59,615 nt of DNA from Craspedostauros australis (lineage: Eukaryota). The number at the start of each line of letters is the position of its first letter. Positions within the stretch are counted from its first letter, which is position 1. A program made the position numbers and the translations under genes. The stretch is taken from positions 1 through 59,615 of the forward strand of contig JALAGF010005194.1 of the NCBI GenBank assembly GCA_030167865.1. Reading direction: 5' to 3'. The notes under the pieces are model-generated. The model saw only the letters and a program-made list of their open reading frames with translations. It searched no databases and was not told where the DNA came from. Shown here piece by piece: positions 1 through 59,615 of this stretch.

Positions 1-201
1 CGTTGGACGGCCATTGTGGGTTTTTGTTTTGGTGTTGCACCATTGTCATGTGATGGTGTGGAGTTTTGCGCTCTCGGCCGGCCCCACATCTTGGGGGCCC
101 CGGTATTTACTCATAAGCTTACCAAATGTACGAAAGAAGCATCACACAAAACACTTCGAGAGTACCAATGCAACTCAACCATTCTGTTACGACGAAACGT
201 A

Positions 202-312
202 NNNNNNNNNNNNNNNNNNNNNNNNNNNNNNNNNNNNNNNNNNNNNNNNNNNNNNNNNNNNNNNNNNNNNNNNNNNNNNNNNNNNNNNNNNNNNNNNNNN
301 NNNNNNNNNNNN
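202..312. other. Assembly gap (111 N)
   Basis: Run of N in the sequence; ORFs that span it are artefacts. Confidence 0.99.
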
Positions 313-830
313 CAACTAGCGCTATCGTGGAGGAGGTGTGGGATGGTCTCATCGGAACACCTCAAAAAGAGACTAAACAATTCAAAATCGGAACAAACTT
401 GCTGAAACGAAGAACAGCAAAGGGTTAAGTTGGATCGATGTAGTCGGACGCAAAAGGCTGAGTCCCTAAAGCAGTCTAAAAATCTGCACCTTGATGGGTC
501 CATAAAACTTAAAATAAGGTCTAACAGAAAGGTATTTTGTACCAGTATTTGGTTTTAGAATATGAGGATTATGAATATGCGGTCGGTTTGGATATCCAAG
601 AAAAATGTTGTTGAGTCCCATAACAAAGTGCAGGTCGACTCACTGATCGGGCTCCTACTGAGACTACTCTGCCTTTCACAGTCGTACTATCCATGCATCA
701 ACATGCAAGCGCCCCTCAAGACCTAACAACTTCAGCATAAATGGCCGACTCCGCTCAAGCGGTGGACCTGCCCAACTGCAGCCTACGACCTACAAGTACA
801 ACTTATCTGAATTCCTCTCCGAACTACCCA

Positions 831-853
831 AGAGAGAGAGAGAGAGAGAGAGA
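831..853. repeat. (AG)n microsatellite
   Basis: About 11 AG units seen directly. Confidence 0.95.
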
Positions 854-965
854 CGAATAGCGACCGTTTCATTCTGTTGTACTCTTACTCTTAGTTATAG
901 CGTACAACTCAACCACTTTCATCATGTGCATGCGATGTGTAGGCATGCGGACCTCCAAGCTTTCC

Positions 966-2423
966 TCAATCTTCGTCCAAAGTCGATCGCACCAGCTCCA
1001 ACAACATCAGACGGCTCATGTCGCTCTCCAACACCGTACCGTGGATCTCCAGAAGCCCATACAGCTCGCCCACCGACATATCCGTGTACTCATCCTCGAT
1101 GCCGTCGCACGGCGTTCCCGCACAACAGCTGTGGATCTCGGTCATGAGGTTGCTGCAACCGACAAGCTTCGAGCATTTGCCCTTGGCCATCAGCGGGCCA
1201 ATGTTCTTCGCCACGAGCTTGATACATTCCTCCTTCAACATGGTGCAGCTATATCCGTCCGCAAACAGCAGCAGATCCACACAAGAGTGCAAGTCCAGAT
1301 GGTGTTCCATCAACTGCGCTTCGATCATGAGCTTCAGTCCCCAACAATCGAACTGGTTGGCGACGATCAAGGCGTGGGTGAGCTCAAACTTCTCGGCCGT
1401 CTCAATGAAGGATGAATCGCCTGCGTACACAAATCGGAGCATCCAGTTGAAGTACTTTGGACTGATCCGTGGCAACTCGATGACGCATTGTCGGTTGCTC
1501 CTCTCGTCATCATCATCGACGTCATCATCGATGATCTCATCATCACTGTCGTTGCTGATGTCTGCGTTTGGAGGATCTGGAGATCGTTCAACAGGAACCT
1601 CGTCAGGACCATCGGAGGTTGCTACGACACCTTCCAGGTAGTTGATCGCATCGTCCGTGCTTTCAATCTTGCCCTTCTCATCAACGGCTGTCCCCTCATC
1701 CTCTTGCGCCTCTTTGTTGGGCATGCTATTCGCAGATTCAGCGAACTTCCTCTCAACTGCTCTCTTCTGCTTGGCCAGATAGATGAGGTCCTTCATGGCG
1801 GGCATATGCATGAGAAGGATCGTGCTGTTGGCGCAGATCCGCTCCTGTTTGTCCTCGGGTCCCACCAGGAAGGCAATATCCGCCATGACCTCATTCTGGA
1901 GATTCTTGAGCATGGTGTTCTGCATCACGTTCGTCGGTTTCCATACTTTCTCCTTGGGGACGAAGGCTTGAATGCCGACCTTGACGGTGAGAGTGTCGTC
2001 GACGCATCCCTTGCTGAGAACCTCCTCGCGGCTGGCAAAATCGCAGTAACCAAGATGTTTGGATCCCTTTTTGAATATGTGTGGCGTACTGCTTTTGTGA
2101 GTGATGCCCATCTTGGGAATCGCCATGGAGAACATTGCACTGCAATACAGTGCCTCTTCAGAGTCTCCGGACAAAAAGTGGAGGAACATGCCGACATCTT
2201 CGAGATTTTCGGTTTGCGGGTTTTCTGCTGATGGTGACTTCTTCGTGCGTTTGTCGCCCCGTGGATAGAGCCGGACCTTCCACTCGAACCCATGGCAGTC
2301 GAATGCAGAGGAGGCGACATACCCCCCCACCTTCTCGGAGAGCTGTGAGAATCCATGAAAGTGGACGTTCACAAACTGTTCCTCTGCGTAATAGCCGTCG
2401 ACGCCAACATGGATGTCCTTCAT
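966..2423 (-). CDS. MATH-BTB/POZ domain protein (SPOP/BPM-like cullin-3 substrate adaptor), 485 aa
   Basis: N-terminal MATH-like segment (FHGFSQL...FDCHGFEWKVRLYPRG...VGMFLH...LGYCDF). BTB starts at ADIAFLVG and resumes at IELPRISPKYFNWMLRFVY...LIVANQFDCWGLK. BACK-like end (LLLFADGYSCTMLKEECI). Confidence 0.9.
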   Translation of the reverse strand: MKDIHVGVDGYYAEEQFVNVHFHGFSQLSEKVGGYVASSAFDCHGFEWKVRLYPRGDKRTKKSPSAENPQTENLEDVGMFLHFLSGDSEEALYCSAMFSMAIPKMGITHKSSTPHIFKKGSKHLGYCDFASREEVLSKGCVDDTLTVKVGIQAFVPKEKVWKPTNVMQNTMLKNLQNEVMADIAFLVGPEDKQERICANSTILLMHMPAMKDLIYLAKQKRAVERKFAESANSMPNKEAQEDEGTAVDEKGKIESTDDAINYLEGVVATSDGPDEVPVERSPDPPNADISNDSDDEIIDDDVDDDDERSNRQCVIELPRISPKYFNWMLRFVYAGDSSFIETAEKFELTHALIVANQFDCWGLKLMIEAQLMEHHLDLHSCVDLLLFADGYSCTMLKEECIKLVAKNIGPLMAKGKCSKLVGCSNLMTEIHSCCAGTPCDGIEDEYTDMSVGELYGLLEIHGTVLESDMSRLMLLELVRSTLDED

Positions 2424-2986
2424 GTTGCCGGATGCGTCTGTGTGCGTTGAAAGCGATGCGTTTTCTGCTTTGAAAGGAGGAGATGTGTCGATGTTGCTGT
2501 CGTTGTTTGCGTTCGTCTTGTTCCCAAGTGTTGCAATTCCGGTTTATGTGTCTCGCCAACTCTCCTCTCTTGCCCCTTCGTGCCATTTCGCGGCCTCTGC
2601 GATCAAGGAACGAGGCATTTGAACGATCCAGGATCGTGGAGAAGCCATCTCCCACATGGTGGATACGGTCAACCAGACGCACCAACTATCGATGGTTGTG
2701 TGCGGAAGCCACCAAAGATGCGTTCGGAGTTCCGAAAGATGATGCCAGACTGATTCAAAAGGTACTGGAATAGTGTCGTTATCAACGTCTCAATGTTGAT
2801 GGTTGATCATTCGTGTTTTTGCATCAACTCCAAAGGAGTCACGTTTGTTGGTACATTTACGAGCTAAAGTTCCAGTCTAGACATCCCCTATCATGTTTAA
2901 CTTCTCCACTCCACCATCATAATGTTGGCGGTGACCGCATACCTATTCGTTACCATGGAACAGAGCGAAATTCATTGGAAGCGCAA

Positions 2987-5218
2987 TCACCACGCTCTTC
3001 CGATACCCAGCACGAAGGGCTTGGCGAAGTCGAGGAGGTTCAGGTTCGGTTCCAACGATCGCCCCAGCCCTTCCAGCACCAACGTGCTGATGACGACCGA
3101 GGACATGGCGGGGTCGATCTCGACACCGTGCACGCGACACAGATCCAAGACACGGGATAGCAGAGAGCCGATCTGCATGCGGCCCAAGGTCAGACCTTCG
3201 CTGCGACGGCGGTCATGGAACTCCGACACGATGTCTTGGATGCCGCTGGCGAACTCCTCCGTGCAACCAGGCGTTTGGCTGCATCGCTCGTACTTGGCGC
3301 GCTCCACCATGAGACGGCCGGCGGTGCGGCCATCGTTGAAGATGATGGCACGGAACAGATCCACGAGGTTGCGTTGGTCGTTGGACGATAACGAGGTGGA
3401 GATGCCGGCATCAAGGAACACGATGGAGTAGGTGGTGTCATACTCCTGCTTCGTTGCTACATTCGTGCCTTTGGTTGTGCCTGCATCTGTGGTTGATGCC
3501 GATTCTGCCTCTGCGGCGGCTGGCGTGACGATTTCACGTGGGAGATTGGAGCTCCCAAGTCCAAAAACGCGTTGCAGCATGCTTCGTGGGTGCTGGTCAC
3601 GTGGAATGCGGATGCGCTGTACCATGACGTTGCCTGGATGCAAGTCGCCATGGATGAAGTTGTCCCAGAAGACCATCTTGAGGAAAGCACGCAGCAACGG
3701 CCCTGCGAGCTGCTTGCGAACTTCGTCCGCTGGATTTCGTTGCAAGTACGATGCGATCGGCACCGCATCCTCCACCAGCGTCTCAACCAGGACTTGCTGC
3801 GTCGTCCATTCCATGTATGGCTTGGGGAAGACGATGGATGACGATACCTCCTTCGAGTTTGGTTGTGATGCGCCATCATCATCGCCCTTGTGATTCGCCT
3901 TCTTCCCGTACCCATAAAAGTTGGAACGGAATTGGCGCAGGTTGTTGGCTTCCACGGTGAGATCGGACTGCAATCGCAGGATGTCGTCAAAGGTCTCCGC
4001 AACGCGCGGCAGATTGACGAGCTTGATGAGATCCACTGGCAGCGAATGCAACAGCTTGGCAGCAGCCGCGATGAAGGCCAGATCTTTGTCGACGAGTTCG
4101 CGGAAATGAGGATGCAACACCTTGATGGCGACCTTGCGCTCTTCATATTCGACATTGTCTGCCGAGTTGCCATCGTCGCCATCGTGAGCTTTCTGTGGTT
4201 TGTTGCCTGTGCTCTTGTTTGCCACCGGCACACGCAACGTTCCTTCATACACTTGCGCCGCAGAACCACAGCCGAGGACCCTGCCCACGGTGAGCCCCTT
4301 GGCCTCGTAGTCACCGAACTCCTGCGTCAGAACGGCGTGCGTGTGGGACCAGGAATGCGGATAGCCGCTGTCGTGCAGCTGGCACAGCCGGTCGCAAACG
4401 TGAGCCGGGAAGATGTCACGGCGCGTGGCGATCCATTGGCACAGCTTGACGGCGACCGGTCCCAAACCTTGCACCGCCGAGATGGTGTACCACCATGCAA
4501 AGTCGGAGATTCTGGTTGCGCTAGTATCCTTGCCGGTGGAGAGAATGGCGGCAGGCACCAGAATGATCAACGGTGACAGCCGCAGCGTGACCTCCGTCGT
4601 GCGCAGCGTGATGATGACGATGTCCCACAGCCGACTTGCCAAATCCGCAATCCATCGAGCCAGACGTCTCAGCAATCCTGGTCGAGGTTTCGGCGATGGC
4701 GCCAGCATCCAGCTAGCGTTGGAGGCGGATGAGTCATCACGTGTTGATGCAGATGATGGCCCTTGGATGGTTGGCATCTGATTGTCGATGAATCTTCGGA
4801 TGGCATCCTGCAGGCGCGACAGGAGCTGCCAGATCTCCGCGCGATGCAGCGAGAGCGGAGCCACCAACATCGGAATGTGGCTTTCCGCCATGCGAAGGGG
4901 CCTTGGCGAGAGCTGCGTTCGATGCTGTTGGTGAAATGGTCGCAGTCTGGAGTGATGTGGAGATCGGCACGAGGTCGACGATGATCGGGTTGCCACCTTC
5001 CACCTTGGCTGGGCGTTAGTTCGCGAGGCCCTGCCCTTGAACAACGATCCGAGCTTCGTTCTGGAGCTTAGAAGCGTGGGGCTTCTGTTGCAGAATGGCC
5101 TGGAAAGGCTGGCAGGATTCATGATGGGCCGTGGGACATGATGGTACAGCAACCTGCCAAACGGAGGTGAGAGGGACTTGGCCGCATGGCCTGTTGCCAT
5201 TGAAGCAGTTCGTAGCAT
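2987..5218 (-). CDS. ABC1/UbiB/AarF atypical protein kinase (ADCK2-like), probably mitochondrial, 743 aa
   Basis: LGPVAVKLCQWIATRRDIF (KxxQ region), GCGSAAQVY, VAIKVLHP, DLTVEANNL, FIHGDLHPGN, IVFLDAG, LEGLGRSL. The Arg/Ser-rich N-terminus resembles a transit peptide. Confidence 0.92.
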   Translation of the reverse strand: MLRTASMATGHAAKSLSPPFGRLLYHHVPRPIMNPASLSRPFCNRSPTLLSSRTKLGSLFKGRASRTNAQPRWKVATRSSSTSCRSPHHSRLRPFHQQHRTQLSPRPLRMAESHIPMLVAPLSLHRAEIWQLLSRLQDAIRRFIDNQMPTIQGPSSASTRDDSSASNASWMLAPSPKPRPGLLRRLARWIADLASRLWDIVIITLRTTEVTLRLSPLIILVPAAILSTGKDTSATRISDFAWWYTISAVQGLGPVAVKLCQWIATRRDIFPAHVCDRLCQLHDSGYPHSWSHTHAVLTQEFGDYEAKGLTVGRVLGCGSAAQVYEGTLRVPVANKSTGNKPQKAHDGDDGNSADNVEYEERKVAIKVLHPHFRELVDKDLAFIAAAAKLLHSLPVDLIKLVNLPRVAETFDDILRLQSDLTVEANNLRQFRSNFYGYGKKANHKGDDDGASQPNSKEVSSSIVFPKPYMEWTTQQVLVETLVEDAVPIASYLQRNPADEVRKQLAGPLLRAFLKMVFWDNFIHGDLHPGNVMVQRIRIPRDQHPRSMLQRVFGLGSSNLPREIVTPAAAEAESASTTDAGTTKGTNVATKQEYDTTYSIVFLDAGISTSLSSNDQRNLVDLFRAIIFNDGRTAGRLMVERAKYERCSQTPGCTEEFASGIQDIVSEFHDRRRSEGLTLGRMQIGSLLSRVLDLCRVHGVEIDPAMSSVVISTLVLEGLGRSLEPNLNLLDFAKPFVLGIGRAW

Positions 5219-6715
5219 GGTTGATCAAGCAATGCAATGCGGTGCACTGCGATGCAACGCGATGCAAGAGGAGTCGGCGTGTGACGGACTATGATAGAGT
5301 GCAATGGATTGTTATGAGTACGAGCACCCTCTTGATCTCTTCCTTCTGATGGTCAGTGACCAGATGTGTGGAGGACTGGTATGTACTCTCTGGTATTATG
5401 GTTTGATACAGCAGCTCCTCTCGGAATTTGACATGACCTTCCGATCATCCGCTTCGACTTCGATCCTCCGCATCACCCTGCGCACGTTTGCGGATGACCA
5501 CCAACCTCGAAAAGTGAGATTCGTGGACTCTGAGTCACGCATTTCACATGATTCTTGTTTCTCAAATTGCTCCGTTTAGTCGAGAATGGAAGAAGTTGAC
5601 ACGATTCAGTTTAACCGTTGTTAACCGCCGTCTCCACAAAAATTTGGCGTGCTTTGGGTTTTTGCGAACAGACCAAAGTTTCGCTGGTGTCGTGATGGGT
5701 GTCGACAGACACCAACAACACCAAAGACAGGCAATGACGACAACGGAGATGAGCGCTTCGGAGGAAGCGCATGGCGGAGATGGTGAGCGATAGTACTGTG
5801 CGGTGAAGCACTGCATCAGGCAGGTCCGGATTGGATCGGATCAGATCGGATTGGATTGATGTGACACGAGCTGCTGTTTCGCAGGCTACCTTCGTTTTAC
5901 ATTGTCGAGGTGACCAAAGAGGGAATGCAGAGATGGGGACGCTGTACGACTACGGAGTTGGAACGAGTGAGTATGAGAGAGAGGCGGATGACCCAAATTT
6001 TGGGCACTCACGCAGGTCAATTGCACGTATCCAGTGATGATTTTGTTCATCCATCGGCCACGCAGGAAGCAGTTCTTTGCGACATCGTCGGCTTCCATCC
6101 TCGAGAGGAGGGCAACGCAAATGGGCCAAAGGCGAATCACTCGCACAAGTTGGACAAAAATTCGCTGCGCTTCAATCCCACGCGGTGATACACGGCAAGG
6201 GGTATGGTGCCATTCAATCTTCTCTGTGGTCTGATGCTGATGGAAGTACGCAACAGACACAGAGAGAGGTGTCATGTGAGCTATTTTGTGGAATGCGCAG
6301 TGACAGCCAAGCCGAAAACGAGAAGGGTCATTCGTTTGCCAAAAAGAACCGAGGCTGGCACGCATTGTTCTCATCCATGCTCGTACAAGTACTCGTTGAA
6401 TCACAAGACAAAGTGATCACCAGAGGAGCAACCATCATTCGGAGGTGCTGGCACGTCAACAGCCATAGTGACAGTAACAGAAAGAACCAGAGCGGCAAGT
6501 TGAGTGTAAACTGGATGGTGTCAATCCCCATCCCATTCTTCAGAAAGCGATAGTCTGACATCACCAACAGCGGCCCACCGAGAATAATAACAGAGGGGAC
6601 GTACGCCTGCATTGACCTCGATCCTGCACCAACAAGAACTGCGAATAGATCGTATCCAACGAACGTTCGATCAACACCAACGCCCGTGCCACTCTCACTA
6701 CATCCTCTCTGCATC

Positions 6716-7270
6716 ATGGGTTCGCGAAAACGAAGGTCTTCGAAGCGGAAGCAAAGATCCTCGAAGGCAACGAAGACGAGGGAAACGGAGACGGAATCGG
6801 CGGACGCTCCGATGCTGCGAACTCCAGCAAGCTCGTCGCTCATGGAGAGCATGGAATCCTACCTCATGTGGTGCTTCCTGACACCCACCGATGGCGTCGA
6901 TACGGAGGCTCTGCTCCATGTCACCAACGAGCTGGACCGATCCTTCTTGGGTCGGCGCTCAAAGATCGACCAGTACCAGAAGTTCGCGCTGTCGGCGGAT
7001 CCGAAGGCGGTCGATGCGATGCAAGCACGTGACAAGCAGCTCGTTTCCTCGCCACAGGATCATGCCGATCCGTATCTCGCCTATCCCGACGACGAGGACC
7101 CGCCGCCGTTGCGTCGCTCCGTGACGCCTCAGAGCCACGAGACCTTGGCGCTGTCACGCACGTCCAGCGATTCCACCGTCGTTTCCAGCAATACGATCAA
7201 AGCCACCGAAGAGCGGCGGTCGTACTGGAGCAGCGTGGCGGACTGCGGCGGATATGGTACATCCTTTTGA
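6716..7270 (+). CDS. Hypothetical protein (~184 aa) with basic NLS-like N-terminus
   Basis: First ATG at 6716 (MGSRKRRSSKRKQR). C/G-ending codon bias like the neighbouring genes. No recognisable domain. Confidence 0.5.
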   Translation: MGSRKRRSSKRKQRSSKATKTRETETESADAPMLRTPASSSLMESMESYLMWCFLTPTDGVDTEALLHVTNELDRSFLGRRSKIDQYQKFALSADPKAVDAMQARDKQLVSSPQDHADPYLAYPDDEDPPPLRRSVTPQSHETLALSRTSSDSTVVSSNTIKATEERRSYWSSVADCGGYGTSF

Positions 7271-10200
7271 AGATCACGTGGTTCATGTATTTTCGGTGGT
7301 GTCAGTTCGGAGGGTCGACTTTGATTATGGAGGAGGGCCTTTCCGAGAGCGCGTCGGTGTCGTTGTTGTTGTTGGTGGTGGTGGTGGTGTGTGATACTTC
7401 AATCGCACGATGCACGGCATGCATTCTCTGCCTCGTGGTGTTTTATGTGCAGCACTCACAAGAGACACAATTCATGTTGTACAGGAGCAGCAATCAAGCC
7501 GTGCGCGCCACCCTTCATTGCCTTCCATTCTGCTCACGCCGGCGCTATTCGGATTCGAAGGATGGATGTGCTGAAAAATATGTGGAACGGCTGAACTGTG
7601 CAGATCAGGTGCTTGCACTTGATCAACATCTGTGGCAATGCAATGCGGTGCGATGAAATGGGCTTGGGCAGGAGAACGAGGAGGGGAACGAGAAGGAAAC
7701 GAGTCACAAATGGGCAGACCGACGTCGATAGAAACATCACCGAGCATGAGAGCCAGAGTACGATCACAGAGTACCACGCTCATCGTATCGACGCGCTCAT
7801 CTGAACAGAGGACTCATCGCAGATGCTGGGGTTGACATTGGAATTGCCGCTGACACCAATGATGGGAATCGCAATCGCGAGGGTGATGCCTCTGGGGGAG
7901 GTACCGAGATGGATGAATGGGACCACCAGCACGCCACGGATGGCCTGTCCGTATCCTGTGGATCTTCGGCCATTCATGTGTTCTTGCGTCTTTGATACAA
8001 CATGACGGAGGCGGACAAGACACGTTCTGGTGCCAAGCGCGTGCCGTACGTGCCATACCTCTCTCCGTTCTCTGTTGACAGAGACGAGAGGAACAAGCCA
8101 TCTTCCGCAGAGTTCAGTCTATGTCTTGGCACTTGGGTGCTATTACCTATAATCGTGTCTCTACCATACGGACTCGTCCCATGCTATAGGTCGTATGATA
8201 CATCTGCTTGATCTGTTGTCGATTTGGCCCGCGACTACGACTTGCTACGCTCCAATCGACGTCCCGTTCGTGAACACCAACAAATTCTCTGTTCCTCGCA
8301 GAAGAACAGGGACGACCGACTGCGCGCCAAGTTGCAACTACTCGATCTGTTGATATTCCAATGCCACCGCGCAACATGAGATGAGACAGCAGGGGCGGCA
8401 GATCTGTGCATGTGATGCGCCTCCATGCGCACGATGAGGCAACAGCCAAACTGCTTTGATGAAGTGCTGCCACCTCTACATGTATCAATGTTCCATCGGT
8501 TGTTATCATTTCTTCTGTTTTTCCACATCTGCTCCAGTGCACTTGCATAGAGATACCGTGCGAGTGGAGACACAGAGATAGAGACAGAAGCGTGATGAGT
8601 ACGAACTACGGAGGGATCACGTTTGGCAGCGGAGAACGTACAAGCTATCTAATCCGTCTCGGATGTACACAAGAACAGGAACCGCTCAACCCACGCAACA
8701 GCATGCACGAATGCATGGCGTTTCCGAGACCACCATGTTGTGCACTGGGGTGGTAACGCCGCTGAGATTGGTTTCGCCAGACATCAAAGGCCTCGACAGA
8801 TGGTTCACAGCTGGTCCATGGAAAGTGTCGAGACAAGCTTCCTTCCCAAATCCGAAGAGGAGATGGAGCTATGGTGTGCATCTGTTCCCAAAATCTGCGG
8901 CTCGCACGATCTGCGAGTATGTTTGTGAAGGTGTGTGGTAGAGCGTGGAGGTGCGAGCCATGTACATGTATCACATGGTGCTCTTGCATGCACATGTGAC
9001 ATTACATCTCAGAACCATTCGCCCCGACCGCAGCACTCGGTGTCCACTGCTGAGGGCTGGCTGGATTGACGTTGACATTGACATTGACACCTTCGATCTT
9101 GTGCGTGATCCCAACCTCAACCCAAACGGTTACCGCCAACGAGCAAGACTTTAATCAGCCCGTGGCACTTTGTGCTCCATTTCGCTTTCATGGGATGGAT
9201 TGACAGAACGATGCCATCCGATCGAATGGAGAAGCTGTTATGCTTGTACCAGCTGCAGTTTGGTACGACTATGGGGTGGCGAGGTGTGGCACAGTAAAGG
9301 CAACGGCACCATCCATCACGCGAACCGCTGCCAGGTCTCCATCAAGAGTGTCAACAGAAATGGCGCGAAAAGATGCAGACCGGGTAGTCTCCACGTCTAT
9401 GTGCGAGCATTGAGCAGAGAGAAGATACAAAGAGATGCATGGGCATTGGGCATGGACTGAGAGAACGAAGGAGAGCCCGCGAGAAGTGATTCACACCGTC
9501 AATGAAAAGAAGGAGACTTGCGATCACGTCTTTGCATCTCAACAACATGAGGTTCAGTTAGACGGCACTCCAATAATTGTAAGATGGTGGAAGCACGCCG
9601 TTGCCCGAACAGGTATTGAAGAATGAGCTCGTGCGTACGAACCGGGAAGGATCGCATCGTGTCTGCTCGCCACTTGCTGGGTGACGAGAGGATGCTCATG
9701 GGAGGAGAGGAGAAGAGATGATACTGAGGACCAGAATAGATGAGACAGGTACAGTACGAGCGAGAGAGGAGCTGTCACATGGAGATACGGGTAGAGAGGT
9801 GGGGCAAACATTGACGCTCCACTGAGGGAGAAAGAAGGATAAGGACACCGTGTCCACATGCCCCACGATCAACACCAATGGGGGGATTTACATGAATGAT
9901 TGACTATGCGCAGCCGTATAATTGGTAGATGAGTGGGCAGTATCAAACTTGTACTCGTAGCTCGCAGCTTGTATGGTATACTGCTTTGTCAAATCCTAAT
10001 GAAGCCATGCGGATGTTCTCGGAGAGGGATGCAATGGAACTTAATCTGGATGAGAGAAACTGCGCGGAACGATTGCTGGGCTCGTCCCTGGAGTCTGACA
10101 CGAGCTTCAACACATGGAAGAGCACCAAGCCGTGGTCCAACAGAACGCGCAACTCCTCCATCCAGCTTCGACGATGCTCATGTATTGAACACGCGTATGG

Positions 10201-10358
10201 CATCATACGCAGGGCAATACCACGCTCGAACATGCAGTTGCAGAGCGCTGCGTTTGTCCATGGATCTGTCTGCGACGTCCAATCGCGCCACATATGCACC
10301 CATGATGTCACCACATCACATTCTGCTATCGCAGAAGCCGTGTCACCTATACAATGCA

Positions 10359-10420
10359 ACAGAACATGGAACAGAACATGGGACAGAACATGAAACAGAG
10401 CAGGAAGAGCAGGACAGAGC
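10359..10420. repeat. Degenerate 12-bp tandem repeat (ACAGAACATGGA-like)
   Basis: acagaacatgga acagaacatggg acagaacatgaa acagagcagga... seen directly. Confidence 0.75.
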
Positions 10421-11990
10421 AGAGCGCGGATAGACAGTTCCGGAGATGAAGTGGGCGGATCGACAGGGCAGCGCCTTGACGCCTCCGGACGAAGATGAGA
10501 CCGAAAAATCCCCCTCGCATGCTTCACATCAACGTCGACTTGGGTGCGTAGCGCGACAGGAGGCACCATCAGAACTCTGCGCTGCTCTATCATAGACTGA
10601 ATGCACTTGGGAGAGTATAGTATTTCTTGTCCGGGACGCCCACGCCCACGCGCACAAGCGAGCAGCCAGGGGGCATTCGTGTGAATGCTGGACACGTTGC
10701 GTGACAACCAAGGCTCTGTGCCACGGCGCTGCGGTACCCTTCCACGATCGTGGAGTATTTACATGTCTTGTGGAGAATGCATGGGGACGGAGTGAATGAT
10801 CGATTGCAATAAAGTATAGTAGCCCAGCAAAGCATCCTCCGCTCCATTCCATGGGCAGAATGGTGCACGTTTGCCAACAAGGAGGAGAGAAGGAAGCGAG
10901 ATGGGATCGAAATGCGTATTCGGGAAGCATGGGGGCGGAAGGGAACCAAGAACTCGCCAGTGATGGTTGAGGCTTACTGACAGAAACATGCAGCACTGGC
11001 GAGACAGAGCATTGAAGGAGCCTTATTATTCGTAGCGGAGTTGTTGGATCCTCTTCTTGCTTGGCTGCCCTGTACGCACATCGTAGGTAATGACTTGTCG
11101 GAAAGCCACAACGATCCAAACAAGACCATGGTGGGGCCTAAAAATCTCTTCCCCACCCATGCGATCACTTCCGAGCGATGTCGAATTTGCGTGTTCGTAC
11201 AGCATTTATGAGTGTTGCTGTTCCGCGATACTTGTATGTGTTTGCAGTACTGGAGCACAAACCTTCTGCCCATGTGCCTCTGCGTGGGTGTGATTTGAGA
11301 GGATACTATTGGTTGCTGCCATGGGAGCGTGGGAAGCTGGAGATGTTGTATTCGAAGTCCCGCATTCCGCACACCGGCTTTTCAACAACATTGACTGGGT
11401 GGACACGGCTATGCCCGCAGAATAGTACGTCTACTTCACCCAACCAGTTCCATACCATTACATGCTCTTCTCTGGGTTGTTCGGAGCGCAGATCGATCCC
11501 CAATGGATCACCACTCCCGCCAATCGAGAGTCCTTTCATTTGAATCTCTGAGATGCAACAAGACGCAGATAATGTCGGGTTTGCCGAGGCCGTTGTTCTG
11601 CGTTGCCTCTTGGTTGGCTGCACTTCGTACTCGTAGCCAGGCATGTCTATTTGATTGTCCCTTTACCTGGACCTGTATTGATTTCCTAATTGCATTTCTA
11701 TGATAGGTTAGGTTTTAGTCCAGCTGTGCTTGACGAGATTAGTAAATAGTATGTACGGGGGGAGGGGTCGTTTTAGCATGAATACGATGCTGCATGTGGT
11801 TGGATAGTCGATTGAGGAGGATTCAAAATTGCCGAGCTTTCTGTCTGAGCTTGTGCTTGGTAGTCTCTGGCAAGAAGGCTCTGCTGGGGGCTTATCATCG
11901 CCATCGCTATGGTCAACGACTGCTGGTGGTGCCATTCCATGGGTGGGAAGCTGCGGTGCTTCGGGCACGCAGACAAGCAAGGTGTATCGC

Positions 11991-14075
11991 TTATCTGCAT
12001 GTCTGCAAGTTGCGTGGGTTCCACACGAAGCCCAGCGAATCGAGCTGCGCCTTGCGCTCGGCGGTGAGGTTGGTCTTCATGCCCTTGACGTAGAGCTTGT
12101 ACTGCCTGCGCTGGCACTTGACCCAGACGGAGAGCTGCGGATTCTCGGGGTAGGTCGAAGGGACGTTGGTGTGACCGTTGTCGCGGCAGAACTGACGGAG
12201 TTCGTGCCATCGCTCCTCCCACGCCGCCTTGTGTGAGTCCCAGACGAAGCCGAGACCCTCCAGGATCTCCTGGCGCTCGTTGGTCATGGTGGAGTGCTTG
12301 CCCTCCTGCTTGAGCTTGTATTGGTACCTCTGGCGCTTGACCCACTGGGCGAGTGGGAGGTTCTTGGCCCAGTTGTGCGGCACGAGGCAGTGCGTGTGCG
12401 TCACGCGGAAGGTCCTGAGTTCGTCGAGGCGCTCCAGCCACATCTCGGACTGGTAGGACCGGAAGCGGAACTTGTTGTCGGTTCCCGCGTCTCCCTTGCT
12501 TTCGCCTCCATTTGGCATGGTCATCGCAGCGGAGGGCGATGTCGCGGCGCTGGATGCAATGAACGTGCTCTGGGTGGACTCGAAGAGACTGCGCTTGTTG
12601 TTGCTGTTGTTGTTGCAGTTCGTGTTTGGCGATGGCATGGATGTGATGGCATCAGCAGAGACATGCGACTGGGGCATGCCCATGCCGAGGTTGTCGGCAC
12701 TATTCACGTGCATGTTCATGCCCATTCCCATGTTCACACCCATGGCGCCCATGGTGTTGACGTTGTTGACATTGACGTTGTTGGCATTGCCATTGAAGGC
12801 ATTGGTGGTGTTGAAAGCCATCATGTTGTCTTCCCCAACGCGTTGCCTCTTGTTGGGCATGCCAGAGCTCTGGTGCAGAGAGGTAGCAAGGTTGGCATCG
12901 ACGTTGTTGTTGTTGTGGTTGTTGCTGTTGTTCATCTGGCCGTTGTTATTGTTATTGCTGTTGTTGTTGCGCTGGAACAAGGTGGGGAAGAGGAGGTCGA
13001 TGGCGGACATCTGGCCGTTGCCTTGAGTCCGGCCGCAACCATCCATGAGGAAGTCCTTTCCGAAGCAATCGTTCTGGAAGAGACCACCTTGCGCGCCGTT
13101 GCTGATCCGCTGCCCGTTGATACCGGCACCGTCATTGGTGTTGTTGTAGTTGAAGTTGAGCAATGGGAGCTCATCGACAATGTTGAGGTTGGATGAGTTG
13201 CCGATGGGTGTGGGGTCGAACATGAGGTTGTTGCTGCTGTTGCTGTTGTTATTGTTGCTGCTTCTGTCGTTGCTGGATGAAGTGGCGGCCTGCCCAGACA
13301 TGGAGGACGGGGCGTTGAAGGCACCGAAGTTTCCATTGTTGGACGTTCGGCCATTGGACTGAAGCGCGGGAGGCGCGGACAGGAGCCCGAAGGAGCCCGT
13401 GAGGTCGTCGGCCGTCGCCGCGGCAACAGAAGTTGCGCCTGCGGTGTTGACACCGTAGAAGTCGTCCTCCAAGACATCTTCCGCGGCTTGGAGGATACCA
13501 TCCAGGTCGTGGAACGTGAGAGGCTGATGACCACCGTTCTGGGCAGAAGCTCCCGCGCCTGCTCTTGCTCCTGATCTGCCAGATGGAGTGGTGGTGAATG
13601 CAGCCGGGAGGGCGCTGCTGCTGCTGGCTCCCATGGCGAAGCTGTTCTGCTGTTGAGACTGCTGCGGTTGTGGCTGGGACAGCATTGACATCATGTTTGC
13701 GCTGCCGTTGATGTTCATGTTGGCCATGTTGTTGTTGTTGCTGCTGTTGTTGTTCAGGTTGGCCATGTTGCCGTGGAGGATGGAGTCGCAGGACACCAGG
13801 TCGGAGGGGAGGCCGCCCATGTTGCCGTTGGTACCGTTGATGGCTGAGCGTGAGGGGGCTCCGTTGGCACCTGCGTTTGCTTGGATTCCGGCCTTGCTCG
13901 TGAATCTGCCAGAGAGGTACTTGGGGCTCATGCCCATGGCGTTGCTGAAGTCGATGCCATTGTTGACATTGGCGTTCATCTGGGAGGTAGAAGGGGCGCC
14001 GTTGCTCATGGTTGTGATGTCGCCTGGTGTGGCGCTTGAGCTGGTGTTGCTGTCTGGCATCATTGTTGAGTCCAT
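11991..14075 (-). CDS. Helicase-associated (HA) domain protein: two C-terminal HA repeats and a long N/M/G/Q-rich disordered N-terminus
   Basis: WLERLDELRTF...HCLVP...LAQWVKRQR...RQEILEGLGFVW and WEERWHELRQF...GHTNVP...LSVWVKCQR...RKAQLDSLGFVW. First ATG is at 14075; the ORF track starts at GTG 14201. Confidence 0.92.
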   Translation of the reverse strand: MDSTMMPDSNTSSSATPGDITTMSNGAPSTSQMNANVNNGIDFSNAMGMSPKYLSGRFTSKAGIQANAGANGAPSRSAINGTNGNMGGLPSDLVSCDSILHGNMANLNNNSSNNNNMANMNINGSANMMSMLSQPQPQQSQQQNSFAMGASSSSALPAAFTTTPSGRSGARAGAGASAQNGGHQPLTFHDLDGILQAAEDVLEDDFYGVNTAGATSVAAATADDLTGSFGLLSAPPALQSNGRTSNNGNFGAFNAPSSMSGQAATSSSNDRSSNNNNSNSSNNLMFDPTPIGNSSNLNIVDELPLLNFNYNNTNDGAGINGQRISNGAQGGLFQNDCFGKDFLMDGCGRTQGNGQMSAIDLLFPTLFQRNNNSNNNNNGQMNNSNNHNNNNVDANLATSLHQSSGMPNKRQRVGEDNMMAFNTTNAFNGNANNVNVNNVNTMGAMGVNMGMGMNMHVNSADNLGMGMPQSHVSADAITSMPSPNTNCNNNSNNKRSLFESTQSTFIASSAATSPSAAMTMPNGGESKGDAGTDNKFRFRSYQSEMWLERLDELRTFRVTHTHCLVPHNWAKNLPLAQWVKRQRYQYKLKQEGKHSTMTNERQEILEGLGFVWDSHKAAWEERWHELRQFCRDNGHTNVPSTYPENPQLSVWVKCQRRQYKLYVKGMKTNLTAERKAQLDSLGFVWNPRNLQTCR

Positions 14076-17000
14076 GTCGTCTGTTCGTTTCGTGCTGGTC
14101 GAGGAACCGGTGTTGTTGTTGTCTTTGTCGTTGGGCTGTCGTCTTTGCTTCCGTCGCAGTTTGTGTTCGAGTTTGTGGATGTGTGGGAGAATGTAGATCA
14201 CTCAGCGTGAAGTGTGCGTTGCCCTGATCTTTGCTTTCTTCACTTGCCTTTTGGTTCGTTTGCGCGCGCTTGTGCTGGTGGTTGGTACTCGTAGAATGCA
14301 GTATTCTCGTTTCTGTTCTGTGTGTGTTTGTGTGGGAGGTACTCGTGGAATTAAGTGGTTTATCTCTCGTTCGTTTTTATGAGTAGCTGGTCAGCTTTTG
14401 TTTTCTCGTCTCTCTCCTTCGCTACGTGCGCGATGTTACACAACAGCCCAAAACGCAACACGCAAGAACCGCCAAGAATGGAGCACAGCAACAGGAACAG
14501 TCGCACCAACGCGGTACCTGGAGAGAATTGCATCCTGCGAACGCTCGCAGTACTCAGTGTGCGCAGATTTTACACAAACTCCCCCCTTCGCTCCACGCGC
14601 GCGTTGTTTGTTGGGCACGTTTTCATCCGGCAGTGCCGCATGCCTCCACAAGAGGCCCTGCGTAAATTCGCCGTAGATATCCTACTGGGGCAATCCCAAT
14701 TTGCAACGTCACAGCGACTTTGCGCTTCTCGCTCGCATTGCAAATGGCGGTAACAGCATGAATGATTGGCTGGTGGGGGCGGTGGGCGACATTCGACTTC
14801 ACTTGACCGAATTTCCCTTTGATTGCGCATCACGGATTCTTCGATGCATCAATGGAGTTCTGGCTGCATGCAACCCTCTGACACCTGCTCGTAGAACTGT
14901 ACAGAATTTCAGTACAATGAAAAGAACACCAAAGTTTACCGCTTAGATATCCTGTTGGGCTTCCGTGGAGCTTTCGCGTCTTTGTTGGGTACAAAAGTGC
15001 AGATGATAAAACTGACACGAACTCGTTGGACTCGGAGAAATGGACAGGGTAAAACGAATCAATTATCCGAGGTTTGTCAGTGGTGCGAACCCTCCAAGCA
15101 TTGGTTGGATGTTCGTATTTGCGGCTTGTTCGTACGCGATTAATTGATTCCTCTGTTCGTTTGGGGAGTTTATCACATCTCCAAATCTTCATCGTCATTG
15201 TGCAGAAGCATGATGCTGGCCACGTCATGATTAGTGCCCCGCAATGGGTCGGCAGTACCAGGATGGAGCTTCGCGCGGCGATCAAGTGTGTGTGTGTGCG
15301 TCATCACAGTTTGTGGGATCTCGTTGCTTCCCTGACGCGTGCGCTCACCAAGGCACGCACAAACATGGGAACTTCGTTGCTCCATCTTGTCGCAACAATA
15401 CGAGTCGGTCAGCGAGCAATACGGTGCAATTGCAGTCGTGGCCGCAGCATGCACTGGCGAGGAGCTTGGTGACAACAACACCAATGCCAACGCCAACAAC
15501 AATCACATTGTGCTCTGTGTGCTCGACAAGGTCTTGCGATGATGTCGAGAGGAGCCACAAACCATTGCCCAGACGCGAACGGGAACACAGCAGCGCCTTC
15601 ACACCTTTCACAATGATACATGCCGATGCGAAGAGGGGAGAAGGCGATGGATGCTGTTGGCTCCAATCCACCTCACGCCACCCAGAGAGCCAACCTCTTG
15701 TGTGACAGAAGGTTCGAGTGTTGCTGGCGCCATCTCACGGTGGTTTGGGCTGCTCCATCTGTACTCCAAGCGCACTTCGGGAGAGCTATTGCGATGCAAG
15801 GCCAATCGCGCGGAGGGACCGAGCGACAATGTTCCACTGACACAAGGTGGCGATGTACGAGGTTTGTTGTGAGTAGGACATTGGAGCGGATGCCTTTGGT
15901 TGTCCTCTCGTGATGCAGGTCTTTTGCTAAACCCATAGCCGGACATTGAGCGCCCAAATCGAAGTACTCCACGCGCGTACGCACGTACCAACACTCCTCT
16001 GCAACACCATCGACAGGAATATGACACCGCCTCCAACGAATCACCCCTGGCGCCAGCGTTGGCGTTGATACACAGACGAATCGAAAGGAACATCCCATCC
16101 AACGTGCTTGTGCTCTGGGCAATGTTGGTCGAATGACGCCGCAAAGAAGACCGTGGGAGCATTCCACGCGCGGAGTTCGACCAAGTGAAACAACCTCACT
16201 GGATCAACACGCCACCATGCGTTGGTTCCATTTGTCATCATTTGCAGGATGGAGGCGCCACATCACAGTTCCGCTGATTGGAATGGCACCAAAACAGCAA
16301 CACCAGTGTGTGTGCCAATACCCTTCACTGAAACATGCAAGCGAGTATAGTAGTGCCATAATACACTTTGCGGCAACGAAGAACAGCAAGTTATGGCTCT
16401 CTCGCAACGCAGTGCCTGTGGTAATGCTCTTGATACACGAGTTCAATCGTCTTTAGCTCAATCCACTTGTATTCCTTTGTGCTGTGCACCATGAAGTCTC
16501 ACGAAGAACACATGTGATCAACTGAACTCCAGCCAGACGTACCCAAAAGGTCGCAACACCAAAAGATCCAAAAGCAACCACTCCTTGGAAATCGCCTAAA
16601 GTATCTGCATGCTTTGACTGTTGCGCGAGTGCGCATGGTACACCATAGACCGTGCCATACCACACCAAAGATGAGGGCAAGTATGAGGATGTGTACCTTG
16701 CCATGGGGCCGATGTGTGAAGCCCAAGGCTCTGCCGGTTTTGGGGAGCAAGGAGAGAAACACGCGCTGCCTCTCATGAACGTCATTGTTTGCAATACCAA
16801 TGCTGCTACTGTTGGGGTGCTTCGAGCGCGCGTTGGACAGCGAGGTTCTGTTCAGATGCCCTTGCGTGTATTTGCAGCTCGGAATTCCCATTTCGTTTGG
16901 GAGTGATCCGCCACTCCTCCCTCCCTCCGAACAAGGTGGGGGCGGAGGAATCAAAGGTCACACAACTCGTCGCGTCATAGCTTTACTGCCAGTAGTCGTA

Positions 17001-19252
17001 GTACGGCGCGAGATATCACTGTTCCGTACGATCTACCATTCGTCTTTGTATGTGTCCCCGTCCCAATTCCTGCATGCAAAATTCGATGGATTTGAATCCA
17101 GAGTGTGCATAACCGCTATAGTAATACTCGTAGAGGAGAGCAGCATACTTCCATCCTGTGGTGCTGACAATACCGTCTCCAATGATGATACCAACCATGG
17201 TCGCGACCAAGATGATCCCGTTCTGGGATCGCGGAAATTCCGATACAAAAAATCAATGACTCAAAAACTGTTGCGGAGGATCCAATTGTTCATCCGCACC
17301 TTCGCGCCACGCACAAGCAGTCATACGAGTAGATCGCACGCGCACAGCACTCCCAACAGTCTCCGTTCCCGCATCCAAATCGCATGTTCGAAACACTACA
17401 CCACCGTGAGGGTGAGAGCGCGATGGGGGCTTGTATGCGACGACCCACGCCACAGTCATGGAGGCATCGATGGCATTGTGGTGCCTCGAGAAGTGTCGCC
17501 ATTAAGATCGCTTCCGTCGCCTCTTCGCGGTCCCCACCTCGCTTCTCACGGCCACGAACTAGTCATGTCTCTATTCACTCGTCCACTCTCCGGTTTGAGC
17601 ATCGTCGGAATCCTTTCCCATTCAAGTGGGATTTGTTCTCTCATTTTGTGGCGTACAACCTGAGACACACGAGGATGACTGTGGCAGTAGGTGAGCAGGA
17701 GGAAAGAAGAAGGACATCAGGGCGCCAGAAACCGAGCTGGAAGGAGACGTGCATCGACGAAAGTGAGGGCGATGGCAGGGGCGGAGGCACAATGGCTGCG
17801 CCGAAAGGGATGGCTTTGGTTGCGGTTGTGGCTCTGTGGCTGTGACGTCAGTTCCCAAGCATACACGATCCCAAGGCGGTACCAGTGCGTATGGGGGAGA
17901 GCAATGGAAGTGTTGCGGTTCAAAGCCTGCCCAGGAGAGGCAGGCTACTCTGCATGCTCGTACAAGGACAACACTTTGGATCGCTTCGTGATGTTTCTGA
18001 AGATCAAGATTAGAATGGAGTGCAGAACAGAGATGGATGAGCTTTGGCGGCATCGGCCAACCGGACCAAAACTCGAGGATGATGTTCACACTTTGGTTTG
18101 TTCGTGATGCGTTTGGCGATGTGTTCTTCCCCCATGTTGGCGCCTTTCATCCATTGTCCATCTTTGGCGATCAAAGGACCGAACGAGATGATGCCCATCA
18201 TTGTGGATTCTTGCGAATCGGTCTCTTCGCTTGTGCGTGCGATGCACTCGTCCGTGTTGACGTCGCACGCGTACGTACGAGCTAGCACATCTCTGGTTCT
18301 GTTTCTGACTTACTCGTATTCGTACATTCAAGGACAACAGCGACACAGATAGGGGAGTATGAGTGTTGTGAAGCAAGTTCGATGGCTGTGATCTTGATGT
18401 ATCGTTCGTTTTCCCGAACTCTGCTTTCTGCAACTCGCATTCCTGTGTCTTCGACTGGCATCTCTCTTCCTTGGTTTGACGCTGTCACATGTTTTATCTC
18501 TCGCCTGAGGAGGCCGCGGTGTGGAGAATCCCACATCTTCTTTGAAGCAAAGTTTACGAATACCGCACGTCAGAGGTTTGAGAGATCAACCAGAAACGTT
18601 CAACGATTGAGGTATCTTTGCGAATAGTGTGTCCTTCCTTTGTTGGACAGAATCTTGGTTTCAATGAGTCACCGATAAGTCTGTCATGCGTCCGTGATAT
18701 GGTTAGGACAAAGTCTAAGAATGTAACTTAGAACGATGTCGTACTCACAACGCCACTTGCTCTCAAGAAGCAACAAAGCTCCTGGAGTACTCTGATGATA
18801 CCTACCTGCATAAGGATGCATTAGACTGACAAAGTATATCACGGGCACTCTACTCAAATCTACTCTACTCTGTGTGTGTCGACACTCTCAAGGTCCAGCC
18901 AATCTGCAATTTGAAACGAAAATAGCGTACGGTAGCGTTGCACAATGAAGAATGGGGAATCGATTGCAATTGATGCTCGATTTCGCATGATTCCGCATAG
19001 GGCGGAGCAGATCCAGCAAGAACAAAGCATACCAGAACATGCACTCTACCTAACATACATAGAGTATGGTAGAGCGGAGCCTCGTGTGCAGGGAGAGTCC
19101 TTTCTGCAGAGATGTCGAGCTGTTGTATGATATAATATAATAGTAGCATTCGCAATCTTTGTTGTGTGGTCATTCTGAAATAGCAAGGGTACTCGTATGA
19201 AACCCAAGACGAAACCATGCACTTCAATTGCCACTTGGTCTTCTTCTTCTCT

Positions 19253-19894
19253 CTAGACGCCGTTGACCGTGAGAGGATCCACAATCGGCTCAGCGGTCTG
19301 AATGAATGTCTCAAGAGTCGCGCAGGCCGTTTTGAAGGCTTCTGCGATGCCCTCCTGCAAATCCTTGCGCCCACGGATGGTCTGCCCTGTCAGGGAGTCC
19401 ACCCTTTCCAGGTTGAAAATGAAGGTGGCGTAGAGGGACTGCAGCTCAGGGACGTCGTCGTCGTAGCCCTTGGTGATGGTCGAGAGGTTCTTTCGGATCT
19501 CGCCCAACGGCGACGTGCGCAGACCGTCCTTGAGCTGCGCGTAATCCTCGAGGTAAACGACGGCCTCGAGCTTGTTGAGCTGCTTGGATGCTCGCTTGAC
19601 GGAACGCAGTGATGCTGGGCTTTTGAGGCGGTAGGTGAGTTCATCGGCGCGTGCCGCAGTTGGGTGTGAGATGAGTGCTGCCGCCGCTGCCGTTGCGACG
19701 GAACGATTGAAGAATGCCCGTCTTGTGGATACCGATTGTTGTTTTGCTTCGGCAAGTGTCTGCGCGCTTGACTCAGTTGACGCCGATCGCGATGTCGACG
19801 ATGGCTGGAAAGCGAGAGCTTCAGCTGTGCTGCTGATCGTGAAGACGAGCAACACAGCCATCACCAGCTGCATCATTCTGTTGTTTCCGGACAT
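19253..19894 (-). CDS. Plastid thylakoid-lumen protein (signal + transit + Tat peptide); helical mature domain, possibly PsbQ/TL16-like
   Basis: MMQLVMAVLLVFTISSTAEALA-FQP (ASAF-like), twin-arginine STRRAFF, hydrophobic VATAAAAALI, AxA cleavage ARA-DE, then about 130 aa of amphipathic helices. The family call is tentative. Confidence 0.8.
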   Translation of the reverse strand: MSGNNRMMQLVMAVLLVFTISSTAEALAFQPSSTSRSASTESSAQTLAEAKQQSVSTRRAFFNRSVATAAAAALISHPTAARADELTYRLKSPASLRSVKRASKQLNKLEAVVYLEDYAQLKDGLRTSPLGEIRKNLSTITKGYDDDVPELQSLYATFIFNLERVDSLTGQTIRGRKDLQEGIAEAFKTACATLETFIQTAEPIVDPLTVNGV

Positions 19895-20550
19895 GCTGGT
19901 AGTCAACGTGGTTGCGGCCTCTTCAGCTGGAATAGAACGGTATAACACTATGCTCTGTGGAGCAATGGAGTCGTCAATTGGTGATGTGTTTGTGTCTGTT
20001 GCGATTGTTGTGGATGGTGTCAATGCTGATGTGGGAAGCAACACAGATGAGATGAAAACTGAAACGATCGGAGGATCGTTGTGATGAGTTGGCATTTGTG
20101 TGATGGCGCCGACCACCACATCAAAAATGACGGTGGTGATGGCGATGATGGCGATGACGATGGCGACTTGATGGGTTGTTGAATCACGAATGAGAGATCG
20201 TTCAAGAGTGATGAAATGGGAGCACATTTCAACACAAGGGGGCGAAATTTATTTCGGTTGTCGTGACATGGGATGAAAACAAACAGAGAGTTCGGACTCA
20301 AGGACACGCGCTATCCAAAACTCACGAACCGCCTCCCCCATCACCTCTGCGGGACAAAGAGAAGCATCGGCAGTCGCGATCTTTGAACATCATACGCTCC
20401 ACTCGTCCAACCCATCATACGAACACGATCGTAAGAACACGATCATACTCTCACACTTGCGACTACTCTGCATGCCAATACTCCGCACATACGACGAAGG
20501 ACAGCAACAAGGTATACATACCAATAAAGTATAGTACTACTACAGCAACA

Positions 20551-21441
20551 ATGAAGATCCAAGTTTTCGCCGTCGCAGCCGCATCGTTGTTGGCATCCGC
20601 CGATGCGTGGGCAACTCCACGAGCAACCAGCGTGGCTCACAGTGACTTGCTGTCGCAAAGAGCCTCAACTTCAAGTGGAAAGATCGCGCCCCTCGCCGCG
20701 TCCTTCGATCCGCTCAATTTGGCCGAATCCACAGAGAACGATGGCACTGGCACTGACATCGGCATTAATGCCATCACGCAACGCAACCCCGCCATCTCCC
20801 CGGCGATGATGGCCGCGGTGGTGCTGGGCACACCCGGCATGGCCACAGCCGCGACCGCCTTCGCCCCCAACGCAGTCGGCGCCGCGCTGGCCGCCTACGG
20901 ACACTACATCAGCATCCTGGGCCTCGTGGCCTGCACCGTGATCGAGCGCTTCACGATCAAGCCCAACATGTCGGAGGAGGACGAGACGGTGGCCGTCATC
21001 GCGGACGTCGGACTCGGCGTGTGGGGCGCCTTGATGGCATACACGGGGTACTTGCGCGCGACGCAGTACGAGAAGGGTTTCGCATTCTACTCGCACGAAC
21101 CCATCTTCTGGCTCAAGATCACCTTCGTGGCCATCTACGGCGCCGCGACGTTCTTCAACACGGTGACGTTGGTGAAGCGTGGGATCGACAAGTCGAATGG
21201 TACGCTGGAACCCATGAGCGAGGAATTGGCCGAACGCATGATCCGTCTGTGCAATGCCGAGTTGACGGCTCTGGCCATCATCCCATTGACCGCCACTTTC
21301 GTGGCCCGCGGTATCGGGTACAGCAACGATCTGCCGTGGCAGCCGTTGGCGGGTTTTGCCGCCGTGGCCTTCCTCGGTGCAGGATTCAAGTACATCAAGG
21401 AAGCGTTGGACTTTGAGAACAAGCCTGCTATTTCGGAGTAG
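20551..21441 (+). CDS. Plastid-targeted DUF2214-like membrane protein
   Basis: ATG at 20551 (acaATG), signal peptide ending ADA-W. Core ALAAYGHY...ERF...AD...TGYLRA..YEKGFAFYSHEPIFWLKI matches the DUF2214 pattern as recalled. Several TM helices. Confidence 0.8.
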   Translation: MKIQVFAVAAASLLASADAWATPRATSVAHSDLLSQRASTSSGKIAPLAASFDPLNLAESTENDGTGTDIGINAITQRNPAISPAMMAAVVLGTPGMATAATAFAPNAVGAALAAYGHYISILGLVACTVIERFTIKPNMSEEDETVAVIADVGLGVWGALMAYTGYLRATQYEKGFAFYSHEPIFWLKITFVAIYGAATFFNTVTLVKRGIDKSNGTLEPMSEELAERMIRLCNAELTALAIIPLTATFVARGIGYSNDLPWQPLAGFAAVAFLGAGFKYIKEALDFENKPAISE

Positions 21442-22288
21442 ACGCAGATGTGGAAGCAGTAGTGGAGCTGTGGAGAATGTGCGACATTGAGAATGTGCCA
21501 GAGAAGAGATACGATAAGCGCTCAATCGTATTACTCTTTTCTCTCTCTCTCTCTCTCTCTCAAGAGTATAGTGGTATGGTGTTGGTGCACGCATCAGGTT
21601 TGGACGAAGACGCAATTGGAAATGTTGCGATCGGTGAACTGAATAACTCTACTCTATACTCAATGTGTAGCCTCCCCAATTGAACCAAATCGCCGAGGAG
21701 GATGAATTGTTCCACAAACCACGACTGGATCGATGGTCACGTCAGTCACGATGATTGTTTTGTTGACCACGTCAGTCTGTTTGACAGATTCAACTATCTG
21801 CCGAATCGAAAAGAAAGAGAGAGTGAAGAAAAGACGACAGTGACTGGTGTCGATCACACACAAATGCGATGTGGAGAATTGCGTGTTTTGTTGTGCTGAT
21901 GATGGAGAAACCGAAAAGACACCAACCACCAAGCAAGCACACTTTGTGACAACAGCTGTCAACCAGTCGTCAGGAGGTTGGTGCAACACCGCTCACAAGA
22001 GAGTCAAGGAGAATCACAAGAGAGAGAGAGTGAAGTGAAGTGAAGTTGGAGTCAAACACAAGACAACCCACAAAGATCGATCATTCACAAGAAGACCAGA
22101 GTGGAAGAAGGAATTGCCAAACTTGCGCAGAAGAAGCAATCGTGAACATCAACAACACCCATCTGAGTCAAGTTCTTCCTCATTTCTCTGCAGGACGAGT
22201 GCTGGAGTCATCGTCATTGCCACCACCTTGCCATCAATCATTGCTCATAATCCAAGCAATCTCCCAATACAAAACTCAAGCATCTTTC

Positions 22289-22332
22289 AGCACATTCCAA
22301 GCACATTCCAAGCACATTCCAAGCACATTCCA
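22289..22332. repeat. 11-bp tandem repeat (AGCACATTCCA)x4 just upstream of the 22395 gene
   Basis: Four perfect copies read directly. Confidence 0.92.
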
Positions 22333-22394
22333 AACACTATTCAAATACTGAACTCGATCCCAGCATCAACAGTAACATCATCATCAACAACAAC

Positions 22395-23217
22395 ATGAAG
22401 TTCCACATCATCGAACTGGCCATGGCCATGACCATCAGCCTGACATCCACCGTGGATGCCTTCTCCGTCCTTCCACAGCAGCAGGCCACTAGCCCATCCC
22501 TGCAGCAGCCATCCCCAACCTCCTCCTTCACGGCGTTGATGGCATCCTCCGATGACAAGGAATGGTCATCATTCGGAACATCTTCCACATTGGAACGACC
22601 CAAGGAAGTTGCGGCGACAACGCCAGCGACCACCACGAATGGAGTTGCAGCAGCAGCAGTTGCCGAAGAAGAAACGAAGGAACTCTCCAAGACGGAGCAG
22701 ATGATGCAGCAGGTCAAGGATGCTGGATTGGCAGGTGTCATTTCGTACGCCATCTGGGAGCTGGGATTCTGGGCCATCTCCGTTCCGGTTTGCGCCCTTG
22801 GGTATTACCAAGTCACGGGGTACGTGCGAGGTTCCTCGTATTGCGGCTGTTACTGTTCCAATGCGATACCATGTGTATGCGTTCTCGTGAATTCTGCAAG
22901 TGGCTTTGTCCTCACCTCTGTACCCTACTCACCATCTATTTCTTTTCTCGTTCTCCACCCATGACTTGATGCTGACATGTGATGGAATGGAATGTTTCAA
23001 TGCAATGGATCCCGTCACCTTGCATCGCATCCACAGACACTGGCCAGACTTGACCAACTCAGATGACCAGGCCAAGCTGGGTGCCGAAGCATTCGCATTT
23101 GTCAACTTTGCACGATTTGCCGTCCCACTGCGTATCGGCCTTGCCTTGAGCACAACGCCATGGATGCAGACCAACGTCGTTGATAAGTTCCTCACCAAGG
23201 ATGAGGATAAGCAGTAA
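22395..23217 (+). CDS. Plastid-targeted small membrane protein, 2 exons (22395-22819, 23037-23217), 201 aa; possibly DUF1279/FAM210-like
   Basis: caacATG start, signal ending VDA-F. Intron 22820-23036 (GTACGT...CACAG) joins YYQVTG-HWPD in frame. Hydrophobic segments AGVISYAIWELGFW and FAVPLRIGLAL. Confidence 0.85.
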
Positions 23218-23849
23218 AAGGAGTGCAGCAACCTTGTTTATTTGTCGAACGCAGATGGCAGATCAGCGTGCACCTCGGTACAACAGAACGGAATACAATG
23301 CAGCCAAGTCGGAGTCGATCGTCGGTTGCTGCGACGTGCGAATTGGATCATGTCTTCGATTGCAACGGCGGGAAAACAATTACATGAAATTACATCACAT
23401 CAAAGAAGAATCGATGCTTTGCCTGCACAAATCGGGAACTCGACAGCAATGCCATGACATACTCAACAAACAACAAGCAAAGATTGCATGGGCGCAGGAT
23501 GTTGCCAAAGAGAAGTTTGGCAAGGCGGTGCCGCTGTCGTCGTCGTTGTTTTCGACAGGAGAGGCTTCGCCATCTGCTTCCTTGCACTTGACTTGTCCAC
23601 ATCTAAACGTATCAGTACAGGGCACGGTGCGGGCAGGCAAAGCTATCGTGGAGTAGAATAACGAGATCATTAGGATCAACAAGTTGAGACAGCATCGTGT
23701 GTACTCCGGTGAACAATCACGCCACTTTCTCTCTATCCGCAATCTTCAGCAGAGTATAGTAGTATCCAGTCTGTCCATGCGCAATCCGCTCCAAAATCCC
23801 ATTTGATTTCATGGTGCTCCAGGAGCGTCCTGCTTCACACCATGCCATG

Positions 23850-25713
23850 TCATGATTCATCATCCAATACCGTCGGTTCAGATCTCCTCGTCCACATGCT
23901 CTTGTGTGGTGTCAAACTGGATGCAGATGGAAACCAACTCTGCGCGTAACGCCATATCCTCTGCGACTTGGATTCCTCATCTGCAAGGCTGCCATCTGCA
24001 TCCACGGCGCCTCCCTTCCACCACGACAGGGACGAGGACGACGGCGGTCTCACGTTCGTCTCCTTGACAATCGTCACACGCAACGAATCACAATGCCGCG
24101 CAAACCACAATCGATAAGGCAACGTCATGCCGCACAACGTGCACAACCAAAACAGATGCAACCGAATCAGCTTGCTCGAGGTGCCATGGACGCCGTCCAC
24201 CGGCTGCACGGCCAGCATGCGTCGCTTGTATCCCAGGACCTGAATATCGGTGGAGAATTCCACGAACTCGTCGTTGTGTCCATGGTTCGTCACAAAATCC
24301 GATTGCTGGCGGAAGTAGTCTTCGCGCGACTTTTGGTCGGAGAGAACAAGGAGCTTGGTGAGAGTGAGCTTGGTGAAGGGCGCTCTCGTCGTGGATGTGG
24401 ACGATGCGCGCTTCCAGACTCCTGACATGATACTGTCCTGGCAACTGCAGGGAGAGACGAAAAGGTAGTTGTCACGATTGTCACAGTAATAACAAGAGAA
24501 AACAACGGAGGCAGAGTAGGCGAGAGCTGTGTGAGAGTACTGGGAGGAAAGCAGGCTTCCGATGTGAGACACGCAAAGAACGATAAGGACAGTTGTGGGC
24601 AGCATGCACTCACCTTCCATAGACATAGTCCTGCGAAGCTTGATACGAGATGACTTTCTTCGTGAATGGGAAGCGTGGCGGGCACGCCTTGGAAGGGCTC
24701 GGCGGAAGAGGAACGGAAAGCGGGACATCCGCTTGCTGCTGCGTTTGGTTTGTCGCGAATGATGCATCGCTCCGTTCCATACTGCTGCTGGTTGCAACAG
24801 CATTGTCAGTATTGCCAACGGCGACGCCACCGACGATGCTATTGTTGATATCGCGGGACTCCTCACCGATGGCCTGCAACTCCGCCCGCAGCATATCCGA
24901 TCGATCCCCGAGTAGTTTGTGACCGAGCCGCTTCAACAACGCCGGCAACGACGGAAGATGCAAGTGCCTCGGCTCGTAATGAAATGCTTTGACGGTCCAC
25001 GTGACGGCCGGTTGCTGCGTGCGCATCTGGTCCATGTAGTCTTCCAGCTGCGTCGGGCTGTCGATGGCGTTCGCCAAGAATCGTCTTGTCGTGCAGCCGT
25101 ACGATTCGAGGAAGTAGAAGATGATGATGACGGCGATCATCCAGCGCGATTCAATCGCCGGCAGATGGTTGTACATCCAGCACGATACGGACGACAAAGC
25201 GTGGAATAGGGTGTAGAGGAACCGCGTGATCATCAATATTGCCTGGTTGGTGGCTGCCGACGTGGCTGCTGAGGCTGCTGACGTTGCTGTAGTTGCTGCA
25301 GGAGTTGGCGAATAAAGTGGCAGACCCCATCTGGTCTTGATGAAGCCAATGATGACGAGATAGAGCAAGGTCGTCAGAACGATGGACTGCAGATGATCAG
25401 CGATGCCAATGACCATCTGATCGAGCTTGGGAAGCACGCTCTCATACAAAGTGTGCTCGGAGGCACCTTCCCAGTACACGCGTCCCGTCTCGCGATCGAT
25501 GAGCGCCGATTCGCCCATCAAGGAGGCCTCGATGCGCCCCATCATGCGATCCTCCATGGCGGAATCGTACAAGGACGGCAGGCTGCGCATGTCCGCATCT
25601 ATCTCCGCCATCACTGTTGCGGATAACAGCAACATTGCCGCGATGAAGAGGAGATTCGAAGCAGAGGCCACGCGGGATGCCCCATTATGTGAACAACGCA
25701 TCGGCGGCGTCAT
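23850..25713 (-). CDS. TMEM151: TMEM151-family membrane protein, 2 exons (25713-24614, 24444-23850), 564 aa
   Basis: FYFLESYGCTTRRFL...MRTQQPAVTWTVKAFHYE, FTKLTLTK, LFWLCTLCGMTLPYRLW...IVKE. Intron 24445-24613 (GTGAGT...TGCAG) joins YVYG-S-CQD in frame. Confidence 0.85.
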
Positions 25714-25792
25714 CGATCCGGTTGCCGACTTGTTGAGCTGCCTCAATTAGCTGTCTCGATTAGCTGTCTCGATTGGTAGAAGGATCTCTTCT

Positions 25793-25925
25793 TCTTCTGC
25801 TGCTGCTGCTGCTGCTGTGATTGGAAGCTGGCGGATTTCAACAGATGAAAGTGCAGCGTGGAACTTCGGAGTCGACACGCTCCTTGTTGCTGTTGTTGCT
25901 GTTGTTGCTGTTGTTGCTGTTGTTG
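25793..25925. repeat. CTG/TTG trinucleotide microsatellites between TMEM151 and the FAH gene
   Basis: (CTG)n and (TTGCTGTTG)n tracts seen directly. Confidence 0.8.
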
Positions 25926-26435
25926 TAGCAAGCAGATGAGCAGAGTCCTCTCGACAATGAGCTCCGCGCCATCAAAGCAACAAGCCAACGATGAAATGAA
26001 GTGAAGTGAAGCGATCTGAAGGAAGATAGGGTTGAGTACTTGGCGTGAGATAATTGTGGAGGAACATGGCACCAGACAAGGCAGCAGCTGGAGATGTCTA
26101 CCATGATGTCTACCATGATGTCTGCGAGGGAATCTTTCTTTGTTCGTTGGCTCGTTGGCTTGTTCGCCCGTCTGTCTGTCCATCAATTGCCTTCTGTGTT
26201 CGCATTTTGTTGGGAATGGTATCTTTCTGCCGCCAATAGTCGTGCGATGATCTCTCTTGTGCGGGTGATGTCAGCCGCCCAAGACAGAACAGAAGAGCCT
26301 GACGAGGATCGCATGGCCATGGTCCATGTTTAGGATCACCATCATCATCATAACATGATCGTCGGTAGAGACTCATCGGCACAGCAAAGGCAGTGAGAGA
26401 AAGAGAGAGAGAGAGTGCTTGGATGCTTGCAGACG

Positions 26436-27551
26436 ATGGCCCACATCATCTGTGCCAACAGGATCAGGAGTACGAGCACTTCGGCTGCCAGCAGATACAT
26501 CAACCACATCAACCACATCAACCGGATCAGCTGCCTTCAGTTGCATACAAGTACCAGCAGCTATTCATTGGGACGAGGACGATCAGCAATCGCCTTCACA
26601 CGATCGTGGACGAACAGATTGGCGGACACCATGCCATCGCATGCAGAACGGATGCAGTCGCAAGCTGCCTTGGACTCTTCCAATTGGGTCTTCGAGCCGC
26701 CTCCCATCACTTCCATTCCGGTGCTCACATCGGATGCATCCACGACAACCAACGCTCAACAACAGCATTTCCCTGTGCGGCGCATTCACTGTGTGGGTCG
26801 CAACTACGCCGACCATGTGCGCGAGATGGGTGGCGATCCCACACGTCACGCACCCGTCTTCTTCTCCAAACCACGTGATGCCATCATCGTTGCTTGCGAT
26901 AAGCAAGGCGGTGATGCGATTGCGACCGTCCGCTACCCTCCTTGCACGACCAACCTGCACTACGAGGTGGAGCTCGTCATTGCCATTGGTGGCCATGGTG
27001 CCAACGTCTCCGTGGATCAGGCGGCGAGTCTCGTCTACGGTTACGCTGTCGGCATTGACCTCACGCGACGTGATTTGCAAGCAGAGGCCAAGAAGGCCGG
27101 GCAGCCATGGGACAGCGCCAAGGGCTTTGATGAGTCAGCACCGATATCCTCCATAGTGCCCGTCAACTCGGCCGTCCAAGCAAGCGACTCCCAAGCGCAA
27201 GATGATGCAACGGCACGGAGGGATTCCATCCAACTGCAGTTTCCAGACGTTCCTGCGAAGTGTTTCGATACCAACAACATCACCATCTCTTGCACCGTCA
27301 ACGACGAACAGAAGCAAAACGGCACGCTCGGCCACATGGTCTGGTCCATTCCTGAAATGATCTCCATCCTGTCCCAATACAATGCGCTAGAACCTGGGGA
27401 TCTCATCTTCACTGGAACGCCGTCCGGTGTTGGGCCCATCGTGCAAGGCGATGTTGTGCGTGGCAGTCTCACGCATGCGGACTCCGCCTTTGCATTTCCG
27501 TCCGTACAATTTCGCATGGTTGCGGACGAACAAAAGGATGGTGCAGAGTGA
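26436..27551 (+). CDS. Fumarylacetoacetate hydrolase family protein (acylpyruvate/fumarylpyruvate hydrolase, FAHD1/NagK-like)
   Basis: FPVRRIHCVGRNYADHVREMG, PVFFSKP, LHYEVEL, GIDLTRRDLQ, AKGFD, PGDLIFTGTPSGVG. First ATG at 26436; N-terminal extension. Confidence 0.93.
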   Translation: MAHIICANRIRSTSTSAASRYINHINHINRISCLQLHTSTSSYSLGRGRSAIAFTRSWTNRLADTMPSHAERMQSQAALDSSNWVFEPPPITSIPVLTSDASTTTNAQQQHFPVRRIHCVGRNYADHVREMGGDPTRHAPVFFSKPRDAIIVACDKQGGDAIATVRYPPCTTNLHYEVELVIAIGGHGANVSVDQAASLVYGYAVGIDLTRRDLQAEAKKAGQPWDSAKGFDESAPISSIVPVNSAVQASDSQAQDDATARRDSIQLQFPDVPAKCFDTNNITISCTVNDEQKQNGTLGHMVWSIPEMISILSQYNALEPGDLIFTGTPSGVGPIVQGDVVRGSLTHADSAFAFPSVQFRMVADEQKDGAE

Positions 27552-27668
27552 TCAGTCGAAGTAGCAGTACCAGCAATCGTGGCAAATGATCAGAAGATGC
27601 TTGCAACGCGTAATTTCATCAAGAACATCAAGTGCATCATTCCATTGCTCGATTTATGTACAAGTACG

Positions 27669-30600
27669 CTATGGGTTGTGGGCCTTTGCTGGGCACTTGT
27701 TGTAGGCCAGCGCGAACAACCGTTTCATCATCTCATCCTTGACGTAATGGAACGCCACGCTGCGCTTCGAGCAATGCTCCTTGCCTTCTCGGATGTCGAT
27801 GGAGTACTTGGCGTACCAGTCCTTCGTCTTGGACATGTCCTTAGGCAACCTGTAGTTCAAGTGATGTCCCGGCAGGAACGGCATGTATCGCTCCGATCCC
27901 TCCTCATCCTGCGTGTTGTACGGGTAGATGTCGAACTTCCGCAAGACCCTGGCCACCATCGTGTCCTCCGAGAAGGTCACCTTGTTGGGGAAGTACCTTG
28001 GAAATCCCTCCACGACCAGCGTCTTCAATGTCGCCTTGTTCATGGTGTATCCCGACCCACCGGAAATGAAGATGTTGTCCCTGTCGCCGCCGTACGCAAA
28101 TCGCCGGCCCAAGAACAGCGGCGTCTGCATCTTCGAGTCGCTGTTTTCATCCGGCAGGTACTCCCCGCCATTTGCGGCCGTGCGGATCTCCTCGCTCTCC
28201 AAGTACAGGCGCAAATTCTCCACCATGAGGAAGAGATCGTCGCCGCCGATGTGGAACCAGTCGTACTTTTCGTAGTAGTTGTCGTAAATGTAACTCCACA
28301 TCGATCGTACCTTCTGCCAGATATTGTTGTCTGTCGTCAGGCAAATGAATTCGTTGGTGCGTCGTTAGTGTGTTGTGCATTGTGATGGGTTCATGAGTAC
28401 CCAGATGGAGTTGAAGAAGCAGAACGGAATGAACAGAATCGAAGCATAAGCGACGATGAGGGGTCAGCTCTGCTTTTTGTGACAGCGCACAAACCAACCA
28501 AGCACCACTGTGTCCATAAACTCAAGAGACATGCAGTGCAATCCAACCCAATGCAATTTCAAAAGAGCAGAATACACAGCACACAAACACAGCAAACACT
28601 TACATGTCTCTTCTCCTGCATGAACGATGTCGACAGTCCCAAGAGCAACGTCAGTCTTGTTGGAACCAACGATGAAACCATCGCAGCTTGGTCTGGATGG
28701 ATCGTGATCATGGTGGCGGCGACGATGATGATTGTTGTGGTAGAAAAGGTATAATACAAGGCAGCGGTGGCGATTGCATGTGCGAGAATGTGAGTGACTT
28801 AAAATCCTGCATTGCCTGTTCAGATCTCAGCATACGCACACAGTCGAATAGAGTCGAGGATTCGACAACCACACAACACTGCAGCATGCGCGACGTCCAA
28901 AACTCCAGTGCGTAGCTGCGCGCAGCATCAATACTCGTAGATAGCATACTTTATCAGCACAAGCGCAAAGCACAAGCAGAGCACGAAGACGACGTACCCC
29001 CATGTCTCTCGGATGTTCTGCACTCTGGGGTGACCCGATTCGATGGTGTAGACAAGGCAGAAGATCTTGTCTCGCTTGACCCCGCTGTCTTCCTTCTGCT
29101 GATGCGTCTCAAAGTCGATGGACACACGGTCGTGCATCATCTTGTAGTGGGCATCGTGGGTCGAACATGCCTTCTTGAGACGCTTTTCGGGCATTTCGAA
29201 TCCCGGCGGGTTGTTTCGCAGCGCGGTCTCGTCGGCGATGTATCCCAATTCACCGTTCTCATACTTGGCTCCCATGTGAGGATGGTTCTTGTGGCCATCA
29301 GAAACGTCGACGAAGGTGATGTCGACTGGTTTGGCACGCTGCACGACCTCCAAGCACTGATCACATAATGGCTTGGATGGTCGTTGTCTCTTGACTTGGG
29401 ACAGATCCGGAATTGCATCTCCGCCATCCAAACCTTCAGCCTGACTGTCTTGCTGGTTTGGGTCTGCCTCATTGTTTGCGTTGTTACTTTGTGCGTCTTG
29501 TTGTTGCTGCTCTTCTTGCTGATCTTGTGCTTGCTGCTGGTCATCTGGCTGTTGCTGTTCGTCTTGCTGTCCCTGTTGTTGTTGTTGCTGATCTTGCGCT
29601 AGCTGCTGGTCATCTGGCTGTTCGTCTTGCTGTTGCTCCTGCTGTTGCTCGATATTTGATCCATCGCCACCATCACCACCTTGTTCGTTGTTGGCACGGA
29701 CATCCTCTTGCTGTTGTTGTTGCTGTTCTTCTTGTTGCTGTTCTTGCTGCTGCTCCTCCAACCGCTCTTCGCCTTGCTGATGCTGCTCCTCCAAGCCTTC
29801 CTTGATGGTGTCCGCATGCTCCTGCGCCGCATCTCCATCAAGGAGAAGATCGATCTGCGGACGATCCGTCTGCTCCTCGGGAATGACCTGCTGCAGGATA
29901 TCCGCCACTTGTGGGTTGACAGAATCCGCGTACCACGCAAAGGATCGGCACTTCTTGGGCAGATCGACCGGGAAATTGCCATCCTGCACGGCCTGCGACA
30001 TGAGGGTGCTCCACGCCAGCTGTGTCGTGGTGGCATCGTAGGCCTGCAGGAACTGCTTGCCCGTCATGTCGTCCATCCAGGCCGCAGCGAAGCGCGCCGC
30101 GAGCAGCGTCTCGATGAGGCCCTCGTCCTTGTTGGTGAGGATGGCGGCGCTCTCCGTGATGAGGGCATCCTGCAGCATGTCGATGCCGTCTCCGCAAAGC
30201 CAGAGGTTGAGGGAGAGATCGAGGTTGGCCGACCATTCATCATCGAGCGTGTCGTCCTGACATGGCAGGTTGATGTAGGTGTTGAGACGCATGGCCGTGG
30301 CCGCACCCTCCAAGGCCGGGGTGGAGTAGGACAGACCGTTGGATTGGTTGAGCTCGTCCGCCTTGGCCTCGATCGTCTGCGGCTCCATCTTGACGTTGAA
30401 GGCCGTGGCCTTGTTCGCGTTGTCGGTCGTCTGGAAGGAGACGGCGTTGGCCAGCTTCATGGCCACCTGATCGAGCTCCGTGTTGTCCTCTCCGCCGAGG
30501 GCCCAGTTGTTGCGTGCCGCTGCATTGACATCTGCCGCCGTATCGGCAACGATCGTACTGGGCTTGCGCTGCGACAGCAACGGCGGTGGCACGATGAGCG

Positions 30601-31333
30601 CCGACGTGACGGCCGGCAACCAGGAGGGGTTGACGAAGGCGCATCCCGTGCGCAGCAGGAGGAGAATGAGATCCTCCTGCACGCTCTTGAGGCTGGCCAG
30701 CTCGTGCGTCTCGGCCAGAACGCGGATGAAGTCCACCGCATCCTTGCGCGCCGCTCCCGTTCCCATGGGAACGTCACTGTCGTTCCAGATGAAGTGTATC
30801 TTGCGTCCGTGCTCGTCCTTGTCGCTGTCCGTGGGTTGGTGGTGCTGATCGCGGCGCATGCCATGCCAGTGCGGCACGCTGCCGGACTCCATGGTGCGCA
30901 GCTTGGTGACGAAGCCCTGGTAGTCGGCCTCCGCCATGCCGTCCATGACGACGCAGATGACGAAGATGCGGTTCCAGTCCGTGTTGGCCAGGATGGACTC
31001 CACGCTGTCCAGCACCATGTCCGTCTCCATGGAGGAGGAGACCACCAGGACCATGGCCACGCGAGGATGGGTGGGACCGTAGCCCAGCAGATCCACGCGG
31101 TCCAGCGCCGTGCGCAGGGTGAAGCGCGCTTCGGCAGGCACCAGCAGGCCGGGGTTCTTGCGGGCCAGCTGCGTCGATGCCCGCATGGTGCCTGGGTTGG
31201 AGGCACCGTACAGAGCCAGCAGCACCAGCGGCCAGAAGCAGGCCACCGCCAGCCAAAGCCTCGTCTGGTGGCTCTTGCTGTTCATCTGATCCGCTTTTCG
31301 GCCGCCGGAACGCATCGGTAACGTTCCCGTCAT
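27669..31333 (-). CDS. Type II membrane glycosyltransferase fusion: degenerate ppGalNAc-T (GT27)-like domain + Q-rich linker + C1GALT1-like (GT31) domain; 3 exons (31333-28998, 28692-28604, 28330-27669), 1028 aa
   Basis: Introns 28693-28997 (GTACGT..CAG) and 28331-28603 (GTAAGT..CAG) give the continuous KIFCLVYT...IRETWG-PSCDGFIVGSNKTD...GEET-YNNIWQKVRSMWSYIY..YDWFHIGGDDLF...ENLR...LGRRF...SGGSGY...EDTMVARVL...SVAFHYV. N-terminal TM anchor. Confidence 0.9.
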
Positions 31334-32098
31334 CTTACAGGGTAGGGTGTCTCTGCCTCCCTGCTATACGTCTCCCTGCTCGGATCAGTGCAGGTCAGTG
31401 AAAGATTGTGAGGAGACCAAGGTTGGATGCAATTCTCACCATCTTGTCGTTCGGTCGATGCCCAACGGGTAGTTTGGGAGGAAACGCGAGCAAAAGGTCA
31501 TCTGAGCGCCCTCTCGAAGTTCTCCTGTTTTGTGCACAATTGTGATCGAACGGGTCGTCAATGACTTGACGGATACGGACAAGAAAGACACGAATCGGTC
31601 TCGCTGCTGGAAACCACGATTGAACAGTTCGCTGCGACAGAAAAGTTCTCATCCATGGATTTACACAGAAAGGACGCATAAAGCTCTTTTTCATGAACTC
31701 CTTTTTTCAATTTTCTGTGTCCGTCTCCAAAGAACAGCGATGCAGAAGCTCGGGATTCATGAATTTCGGCCAGTTTTGGGTTGATGCTGGTGATGTCAGC
31801 GATTCAAAATTGTTCGAATGGCGCCAGACAGAAACGAGAAGGAGAGAGATGCGCCAAGTGCCAGGGACAGACGAGATGAGTGTGCGACTTTGAGCCAGTG
31901 TTACTGCGTACGACTGCGCAGCTGTCACAAGCTCGCACGCAGAACAGGAATACCCCAGAAATCCAAAAGAGGCAGTTTCCTCACAGTGCCGCCTTGAACA
32001 AGACACAAACTCAAGCCGTCTGTTTGCACAGAAGACAAGATCGACATCAGCGAAGCAGCATCAACCAAGCAACATCAGCACCAGCGCCAACGATCACC

Positions 32099-34458
32099 AT
32101 GAAGTGGACTCTCCCAACGACCGCATCCTTCTGGATTGCTCTGTGCGCCACCGCTACGGCGAACGCTCATCTTCCGCACGGGCACAATCATCATGGCGAT
32201 CATGCGCATGGAATGGGTAAGCGAAGCGTCAATCACGATGGTGCTGTGGAGAAATTCGGGGTCCGCTCCGAAGTTGCATGGCTCCTGGCTGTTGAACGGA
32301 TGTGAGAGAGTGCCATCAGGGGTGATGATGAAGCGAATGCATGTGGATATGGTCTGTCGTGAGCCTGCCATTTGATATCTGCTAGGCCATGGCTCCGTTG
32401 TTCAGAACGGCCCTCATCTGCCTTCACGCATCAGATTCAGTGGGTATGGGATGAAATGGAACGAGATGAGATCGAAGAACTTCTCTGCCATCACGACCAC
32501 CGCATTCTTCACAAGAGAGGATTTATGTTTGAGTGCGATGGAGAGTAGCCAGGAGTGCTCTATTAGAGTATTCATCAACAATCAACAACAATCAACAACA
32601 GATTGCTTATTCACGCATCGACTCACCTTGCATCTCATTTCACCTCATCTCTCACTCCACATTGCCTCCTTCCTCTGGGATAACATGCAATTGCCTGGCG
32701 ATCTTTCCTTCATCGTGGTTTGGTGTTGGGATATTATTACTCGTCTCGCTTGCGATTGTCGCATTCACTTGAACATCGATGTGAACGTTTCAAGCAGTTC
32801 ACGAACACGAGCATGGGCACGAGCATGGGCACGAACATCACCATGGCCATGATCACAGCCACAACTATCACGGCAAGAACCATCACGGCCACAACAACCT
32901 TCGACACGAGATCAACGACCAAGTGTCCGACGATGGCAGCGAAAGGGAACCAGCCATGCTCCCACACACCCATGTGGCGTATCATCACGTCGAACAGGCC
33001 TGCCGACAGGATCTGGATCGTCTGTGCTCGACGGGACTTCAACACCCACTCTTCATTCTGGAACCTGCCCCAGTTTCCCGCATCTCAGGCGCACCACCAG
33101 CACCACCATCGTCCATGATGGAGCAGGACGACCCGTTCGCATCGATGGAGCAATTCATGCGGGAGATGGATCGCATCCTGGATCACACCATCAATGTGCA
33201 CCACCAGGCCATCCTTGTGGTTGGTGATGACAGCAGCGGCCATGGCGATAGCGTTCACGTCTTCTCCTCTGTCGGCACGGACCAATCACTGCCACCGCCA
33301 CCACCTCCTGCCGGTTTGATGGGAGGCTCCGATCCATTCCTTGACATGGTCGTCAACGACCTCGTCATGACCATGCTCATGGTCCAGCCACCTCCAAATG
33401 AGCCAATGCCCATCATCGCGCAGTCGCAGGCACAGGCACCACCACCATGCGACGAGGAACTGCCAAAGCTTGCCGAAGGCCTCCAGCAGTACGGAAAGCA
33501 GGTGCTCGCAGACCAGGCCGAGGGCAGCGCTCCCGATGCTGCCGCTGACACCAAGGTCCACGTCGCACGTCGCCTTTCCGAGGTCACAACCCGCGACTTG
33601 GAACGGCTGCGTCAGAAACTTCGTCTCCCCTTCACCAAGGATGAACGCATGTGCCTGGCTCAGAACTACCGCCAGCTCTCCAGCAAGTGCGCGCGTTCCA
33701 TCCACATCTTCCGCGAGGTGGCCGAAGGAGAGATCAAGTACGCAAAGGAACAGTCCGAATTCTGCTCCCTCCTCTGGGTGTACATCGCCCTCGTCTCCGT
33801 CCTCATGGTCTTCGTCGTGCTCAAGTTCCAGAAGCGCGCACCGAAGAGGATCCTCAAGCGTCTCATCCTCCAGGCCGTGTACGACAACCCAGACCTCAAG
33901 AGATCCGTCGAGGCTGACTTGGGAGTTGGATCCATCGGTTCCCGACCACCCATGAAGAACCTTGATTCCGAAGGCGACGGTGGCAACAGCTGCCGTTACA
34001 ACCTCAAGACAGCCATGATCTTCGTCATCTTCGCCTTGGTCTTCATCGCCCCCAATTTGGTCCTGCCAATCTGCATTGGAATCACGGCAACGAAGGTCAT
34101 CCGCCTTGCGCATTACCTTTTCGTGTCCGATGGCGAGGATGGACATGAATGCAACAACCGTGACAATGATCACAAGGAAGGATGCTGCTGCTGCTGTTGC
34201 TGCTGCGACAACGGGTCTCCAGACAGCGAGGCCGGTGTCAAGGAATGCTGCGACATGAAGTGCTGCGACAAGAAGTGCTGTGGCGACGGGTGCTGCTGCT
34301 GCTGCAACAACGACGATGCTGCTGATGGTTGTTGCTGCGGAACGACCTGCTGCGAATGCTGCAGCAAGTCCACCCCCGAACCCAAGGGCCGTGGTGAGAA
34401 GCACCGCATCCAGGCCGAGGTCGCCGTCTTCCAGGGCGTTCCCGTCCGAGTTGTTTAG
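32099..34458 (+). CDS. Secretory-pathway membrane protein with His-rich N-terminus and poly-Cys C-terminal tail; 2 exons (32099-32216, 32798-34458), 592 aa
   Basis: accATG + signal peptide (MKWTLPTTASFWIALCATATANA). Intron 32217-32797 (GTAAGC...AGCAG) joins HAHGM-VHEHEHGH in frame with the 32923 ORF. TM segments and strong codon bias. Confidence 0.82.
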
Positions 34459-35950
34459 GGTACAACGACATCACTCGCAGAGCACTACGTAAGTATTTGT
34501 GGGCAGACCAGTGTTGATACATTACGCACGCTGTCCCAAGTCAGTTCTCACTTTAAAGGACCGGAGAGAACATCATCTGCAATTGCGCGGCAACCAACCA
34601 AGCAAGGCAAGGAATGTCCAAACGCAGCGCCAGCAGATTGGGATGAGAATTCACAACCGACTAATGGACTTCGATGGGCAGACTGGTAAAACTAGAGAAC
34701 ATCTAAATATGAACCAATTTTCTCGACGCGATGGTGACATCCTCTCTGCGCCTACAGAAGAGAGAGAGAAAGAGGGTAGCGCACTACAACTCCATGCTCG
34801 GATTAGCAGTTGTGGTCTCCATCGGTCGCCCAATTTCGCAGAAGTTGTCGCCATCGCATTCGTACGCCGCGCGATGTCATGTGCCTGCATCACCCATTGA
34901 GGACACCTGGCTAGGAAGACAAGGGGCGGTGGATGACGGGCACGGCTGCGCAATCAGAATCTCCGTGTTGATGGAAGGCGTGCGAACCTGGCGAAATGGA
35001 ATTTGTGGACATTTTCGTTTCGCGATCCGCAGTTGTTCGTGAATGAGATGAAGCGGGTCACGGAAGCGAACGCGGATGCAGCCTTCACACGCTGATTGGG
35101 TCTGTCGAGGCTAAATCAGTGATACCATCATGGTTTCCGATGACCCGAACCGTTCTTCTCGTTGTCATTATACCTGATCTATCCCTAGCAGTTGATGTAC
35201 AAGAGTGGTTTAACTTTCAGTTGTATTTTCATCGTTCACCGATCCCGCTTCTTGGGATAAACCGACATTGACCACAAAATGATAAGCCCCGCCTGTCTAA
35301 ACATAATCGCGGATACGGGAAAAAGGCTCTCCACGAAGCGCGAGGCTGCGGCGTGTTCGTGCCGAGCCTTCGCCACGTGCTTATCGCTGGTGTTGTTGCC
35401 ACACGTTTTGCAGCTTCACGAGAGCGGTGAAACAATCACCGAATGGCTCGCACAGTGGTGAAAGGCGGAAGAAGCAGTGCACAGAAAATGGCGCAAACCA
35501 GCGGCCAAGGCAACGCGCGTGTTCGCACTGCGCCGCGCAAGAACAGTCCCTGGAGACAACCAAGATCAAGCGGGACATCCATGGCACGGGCGCCACCACG
35601 GTTGTGAACATCGCGAGGCAAGAACGGTAACAGAAGCAACAGTAAAACAGCTCCCATGAGTGACAAAGAGAGCAGCGGCAACAACAAGACCGTGACACCG
35701 CACCGCCGCAACAGTCCAGAGACGAACGACAGGAAGGATCAGGAGCAACAGAGGATCGACGGCAGCGACAACAGCAACGATAGCAACGATAGCAAGGACA
35801 GCAACAACACCTCCACGAGCACCATCCGCGACGAGGGAAGAGAGAACACGAACACCCAGACGAAAGAGAGCAGGCGTTCGGAGTGTAACCGCACGAACAT
35901 TGTCCAAATACTCCGGCTCGTGGGAGAGCAGAACACAGCGCACCGCACAA

Positions 35951-36010
35951 CTACTATACACACTACTATACACACTAATATACACACCACTATACACACC
36001 ACTATACACA
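35951..36010. repeat. 12-bp tandem repeat (CTACTATACACA-like)x5
   Basis: Five near-identical units read directly. Confidence 0.9.
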
Positions 36011-36374
36011 CTACACTCTCAACAGCTCGCATACGTGCACAAGTTACGAGCACTCCACTCCGTTCCGCTCGACCCCAAGCACACAAAGCACACAAAGCAT
36101 CCCAATAGACTGCGGAGAAAGACAAAGAGCGAAGCAATCTGATCAGCTCCGGCGATTGGTAGCGATCCCACAAAGGAAGTCACACCATTCACTGCATCGA
36201 AGCGCCTTCTGCTCTTTGGATTGTTGCATTGGCGTTGTCGCTACGCGTGCTCTGACAATAGCAGCAGCAGCAGAAGCAATAGCTGAGGAAGAAACGGAAC
36301 GAAGCAGGTAGAGACGGTTGGTCTTGGCGGAGTTAACTCACAGACCAGCGCAGCAGAGGGTGGAGAAGCTTGAG

Positions 36375-39300
36375 ATGCACCAGCAAGCCTGCTTGCCATC
36401 AGGACTCGCTTCCGAGTCAGCGCAGCAGAAGCGATCATCAGCACGATCACTCTCGGCAATGGCAGCCACAGCAGCGAGGACAATGGCGACCATGACCACC
36501 ATGACGACCCTGACATCATCTCCCACGGAAACAGAGCCAACCGCAGACCCTTCATTGCAGCAGGAGGAGGTCCACGTCGAATCACGTACACAATCGCATG
36601 CTACAAGGATGAATCAAGAGTGCGGGGGCCACGATCACCATGATCGCCATGTTGGGGATTGCGAAGGCGCAGAGTGCGCGCAGCATGCAAAGCTCTCAAC
36701 GCCACAGCGGCCATCAGCAATGGAACTCTGCAGCTGGACAACAAGTGCGAGCACCAGCACAGCGACGAGCATGGGGATGAGCACGGATACTTCGTGCGAA
36801 CAGAATTGCGCTTCGGTCGTGCGTTTGCAGGCACACGAGGTCCTCGACAATGGTCACCTCTGTCTCCATCCGCGCAACGAAACCTGTTCCGGCACTCACT
36901 CCGTGTACATGCGCAATGAACCGAGTGTTGCAGGACACGATCAGATGTACACGTACGCGTACGCGGGAGAACAGGAGAAATGTCAGGAGGGACAACCAGT
37001 GAAGGACTCTCGATTCTCTGCAGGCTTCACATCTTCGCATTCCCATCATGATGCCGCGGCGACATGCACAAGCGCATGCGCAATCAAAGGAGCGCCATGG
37101 GTCCGAAGCGCCTATTCCTCTACATCCTCGCATATACGAGTATTGGTGGTGTGTTCGTGGATGTATCGCTACTTGTTCTCGCAGAGCACCTATCAGCAGC
37201 AGCAACAGCAACAACGGAGACGACAGAAGCACGGCAGGAGCAAAGCACACCGCCGAACGAATGACTCCAGACAACGACTGGCGATCCTGATGCCGTTCCT
37301 TACATGCCTCCTGACCCTTCCGCTCTTTGCAACAACCGTGGACGCATCTGCGACCGCCATCGCACTGGACAACGTCGCGTTGCAGACAACCACGCAGTAC
37401 CTCCAGATCCTAGAGCAAACGCCGCACCAGATGGCCCTCGTTCTCAGCGATCTATTTGCCACGGACGCCATCTCTCCCGATGCGACCAACAGAGACTTCG
37501 TCCTGCGCATGCTATACTCGCATTCCAAGATGTACAACAGCATCGTCCCCAACAACGGCAATCTATACCCCCTCTCATCCTCCAGGACAGCATCGCATCA
37601 ACTGCTCTATCACAACGAATACCAGCTCTACTACGGTCTCGAGAGCGGCTATTTCTTGGGATACGGACCCAACCTAGTCTCGGGATGGTACCGCGAACCA
37701 GGCAACGCCTACCATGTTGCCGATGCATCCAGTGACAACAACAGTGGCAGCGCCAACAACAACGCAGATGATCCAGAAATCAGCCTCGAGCAAAAGCTGT
37801 TTTGGGAATCCTGCGTCGATTCGTTTTCGGGTGATTACATCAACTGCAGCATGGAGACGCCTCGGTCAGTCCTCACCGACGATGAAGGCTACCGCTTCGA
37901 TCAGGACTCCTTCGAGTACGTGGTGTCCACCTCGACAGCGACGTCGACCTCCACATCCAACTCGCAGGCAACGCTCCAAAACGACCCCAGCTTGTTGGGG
38001 TTGGAGACCACGTACGAACCATGCCCGGATCAACAATCGCAGAAGGATTGCTCCAAGCTAACCACGAGGACGGAAGAGAGCAGCTGCCTCTTCAATCGCA
38101 AGCTCTGTCCCTCCTATCAAATACGCACCCTGCGTGACGTTGCGGGCCTCTCCCAAACGCAGGACTCGCTGCAGCTCGGCTTTGTCCCGCACACGCGCCA
38201 TTGCATCAACCGCGATGGAGAGTTCACGCACACGGTTGGCGATGTCATCATGTTCGACAAATCCACGCAGCAGGTCACCAACGGCAACATGTGCACCTTT
38301 GACAATGGCAGGGTCGTCCACGGCAGCAGCCAAGGTCAGCTCACCGACGCCGACGATCAGCTCCAGACGGCATCATCGTCATCGCAGCAGCATCATCATC
38401 ATCAGTCTCACATCGATGCAACCGGCACCATGCTCGAAGGACCCTATGCTTACTGTCAGAGGTATCCGCCAGGTCAAGACAGCTCTTTGGAACAAGAGAA
38501 CGCGATGGCATTGGCGGCGTTGGCCGCGATCTCGGGCAACATTCAACCTGCGGGACCAGCAATCTGCAGCGACACCTTCGTGGGATACCAAAAGTCGCAG
38601 AACTTTGATCCAAGGCTGCGTCCTTGGTACCGCGAAACGCGACAGCGACAGCGGTCTCTGTGGACGCAGGCGTACGAATTCTTCGAACCGGAAAGCGAGG
38701 AGAACGTCTACGGCATCACCTTCACCGTCCCGCTCTACCAGCCCGAAGAACAGCTCAAACGGGACATCGTCATCAAGAACGCCAACCACACCAGCACAAC
38801 TGAAAATAGCAACGTCAGGCGCCGCGCACAAGCGGCAGAGGCCGAATTGTCCACTGTGATAGGTTCCGCATCGTCCACGTCCGGATTCTTCAGCGATCGC
38901 CCTTACTTTCAAGGCGTGCTGGCGGTCGACACGAGATTGGACAAGATCTCGCGTCGTCTGCAGGGTATCATGGAGGAGACGATGGACCTTGCCGGGCGCA
39001 CGCACTCGCATCCTCAGGATCCAGACTTCACCATCTTCATCACGGAGATGACTCCACCCTACAACCTCATCGCCACCTCCATCCCCGACATCCCGCTCGT
39101 CATCAAGCTCGGAGAGTCCTCCACCACGTCCCGTTCGTCCACCACCAAGGATCATGTCAGGATCAACATGCAAGATTACGAAGATCAGCTGCAATCTCTG
39201 CGTGCGCAACAGCAGCGCGATCGCAACGACAAAAGCAAGGGTCACACCGCCTCACCGGTCCTCGACGCGGACTGGATATCAGTCGTTCCCATCGCTCACA

Positions 39301-42300
39301 GCGCCATCTTGAGGAAGCGCGGAGGAGGAGGTCGAACGCACGCATCATACGGCCATCCCAAACCCATCAGCGCGCACGTGTCGAAACCCAACGAATCGCG
39401 CAAGATCTATCACGTCCAGGGACAGTCCTACCATTCGGCCGGATCGCGCGGATATCATGACGAAGGAGACTGCTGGCGATGGCAGATCCTTGTCATTTCC
39501 AAGGTCGACACCAACGTGCAAACGTCGGCGACCATCACGCACGGCGAACCGCTGTTCGGTGGCATCCTCTTCATGTCCTTCTTCGCCTTCTTGTTGACGG
39601 CGGGATTCACGGTGATGGTGCACATCTGTCCCAAATTGCGCAAACAGCAACACATTCGCAAGAGCCTGGACAACGCGGTCGTCGCACGCTCGCGATCGAG
39701 CTGGCGCGCAGGTGCCGCATCTGCACCGATGCAGACTGCAGCAGCATTTGCCGCATCCAGGTCGGCGCCCGTCAGAGGTGCCACATCGGAACACATGTTG
39801 CGCCATTCCGATTCCGCATCCTCTTCTTCAACGAAGGACCGTGGCATGTGGCAATACCTGCGGCGTCGCAGCCGAGCCAAGCCTTCCGACCAGACAAAGA
39901 TCACCACCGGAGATCCTGCGGACGACAAGGTGGGATCCACCAACAATTCCAACACAGGCAGCACCAGCAGCGCCGAAAGTCACATGGGTGCCGAGAACGA
40001 AGAGACCAACAGCAACAAGACTGGCCGAGACGGAAATGGCGACGATGCTTCTGATCCAAAGGACGCAAATGCGAACGAGGATGACGGAGACAGCCTGGGT
40101 CAATCCAGCGACGACGTCAAAAGCAACCACATGATCAGCAGCAGCAATCGCCGCATCGATACGAACCCACAATTGCCAGGAACGTCCCATTCCGACGTCG
40201 CAAGCCAACGAGAAAGCCAACAGCGACGATTCCGGCGCATGCCATCGTCATCCCCGTCGTCTTCCTCTCCAAGGATTTCCAACGCGGCCTTCATTCGGCA
40301 GGCCGATTATCAGTTCACATCCGCCTTTCTGTTCTTATGCATCCTCCTCTCGCTGGTCCCACTTGTCATGCTGGGAGAGAACACGGATCCGCTGTGCGTG
40401 GCGCGAGATTGGGCCGTCTGGATGATGCTCACCATCACCGTATCCCCATTCCTCATGAAGGGTATCTTCATGCACCAGCTGGTCTCTCAAAACGCGAACA
40501 TCCGCGGGAACAGCAACGGCAATGTCAACGGCAGTCCCAGCAACAGCGACAATGGACGAAGCGGCAGGTTTGCCAGCTTCATTTCCAGGTCGAGGTCAAG
40601 CGGAAGCCTGGGCGGCAGCAACCATTCCAACAGATCGAAATTCTGGCCAGTCAAGATGTCCAACGCTCAGGCGTTCCTCTATATGCTCCCAATTCCTTTG
40701 GTGCAAGCGATTATCTTGACGACAGAAACCCTGCTGGATCCCCAACGCACCGCGGTTGTGTGGGACGAAGAGGAGAACATGAACATCGTCCTGTGTCTTC
40801 ACGATGAGGACATCTCCGGTGCCACGAAAACAATCAGGGCGCTCAAGGGCGTTTGGATCGTGATACTGGCCATCGTGGCCGTTGGTCTTGCCTATAGAAT
40901 TCGAAGGCTGGATTCGACGTTGCCAGAATCACGGTCCTTCGTTGTCTGCGTCGCGAACTGGATCGTGACAATGGTGGCCGTCGTCCCCGTGATCTGCTAC
41001 TGTCCCAACCTGCACGAGCAGGGACAGAAGGCGGTCATCGGTTTTGCTGTCGTGTGGTTGGCAACCACATCGGTGCTCATCTACACCCTCCCATCCGTTG
41101 TGATATGCTGGGGATGGGTGGACTCTGCAAGGCACGGCGGCAGGGCCGCCCTCGTCCGTCAGCTATCAAACAGGGTTGCCTCATCATGCATGGTCAGTTC
41201 ATGGAACCATGGCCTACCATCTCCACGGGTTGGGCCAAGCAGCAACCTTGGCACGAGTCCAACCATGGGCACCACTTTCTACAACGGCCGTGGCTCCCCC
41301 GGATACAATCCAGTCTTGCACGGAAATCGTCAGCAATCGTTCCAGAACTGTCGAACATCCAGCACGACCACCATGCGTACATCCAACTACAGCACGAGCA
41401 CGGACCCACGTACGTCGCATCGCAATTCGAGCACTGACATGACGACCCACATATCGAACGTGGACACGTCCGCAGAACCGCCTTCTTCTTCTTCACGGCA
41501 GCGTTCCATGCGAGGGACATCGTCCTCCCACAGCAGTGATTTTGGCAACAGCAGCAGCAGCAACCACAACAATTACAATTACAACAACGGCACATCTGCT
41601 GGCTTGTTCGGCGAAAATCACGGCTCCAGGTCTCATCCTCCGTCCATTCAAACAGTCCGCAGCATGGCATCGGCCGGATCCACCGATGATGGTTCCGTCA
41701 ACTCGGCCTCATCGAACACACCATCCAAGTTCAATTCGTGGAAGGCATTCTCCACTCGCCAATCCATTTCATCCGCAACGACAACTTCCGCACCTTCTTC
41801 GGCGGCAGCAGCGGCGGCATTGGTAGCAGCAGGTGCGACAGGTGCACCGGCCGCTGCGAAACGGCCAAAGCCGGCCAGCTTGGCGGCGTTGAGTCGTCCC
41901 GAACGCAACAACCAGCCACGACCCACCAAGCGTTGGACTCCACCAGACGCTCCCGCCGAAGCTTCGCAAGATCAGTACATGCTGGAGCAGGTTGATGAGG
42001 GTTCGAACGAGATCTCGAATGAAATGTCAGCAGCTATGTCCGAACTCACGAATCAAGTCCAATCTCCAAGCGAGGAGCTGAGAATGGTTCAGCAGCAGCA
42101 GCAGCAACAAACGCATTCCCACCACTCGCAACGGTCACAGGAACAGCATCAATATCAACAGACCATGATCCCCGATGCGGGAGAAGGCCTGGCAACCCAG
42201 CCACAAGGCAACCTCGAACCGCACGAGATGATGGACCAGCAAGCACTGCCATCCACGATGGTGCAGGGATTGCCACCGGGTGTGCCACAAGGTACAAATA

Positions 42301-43562
42301 TGCCAGGTCAGGCTTTGGAGCCTCACGAAATGGTGCCTCAGCAGCCTTACGTAACCAATCCAGGTCAATTCTTGGAACCTCATGAGATACCGTACCAAGA
42401 TCCGTACGCGACGAATGCTGCTGCTGCTGGCCAGTACCTGGAACCACACGAGATGCCCTATCAGGACCCATACGCAGCAACAAGCAGCGACGGCCAGTAC
42501 CTCGAACCCCATGAGCGCATGGACAGGCAGGTATCAAGACCAGAGCGTGCCTATATTCTCCACGAAGGCGAGGAGTACGACAGCGAACTCATGGCGAGGA
42601 TGCTGATGCCAAACGTCGGCAGCGACGCAGCCGAAGCAGAACTTGGACCGAGCTACTACCATCAACAGCAGCTGCAGAAGATGGACGAACAGAGGAATGC
42701 AGCATACCAGATGCAACAGTTCCAAGGCGGGGCTGGTCCTGATGCTGGCGCAGCCGCAGGCGTTGCGATGGAGCCGCATGAGCGCTATAACATGATTCCA
42801 GAACATGTGCACAACCAAGAGGGAGCGCCGAGTTCACAAGAACCTCACGAAATGATCATGGTGGTCCCTCCTCCTCCTCCGCACCCTTCTTCCGCTGCCA
42901 CCGCTCCCATTCCTCCTGCTGCGGCATCATTACCAGCAGAGATGGAAGGTGACGTTGCAGTACAAATATACGAAGGCGAAGATGATGGCATCGATCCACA
43001 AATCCATCAGCATGCTGGAGGGAACGAGCTGCGGGGTGAAGCTCGATGGAAGAGCTTCAGCAAACACAGCAACAATGCCAATATCTCGAAGGTCACTAAT
43101 GCCCAGGGAGATATTGAAGAAGATGACAGGAAGATTGCAGCGGTGGAAGGCAACAGGGCCACTGCCGCCAATCCGCGCCAACAAGAGCAGCATGTCGTTC
43201 AGCAGCACCGACAGCACCAACAGGACCTGCAATATCTGGAGACAGGCGAGGAGAATCACTTCGCCGAAGAAATCCCCGCAGAAGCTTCCGCAGATCCGGA
43301 GGGGCACTGCGCCGAGGCAGCAGGCGGTGAAGGCGTCGCACGCATCCCCATCCAACAAATCCCGATCCCCCATCGTAACTCCCGCAGCTCGTCCAACCAC
43401 CGCCTGACGTCGTTGCGCCGCGGTTCTGACGAAGTGTCGCGCGTGTCGTTCGACGACAGCTACTTCTCGGCAGGCGACTCGACGATTGAAGAGATGATGG
43501 TGCACAGGCAATTGCCCGAAGACGAAGCCAACTGGTACTTCCGCAATGGTTTCAATCCTTAA
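36375..43562 (+). CDS. Large class C (7tm_3/GABA-B-like) GPCR-like receptor with extracellular dCache-like domain; true start uncertain (36375, 37161 or later)
   Basis: 7.2-kb uninterrupted ORF. Cache motifs FDPRLRPWY..WTQAY..GITFTVPLY..FQGVLAVD. 7TM motifs IRQADYQF..LCVARDW..PFLMK and LAYRIRRLDSTLPESR. Signal-like hydrophobic stretch near 37280-37350. Confidence 0.85.
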   Translation: MHQQACLPSGLASESAQQKRSSARSLSAMAATAARTMATMTTMTTLTSSPTETEPTADPSLQQEEVHVESRTQSHATRMNQECGGHDHHDRHVGDCEGAECAQHAKLSTPQRPSAMELCSWTTSASTSTATSMGMSTDTSCEQNCASVVRLQAHEVLDNGHLCLHPRNETCSGTHSVYMRNEPSVAGHDQMYTYAYAGEQEKCQEGQPVKDSRFSAGFTSSHSHHDAAATCTSACAIKGAPWVRSAYSSTSSHIRVLVVCSWMYRYLFSQSTYQQQQQQQRRRQKHGRSKAHRRTNDSRQRLAILMPFLTCLLTLPLFATTVDASATAIALDNVALQTTTQYLQILEQTPHQMALVLSDLFATDAISPDATNRDFVLRMLYSHSKMYNSIVPNNGNLYPLSSSRTASHQLLYHNEYQLYYGLESGYFLGYGPNLVSGWYREPGNAYHVADASSDNNSGSANNNADDPEISLEQKLFWESCVDSFSGDYINCSMETPRSVLTDDEGYRFDQDSFEYVVSTSTATSTSTSNSQATLQNDPSLLGLETTYEPCPDQQSQKDCSKLTTRTEESSCLFNRKLCPSYQIRTLRDVAGLSQTQDSLQLGFVPHTRHCINRDGEFTHTVGDVIMFDKSTQQVTNGNMCTFDNGRVVHGSSQGQLTDADDQLQTASSSSQQHHHHQSHIDATGTMLEGPYAYCQRYPPGQDSSLEQENAMALAALAAISGNIQPAGPAICSDTFVGYQKSQNFDPRLRPWYRETRQRQRSLWTQAYEFFEPESEENVYGITFTVPLYQPEEQLKRDIVIKNANHTSTTENSNVRRRAQAAEAELSTVIGSASSTSGFFSDRPYFQGVLAVDTRLDKISRRLQGIMEETMDLAGRTHSHPQDPDFTIFITEMTPPYNLIATSIPDIPLVIKLGESSTTSRSSTTKDHVRINMQDYEDQLQSLRAQQQRDRNDKSKGHTASPVLDADWISVVPIAHSAILRKRGGGGRTHASYGHPKPISAHVSKPNESRKIYHVQGQSYHSAGSRGYHDEGDCWRWQILVISKVDTNVQTSATITHGEPLFGGILFMSFFAFLLTAGFTVMVHICPKLRKQQHIRKSLDNAVVARSRSSWRAGAASAPMQTAAAFAASRSAPVRGATSEHMLRHSDSASSSSTKDRGMWQYLRRRSRAKPSDQTKITTGDPADDKVGSTNNSNTGSTSSAESHMGAENEETNSNKTGRDGNGDDASDPKDANANEDDGDSLGQSSDDVKSNHMISSSNRRIDTNPQLPGTSHSDVASQRESQQRRFRRMPSSSPSSSSPRISNAAFIRQADYQFTSAFLFLCILLSLVPLVMLGENTDPLCVARDWAVWMMLTITVSPFLMKGIFMHQLVSQNANIRGNSNGNVNGSPSNSDNGRSGRFASFISRSRSSGSLGGSNHSNRSKFWPVKMSNAQAFLYMLPIPLVQAIILTTETLLDPQRTAVVWDEEENMNIVLCLHDEDISGATKTIRALKGVWIVILAIVAVGLAYRIRRLDSTLPESRSFVVCVANWIVTMVAVVPVICYCPNLHEQGQKAVIGFAVVWLATTSVLIYTLPSVVICWGWVDSARHGGRAALVRQLSNRVASSCMVSSWNHGLPSPRVGPSSNLGTSPTMGTTFYNGRGSPGYNPVLHGNRQQSFQNCRTSSTTTMRTSNYSTSTDPRTSHRNSSTDMTTHISNVDTSAEPPSSSSRQRSMRGTSSSHSSDFGNSSSSNHNNYNYNNGTSAGLFGENHGSRSHPPSIQTVRSMASAGSTDDGSVNSASSNTPSKFNSWKAFSTRQSISSATTTSAPSSAAAAAALVAAGATGAPAAAKRPKPASLAALSRPERNNQPRPTKRWTPPDAPAEASQDQYMLEQVDEGSNEISNEMSAAMSELTNQVQSPSEELRMVQQQQQQQTHSHHSQRSQEQHQYQQTMIPDAGEGLATQPQGNLEPHEMMDQQALPSTMVQGLPPGVPQGTNMPGQALEPHEMVPQQPYVTNPGQFLEPHEIPYQDPYATNAAAAGQYLEPHEMPYQDPYAATSSDGQYLEPHERMDRQVSRPERAYILHEGEEYDSELMARMLMPNVGSDAAEAELGPSYYHQQQLQKMDEQRNAAYQMQQFQGGAGPDAGAAAGVAMEPHERYNMIPEHVHNQEGAPSSQEPHEMIMVVPPPPPHPSSAATAPIPPAAASLPAEMEGDVAVQIYEGEDDGIDPQIHQHAGGNELRGEARWKSFSKHSNNANISKVTNAQGDIEEDDRKIAAVEGNRATAANPRQQEQHVVQQHRQHQQDLQYLETGEENHFAEEIPAEASADPEGHCAEAAGGEGVARIPIQQIPIPHRNSRSSSNHRLTSLRRGSDEVSRVSFDDSYFSAGDSTIEEMMVHRQLPEDEANWYFRNGFNP

Positions 43563-44027
43563 ACCACACTAGCTTAGTATCGGCATTGGCATTAAAGTTG
43601 CACTTGGACTTTTGTGAGCGAGTGGAGTATTCGATTATGTGCGCTTAAAGAATACCATGGGACTTGCATTTGTAATTGTTACACGGTTGTTGTCGTTGTC
43701 GTTGTCGTTGTCGCTGTCGTTCTGTTTGCATCTCCCACGAGTACGATGTGTCAATAGCATGACAATAAATACCACTGTGCTATTGGCACGATGTTGCGTT
43801 GTTGTGCATGTTGATGCTTGCTGCCTGTGAATGGTACCAACAAATGATCTGCGCTCTCTCTCTCTCTCTCTGCAGCACGTCATTCGATCGAGTTCAATGG
43901 AGCGGAGTACTCGTACAATGCCCTACCCTACTTGTACCAGTATTCCCCAAGCTGCGCACATTCCATTCCCTATCCTTCCACGATGTCAATTTCCATCCCT
44001 TTCCACGATGCAAACCACCCCAAATCA

Positions 44028-45266
44028 TCATCCTTCCACTTGCGACGTCGTCGCGGACGCCAGCTCGATGGCTTCATTGAGCAACCGACGCACCTTGATG
44101 TTGACGACACCGGGACAACGCAGATTGGGTTCGGATCGTTGCGGCATGACCAACGGCGCGTCATCCCGCCGTTTTCGCGGTGGCGATTGTCGGCGACGTG
44201 GCATGGGCGGACCCAGCGTGGTGCGATCGTTGTTGTGCGATGGTTCGACCGTGCGTCGTGGCATCTGGAGGGCCGTGTCCGTGGGAGATGGCGTCCTGTG
44301 CGTGGGCGTTGCCATGGAACTGAAGGATCGACGCAGCTTGCGATCAGCCGGCTCCGCGACGCTCCATCGCTGTCCCCTTCGCTTGGCCATTTGCTCGTAC
44401 TGTTTCTGTCGGCGTTTGTGGCGTCTTTGAAATGCGATCTGCGCATTGGAGTTGGATTGTTGGGTGTCTGTGGTGTTCTTGTCGTCGCTGTATTTCTTCG
44501 CCTTGAGCGGGAACATGCTCTTGATGTACTCCAAAGGAAAGGATCTGGATCGCTGCGGCAGTGTTCGATACGGATGATCGTTGTCGTTGTCGTCCTGGTT
44601 TGATTCATTTTGCGGTGATGGCGTGAGAGACCGTTGTTGCGACTGTGATGACTGTGATTGTGACTGCGATGGTCGCTGTTGCGGCAATGGTGGCGTTCCT
44701 TCGCTCGAATGTTGCATTTGAGCCTGCTTGTTCTGCATCTGGTGTGACCAGGCAGGCGGCCACATGGATCGCGCCGATGTAGAAGAAGATGACGACGATG
44801 ACGACGAATGATATGTGCGCCTCGGCGTATGCAATGAACACCTGGCGAGCGCATCCTTGTTGCGTTTGAAGCGCGTGGCGCATTCCGAACTGGATCGCTG
44901 CCTCCTCTGTTTCTCCCTGTGTCGTCTTCGCAACTTCTTTCGATTGTGGTTGGCGCCCGCGTGATCCAACCGATGTTGATCATCCTGGAGAACAACATCC
45001 TGCAGAACATGATGCAACGCGCGATTCGAGGTGAGGGCGGTGGTTGTGGTGGCATCATTGACCGTGGATGCATCCCATTTGTTGCGTTGAATCTGCCGCC
45101 GTCGCTGACGAGCGCCAGGAGCCGAGTACGTGCGTTGCATGGGACGTGGCGGAAGTCCATCTCGCTGTGCCGTTGACAGCGGCATCTGCACGGGCACGAC
45201 GTCATTCACCGCATTGATGGTTGTGTGCGCAGTATGTGCCTGAGTATCCATCATTGTGTCCATCAT
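44028..45266 (-). CDS. Hypothetical low-complexity R/S/P/Q-rich protein (~412 aa)
   Basis: Long ORF, accATG at 45266, repeated MP(R/Q)R motifs. No known domain. An overlapping ORF exists in another frame. Confidence 0.5.
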   Translation of the reverse strand: MMDTMMDTQAHTAHTTINAVNDVVPVQMPLSTAQRDGLPPRPMQRTYSAPGARQRRRQIQRNKWDASTVNDATTTTALTSNRALHHVLQDVVLQDDQHRLDHAGANHNRKKLRRRHREKQRRQRSSSECATRFKRNKDALARCSLHTPRRTYHSSSSSSSSSTSARSMWPPAWSHQMQNKQAQMQHSSEGTPPLPQQRPSQSQSQSSQSQQRSLTPSPQNESNQDDNDNDHPYRTLPQRSRSFPLEYIKSMFPLKAKKYSDDKNTTDTQQSNSNAQIAFQRRHKRRQKQYEQMAKRRGQRWSVAEPADRKLRRSFSSMATPTHRTPSPTDTALQMPRRTVEPSHNNDRTTLGPPMPRRRQSPPRKRRDDAPLVMPQRSEPNLRCPGVVNIKVRRLLNEAIELASATTSQVEG

Positions 45267-45318
45267 GGTTGAGAATGTGGTTGAGAATGTGCAGTTCTGT
45301 CTTCTATCCTTCTGTTTT

Positions 45319-45358
45319 GTATTGCTTTGTATTGCTTTGTATTGCTTTGTATTGCTCT
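45319..45358. repeat. 10-bp tandem repeat (GTATTGCTTT)x4
   Basis: Read directly; lies upstream of the 45266 ATG. Confidence 0.9.
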
Positions 45359-45944
45359 GTTTTGCTCTGATTGTGAAAGTCAATGGTTGACCTCGCAGTG
45401 AATGCTTCGATGCTCGTGCGAGTATTGTGCTATTCAATGCCACAGTACTATATTCTGTTCAAGCCAAACGGAGCACTCTCTGCAATTGTGGTGTAGTATG
45501 GAAGGCCTTGGAACTGCCTCCATCAATCACGCCTTCTCGGATGCCAATGGTAGCGCAGCCAACTTCAATACAAGTGATCCTTGTTGCCGTTGTTGCAGCT
45601 GCTGCAGCTGCTGTTGCCAATGATGAAATGCCGGGAGTGACAATGGCAGTGATAGCCACGATGGTCACGATGGTCACGCTGATGCTGCTGATTGTGGAAG
45701 AAGAAGAAGAAGAAGAAGAAGGCGACAATGGCGACGATGGCTGTTGCGAGAAGAACAACGCGAATCTCCACAATGCAGAGTTGAGCAAGACTCCACGATC
45801 GTGGAATTGCTGTTGCTGCTGACACCTGTTGCCTTGAGCACCGCTCTCTTCGTTGCTGTCGTTGCTGTCGTTGGTTGTGTCTTGCTCTGCTCTATTTCAC
45901 TCTCTGTTCTCTCCCTTTGGTGTTGGTGATTATGGTTGTGATGG

Positions 45945-46020
45945 CATGAAACAATGAAGGAATGGAGCAATGGAGCAATGGAACAATGAAGGAATGGAAC
46001 ATTGAAACAATGGAGCAATG
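45945..46020. repeat. Degenerate 8-bp tandem repeat (AATGGAGC/AATGAAGG/AATGGAAC), about 9 units
   Basis: 8-nt periodic AATG units read directly. Confidence 0.85.
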
Positions 46021-49000
46021 TAGCGATGCGGAGATACCCAGACGTCGCCTTTCCACCATGAGCGCGCCATGGCGCAAAACAAGAGAGGAACATCTCCGCG
46101 ACTGTTCCGCTGGCGCAATAATTTCACCGCTATTTTCGCTTCCAAGCGTGGTGACGTGGTGTGCTATTTGGCGCTGCGTCGTTCCAAAACCGATTCGGAC
46201 CAAAACAGGAACTCTCTGCTCCTGCGCTTTGTCAATCGACATGTCGTGTGTTGGGTCAGAGAGGCAGCACGCCTTGATGGTCTCGTCATTGCCCAAGTCG
46301 TTGGCGCTGGTTGCGATCTGCTGATACCGTCATCCTTTACATTGCATCCGTGACAACCAAGACAGGTCTACGTGTAGTCATCGCGACAACAAGTCTTGCG
46401 CTCTCTATGCTCCAGCATAGTTTACTGTACGAGCTTTAACATATTCTAATATTTGTCTGAACTCTACTCTCCACGAGCGTGCTCTTCATCCATCAACTAC
46501 ACGGAGTGAAGAACAAGAGTGTGGAGTGGCTCGTTTGTCATGCACAGTAGAACCGACTTTCAGCTCCCCCATTGCCGAAACAAGATGCCGACTTCACCTC
46601 CTTGACTTTACAGCAGATTGCCACTAATAGTGCCACATGTGCAGGCTGGCATGTACTCAAGGCGCTCGTTTTCTTTGGTTGGGGACGAATGTGTGGGCGA
46701 GGGGGACGAGTGAATCCACAGAGATGCCAATACCTTGTGGAACATGATGCCGCATACAACCGGTGGAGTATAGCAACAGACTAAATGCCGCAGCTTATTC
46801 ATTTGTCGGAGTTAATCCAAAGCGGACCCTATGAATGTTGTCACGACTCTACCGCCCGATTCGATCCGAAGGTGGGTGTTGCGCCCAACCTGCGCGCATG
46901 AACCAGGGTGCTCTCTCTCTCTGTCTGCTCACAAACTCTCTGTTTACTTTCATGTTTGAATCGCAGCCGGATGCAAACAGAAATCATGGGATGTCAAACA
47001 TCAAAAGCAACATCTTGCATCATGAAGGGTGACAACAACAACAACAACAACAACAATACAAGCCTTGGGTTTCTCTCCCTCTTCTTCTTTGCTTCCGAGG
47101 TCAGTATCCGATGCATGCAAGATTCACATCGGCCGCCACTACACCATCACCTTTCCATCACCCTGTGACCTCCCCCTGCCAACAATACTCGTACACGAGC
47201 GAACACAGGGCCTGCGATGCCCTCCCAAATGGCAACTCCTTCCTTTCCCGAGCGAAGTGACCAAGCACGCATGGACATGACAAGGGCAGGGCACAACACG
47301 CTGCACTCTCCGTGGCCAATCCAAATGCATCACTCGACAATAGTATCACCTCGCCCACGATACCGCACACGCAGATACAGAAGGGACGAAAAAGGCTGGG
47401 AGACGCAATCGCGCCAAGGGACGGCATCGGAGGTGGGATCAGGCTGATCTCTTGCGATGCGAACACTCTCTATTGTGCTAGTAGTCGTACAGATTCCATT
47501 GGAATGAGCCTGTGGGGCATTGTGAAGAATCTTGTGTTGTTACCATCGTCTTCGTCCACGATTACGCTTCTCCGTTCCACTTCAGCCCATCGCCCATTGC
47601 ATCGCTCTCGCAGCGCAATGGTGAAACAGTTGAGGACCCGTGATCATTCAGGATGGGGAAGACCGAGGGCTGAGCTTCTTCGGCACATCGAAGTGTTTCC
47701 CACAACCTCTCATTCGGTCACAAATTCACGGGTACTTACAAATCACACGTATCATGCGCATCAGCGTGGTGGCCAAAACAGAAGGCGGCCATCGTGATGT
47801 TGGTGCCAGAGATGGGTCGTGCTGTCCGTGATTCTCGTTGTGCCAAATCATGCTGATGTGGTGCACAAAGCACCTGCGGTTGTGTGTTGTGCTGTACTGT
47901 GCTAAGCTTTTCTCCACTTTGCTCTACTCGCTCGTCATCTACTCTGTTCGAGTATCATTGTGTGAGGCGCGGTTGAGGCGAGGCGTGTTGCGCAAGGATC
48001 CTTGTTGGTGGTTGATGTTGAACCTCTCCCCTGACGACACGCGACGGGAGTATCAATCAGGAGCGATCTCCAGGTCAGGCGGAGAAGCTGGATTCCCCAA
48101 CAGCAACAGCGACAGCAGTGACATCCACGGGGACTTCGCTGCACGCTTTTGGACACCGCCTGCCGATGATACTCGGCTCCCCCATCATCGTCATCCTCTG
48201 GATGCGTTCCCTTGAGACTGCCATGGAATCCGACTCTTCCTTTGTCAATTGCACCGTATCTCACGTCTCTCATGTGGCTTCACGCATCGTGCTGTGTGCA
48301 GATGTTTGTTGGACGAGGCTTGCTCCATGCCGACGGATACTGGGACTGCTCGTGCGATGGTACCGGTGGTTGCCTTTGTGTGGTACCAGGAGAGAGAGAG
48401 GGTCTCGCCCTTCCTGACGCATCCCATCATCAAGATGGTTGAGTACTGGTACGAGTGTGTGGATCGCGGCAGTGTGCCACGCGCGTGGTCCAGGAGAGAA
48501 GACCAGGATTTGATCATCTCGCTACCTGGCGTGTTCATGGTGGTTGTCGCGCGGCATGTTTCGTGTTGAGGTTGTTGGACTGTGATTGTCGTGTGTCGTC
48601 TGGATGCGCTCGACAAGTTTCTGTGAGATTGTTGTGATGCTGTCGAATACCGTGCTGTTCACGTGGTGTTGTGCGATAGCGCGCTATGACCAGCTATTTG
48701 TACTTGTGTGTACGCTCATGCCATCAATCACAGGATTGCCATGCGTCATGAAATGTCATCACGTTCGTGAACATCTAACCTCCATGGTCATCCGTTCGCC
48801 AAAACGGACTCAGCGATCTATTGAGAGTCACAATAACGGCGCTATCAACAGGAGTGAAATATATGCTGTTTCTGTTCAGGGTCATCGGAAGCACAAGACA
48901 ACCCAAGACATTTTGTTGTCTTGGGCTCATGGACGTGCCGAAACACCTCACACAGTTGTTGCTGCGATGGTCAGAATGCGGTTTTGTATCAACAACACAT

Positions 49001-50401
49001 GCGACCGTGTCATCTTTTCGTCTTGACTCGCATGTGTGGCAACAAGAGAGGATGGCTAGTCCCTTTGCGATTTTGTGGCTGTTGTGGTCGCTGTTGTGGC
49101 TGTTGTGGTTGCTGCTGCTGCTGTCCTTGTTTGATGCATGCGTCTTGTCCACAAACAAGTATCAAGATCCCCTCCTTCCACAACGATAGGGGAGCTGATC
49201 GATGCACACTGAGAGAAAGACAAGAACGCAAGCCCCTCAGCAATAAAGCGTGAGGCCGAACGCCATTCCGTGTCTGGAGCGACAACTGAGGCAACAGAAA
49301 CAGAATCGAAACGGCTCAGAGGGACAAGCAGAGGCGAACGAAGAAAGCCAAGGAGAGGGAAAAGGAAAGGAAGGGAAACAAGAGAGTACCCAGGCCGCAC
49401 ACGAGGAGGAGCCTGGTCGCCCCTCTCCACATCCAACAGCGACGACGACAACGACAACGACAACATCTACGTACATCCACATCTGTTGCTCTGGGCGGTA
49501 AGCTTCTGCCATCGCTGTTGCTCTCTCTCTCTCTCTCTCGCACACACTTGGATCTGTTAGACACAACACCACAAGAGACGCAAAAGGTGAAGAACCAACA
49601 CTATCATCCACACGACAGAACACAAGCGCAAGCACAAGCATAAGAAGAAGCACAAGTCCAGGAACAAGCGCAAACAGTCACACACTCGTGCCTGCGCAGA
49701 CTAAACAAACCAAAGGGCACAGAACGAAGGACACAGCGGAGTCTCGGAACACCAACCGCCGACCACAAACCCTCCGCTCCACCAGTTACTCTGCAGTTGC
49801 ATTCAATCTTGCAGAACCAAGCTCAGGAAGTCAGCATCACAAAAGGCAGCAAGGCAGCAAAGCAATCGAACGATCGAACGATCGATTGATAGGAATTGCA
49901 TTTACGCCTTCGATCTTGCCCACCCCAACGCCTCTTCCCCTCGACTTGTCGGTTCGTGCGTCTCCATCCACAAACATCTCCGGAGCCAGCCAAGGCAAAG
50001 GTCATTGCAAATACTCTTTCCGCCACAATACGATACAAAGTGGAACTGCACCCGCGGTCACATCCTTCATCTCTCGTATTATACTCTGCTCACAGAGCCT
50101 TTGCTTGTGAAGGCGCAAACCGAGAGGTAGACGGAACATCACAACGAGTAGAGCTTGACAGGAACATCGGCGACGCCACCGACTTCTCGTCGTACCCAAG
50201 ACCAAGCCAACTTGATCGCCCAGCGAGAGATCACAGGCGGTGCCACTGTCGTCACCAGAGCTCAGCACAAAATCGTTGCAAGTCAGGGCAGAGCCGAGCA
50301 CCAACCTGGAACGTAGTGCCACAGCACAGCAAGCAACCCCAACACGCAACGCATAGCCAACCTGAGGCAAGGAAGCACAGTGCACATATCACATCGACAG
50401 C

Positions 50402-52771
50402 ATGTGCGACAATCGCAACCGACTCGTGCAGAACTCCCGATCACGGCGGCTCAGCCGAAAGCGATCGCCGCACCGTCTCAGAGAGCACAGACAGCAGACA
50501 TCCCAGAATCGGTACGATTGCGGCTTCGATCAGGAAGAATCCGTCCCAACCAAATCGGTCTCCTTCCACGATGTGGAGGTCATCGAATTGCCGTTCGAGT
50601 TGGGAGACTCTCCGGCGATATCGGCTGGAGGTCCTCCTCTGACGATCGGGTGGTCTGCGTTGCGGCGGACGACCGTCGCCGTGCCCGTCTTTGAGCAGCT
50701 GCGGCGGCGCAAGTGTCCAAGAGACACGCGGCGGGCTCTGCTCATCTCCAAGTCGAATCGCGAAAGGATGTAAGTTCTGTACGAGTATTTCATGTGGGTG
50801 CTGTGATATCCTGTGCCAAACGAGGATGTTTCGTTGAAGAAGCGGGTCAACCAAGCGTGCAGGCAGGTGCGCGTTGCGTTTGAATACGATAGGGGCAGAA
50901 ACTGAGACCCAGAGAGCTGCTCAACGATGCTCCACGTCATGTTTCACACTCGTGTGCCCATTACTGACCAATATGCGAGCCTTTTGTCTCTCTATTGGAA
51001 TGGTTCGGTGTGATCGCCCTCATCCTCGGTTGCCTTGGGATGTTCCTCGTTATCTATGCCACGATGAATGTTGTCATGCCACATCTCTGCTCGTCACTCT
51101 GAGCACAGCCTGAAGCAGGCCGGATATACGACAGAGGAAATGGACAGAGTGACGCTAGAAGTGAAACGACTGAGACGCTTGCGGATGCTATCACAGATTG
51201 ACAAGGATGACCGACGCAGTTACTACGGAGGCGGTGGTGGATCCGGTGGTGATGACCTATCCCTGAGCCATGTGAGCATCCATGCATCGTCATCATTCTC
51301 GGATGATGAGCTGTCAGTGAACGACCTGGAAAACGACAGGATGCGGGACCGTCAACGCAGATCGCAGCAAAGACAGCAATCCGACAGACCAACCATGCCA
51401 GGCTACCGCGATGGATACCACAGCCTCTCATCGATCGAGACATTCATGTCGCCACCCAGAGCAATGACGGCGTCTTCCTCTCAGCGGAGCCCCACGGTTG
51501 CTCATGATGACTTCAGCAGATCCAACCATTATTCTCCATTCTATCATCTCACCAACCGCTTCGATCGGATCAAGATGACGTCCGACTCCGGCCTGGTCCG
51601 TCAGCCTCGGCGGCTCAGTTCACCGGGATCTCCCAATATGCGGAAGGTCACCGTGCCGCGGCCAAAGCCCTTCCGATCCAGAAGCCATGATGAGCTCATG
51701 ATCCAACCCGTCAGGAGGTGCTCACCACCTCCGTTGCAGCTGCGCCGCAAGCTCATGGACACGATCCACAAGCAGTCCCATGGCCGCCGCAACGTCGCCA
51801 TTGATGCATCGGATAATCGATCCACGCAACTGGCTTCTGGCTTGGGCAGCGTCCAGCTACCGGACATCATCAGCCCTGATGTGCCGAGCCGAGCCACCGT
51901 CCACCCGTCCATGACGCGTGGTGGCGGTGCTGCGGCTGCTGCTCCTGAACGTGATGATGCCCGCAATGATGAATCAGATGCTGGCGACGCAGCAAGTAAA
52001 GATGCTGATGCTACTGCTCATGGCGGTTTCATTTCATCAGCAGACCATCATCGTGGAAGTAGAGACAACACCTGCAATACCAATGATGGTGACGATGATG
52101 ACGATGTCGTCAGCCTCGATGATGACAGTGAGCACTCGGAGGCACTGAACGACGCTTCCGAGTACTGCGAATCGAATGCAGATGCAGTGGTCGTGACGGA
52201 TGATCATGTGATGGACAACAGACTAGATGACTACTACAACGATGGTCACGATGGGGACGCCAGCACCGTGTCCAACAGCGACAGCGACATTTCCATCTAT
52301 GATCACTTTGATGTGGATGGCGACGACGAAAATTACGACGATGACGACGATGACGGTCATCGCCATGGCCACCACCATCACACAAACATGAATTCACATC
52401 ACTTCCGCTTCATGAGCGGCAACGAGCATGCAAATCAAGCCAACAGGAACACGGCAGCAACAAGAGTCACGGCCTATCGGTTGAAATCCAACCCGATGGT
52501 GCAGCAGTTCAAGAAGATCACGAAGGCCATTCGCAACAGATCAAGCGGCAACGACCAACCTGTGATGCCCAAACGCCCAGGCCTGTCACGCGACATCCCG
52601 GTGCGTCACATCCAACGCTTGCCATGCTACCCCGACGATCTCAGCCACTCCATTTCCAGATCCTCCCAGCTACCTCCGTTGCCACGCCACAAGGGCCACA
52701 AGCGTCACGATCAGCCTCATCTGCCACCGCCGCCTCCTCCGCTATCCCCACCGATGTACACCTGCCCATAA
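50402..52771 (+). CDS. Uncharacterised 'VxF...LGDxP...GPPLTIGW' family protein, 2 exons (50402-50769, 51109-52771), 676 aa
   Basis: KSVSFHDVEVIELPFELGDSPAISAGGPPLTIGW...FEQLR. Intron 50770-51108 (GTAAGT...CACAG) joins NRER-I-LKQAGYTTEEM in frame. Disordered acidic/His/Pro C-terminus. Confidence 0.85.
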
Positions 52772-53787
52772 TCATTTCTGGGGATGATCTTCGGCGCATT
52801 CAACTTTGCTTCATTGCAATACGCACGAGCTACGGCACATCCGCGCGCTCATCAGATGCAGCACAGGGCAGGGCAGGGCAAGACAGAGAGAGAGGGAGAG
52901 AGAGCAAGTTGCTCCACAATACTATACTCGCGCACATTCCGAACTCAAAAGCACCGGGGTTGGACCTAAGTGCTGTGGAATACGAGGGCATGAACATGCA
53001 TATTCCATATGATTCTTGATCTCTTTACATCACACCAGCACAACACTGACTTCCTTCTACACACAATAGAAATGCATAAGTAATACCATCTTCTCACCTT
53101 TGATACCGCTTATAGAATATATTACATGCCAGTCGAGAGCTGGTTGATGAGATGTGCATACTCGTAGGTCGTACATGCACGAGTGTATGGTAGGTGGTGC
53201 CGACTGGTTGAAGAGAGGGCTCACTCCGTTTGAATGTAGAAGTCTACACGCTCATTCCCGTTTCGGGTTGAGTCGTTCAAATACGTGACTAAAACGTGAT
53301 AGCGCTCGACCGAACGGACTGCTTTGACGTTTTTCGTTGGCTGTTCCATGACTGACTCATCGACCAACTCACAAAATGTTGAGGTGTTCTCACATCACCC
53401 ATCTTCCACGATCGTCGATACGAGGAAAGCACGTTGACGAACATGCCAACAGCAATGATGTGGAGAGGAGACAAGGACAGCAAGGGAAGGAAGAGGTGTT
53501 GATGACCATACACACCTCTTCCTTCGGTTTGCTACGAGCCATGCCGCGAGCCATGCTACTCGTATGATGTGCTTTGGCATGGAACCACACCATCTCACAA
53601 AGACAGAAAGCTATTAGTGCAGAATAGAATAGAGGAGAGTACGATCGAGAGGGCTCCACAACGAAGTCAAGAAGACGACATTGGAAGAGAGATACGGTCA
53701 TTGGCGAGCACAACACAACAACAACGCTCCACACTCAGCACACAGCAACAAATACACTCAACACATTAGAATCGTACCAATACTAAT

Positions 53788-55965
53788 ATGAGAGGCTTCG
53801 GCAAGGTCCTTTCGACGCTGCTGGCCGCATCCACCCCCCAGCAGGGTCCCATGACGGCCAAGCAGGTGGTGTCGGACTTCGGGGCCTACTACGATCGGTT
53901 GAGAGATGGTGCATCCGTCTTCCAGAGAGCATCTCCGACCATCAAGTTCAATTACGTCACTCCGCCGACGAACGAAGGTGAGACCTGGCAGGACGACTCG
54001 GTGCTCAACCTCGATGCCTTCATCATGGACGAGGCCGTCGGCGCACGCGGCATCCTGGACGGGGTCGCCAACAAGTACGGCGATGAGAAGCCCATCGCGC
54101 TGTACCTTCCGGGATTGGACGGCTACGGCATCTCCGCGGCGTCGTGGCAGTTCGATGACCTGTCCAAGGCCTTCGAGCTGTGGCGCCTCACCATCGATGG
54201 GGATGATCGGTCGTCGCTCGGGGATGTCATCCGTCACGTGTCGGACTTTTGTCAGCAGCTTCCAGGTGATTCGCAGCGCCCTGTGTACCTCATCGGTGAG
54301 AGCTTCGGTGGATTGCTGGCGCCGGGCGTGGCGTTGAATCTCCAAACCCGCGTGCGTCAGAATGCGATCGCGTCAAGCCCCATCAAGGGCATGGTCATGG
54401 TCAATCCTGCCACGTCTTTCGACAAATCCAACTGGGACGTCCTGGCGCCGCTGCTCACCATGCTCGAGGATCTGCCCATCAACGGGCGCACCAATCCGCC
54501 ACCATTCGGTTTGCCGTCGCCGTACGCCGTCATCGGCAGCGTCGCTCTCGGCGCCATCGTGCCCAGTTCGAAGCAGTTCGATCAGATCGTTGACCTCATC
54601 CTCAAGTTCGCGCGCCCGGGCGCTGATGTGCAGGACTTCGTGGGCAGCGTCGTCGACCTCTTCAAGATGACGGCCCAGAACCTGTCGGCCGATATCATCA
54701 ACCATCGCATCCAGAAGTGGCTCATGACCGGCGCCTCCGTCATCAACGAGCGTCTCGATACGCTGGACATTCCGACCTTGGTCCTTGTGGGTGATAACGA
54801 CAAGCTGTTGGGATCGACGGAGGAGGCTGAGCGACTGGAAGGCGTGCTGCCTCAGTTCGAAAAGCTGGTGGTGCGCGGTGCGGGGCATTTCGCACTGGAC
54901 GGCGCCGTCAACCTCACTGAGGCCATGATCTACTCCAACCTCGATCCCATGAACCGGAAGGAAGGCAAGGCGTACGACATGATCAACGACTGGACGGTGC
55001 CATCGCAGGAGGACATTGACACGGCGTACACCACGGTGGTCAAGTCGATGGAGACCAACTTCTCCCCCGTATACTTCAGCACGATGCACGATGGCACTCG
55101 GATTAATGGCATCGACGGTATCCCGCGTGGCGAACATGAGGGGCCTCTGGTCTTCGTCGCCAACCACCAGCTGCTCGGTCAGGACCTCAATCTCGTGGTG
55201 AGCAAGCTCCTGCAGGATGATCTGGTGGTGAGAGGGCTGGGTCATCCCATCATCTTTGCGGATTCCAAAGAGCCAGCGCTCGGCGGTAGAACTCCAGGGC
55301 TCGTCCCGCCCAAACCCGACGGCAGCGCCCTGCAGTTCCAAACCAGCCTCGGCAACTTCCAAAAGTTCGGTGCCGTCCCGGTGACACCACGCAACTATTA
55401 TCGATTGCTTCAGTCGGGACAGAACGTGCTTCTCTTCCCCGGCGGCGTCCGCGAGGTGTTCCACGGTCGCGACGAGGCGAATCAGCTGTTTTGGCCGGAG
55501 AGGGTGGACTTTGTCCGAACGGCCGCGCGCTTCAACGCCACGATCGTTCCACTTAGCGCCATCGGCATGGCCGAAAGCAGCGTGCGCATTCTTGACAGTT
55601 CCGACATTCTGGATCTTCCCGTTCTGGGTGAACGTGCGAGAGCCTTCGCTGCCAATGTCACCGCCGCCCGCTTCGACATGGCCAATGAAGACGAAGTCTT
55701 CTTGCCACCGATCGTCCTGCCGGGTGCGCCGTCGCGCAACTACTTCCTCTTCGGCAAGCCGGTCAGGACGCATGATCTCGATCCGAAGAACAAGGAGGAG
55801 TGCGAACGCGTGTACAAAGAAATCAAATCGGCGACGCAGAAGGGGCTGGACGACCTGGTGAAGGGCAGGGAGCGCGATCTATTCTCCGATGCACCACAAC
55901 GGCTTGCCTATGAACGGTTGGTCCGTGCGCGAGCTCCCACGATCGATGCGTCGGTCTTGAATTAA
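53788..55965 (+). CDS. Phytyl ester synthase (PES)/ELT-like protein: alpha/beta-hydrolase + DAGAT-type acyltransferase, 725 aa
   Basis: LYLPGLDG, VYLIGESFGG (GxSxG), VNPATSF, GAGHF; then FVANHQLLGQD (HxxxxD), VRGLGHP, FGAVPV, LLFPGGVRE, FVRTAARF, YFLFGKP. Confidence 0.9.
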   Translation: MRGFGKVLSTLLAASTPQQGPMTAKQVVSDFGAYYDRLRDGASVFQRASPTIKFNYVTPPTNEGETWQDDSVLNLDAFIMDEAVGARGILDGVANKYGDEKPIALYLPGLDGYGISAASWQFDDLSKAFELWRLTIDGDDRSSLGDVIRHVSDFCQQLPGDSQRPVYLIGESFGGLLAPGVALNLQTRVRQNAIASSPIKGMVMVNPATSFDKSNWDVLAPLLTMLEDLPINGRTNPPPFGLPSPYAVIGSVALGAIVPSSKQFDQIVDLILKFARPGADVQDFVGSVVDLFKMTAQNLSADIINHRIQKWLMTGASVINERLDTLDIPTLVLVGDNDKLLGSTEEAERLEGVLPQFEKLVVRGAGHFALDGAVNLTEAMIYSNLDPMNRKEGKAYDMINDWTVPSQEDIDTAYTTVVKSMETNFSPVYFSTMHDGTRINGIDGIPRGEHEGPLVFVANHQLLGQDLNLVVSKLLQDDLVVRGLGHPIIFADSKEPALGGRTPGLVPPKPDGSALQFQTSLGNFQKFGAVPVTPRNYYRLLQSGQNVLLFPGGVREVFHGRDEANQLFWPERVDFVRTAARFNATIVPLSAIGMAESSVRILDSSDILDLPVLGERARAFAANVTAARFDMANEDEVFLPPIVLPGAPSRNYFLFGKPVRTHDLDPKNKEECERVYKEIKSATQKGLDDLVKGRERDLFSDAPQRLAYERLVRARAPTIDASVLN

Positions 55966-58070
55966 TGATGTTCTTGGAACGCATGGCAGTGTGATACGTT
56001 GGTCGCAAGGTGGAGTGCGAGATGAGTGGAGATGGCTTCAGAGAGATGCAAGGAAGGAGAAGGAGAAGGCCAGTCACCATATTGTTGGTGGCATCGGCTC
56101 GGCATCTTACGAGAATGATGGGCAATATCCTCTACACAGAATAGATGGTCCTCTTGTCGATTCTACCCAAGATTGATCCGTTGCGTTTCATGCTTAGAAC
56201 TTGATTCGATGCAGTGATGTTGTCCATCGAAAGGAAACAAACGCTTGTTGGGACGAGTGCACGTGCGAAGAAGTGGTTGATCCTGCTCGCGTGACAGAGG
56301 GAGACATCACCCGATGCACAAGCCCAATGAGCTCATGGATGAGTGTCAGAGTGCCTTGTCAGGTCTGCACAGATAGTATACAAGCTACAAATGGTCACTG
56401 ATTGTCAGGTATGGTCTGATCTCAACGAATGTGTACCTATGATCCCCTGCCGTCAGGATCTTGGTTTGTCGCTTATGTATAATACTCCTCTAGTGCATCA
56501 TGTTCGATCTATGGTGCGAACACATCCGCGTCCTCGGCTCTTCCATCATCTTTCCGTTTTGGCTCAAGGACTTCCTACTGCCGATGGGAAGGTGCTTGCT
56601 GAGGTGCTTGCTGAGGTGCATGATACCTCTGTTCTTCGTTGGTGTTGTTAGCATGCCTTCACTCCACGATCGTCATCGCAATCATGATCGACTGAGCTTT
56701 GCCATCGACCACACTCTGTCTGCAAGTGAAGAGATTCTGAGATTCATTTGGCGCGATGCATAGTACAACCACGCGTCATGCATCTGGCTGTGACGTTGTT
56801 CCCGAACGTGGAAGTACTGTCATACTACCTCGCTTGTGTTGTATTGTGCACCAGCATCAGCATCAGACCAAGATGTGGCAAGATGGTTGGGTTGGTCCAC
56901 ACAGTCAGACGTAGAATATGTCAGTGTTGACCGTTCATCCCGACGCGAGTCAGACTGGATCAATGAGGCTGACGGTGTTCCTGTGACATCCCACCACCAT
57001 CGACAACGATGCAAGAGCATGGATGAGCAACAGTTAAGTCTCCTGGTCCACGCAGGAGGTCTGGGAAGTGGTGATCATGTGCCACACGTGATGAGATGCG
57101 ATTCATCGTATTCGAATCTCAGTGAAGAATCAATGTTGCCATTGTCGCCACTGAGGAGATATGTGTGTGTCTGTGCATTGGAGGAGGGGCGATCGCATTT
57201 GCAGGCGAGGGCTAACATTCACGAGAGTGCAAAGTCATGATAATGTGATAAATCTACATAGTTTCGGAGACATCAAATGTAGTCAGGATCTTGCTATTCT
57301 CGTCTTCGTCGCTGTCATCCGTCGTGGTTGCTTCCATGCCAGGCGTAGCCGACTGCAGCGTCGAAGTCTTCTTGTCCATCCGTCCGTCGAGGCATCGTCG
57401 TTGTGAGCAGGATCGTGCCTGCCGGCGATGTTCCGTGCATCGTGTCCCAAATGTAGCATTCCGGCTGGTTTGGGTCACAGATGCAGGAAATACAGAACGA
57501 TGGACTTCTTCGTCGGCTGTTGATAGTGGTTGTTTGATTCGCTTGATTATAGGCTGAGCCTGGCCAAGGAAGCGGCGCGTGTGTCAGATTGTGCGTTGAA
57601 GGGTGCTGAGCTTTTGCCGTCTCCAGTTTTCTCCAGTTGTTGTGTGCTGTGCTGTTGTTTTGGGTGTTCTTGTTCATGGCGTGGAACCGCCACCAATTGT
57701 TTTGAAGTTGTTCAGTACTGAAGTGTGTGGCTTGCTATTTCTGCCAGAGTGTCCTTTTATGTGCATGCGGTTCTTTGCTTGAGTGATGTGGTGTGTTTGT
57801 TCTTGTGTATTTCGGTGATGTTGATCTTCAGCACTCTGTCCCTGAAACGAACAGGGGCGCGAAGGCGGGAGAAGGAAGGACAGACCTCACGAGGGCTTTT
57901 CGAGGCTGGTGTCTGGCGCACGGCGTTGCGCGCGGATTCTGGTGGCGGGTGACGGTTGCCCTGTTGGTTGTTCGGTGGAGCACCATCATCCCTTCGATGC
58001 GCAGGAGTTGCCGTGAGGGCACCAGCCCACCACCATCCCAGCCCCAAATGGCCTCGTCTGCGGCCGTGCC

Positions 58071-58259
58071 CTACTGGCTGTATCTTCTCTCTGCCTCGTT
58101 CTCGAATGGGAAGCTGTTGATGACGGAGACCAGCGATGGGTCGTTGTACTGCTTCGGTTTCTTGTCCATGTCCTGAACCGCTTTTGAGTAGCTGGCTGAT
58201 GGTTCGTTCCAGGTGTCCTTGTTGGCGTCTGTCTTGGTTGCGTCTGGCTGAGTGGTCAT
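58071..58259 (-). CDS. Possible 62-aa small protein
   Basis: ATG in accaccaagATG context after a CA-rich leader, protein-like composition and C/G-ending codons. No domain recognised. Confidence 0.35.
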   Translation of the reverse strand: MTTQPDATKTDANKDTWNEPSASYSKAVQDMDKKPKQYNDPSLVSVINSFPFENEAERRYSQ

Positions 58260-59615
58260 CTTGGTGGTTTGCTTGTGCTGTTACTGATTGCTACGGGTAT
58301 GGTTGTGTTTGATTGAGTGTGTGTGTATGTGTGTATCTATTCGACGAGGAAGAGCAGAGCAGGAGGACATGCGATGGCATGGAAGTGGCAATGATCACAA
58401 GCCGCGTCAGCGATTGGCGAGAAGGCGGTACCGCGAGTGTTGAGGGTTGGCGTTGGCAGAGATGAGCAAGAAAGAGGAGACGGAGAGGCAGACAATGAAG
58501 AGGAAAGGATGGTGAGTGCGACATATGATGCGATGTGATACGGTGTGCGCTTGTGTGGATGAGGGTTGATAAGGGCGCCGTCGTGGGTCTGCATGTGCTT
58601 GGGGGCGGTGTGGTCATGGTGTTTGGCTTTGCTTACCTGCTTTGTGTGGGTTTTATGGTGATCTGTTGGGTGCTTGTTTTTTGTTGGTGTGTTTGTGTTG
58701 TGTTCGTGTTGGGCGTTTCGCTTGTTTTGTCTGACGTGCGGAATTATGATGGCAAGCTGTTTGTTGTCTCGGATTGTCAGCGTGTGTTCTGCGTGAGCAC
58801 CTATTGGCGTTGTGTGTGTGGTTAGCGTGAACAGATCGTCCTCGTGTTGCGCCACACAGTGTTGCACGCTCTGCTGCAGCGTACTACGACGTGCAATGCT
58901 CCCTCCTGTTTTCAACGCACGACAAACACAGCACCACGTAAAAAGGCGTGGTTGAGGCTGACTCGCGAAGTGGCTCGGTGAAGCGCGGATTCCCAATTTG
59001 TCCTACCGATGGTTTTACGTCCACTCAACGGAAGAAGAATGGACCGCAATGCGAACGATGGTGTCTCGAGAAACAACGCAGCCCCCCTCGGCGGAATACA
59101 GGCGTGGACATATTGCGTCCGCCCAAAATGTCCATCCCGAGTTTCACGATCGTTTTCTGTGCGCTTTTGTGTGTTGGCGACAGTACCGATTTGTCCGTCC
59201 AAAGAGCATACGCCCACTGCGCGCGCCGGCATGACGAACCAGCATGTCAGAACGGAAAGGACGACAATTTGGTTTCGTCGTGATGCGCCTCGATTGGTCT
59301 TCTTGAAGCTCTATGTTCGGCGTTCGTGAGTTCGGCAGTTCGTGTTTGTCTGTCTGTGGAATGGTGAGGGCCGCAAAGATGCGTCTGCCTGCCTGCCCGC
59401 TGGTTCCGTTTTGTCGCATTCTGATTCCCTGTTTCGCATTCTTGTTGATTGGTTGGTTGGTTGGCTCTTTGTGCATTTTCTTCTTTGGAACTCAGTCGAA
59501 TGGGTCACTTTCCAGCGGAAACTGGATGGCACAGGGACACCCGGCAAAAAGCAACGGAAACGAAAATCGACTAGTACGACTAATTCGACACCCAAGAACG
59601 ATTTTGTCACTCAGA

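What the first reader, a model, noticed from the sequence alone, without database searches (positions are those of the whole stretch)
32099..34458. Membrane protein with a 24-His N-terminus and a 27-Cys metallothionein-like tail
Seen: after splicing, the signal peptide is followed by HLPHGHNHHGDHAHGM-VHEHEHGHEHGHEHHHGHDHSHNYHGKNHHGHNNLRH (24 His in ~53 aa). Then come a luminal region, a TM helix, a basic loop, a second long hydrophobic stretch, and a tail (~34140-34370) with 27 Cys in ~75 aa (C8, CC, CC, CC, C5, C3, CC, CC). The ORF track misses the His tract and signal peptide. Established: His-rich tracts bind Zn/Ni/Co/Cu and Cys clusters bind Zn/Cd/Cu. Inference: two different metal-binding chemistries, possibly on opposite sides of a membrane, suggest a trace-metal capture, buffering or sensing protein. 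The alternative is multiple palmitoylation or TGC slippage.
Basis: partly seen in the sequence, partly recalled or inferred. Interest (0 to 1): 0.8.

Follow-up and report, generated by a model that had tools for sequence, protein, structure and literature searches.

The report
Unnamed diatom histidine-out, cysteine-in membrane protein
This is a real, spliced diatom gene from a widespread but undescribed membrane-protein family; it most likely has a histidine-rich end outside the cell and a cysteine-rich end inside, which suggests trace-metal capture or sensing, but many relatives lack one or both ends and metal binding has not been shown.

Summary
Observation confirmed. A transcript contig skips the intron 32217-32797, and a database protein matches the 592-residue spliced product letter for letter. 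It has 24 His in 53 residues and 27 Cys in 71. It is a divergent member of an unnamed family (143 clusters; all named members are diatoms; no Pfam, PDB or fold match). The conserved core is a four-Cys helical ectodomain, an RRL(S/T)E protease-type site, TM1, a cytosolic helical motif, a ~30-residue Pro-kinked hairpin and a C-terminal xGVP-x-x-V motif. One-TM relatives keep that motif right after TM1, so the Cys tail is probably cytosolic and the His tract lumenal. In relatives the tail is an ordered 42-residue, 13-Cys repeat with a DnaJ-type CxxCxGxG knuckle, which is degenerate here, so slippage is not its origin. Against a strict metal-relay reading: of 123 members 31 have a His patch, 72 a Cys tail, 18 both and 38 neither, with no association, and sequons are enriched in the tail. 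It is not a CTR (signature 0 of 123). Best reading: a processed, trafficked metal-capturing receptor; this is inferred, with no binding or expression data.

The parts
31993..32098 (+). 5' untranslated region seen in transcript contig
   Evidence: X1 contig 1 starts at 31993
32099..32216 (+). Exon 1 coding part (residues 1-39 plus first base of codon 40)
32099..32167 (+). Signal peptide, residues 1-23; predicted cleavage leaves His24 as first residue
   Evidence: hydrophobic core and small residues at -1/-3 by my own heuristic, not SignalP; AF2 helix 8-20
32168..32216 (+). His tract, exon 1 part (7 His)
32217..32797 (+). Intron, 581 nt, GT..AG, phase 1
   Evidence: joint in X1 contig; P0005; ends printed
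32798..34458 (+). Exon 2 coding part to stop codon
32800..32907 (+). His tract, exon 2 part (17 His, residues 41-76); disordered in the metal-free model
32962..32994 (+). Clade-conserved H-x-H-x-x-Y-H-H motif at start of helix 95-116
   Evidence: His in 20/22, 20/22, 19/21, 20/21 of long clade members with a residue there
33001..33027 (+). Lumenal Cys pair C108, C116 (C-x2-D-x4-C)
   Evidence: 95% and 94% conserved in A4
33565..33582 (+). ARRLSE, candidate protease site (diatom RXL / TEXEL-type)
   Evidence: R 105, R 107, L 106, E 83 of 114 rows; passages in PMC5525289 and PMC4764566
33652..33690 (+). Lumenal Cys pair C325, C337 (C-L-x7-S-x2-C)
   Evidence: both invariant in 123 of 123
33763..33822 (+). 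TM1 (residues 362-381), followed by a basic stretch; part of one long predicted helix 335-402
   Evidence: K/R 0.41 per residue after TM1
33853..33951 (+). Conserved cytosolic helical motif IL-x-AVY-x-NP-x2-K-x2-VE-x2-LG...G-x2-PP
   Evidence: most positions 55-90% conserved
34009..34122 (+). Second hydrophobic segment with central Pro458; inferred helical hairpin (both ends cytosolic)
   Evidence: uncharged span median 29 vs 22 for TM1 over 110 long members; Pro 93 of 100; two helices 437-456 and 458-483 in model
34150..34362 (+). Cys tail, 27 Cys in 71 residues, no aromatic residue; degenerate form of the family's 13-Cys repeat, lacking the GxG knuckle
34426..34455 (+). C-terminal x-G-V-P-x-x-V-V motif (Tyr in most relatives, Phe here); candidate sorting or adaptor ligand
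   Evidence: Pro 109 of 123, terminal Val 93 of 105, Tyr 74 of 120
34459..34712 (+). 3' untranslated region seen in transcript contig
   Evidence: X1 contig 2 ends at 34712

Best explanation
A secretory-pathway membrane protein that works like a metal-capturing cargo receptor, not like a channel. Steps: (1) The gene is spliced and translated to 592 residues [shown at RNA level]. (2) The signal peptide is removed, leaving a free N-terminal His followed by a His tract in the lumen or outside the cell [inferred]. (3) A Golgi-type protease cuts after RRL. The His-bearing N-terminal piece stays tied to the membrane-anchored piece through disulfides between the C108/C116 and C325/C337 pairs [inferred]. 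(4) The His1 amine, the His tract and the H-x-H-x3-H-H motif near the membrane bind divalent metal (Zn, Cu, Ni or Co) at neutral pH and release it in an acidic compartment [inferred from His chemistry]. (5) The second hydrophobic segment is a hairpin, so the Cys tail and the C-terminal motif are cytosolic [inferred, well supported]. (6) The Cys repeat folds around Zn (or Cu/Cd) as thiolate clusters, possibly with S-acylation of the first Cys. Together with the C-terminal motif it couples cytosolic metal status to sorting of the receptor [most speculative step]. The His and Cys parts are accessory modules on a more ancient core and can be lost separately.
For: Splicing and sequence shown. Compartment asymmetry over 123 members: 31 His patches, all upstream of TM1, at three sites in distant clades; tail Cys 18.4% vs lumenal insert 0.2%. 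His directly after the predicted signal cleavage in 10 of 44 starts, including the distant rows P0062, P0112, P0119 and P0127 (heuristic). Four His of the helix motif about 90% conserved in the long members of the clade. Ordered Cys repeat: 62 strict copies, CxxCxGxG in 63 of 123 members. CXXCXGXG repeats bind Zn in LQY1 (passage, PMC6805722). Cytosolic tail: 10 of 13 short one-TM members end in the same C-terminal motif as 65 of 110 long ones, as does L005. RRL 92-94% conserved; the same pentapeptide is cut at an internal site in Toxoplasma MYR1 (passages, PMC4764566), and RXL removal is reported for diatom silaffins (passage, PMC5525289). TM helices have no conserved polar ligand, so no pore. 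All 11 short forms in the clade lack both the His patch and the Cys tail (few independent events). A precedent for surface metal concentration by single-TM proteins is proposed for ZCRP-B and ISIP2a (passages, PMC9010474).
Against: 38 of 123 members have neither tract, and His and Cys are not associated (OR 0.97, p = 1.0; many rows are N-truncated, so His is under-counted). The most conserved parts are the four lumenal Cys, RRL and the cytosolic motif, not the metal tracts. N-glycosylation sequons are enriched in the tail (104 of 431 Asn, against 21 of 860 in the lumenal part), and N pairs with S/T two places on in the repeat (17/8/14/27 of 66); this would fit a lumenal tail, although this protein has no sequon. 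RRL sits at the end of a confident helix (287-300, pLDDT about 94), so it may be structural. This protein's tail has lost the GxG knuckle. No metal-related neighbour gene was found in the window. No expression or binding data were found.
Confidence: 0.4

Rival explanations
1. A general trafficking or scaffold protein of Golgi, endosome or vacuole. The Cys repeat is a structural Zn finger and/or a multiple S-acylation site that binds partners or membranes. The His tract is a lineage-specific extra (pH-sensitive or low-complexity), so metal handling is not its job.
For: The core is kept while either tract is lost (38 of 123 have neither). Conserved cytosolic motif and C-terminal ligand-like motif. 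First Cys is 10 residues after the hairpin, a usual place for S-acylation (own knowledge). One copy found in this genome with two queries (lower bound).
Against: His patches recur at three lumenal sites in separate clades, and His follows the signal peptide in 10 of 44. Cys reach 80 residues from the membrane and occur in up to 6 knuckle copies, more than anchoring needs.
Confidence: 0.28
2. A silica-deposition-vesicle or cell-wall protein processed at RXL like silicanin-1 and the SAPs; the His-rich piece interacts with silica or polyamines in the acidic vesicle.
For: Signal peptide, RXL site, lumenal Cys, TM and cytosolic conserved domain resemble Sin1/SiMat7-like and SAP layouts (passages, PMC5525289, PMC5501833, PMC5647440). 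All named members are diatoms.
Against: RXL here lies about 275 residues after the signal peptide, not about 30. Four conserved lumenal Cys, not eight. No N/Q- or Ser-rich region. Silicanins form families of 10-15 genes, whereas one copy was found here. The distant clades are unnamed, so restriction to silicifiers is untested.
Confidence: 0.12
3. The second segment crosses the membrane once, so the tail is lumenal or extracellular and the Cys form a disulfide-knotted, glycosylated repeat (adhesive or structural); His and Cys are then on the same side.
For: Sequon enrichment in the tail and the N-G-[ST] association in the repeat.
Against: The same C-terminal motif directly follows TM1 in one-TM forms (10 of 13). 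The segment is about 30 residues with a conserved central Pro preceded by small polar residues. N-G also suits a helix cap (own knowledge), and A, L, Y, K and E replace N in 41 of 66 copies.
Confidence: 0.1
4. A CTR-like three-helix copper channel (His-rich outside, three TM helices, Cys-rich inside).
For: The overall layout matches the description of CTR proteins (passage, PMC9502191).
Against: MxxxM-x12-GxxxG in 0 of 123. No conserved polar TM residue. No Ctr Pfam hit among 15 + 67 members scanned. Viable one-TM forms exist.
Confidence: 0.05
5. The tracts are neutral products of CAC/CAT and TGC repeat slippage.
For: 24 of 27 tail Cys codons are TGC. This protein is the longest branch of its clade (1.33) and its runs (C8, C5) are longer than the family's C4.
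Against: TGC is preferred elsewhere too (9:4, 26:10, 8:0), and TGT interrupts the runs. Cys tails occur in 72 of 123 members as an ordered repeat. Slippage may have lengthened single runs only.
Confidence: 0.03

Closest known systems
CTR/COPT copper transporters (PF04145 recalled; features from passage in PMC9502191)
   Same: His-rich outer N-terminus, three hydrophobic helices, Cys-rich cytosolic C-terminus
   Different: No MxxxM-x12-GxxxG (0 of 123), no polar TM residues, large disulfide ectodomain with RRL site, one-TM members; no sequence match
Diatom surface metal-binding proteins ZCRP-B and ISIP2a/phytotransferrin (passages, PMC9010474)
   Same: Membrane-tethered outer metal-binding part, no pore; proposed capture and hand-over or endocytosis
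   Different: No NikA or transferrin fold found; His-tract chemistry; added cytosolic Cys repeat; metal response not shown
DnaJ-type CXXCXGXG zinc fingers such as LQY1 (passage, PMC6805722)
   Same: CxxCxGxG in 63 of 123 relatives, membrane-tethered
   Different: One knuckle inside a 13-Cys, 42-residue repeat rather than four knuckles around two Zn; absent from this protein's own tail
Metallothioneins
   Same: 38% Cys, no aromatic residue, CC clusters, disordered without metal
   Different: Fused to a 490-residue membrane protein, acidic, derived from a structured repeat; no Pfam hit
Silicanin-1/SiMat7-like and SAP proteins of the silica vesicle (passages, PMC5525289, PMC5501833, PMC5647440)
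   Same: Signal peptide, RXL site, lumenal Cys, TM, conserved cytosolic part
   Different: RXL internal, four not eight Cys, hairpin and Cys tail, no N/Q- or Ser-rich region
GLG1 / Cys_rich_FGFR repeat PF00839 (resemblance recalled)
   Same: The two lumenal Cys pairs look like the two halves of one such repeat
   Different: Split by about 200 residues; no HMM support in any scan

Membership tests
CTR/COPT | MxxxM-x12-GxxxG in TM2-TM3 | tested here: not met
   0 of 123 members; signature from PMC9502191 passage
CTR/COPT | His/Met-rich outer N-terminus and Cys/His cytosolic C-terminus | tested here: met
   composition shown; sidedness inferred
CTR/COPT | Homotrimeric Cu(I) pore and yeast complementation | not testable with these tools
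   needs experiment; a trimer was not modelled
Metallothionein | High Cys content in clusters, no aromatics | tested here: met
   27 of 71 Cys, 0 aromatic
Metallothionein | Small free-standing polypeptide | tested here: not met
   tail of a 592-residue membrane protein in one mRNA
Metallothionein | Metal-thiolate clusters, metal-induced expression | not testable with these tools
   no data found
DnaJ-type zinc finger | CXXCXGXG motif | tested here: inconclusive
   present in 63 of 123 relatives; the CC-x-G-x-G-x-C form is absent from this protein
DnaJ-type zinc finger | Four motifs binding two Zn | tested here: not met
   0-6 single knuckles, each inside a larger Cys repeat; no Pfam hit
Silicanin/SiMat7-like | RXL shortly after the signal peptide | tested here: not met
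   RRL at 297-299 versus a 30-residue stretch in Sin1
Silicanin/SiMat7-like | Eight conserved lumenal Cys | tested here: not met
   four conserved lumenal Cys; eight from PMC5501833 passage
Silicanin/SiMat7-like | Silica-vesicle location, Si-linked expression | not testable with these tools
   needs localisation or expression data
GLG1 Cys_rich_FGFR repeat (PF00839) | HMM match or shared fold | tested here: inconclusive
   no hit for whole proteins or the two halves, but a split repeat would be missed; fold searches gave no clear match
ZCRP-B / NikA-type or phytotransferrin | Solute-binding-protein or transferrin fold | tested here: inconclusive
   ectodomain is all-helical in the model; no such sequence hit in PDB or Pfam; not listed among fold rows

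The most novel reading that the evidence does not exclude
A new class of transmembrane trace-metal sensor or receptor in diatoms. It would be a two-chain, RRL-processed, disulfide-tied ectodomain that reads outside metal through His sites, joined by one continuous helix to a cytosolic 13-Cys repeat that reads inside metal. The two inputs would together set endocytosis or signalling. The repeat would be a new metal-thiolate fold.
Probability: 0.15. Interest if true: 0.85.

Novelty: new variant of a known kind. Interest (0 to 1): 0.55.

Why it matters
Trace metals limit diatom growth over much of the ocean, and few diatom surface metal-capture proteins or metallothioneins are known (a 2020 review, PMC7216689 passage, lists one predicted diatom metallothionein). 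An undescribed, apparently single-copy family with His outside and an ordered Cys repeat inside is a concrete candidate for metal capture, buffering or sensing. It has a member in P. tricornutum (XP_002182712.1), so it can be tested now. Natural variants with both, one or neither tract give built-in controls. The conserved RRL(S/T)E also extends the still unexplained diatom RXL processing beyond silica proteins and links it to apicomplexan TEXEL/PEXEL sites.

Tried and rejected
Pfam: nothing credible for this protein, its six parts, 15 near members or 67 further members (two distant rows carry an added thioredoxin domain). PDB sequence: no hit at E <= 0.001 with either profile. Fold searches of the whole model and of the lumenal model: no Foldseek match at E <= 0.001; best VIA Z 7.1 (rmsd 4.6, 109 aligned) and 6.5 (rmsd 2.7, 63 aligned), i.e. 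common helical arrangements; this shows neither difference nor novelty. ESM Atlas: no usable hit for this protein or the P. tricornutum member. Homodimer job on residues 93-485: no answer, score 0.00, alignment not used; no evidence either way. A trimer was not modelled. PF00839 in the own genome: one match under the cut-off with a stop inside, so a profile comparison with GLG1 repeats was not possible. No holder on record as RNA was listed; runs X2 and X3 do not hold the gene, so no condition-wise expression. Literature: accession search found 0 papers. The P. tricornutum accessions were absent from 12 of 16 supplements of PMC7972479 (4 not searched), from the 1 of PMC8779346 and from the 4 of PMC9010474. 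These tables may use JGI or Phatr3 ids that I could not map, so unseen supplements may hold expression data. Topic searches (listings only, except papers named) showed no description of the family. Earlier scan notes: none by sequence or place; three unrelated prokaryotic proteins by words. IQ-TREE did not finish; the tree used is FastTree. The metagenome scan gave only two short transcript-like contigs, so no synteny.

Full report
1. The observation. The gene starts at ATG 32099 and has one phase-1 GT..AG intron at 32217-32797. A contig of run X1 skips exactly these 581 bases, and X1 contigs cover both exons and both untranslated ends (31993-34712) with no other letters or gaps. X1 is only guessed to be RNA and may be the genome's own strain. 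Database protein P0005 equals the 592-residue spliced product. The His tract is 24 of 53 residues (24-76) and the Cys tail 27 of 71 (491-561); 0 of 2000 shuffles reach either. Searches of the own genome with two different proteins found only this locus (lower bounds).

2. The family. A profile of the core (residues 93-481, both tracts left out) found 143 clusters at 50% identity with E <= 0.001, 96 of them at 1e-10. Of 24 clusters looked up, those with an organism name or taxon id are diatoms: Phaeodactylum tricornutum XP_002182712.1, Seminavis robusta, Tryblionella compressa, Pseudo-nitzschia pungens and Eucampia antarctica; most have no name, so the distant clades are unassigned. Alignment A4 holds 123 of the 167 proteins then on hand: 126 of 300-750 residues after removing 12 near-duplicates, minus 5 partial or weak rows, plus 2 shorter ones. 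Many rows are N-truncated and the most distant ones are weak hits. No Pfam, PDB-sequence, Atlas or fold match was found.

3. What is conserved. Lumenal C108 and C116 (95%, 94%). ARRL(S/T)E (R 105, R 107, L 106, E 83 of 114). C325 and C337 (123 of 123). A cytosolic IL-x-AVY-x-NP...VE-x2-LG...PP motif. Pro458 in the second hydrophobic segment. A C-terminal x-G-V-P-x-x-V motif. AlphaFold gives a helical ectodomain, one long helix 335-402 running through TM1, two helices broken at Pro458, and disordered His and Cys tracts (pLDDT 66.9; ectodomain alone 76.3). Most top fold rows align both ends of the ectodomain model over about 50-70 residues to helical hairpins. From this I infer that helix 95-116 packs on helix 335-360, which would bring the two Cys pairs together and place the H-x-H-x3-H-H motif near the membrane. 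I could not read the coordinates. The two pairs recall halves of a GLG1 repeat (from memory), but no test supported this.

4. Topology. After TM1 the family is strongly basic (K/R 0.41 per residue), so the loop is cytosolic. Thirteen members end soon after TM1 with no second segment; 10 of them carry the same C-terminal motif as 65 of 110 long members, and L005 does too. The motif is therefore cytosolic, which requires the second segment to be a hairpin. That fits its length (uncharged span median 29 vs 22) and the conserved Pro preceded by A/S/N/D. Against this, sequons are enriched in the tail (104 of 431 Asn vs 21 of 860 in the lumenal part), mostly as N-G-T in the repeat, with N and S/T positively associated (17/8/14/27, not corrected for kinship). 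This protein has no sequon. I put a cytosolic tail at about 85-90%.

5. The Cys tail. In relatives it is an ordered 42-residue repeat, C-x-CCCC-x8-G-x-LT-x-EQ-x-CC-x-CC-x-G-x-G-x-C-x3-C-x2-CC: 62 strict copies, with 0-6 knuckles per protein. CxxCxGxG occurs in 63 of 123 members, and this motif binds Zn in LQY1 (passage, PMC6805722). This protein's tail keeps the Cys runs but has lost the knuckle, and it is the longest branch of its clade. TGC is the preferred Cys codon in neighbouring genes too, so slippage may have lengthened single runs but did not create the tail.

6. The His side. Thirty-one of 123 members have 8 or more His in 40 residues upstream of TM1. The patches lie at the N-terminus, between C116 and RRL, or between RRL and C325, in different clades; the tail has 1.0% His. 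His follows the predicted signal cleavage in 10 of 44 starts, including distant rows (own heuristic), which would give a free amino-terminal His site. Within this protein's 35-row clade (SH 95), the 24 long members mostly keep the four motif His (about 90%) and a Cys tail (20 of 24), while all 11 short members lack both tracts. That reflects few independent events.

7. Thirty-eight of 123 have neither tract and 54 have Cys only. There is no association (p = 1.0; 42 rows with signal-like starts give 8/4/11/19, p = 0.098). The P. tricornutum member has the Cys repeat but no N-terminal His tract. So an obligatory His-to-Cys relay is not the family's shared function. The membrane helices have no conserved polar residue, and the CTR signature is absent from 123 of 123 (signature from PMC9502191 passage), so it is not a channel of that kind. 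Window neighbours are not metal genes.

8. The RRL site. Passages report RXL removal in diatom silaffins and probably Sin1 by an unknown protease (PMC5525289; PMC5647440; PMC5501833), and cleavage of RRLSE at an internal site of Toxoplasma MYR1 by Golgi ASP5 (PMC4764566). Cleavage here is inferred only. The motif ends a confident helix (pLDDT about 94) and could be structural.

9. Mechanism. Most likely (0.40): a processed, trafficked receptor that captures divalent metal with lumenal His sites and carries a cytosolic metal-thiolate repeat and a sorting motif. It would work like the surface concentrators proposed for ZCRP-B and ISIP2a (passages, PMC9010474) without being related to them. Shown: splicing, composition, conservation. 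Inferred: signal cleavage, sidedness, disulfides, RRL cleavage, metal binding, coupling to sorting. Rivals: trafficking scaffold with structural Zn or S-acylation (0.28), silica-vesicle protein (0.12), lumenal disulfide tail (0.10), CTR-like channel (0.05), neutral slippage (0.03).

10. Novelty and score. I found no description of the family. An accession search found 0 papers, nine topic searches listed none, and supplement searches in three papers were blank (4 files unsearched, ids possibly of another scheme). The library lacks most subscription papers. It fails membership of CTR, metallothionein and silicanin families, but resembles known membrane-tethered metal binders in layout. I file it as a new variant of a known kind, interest 0.55. 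The bolder reading, a two-sided transmembrane metal sensor with a new thiolate fold, is at 0.15 probability.

Noticed in passing
window 27669-31363, minus strand (divergent neighbour, about 0.75 kb upstream): One gene seems to join two glycosyltransferase domains: the last exon matches core 1 beta-1,3-galactosyltransferase (7q4i, E 1e-21) and the first part weakly matches polypeptide GalNAc-transferases (6 of 6 rows, E 0.04-0.09). It may be a two-step mucin-type O-glycan initiator in one chain; splicing not checked, no Pfam hit.
   Followed up: partly
window 36312-43562, plus strand: 2416-residue ORF with a class C GPCR-type 7tm_3 domain (E 1.6e-20) and a weak PDC sensor domain hit; very long low-complexity tail.
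   Followed up: no
window 23853-24932, minus strand: Weak TMEM151 match (E 2.9e-4, under the cut-off).
   Followed up: no
P0125, P0149: Two distant family members carry a thioredoxin domain in the lumenal part (E about 1e-8), hinting at a redox link for the ectodomain.
   Followed up: no
P0036 clade (includes Pseudo-nitzschia pungens) and L005: A lineage has lost the hairpin, the Cys tail and most of the His motif but kept RRL, the four Cys and the C-terminal motif; L004, P0033 and P0038 keep the hairpin without the Cys tail.
   Followed up: partly
P0002 versus P0006-P0009: P0002 has a Cys-poor stretch where its cluster mates have a Cys repeat (36 vs 54 Cys), probably a local frame error in that record.
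   Followed up: no
P0043: A 1010-residue member has the family core starting near residue 430 and 94 Cys in all, i.e. a long extra N-terminal region.
   Followed up: no
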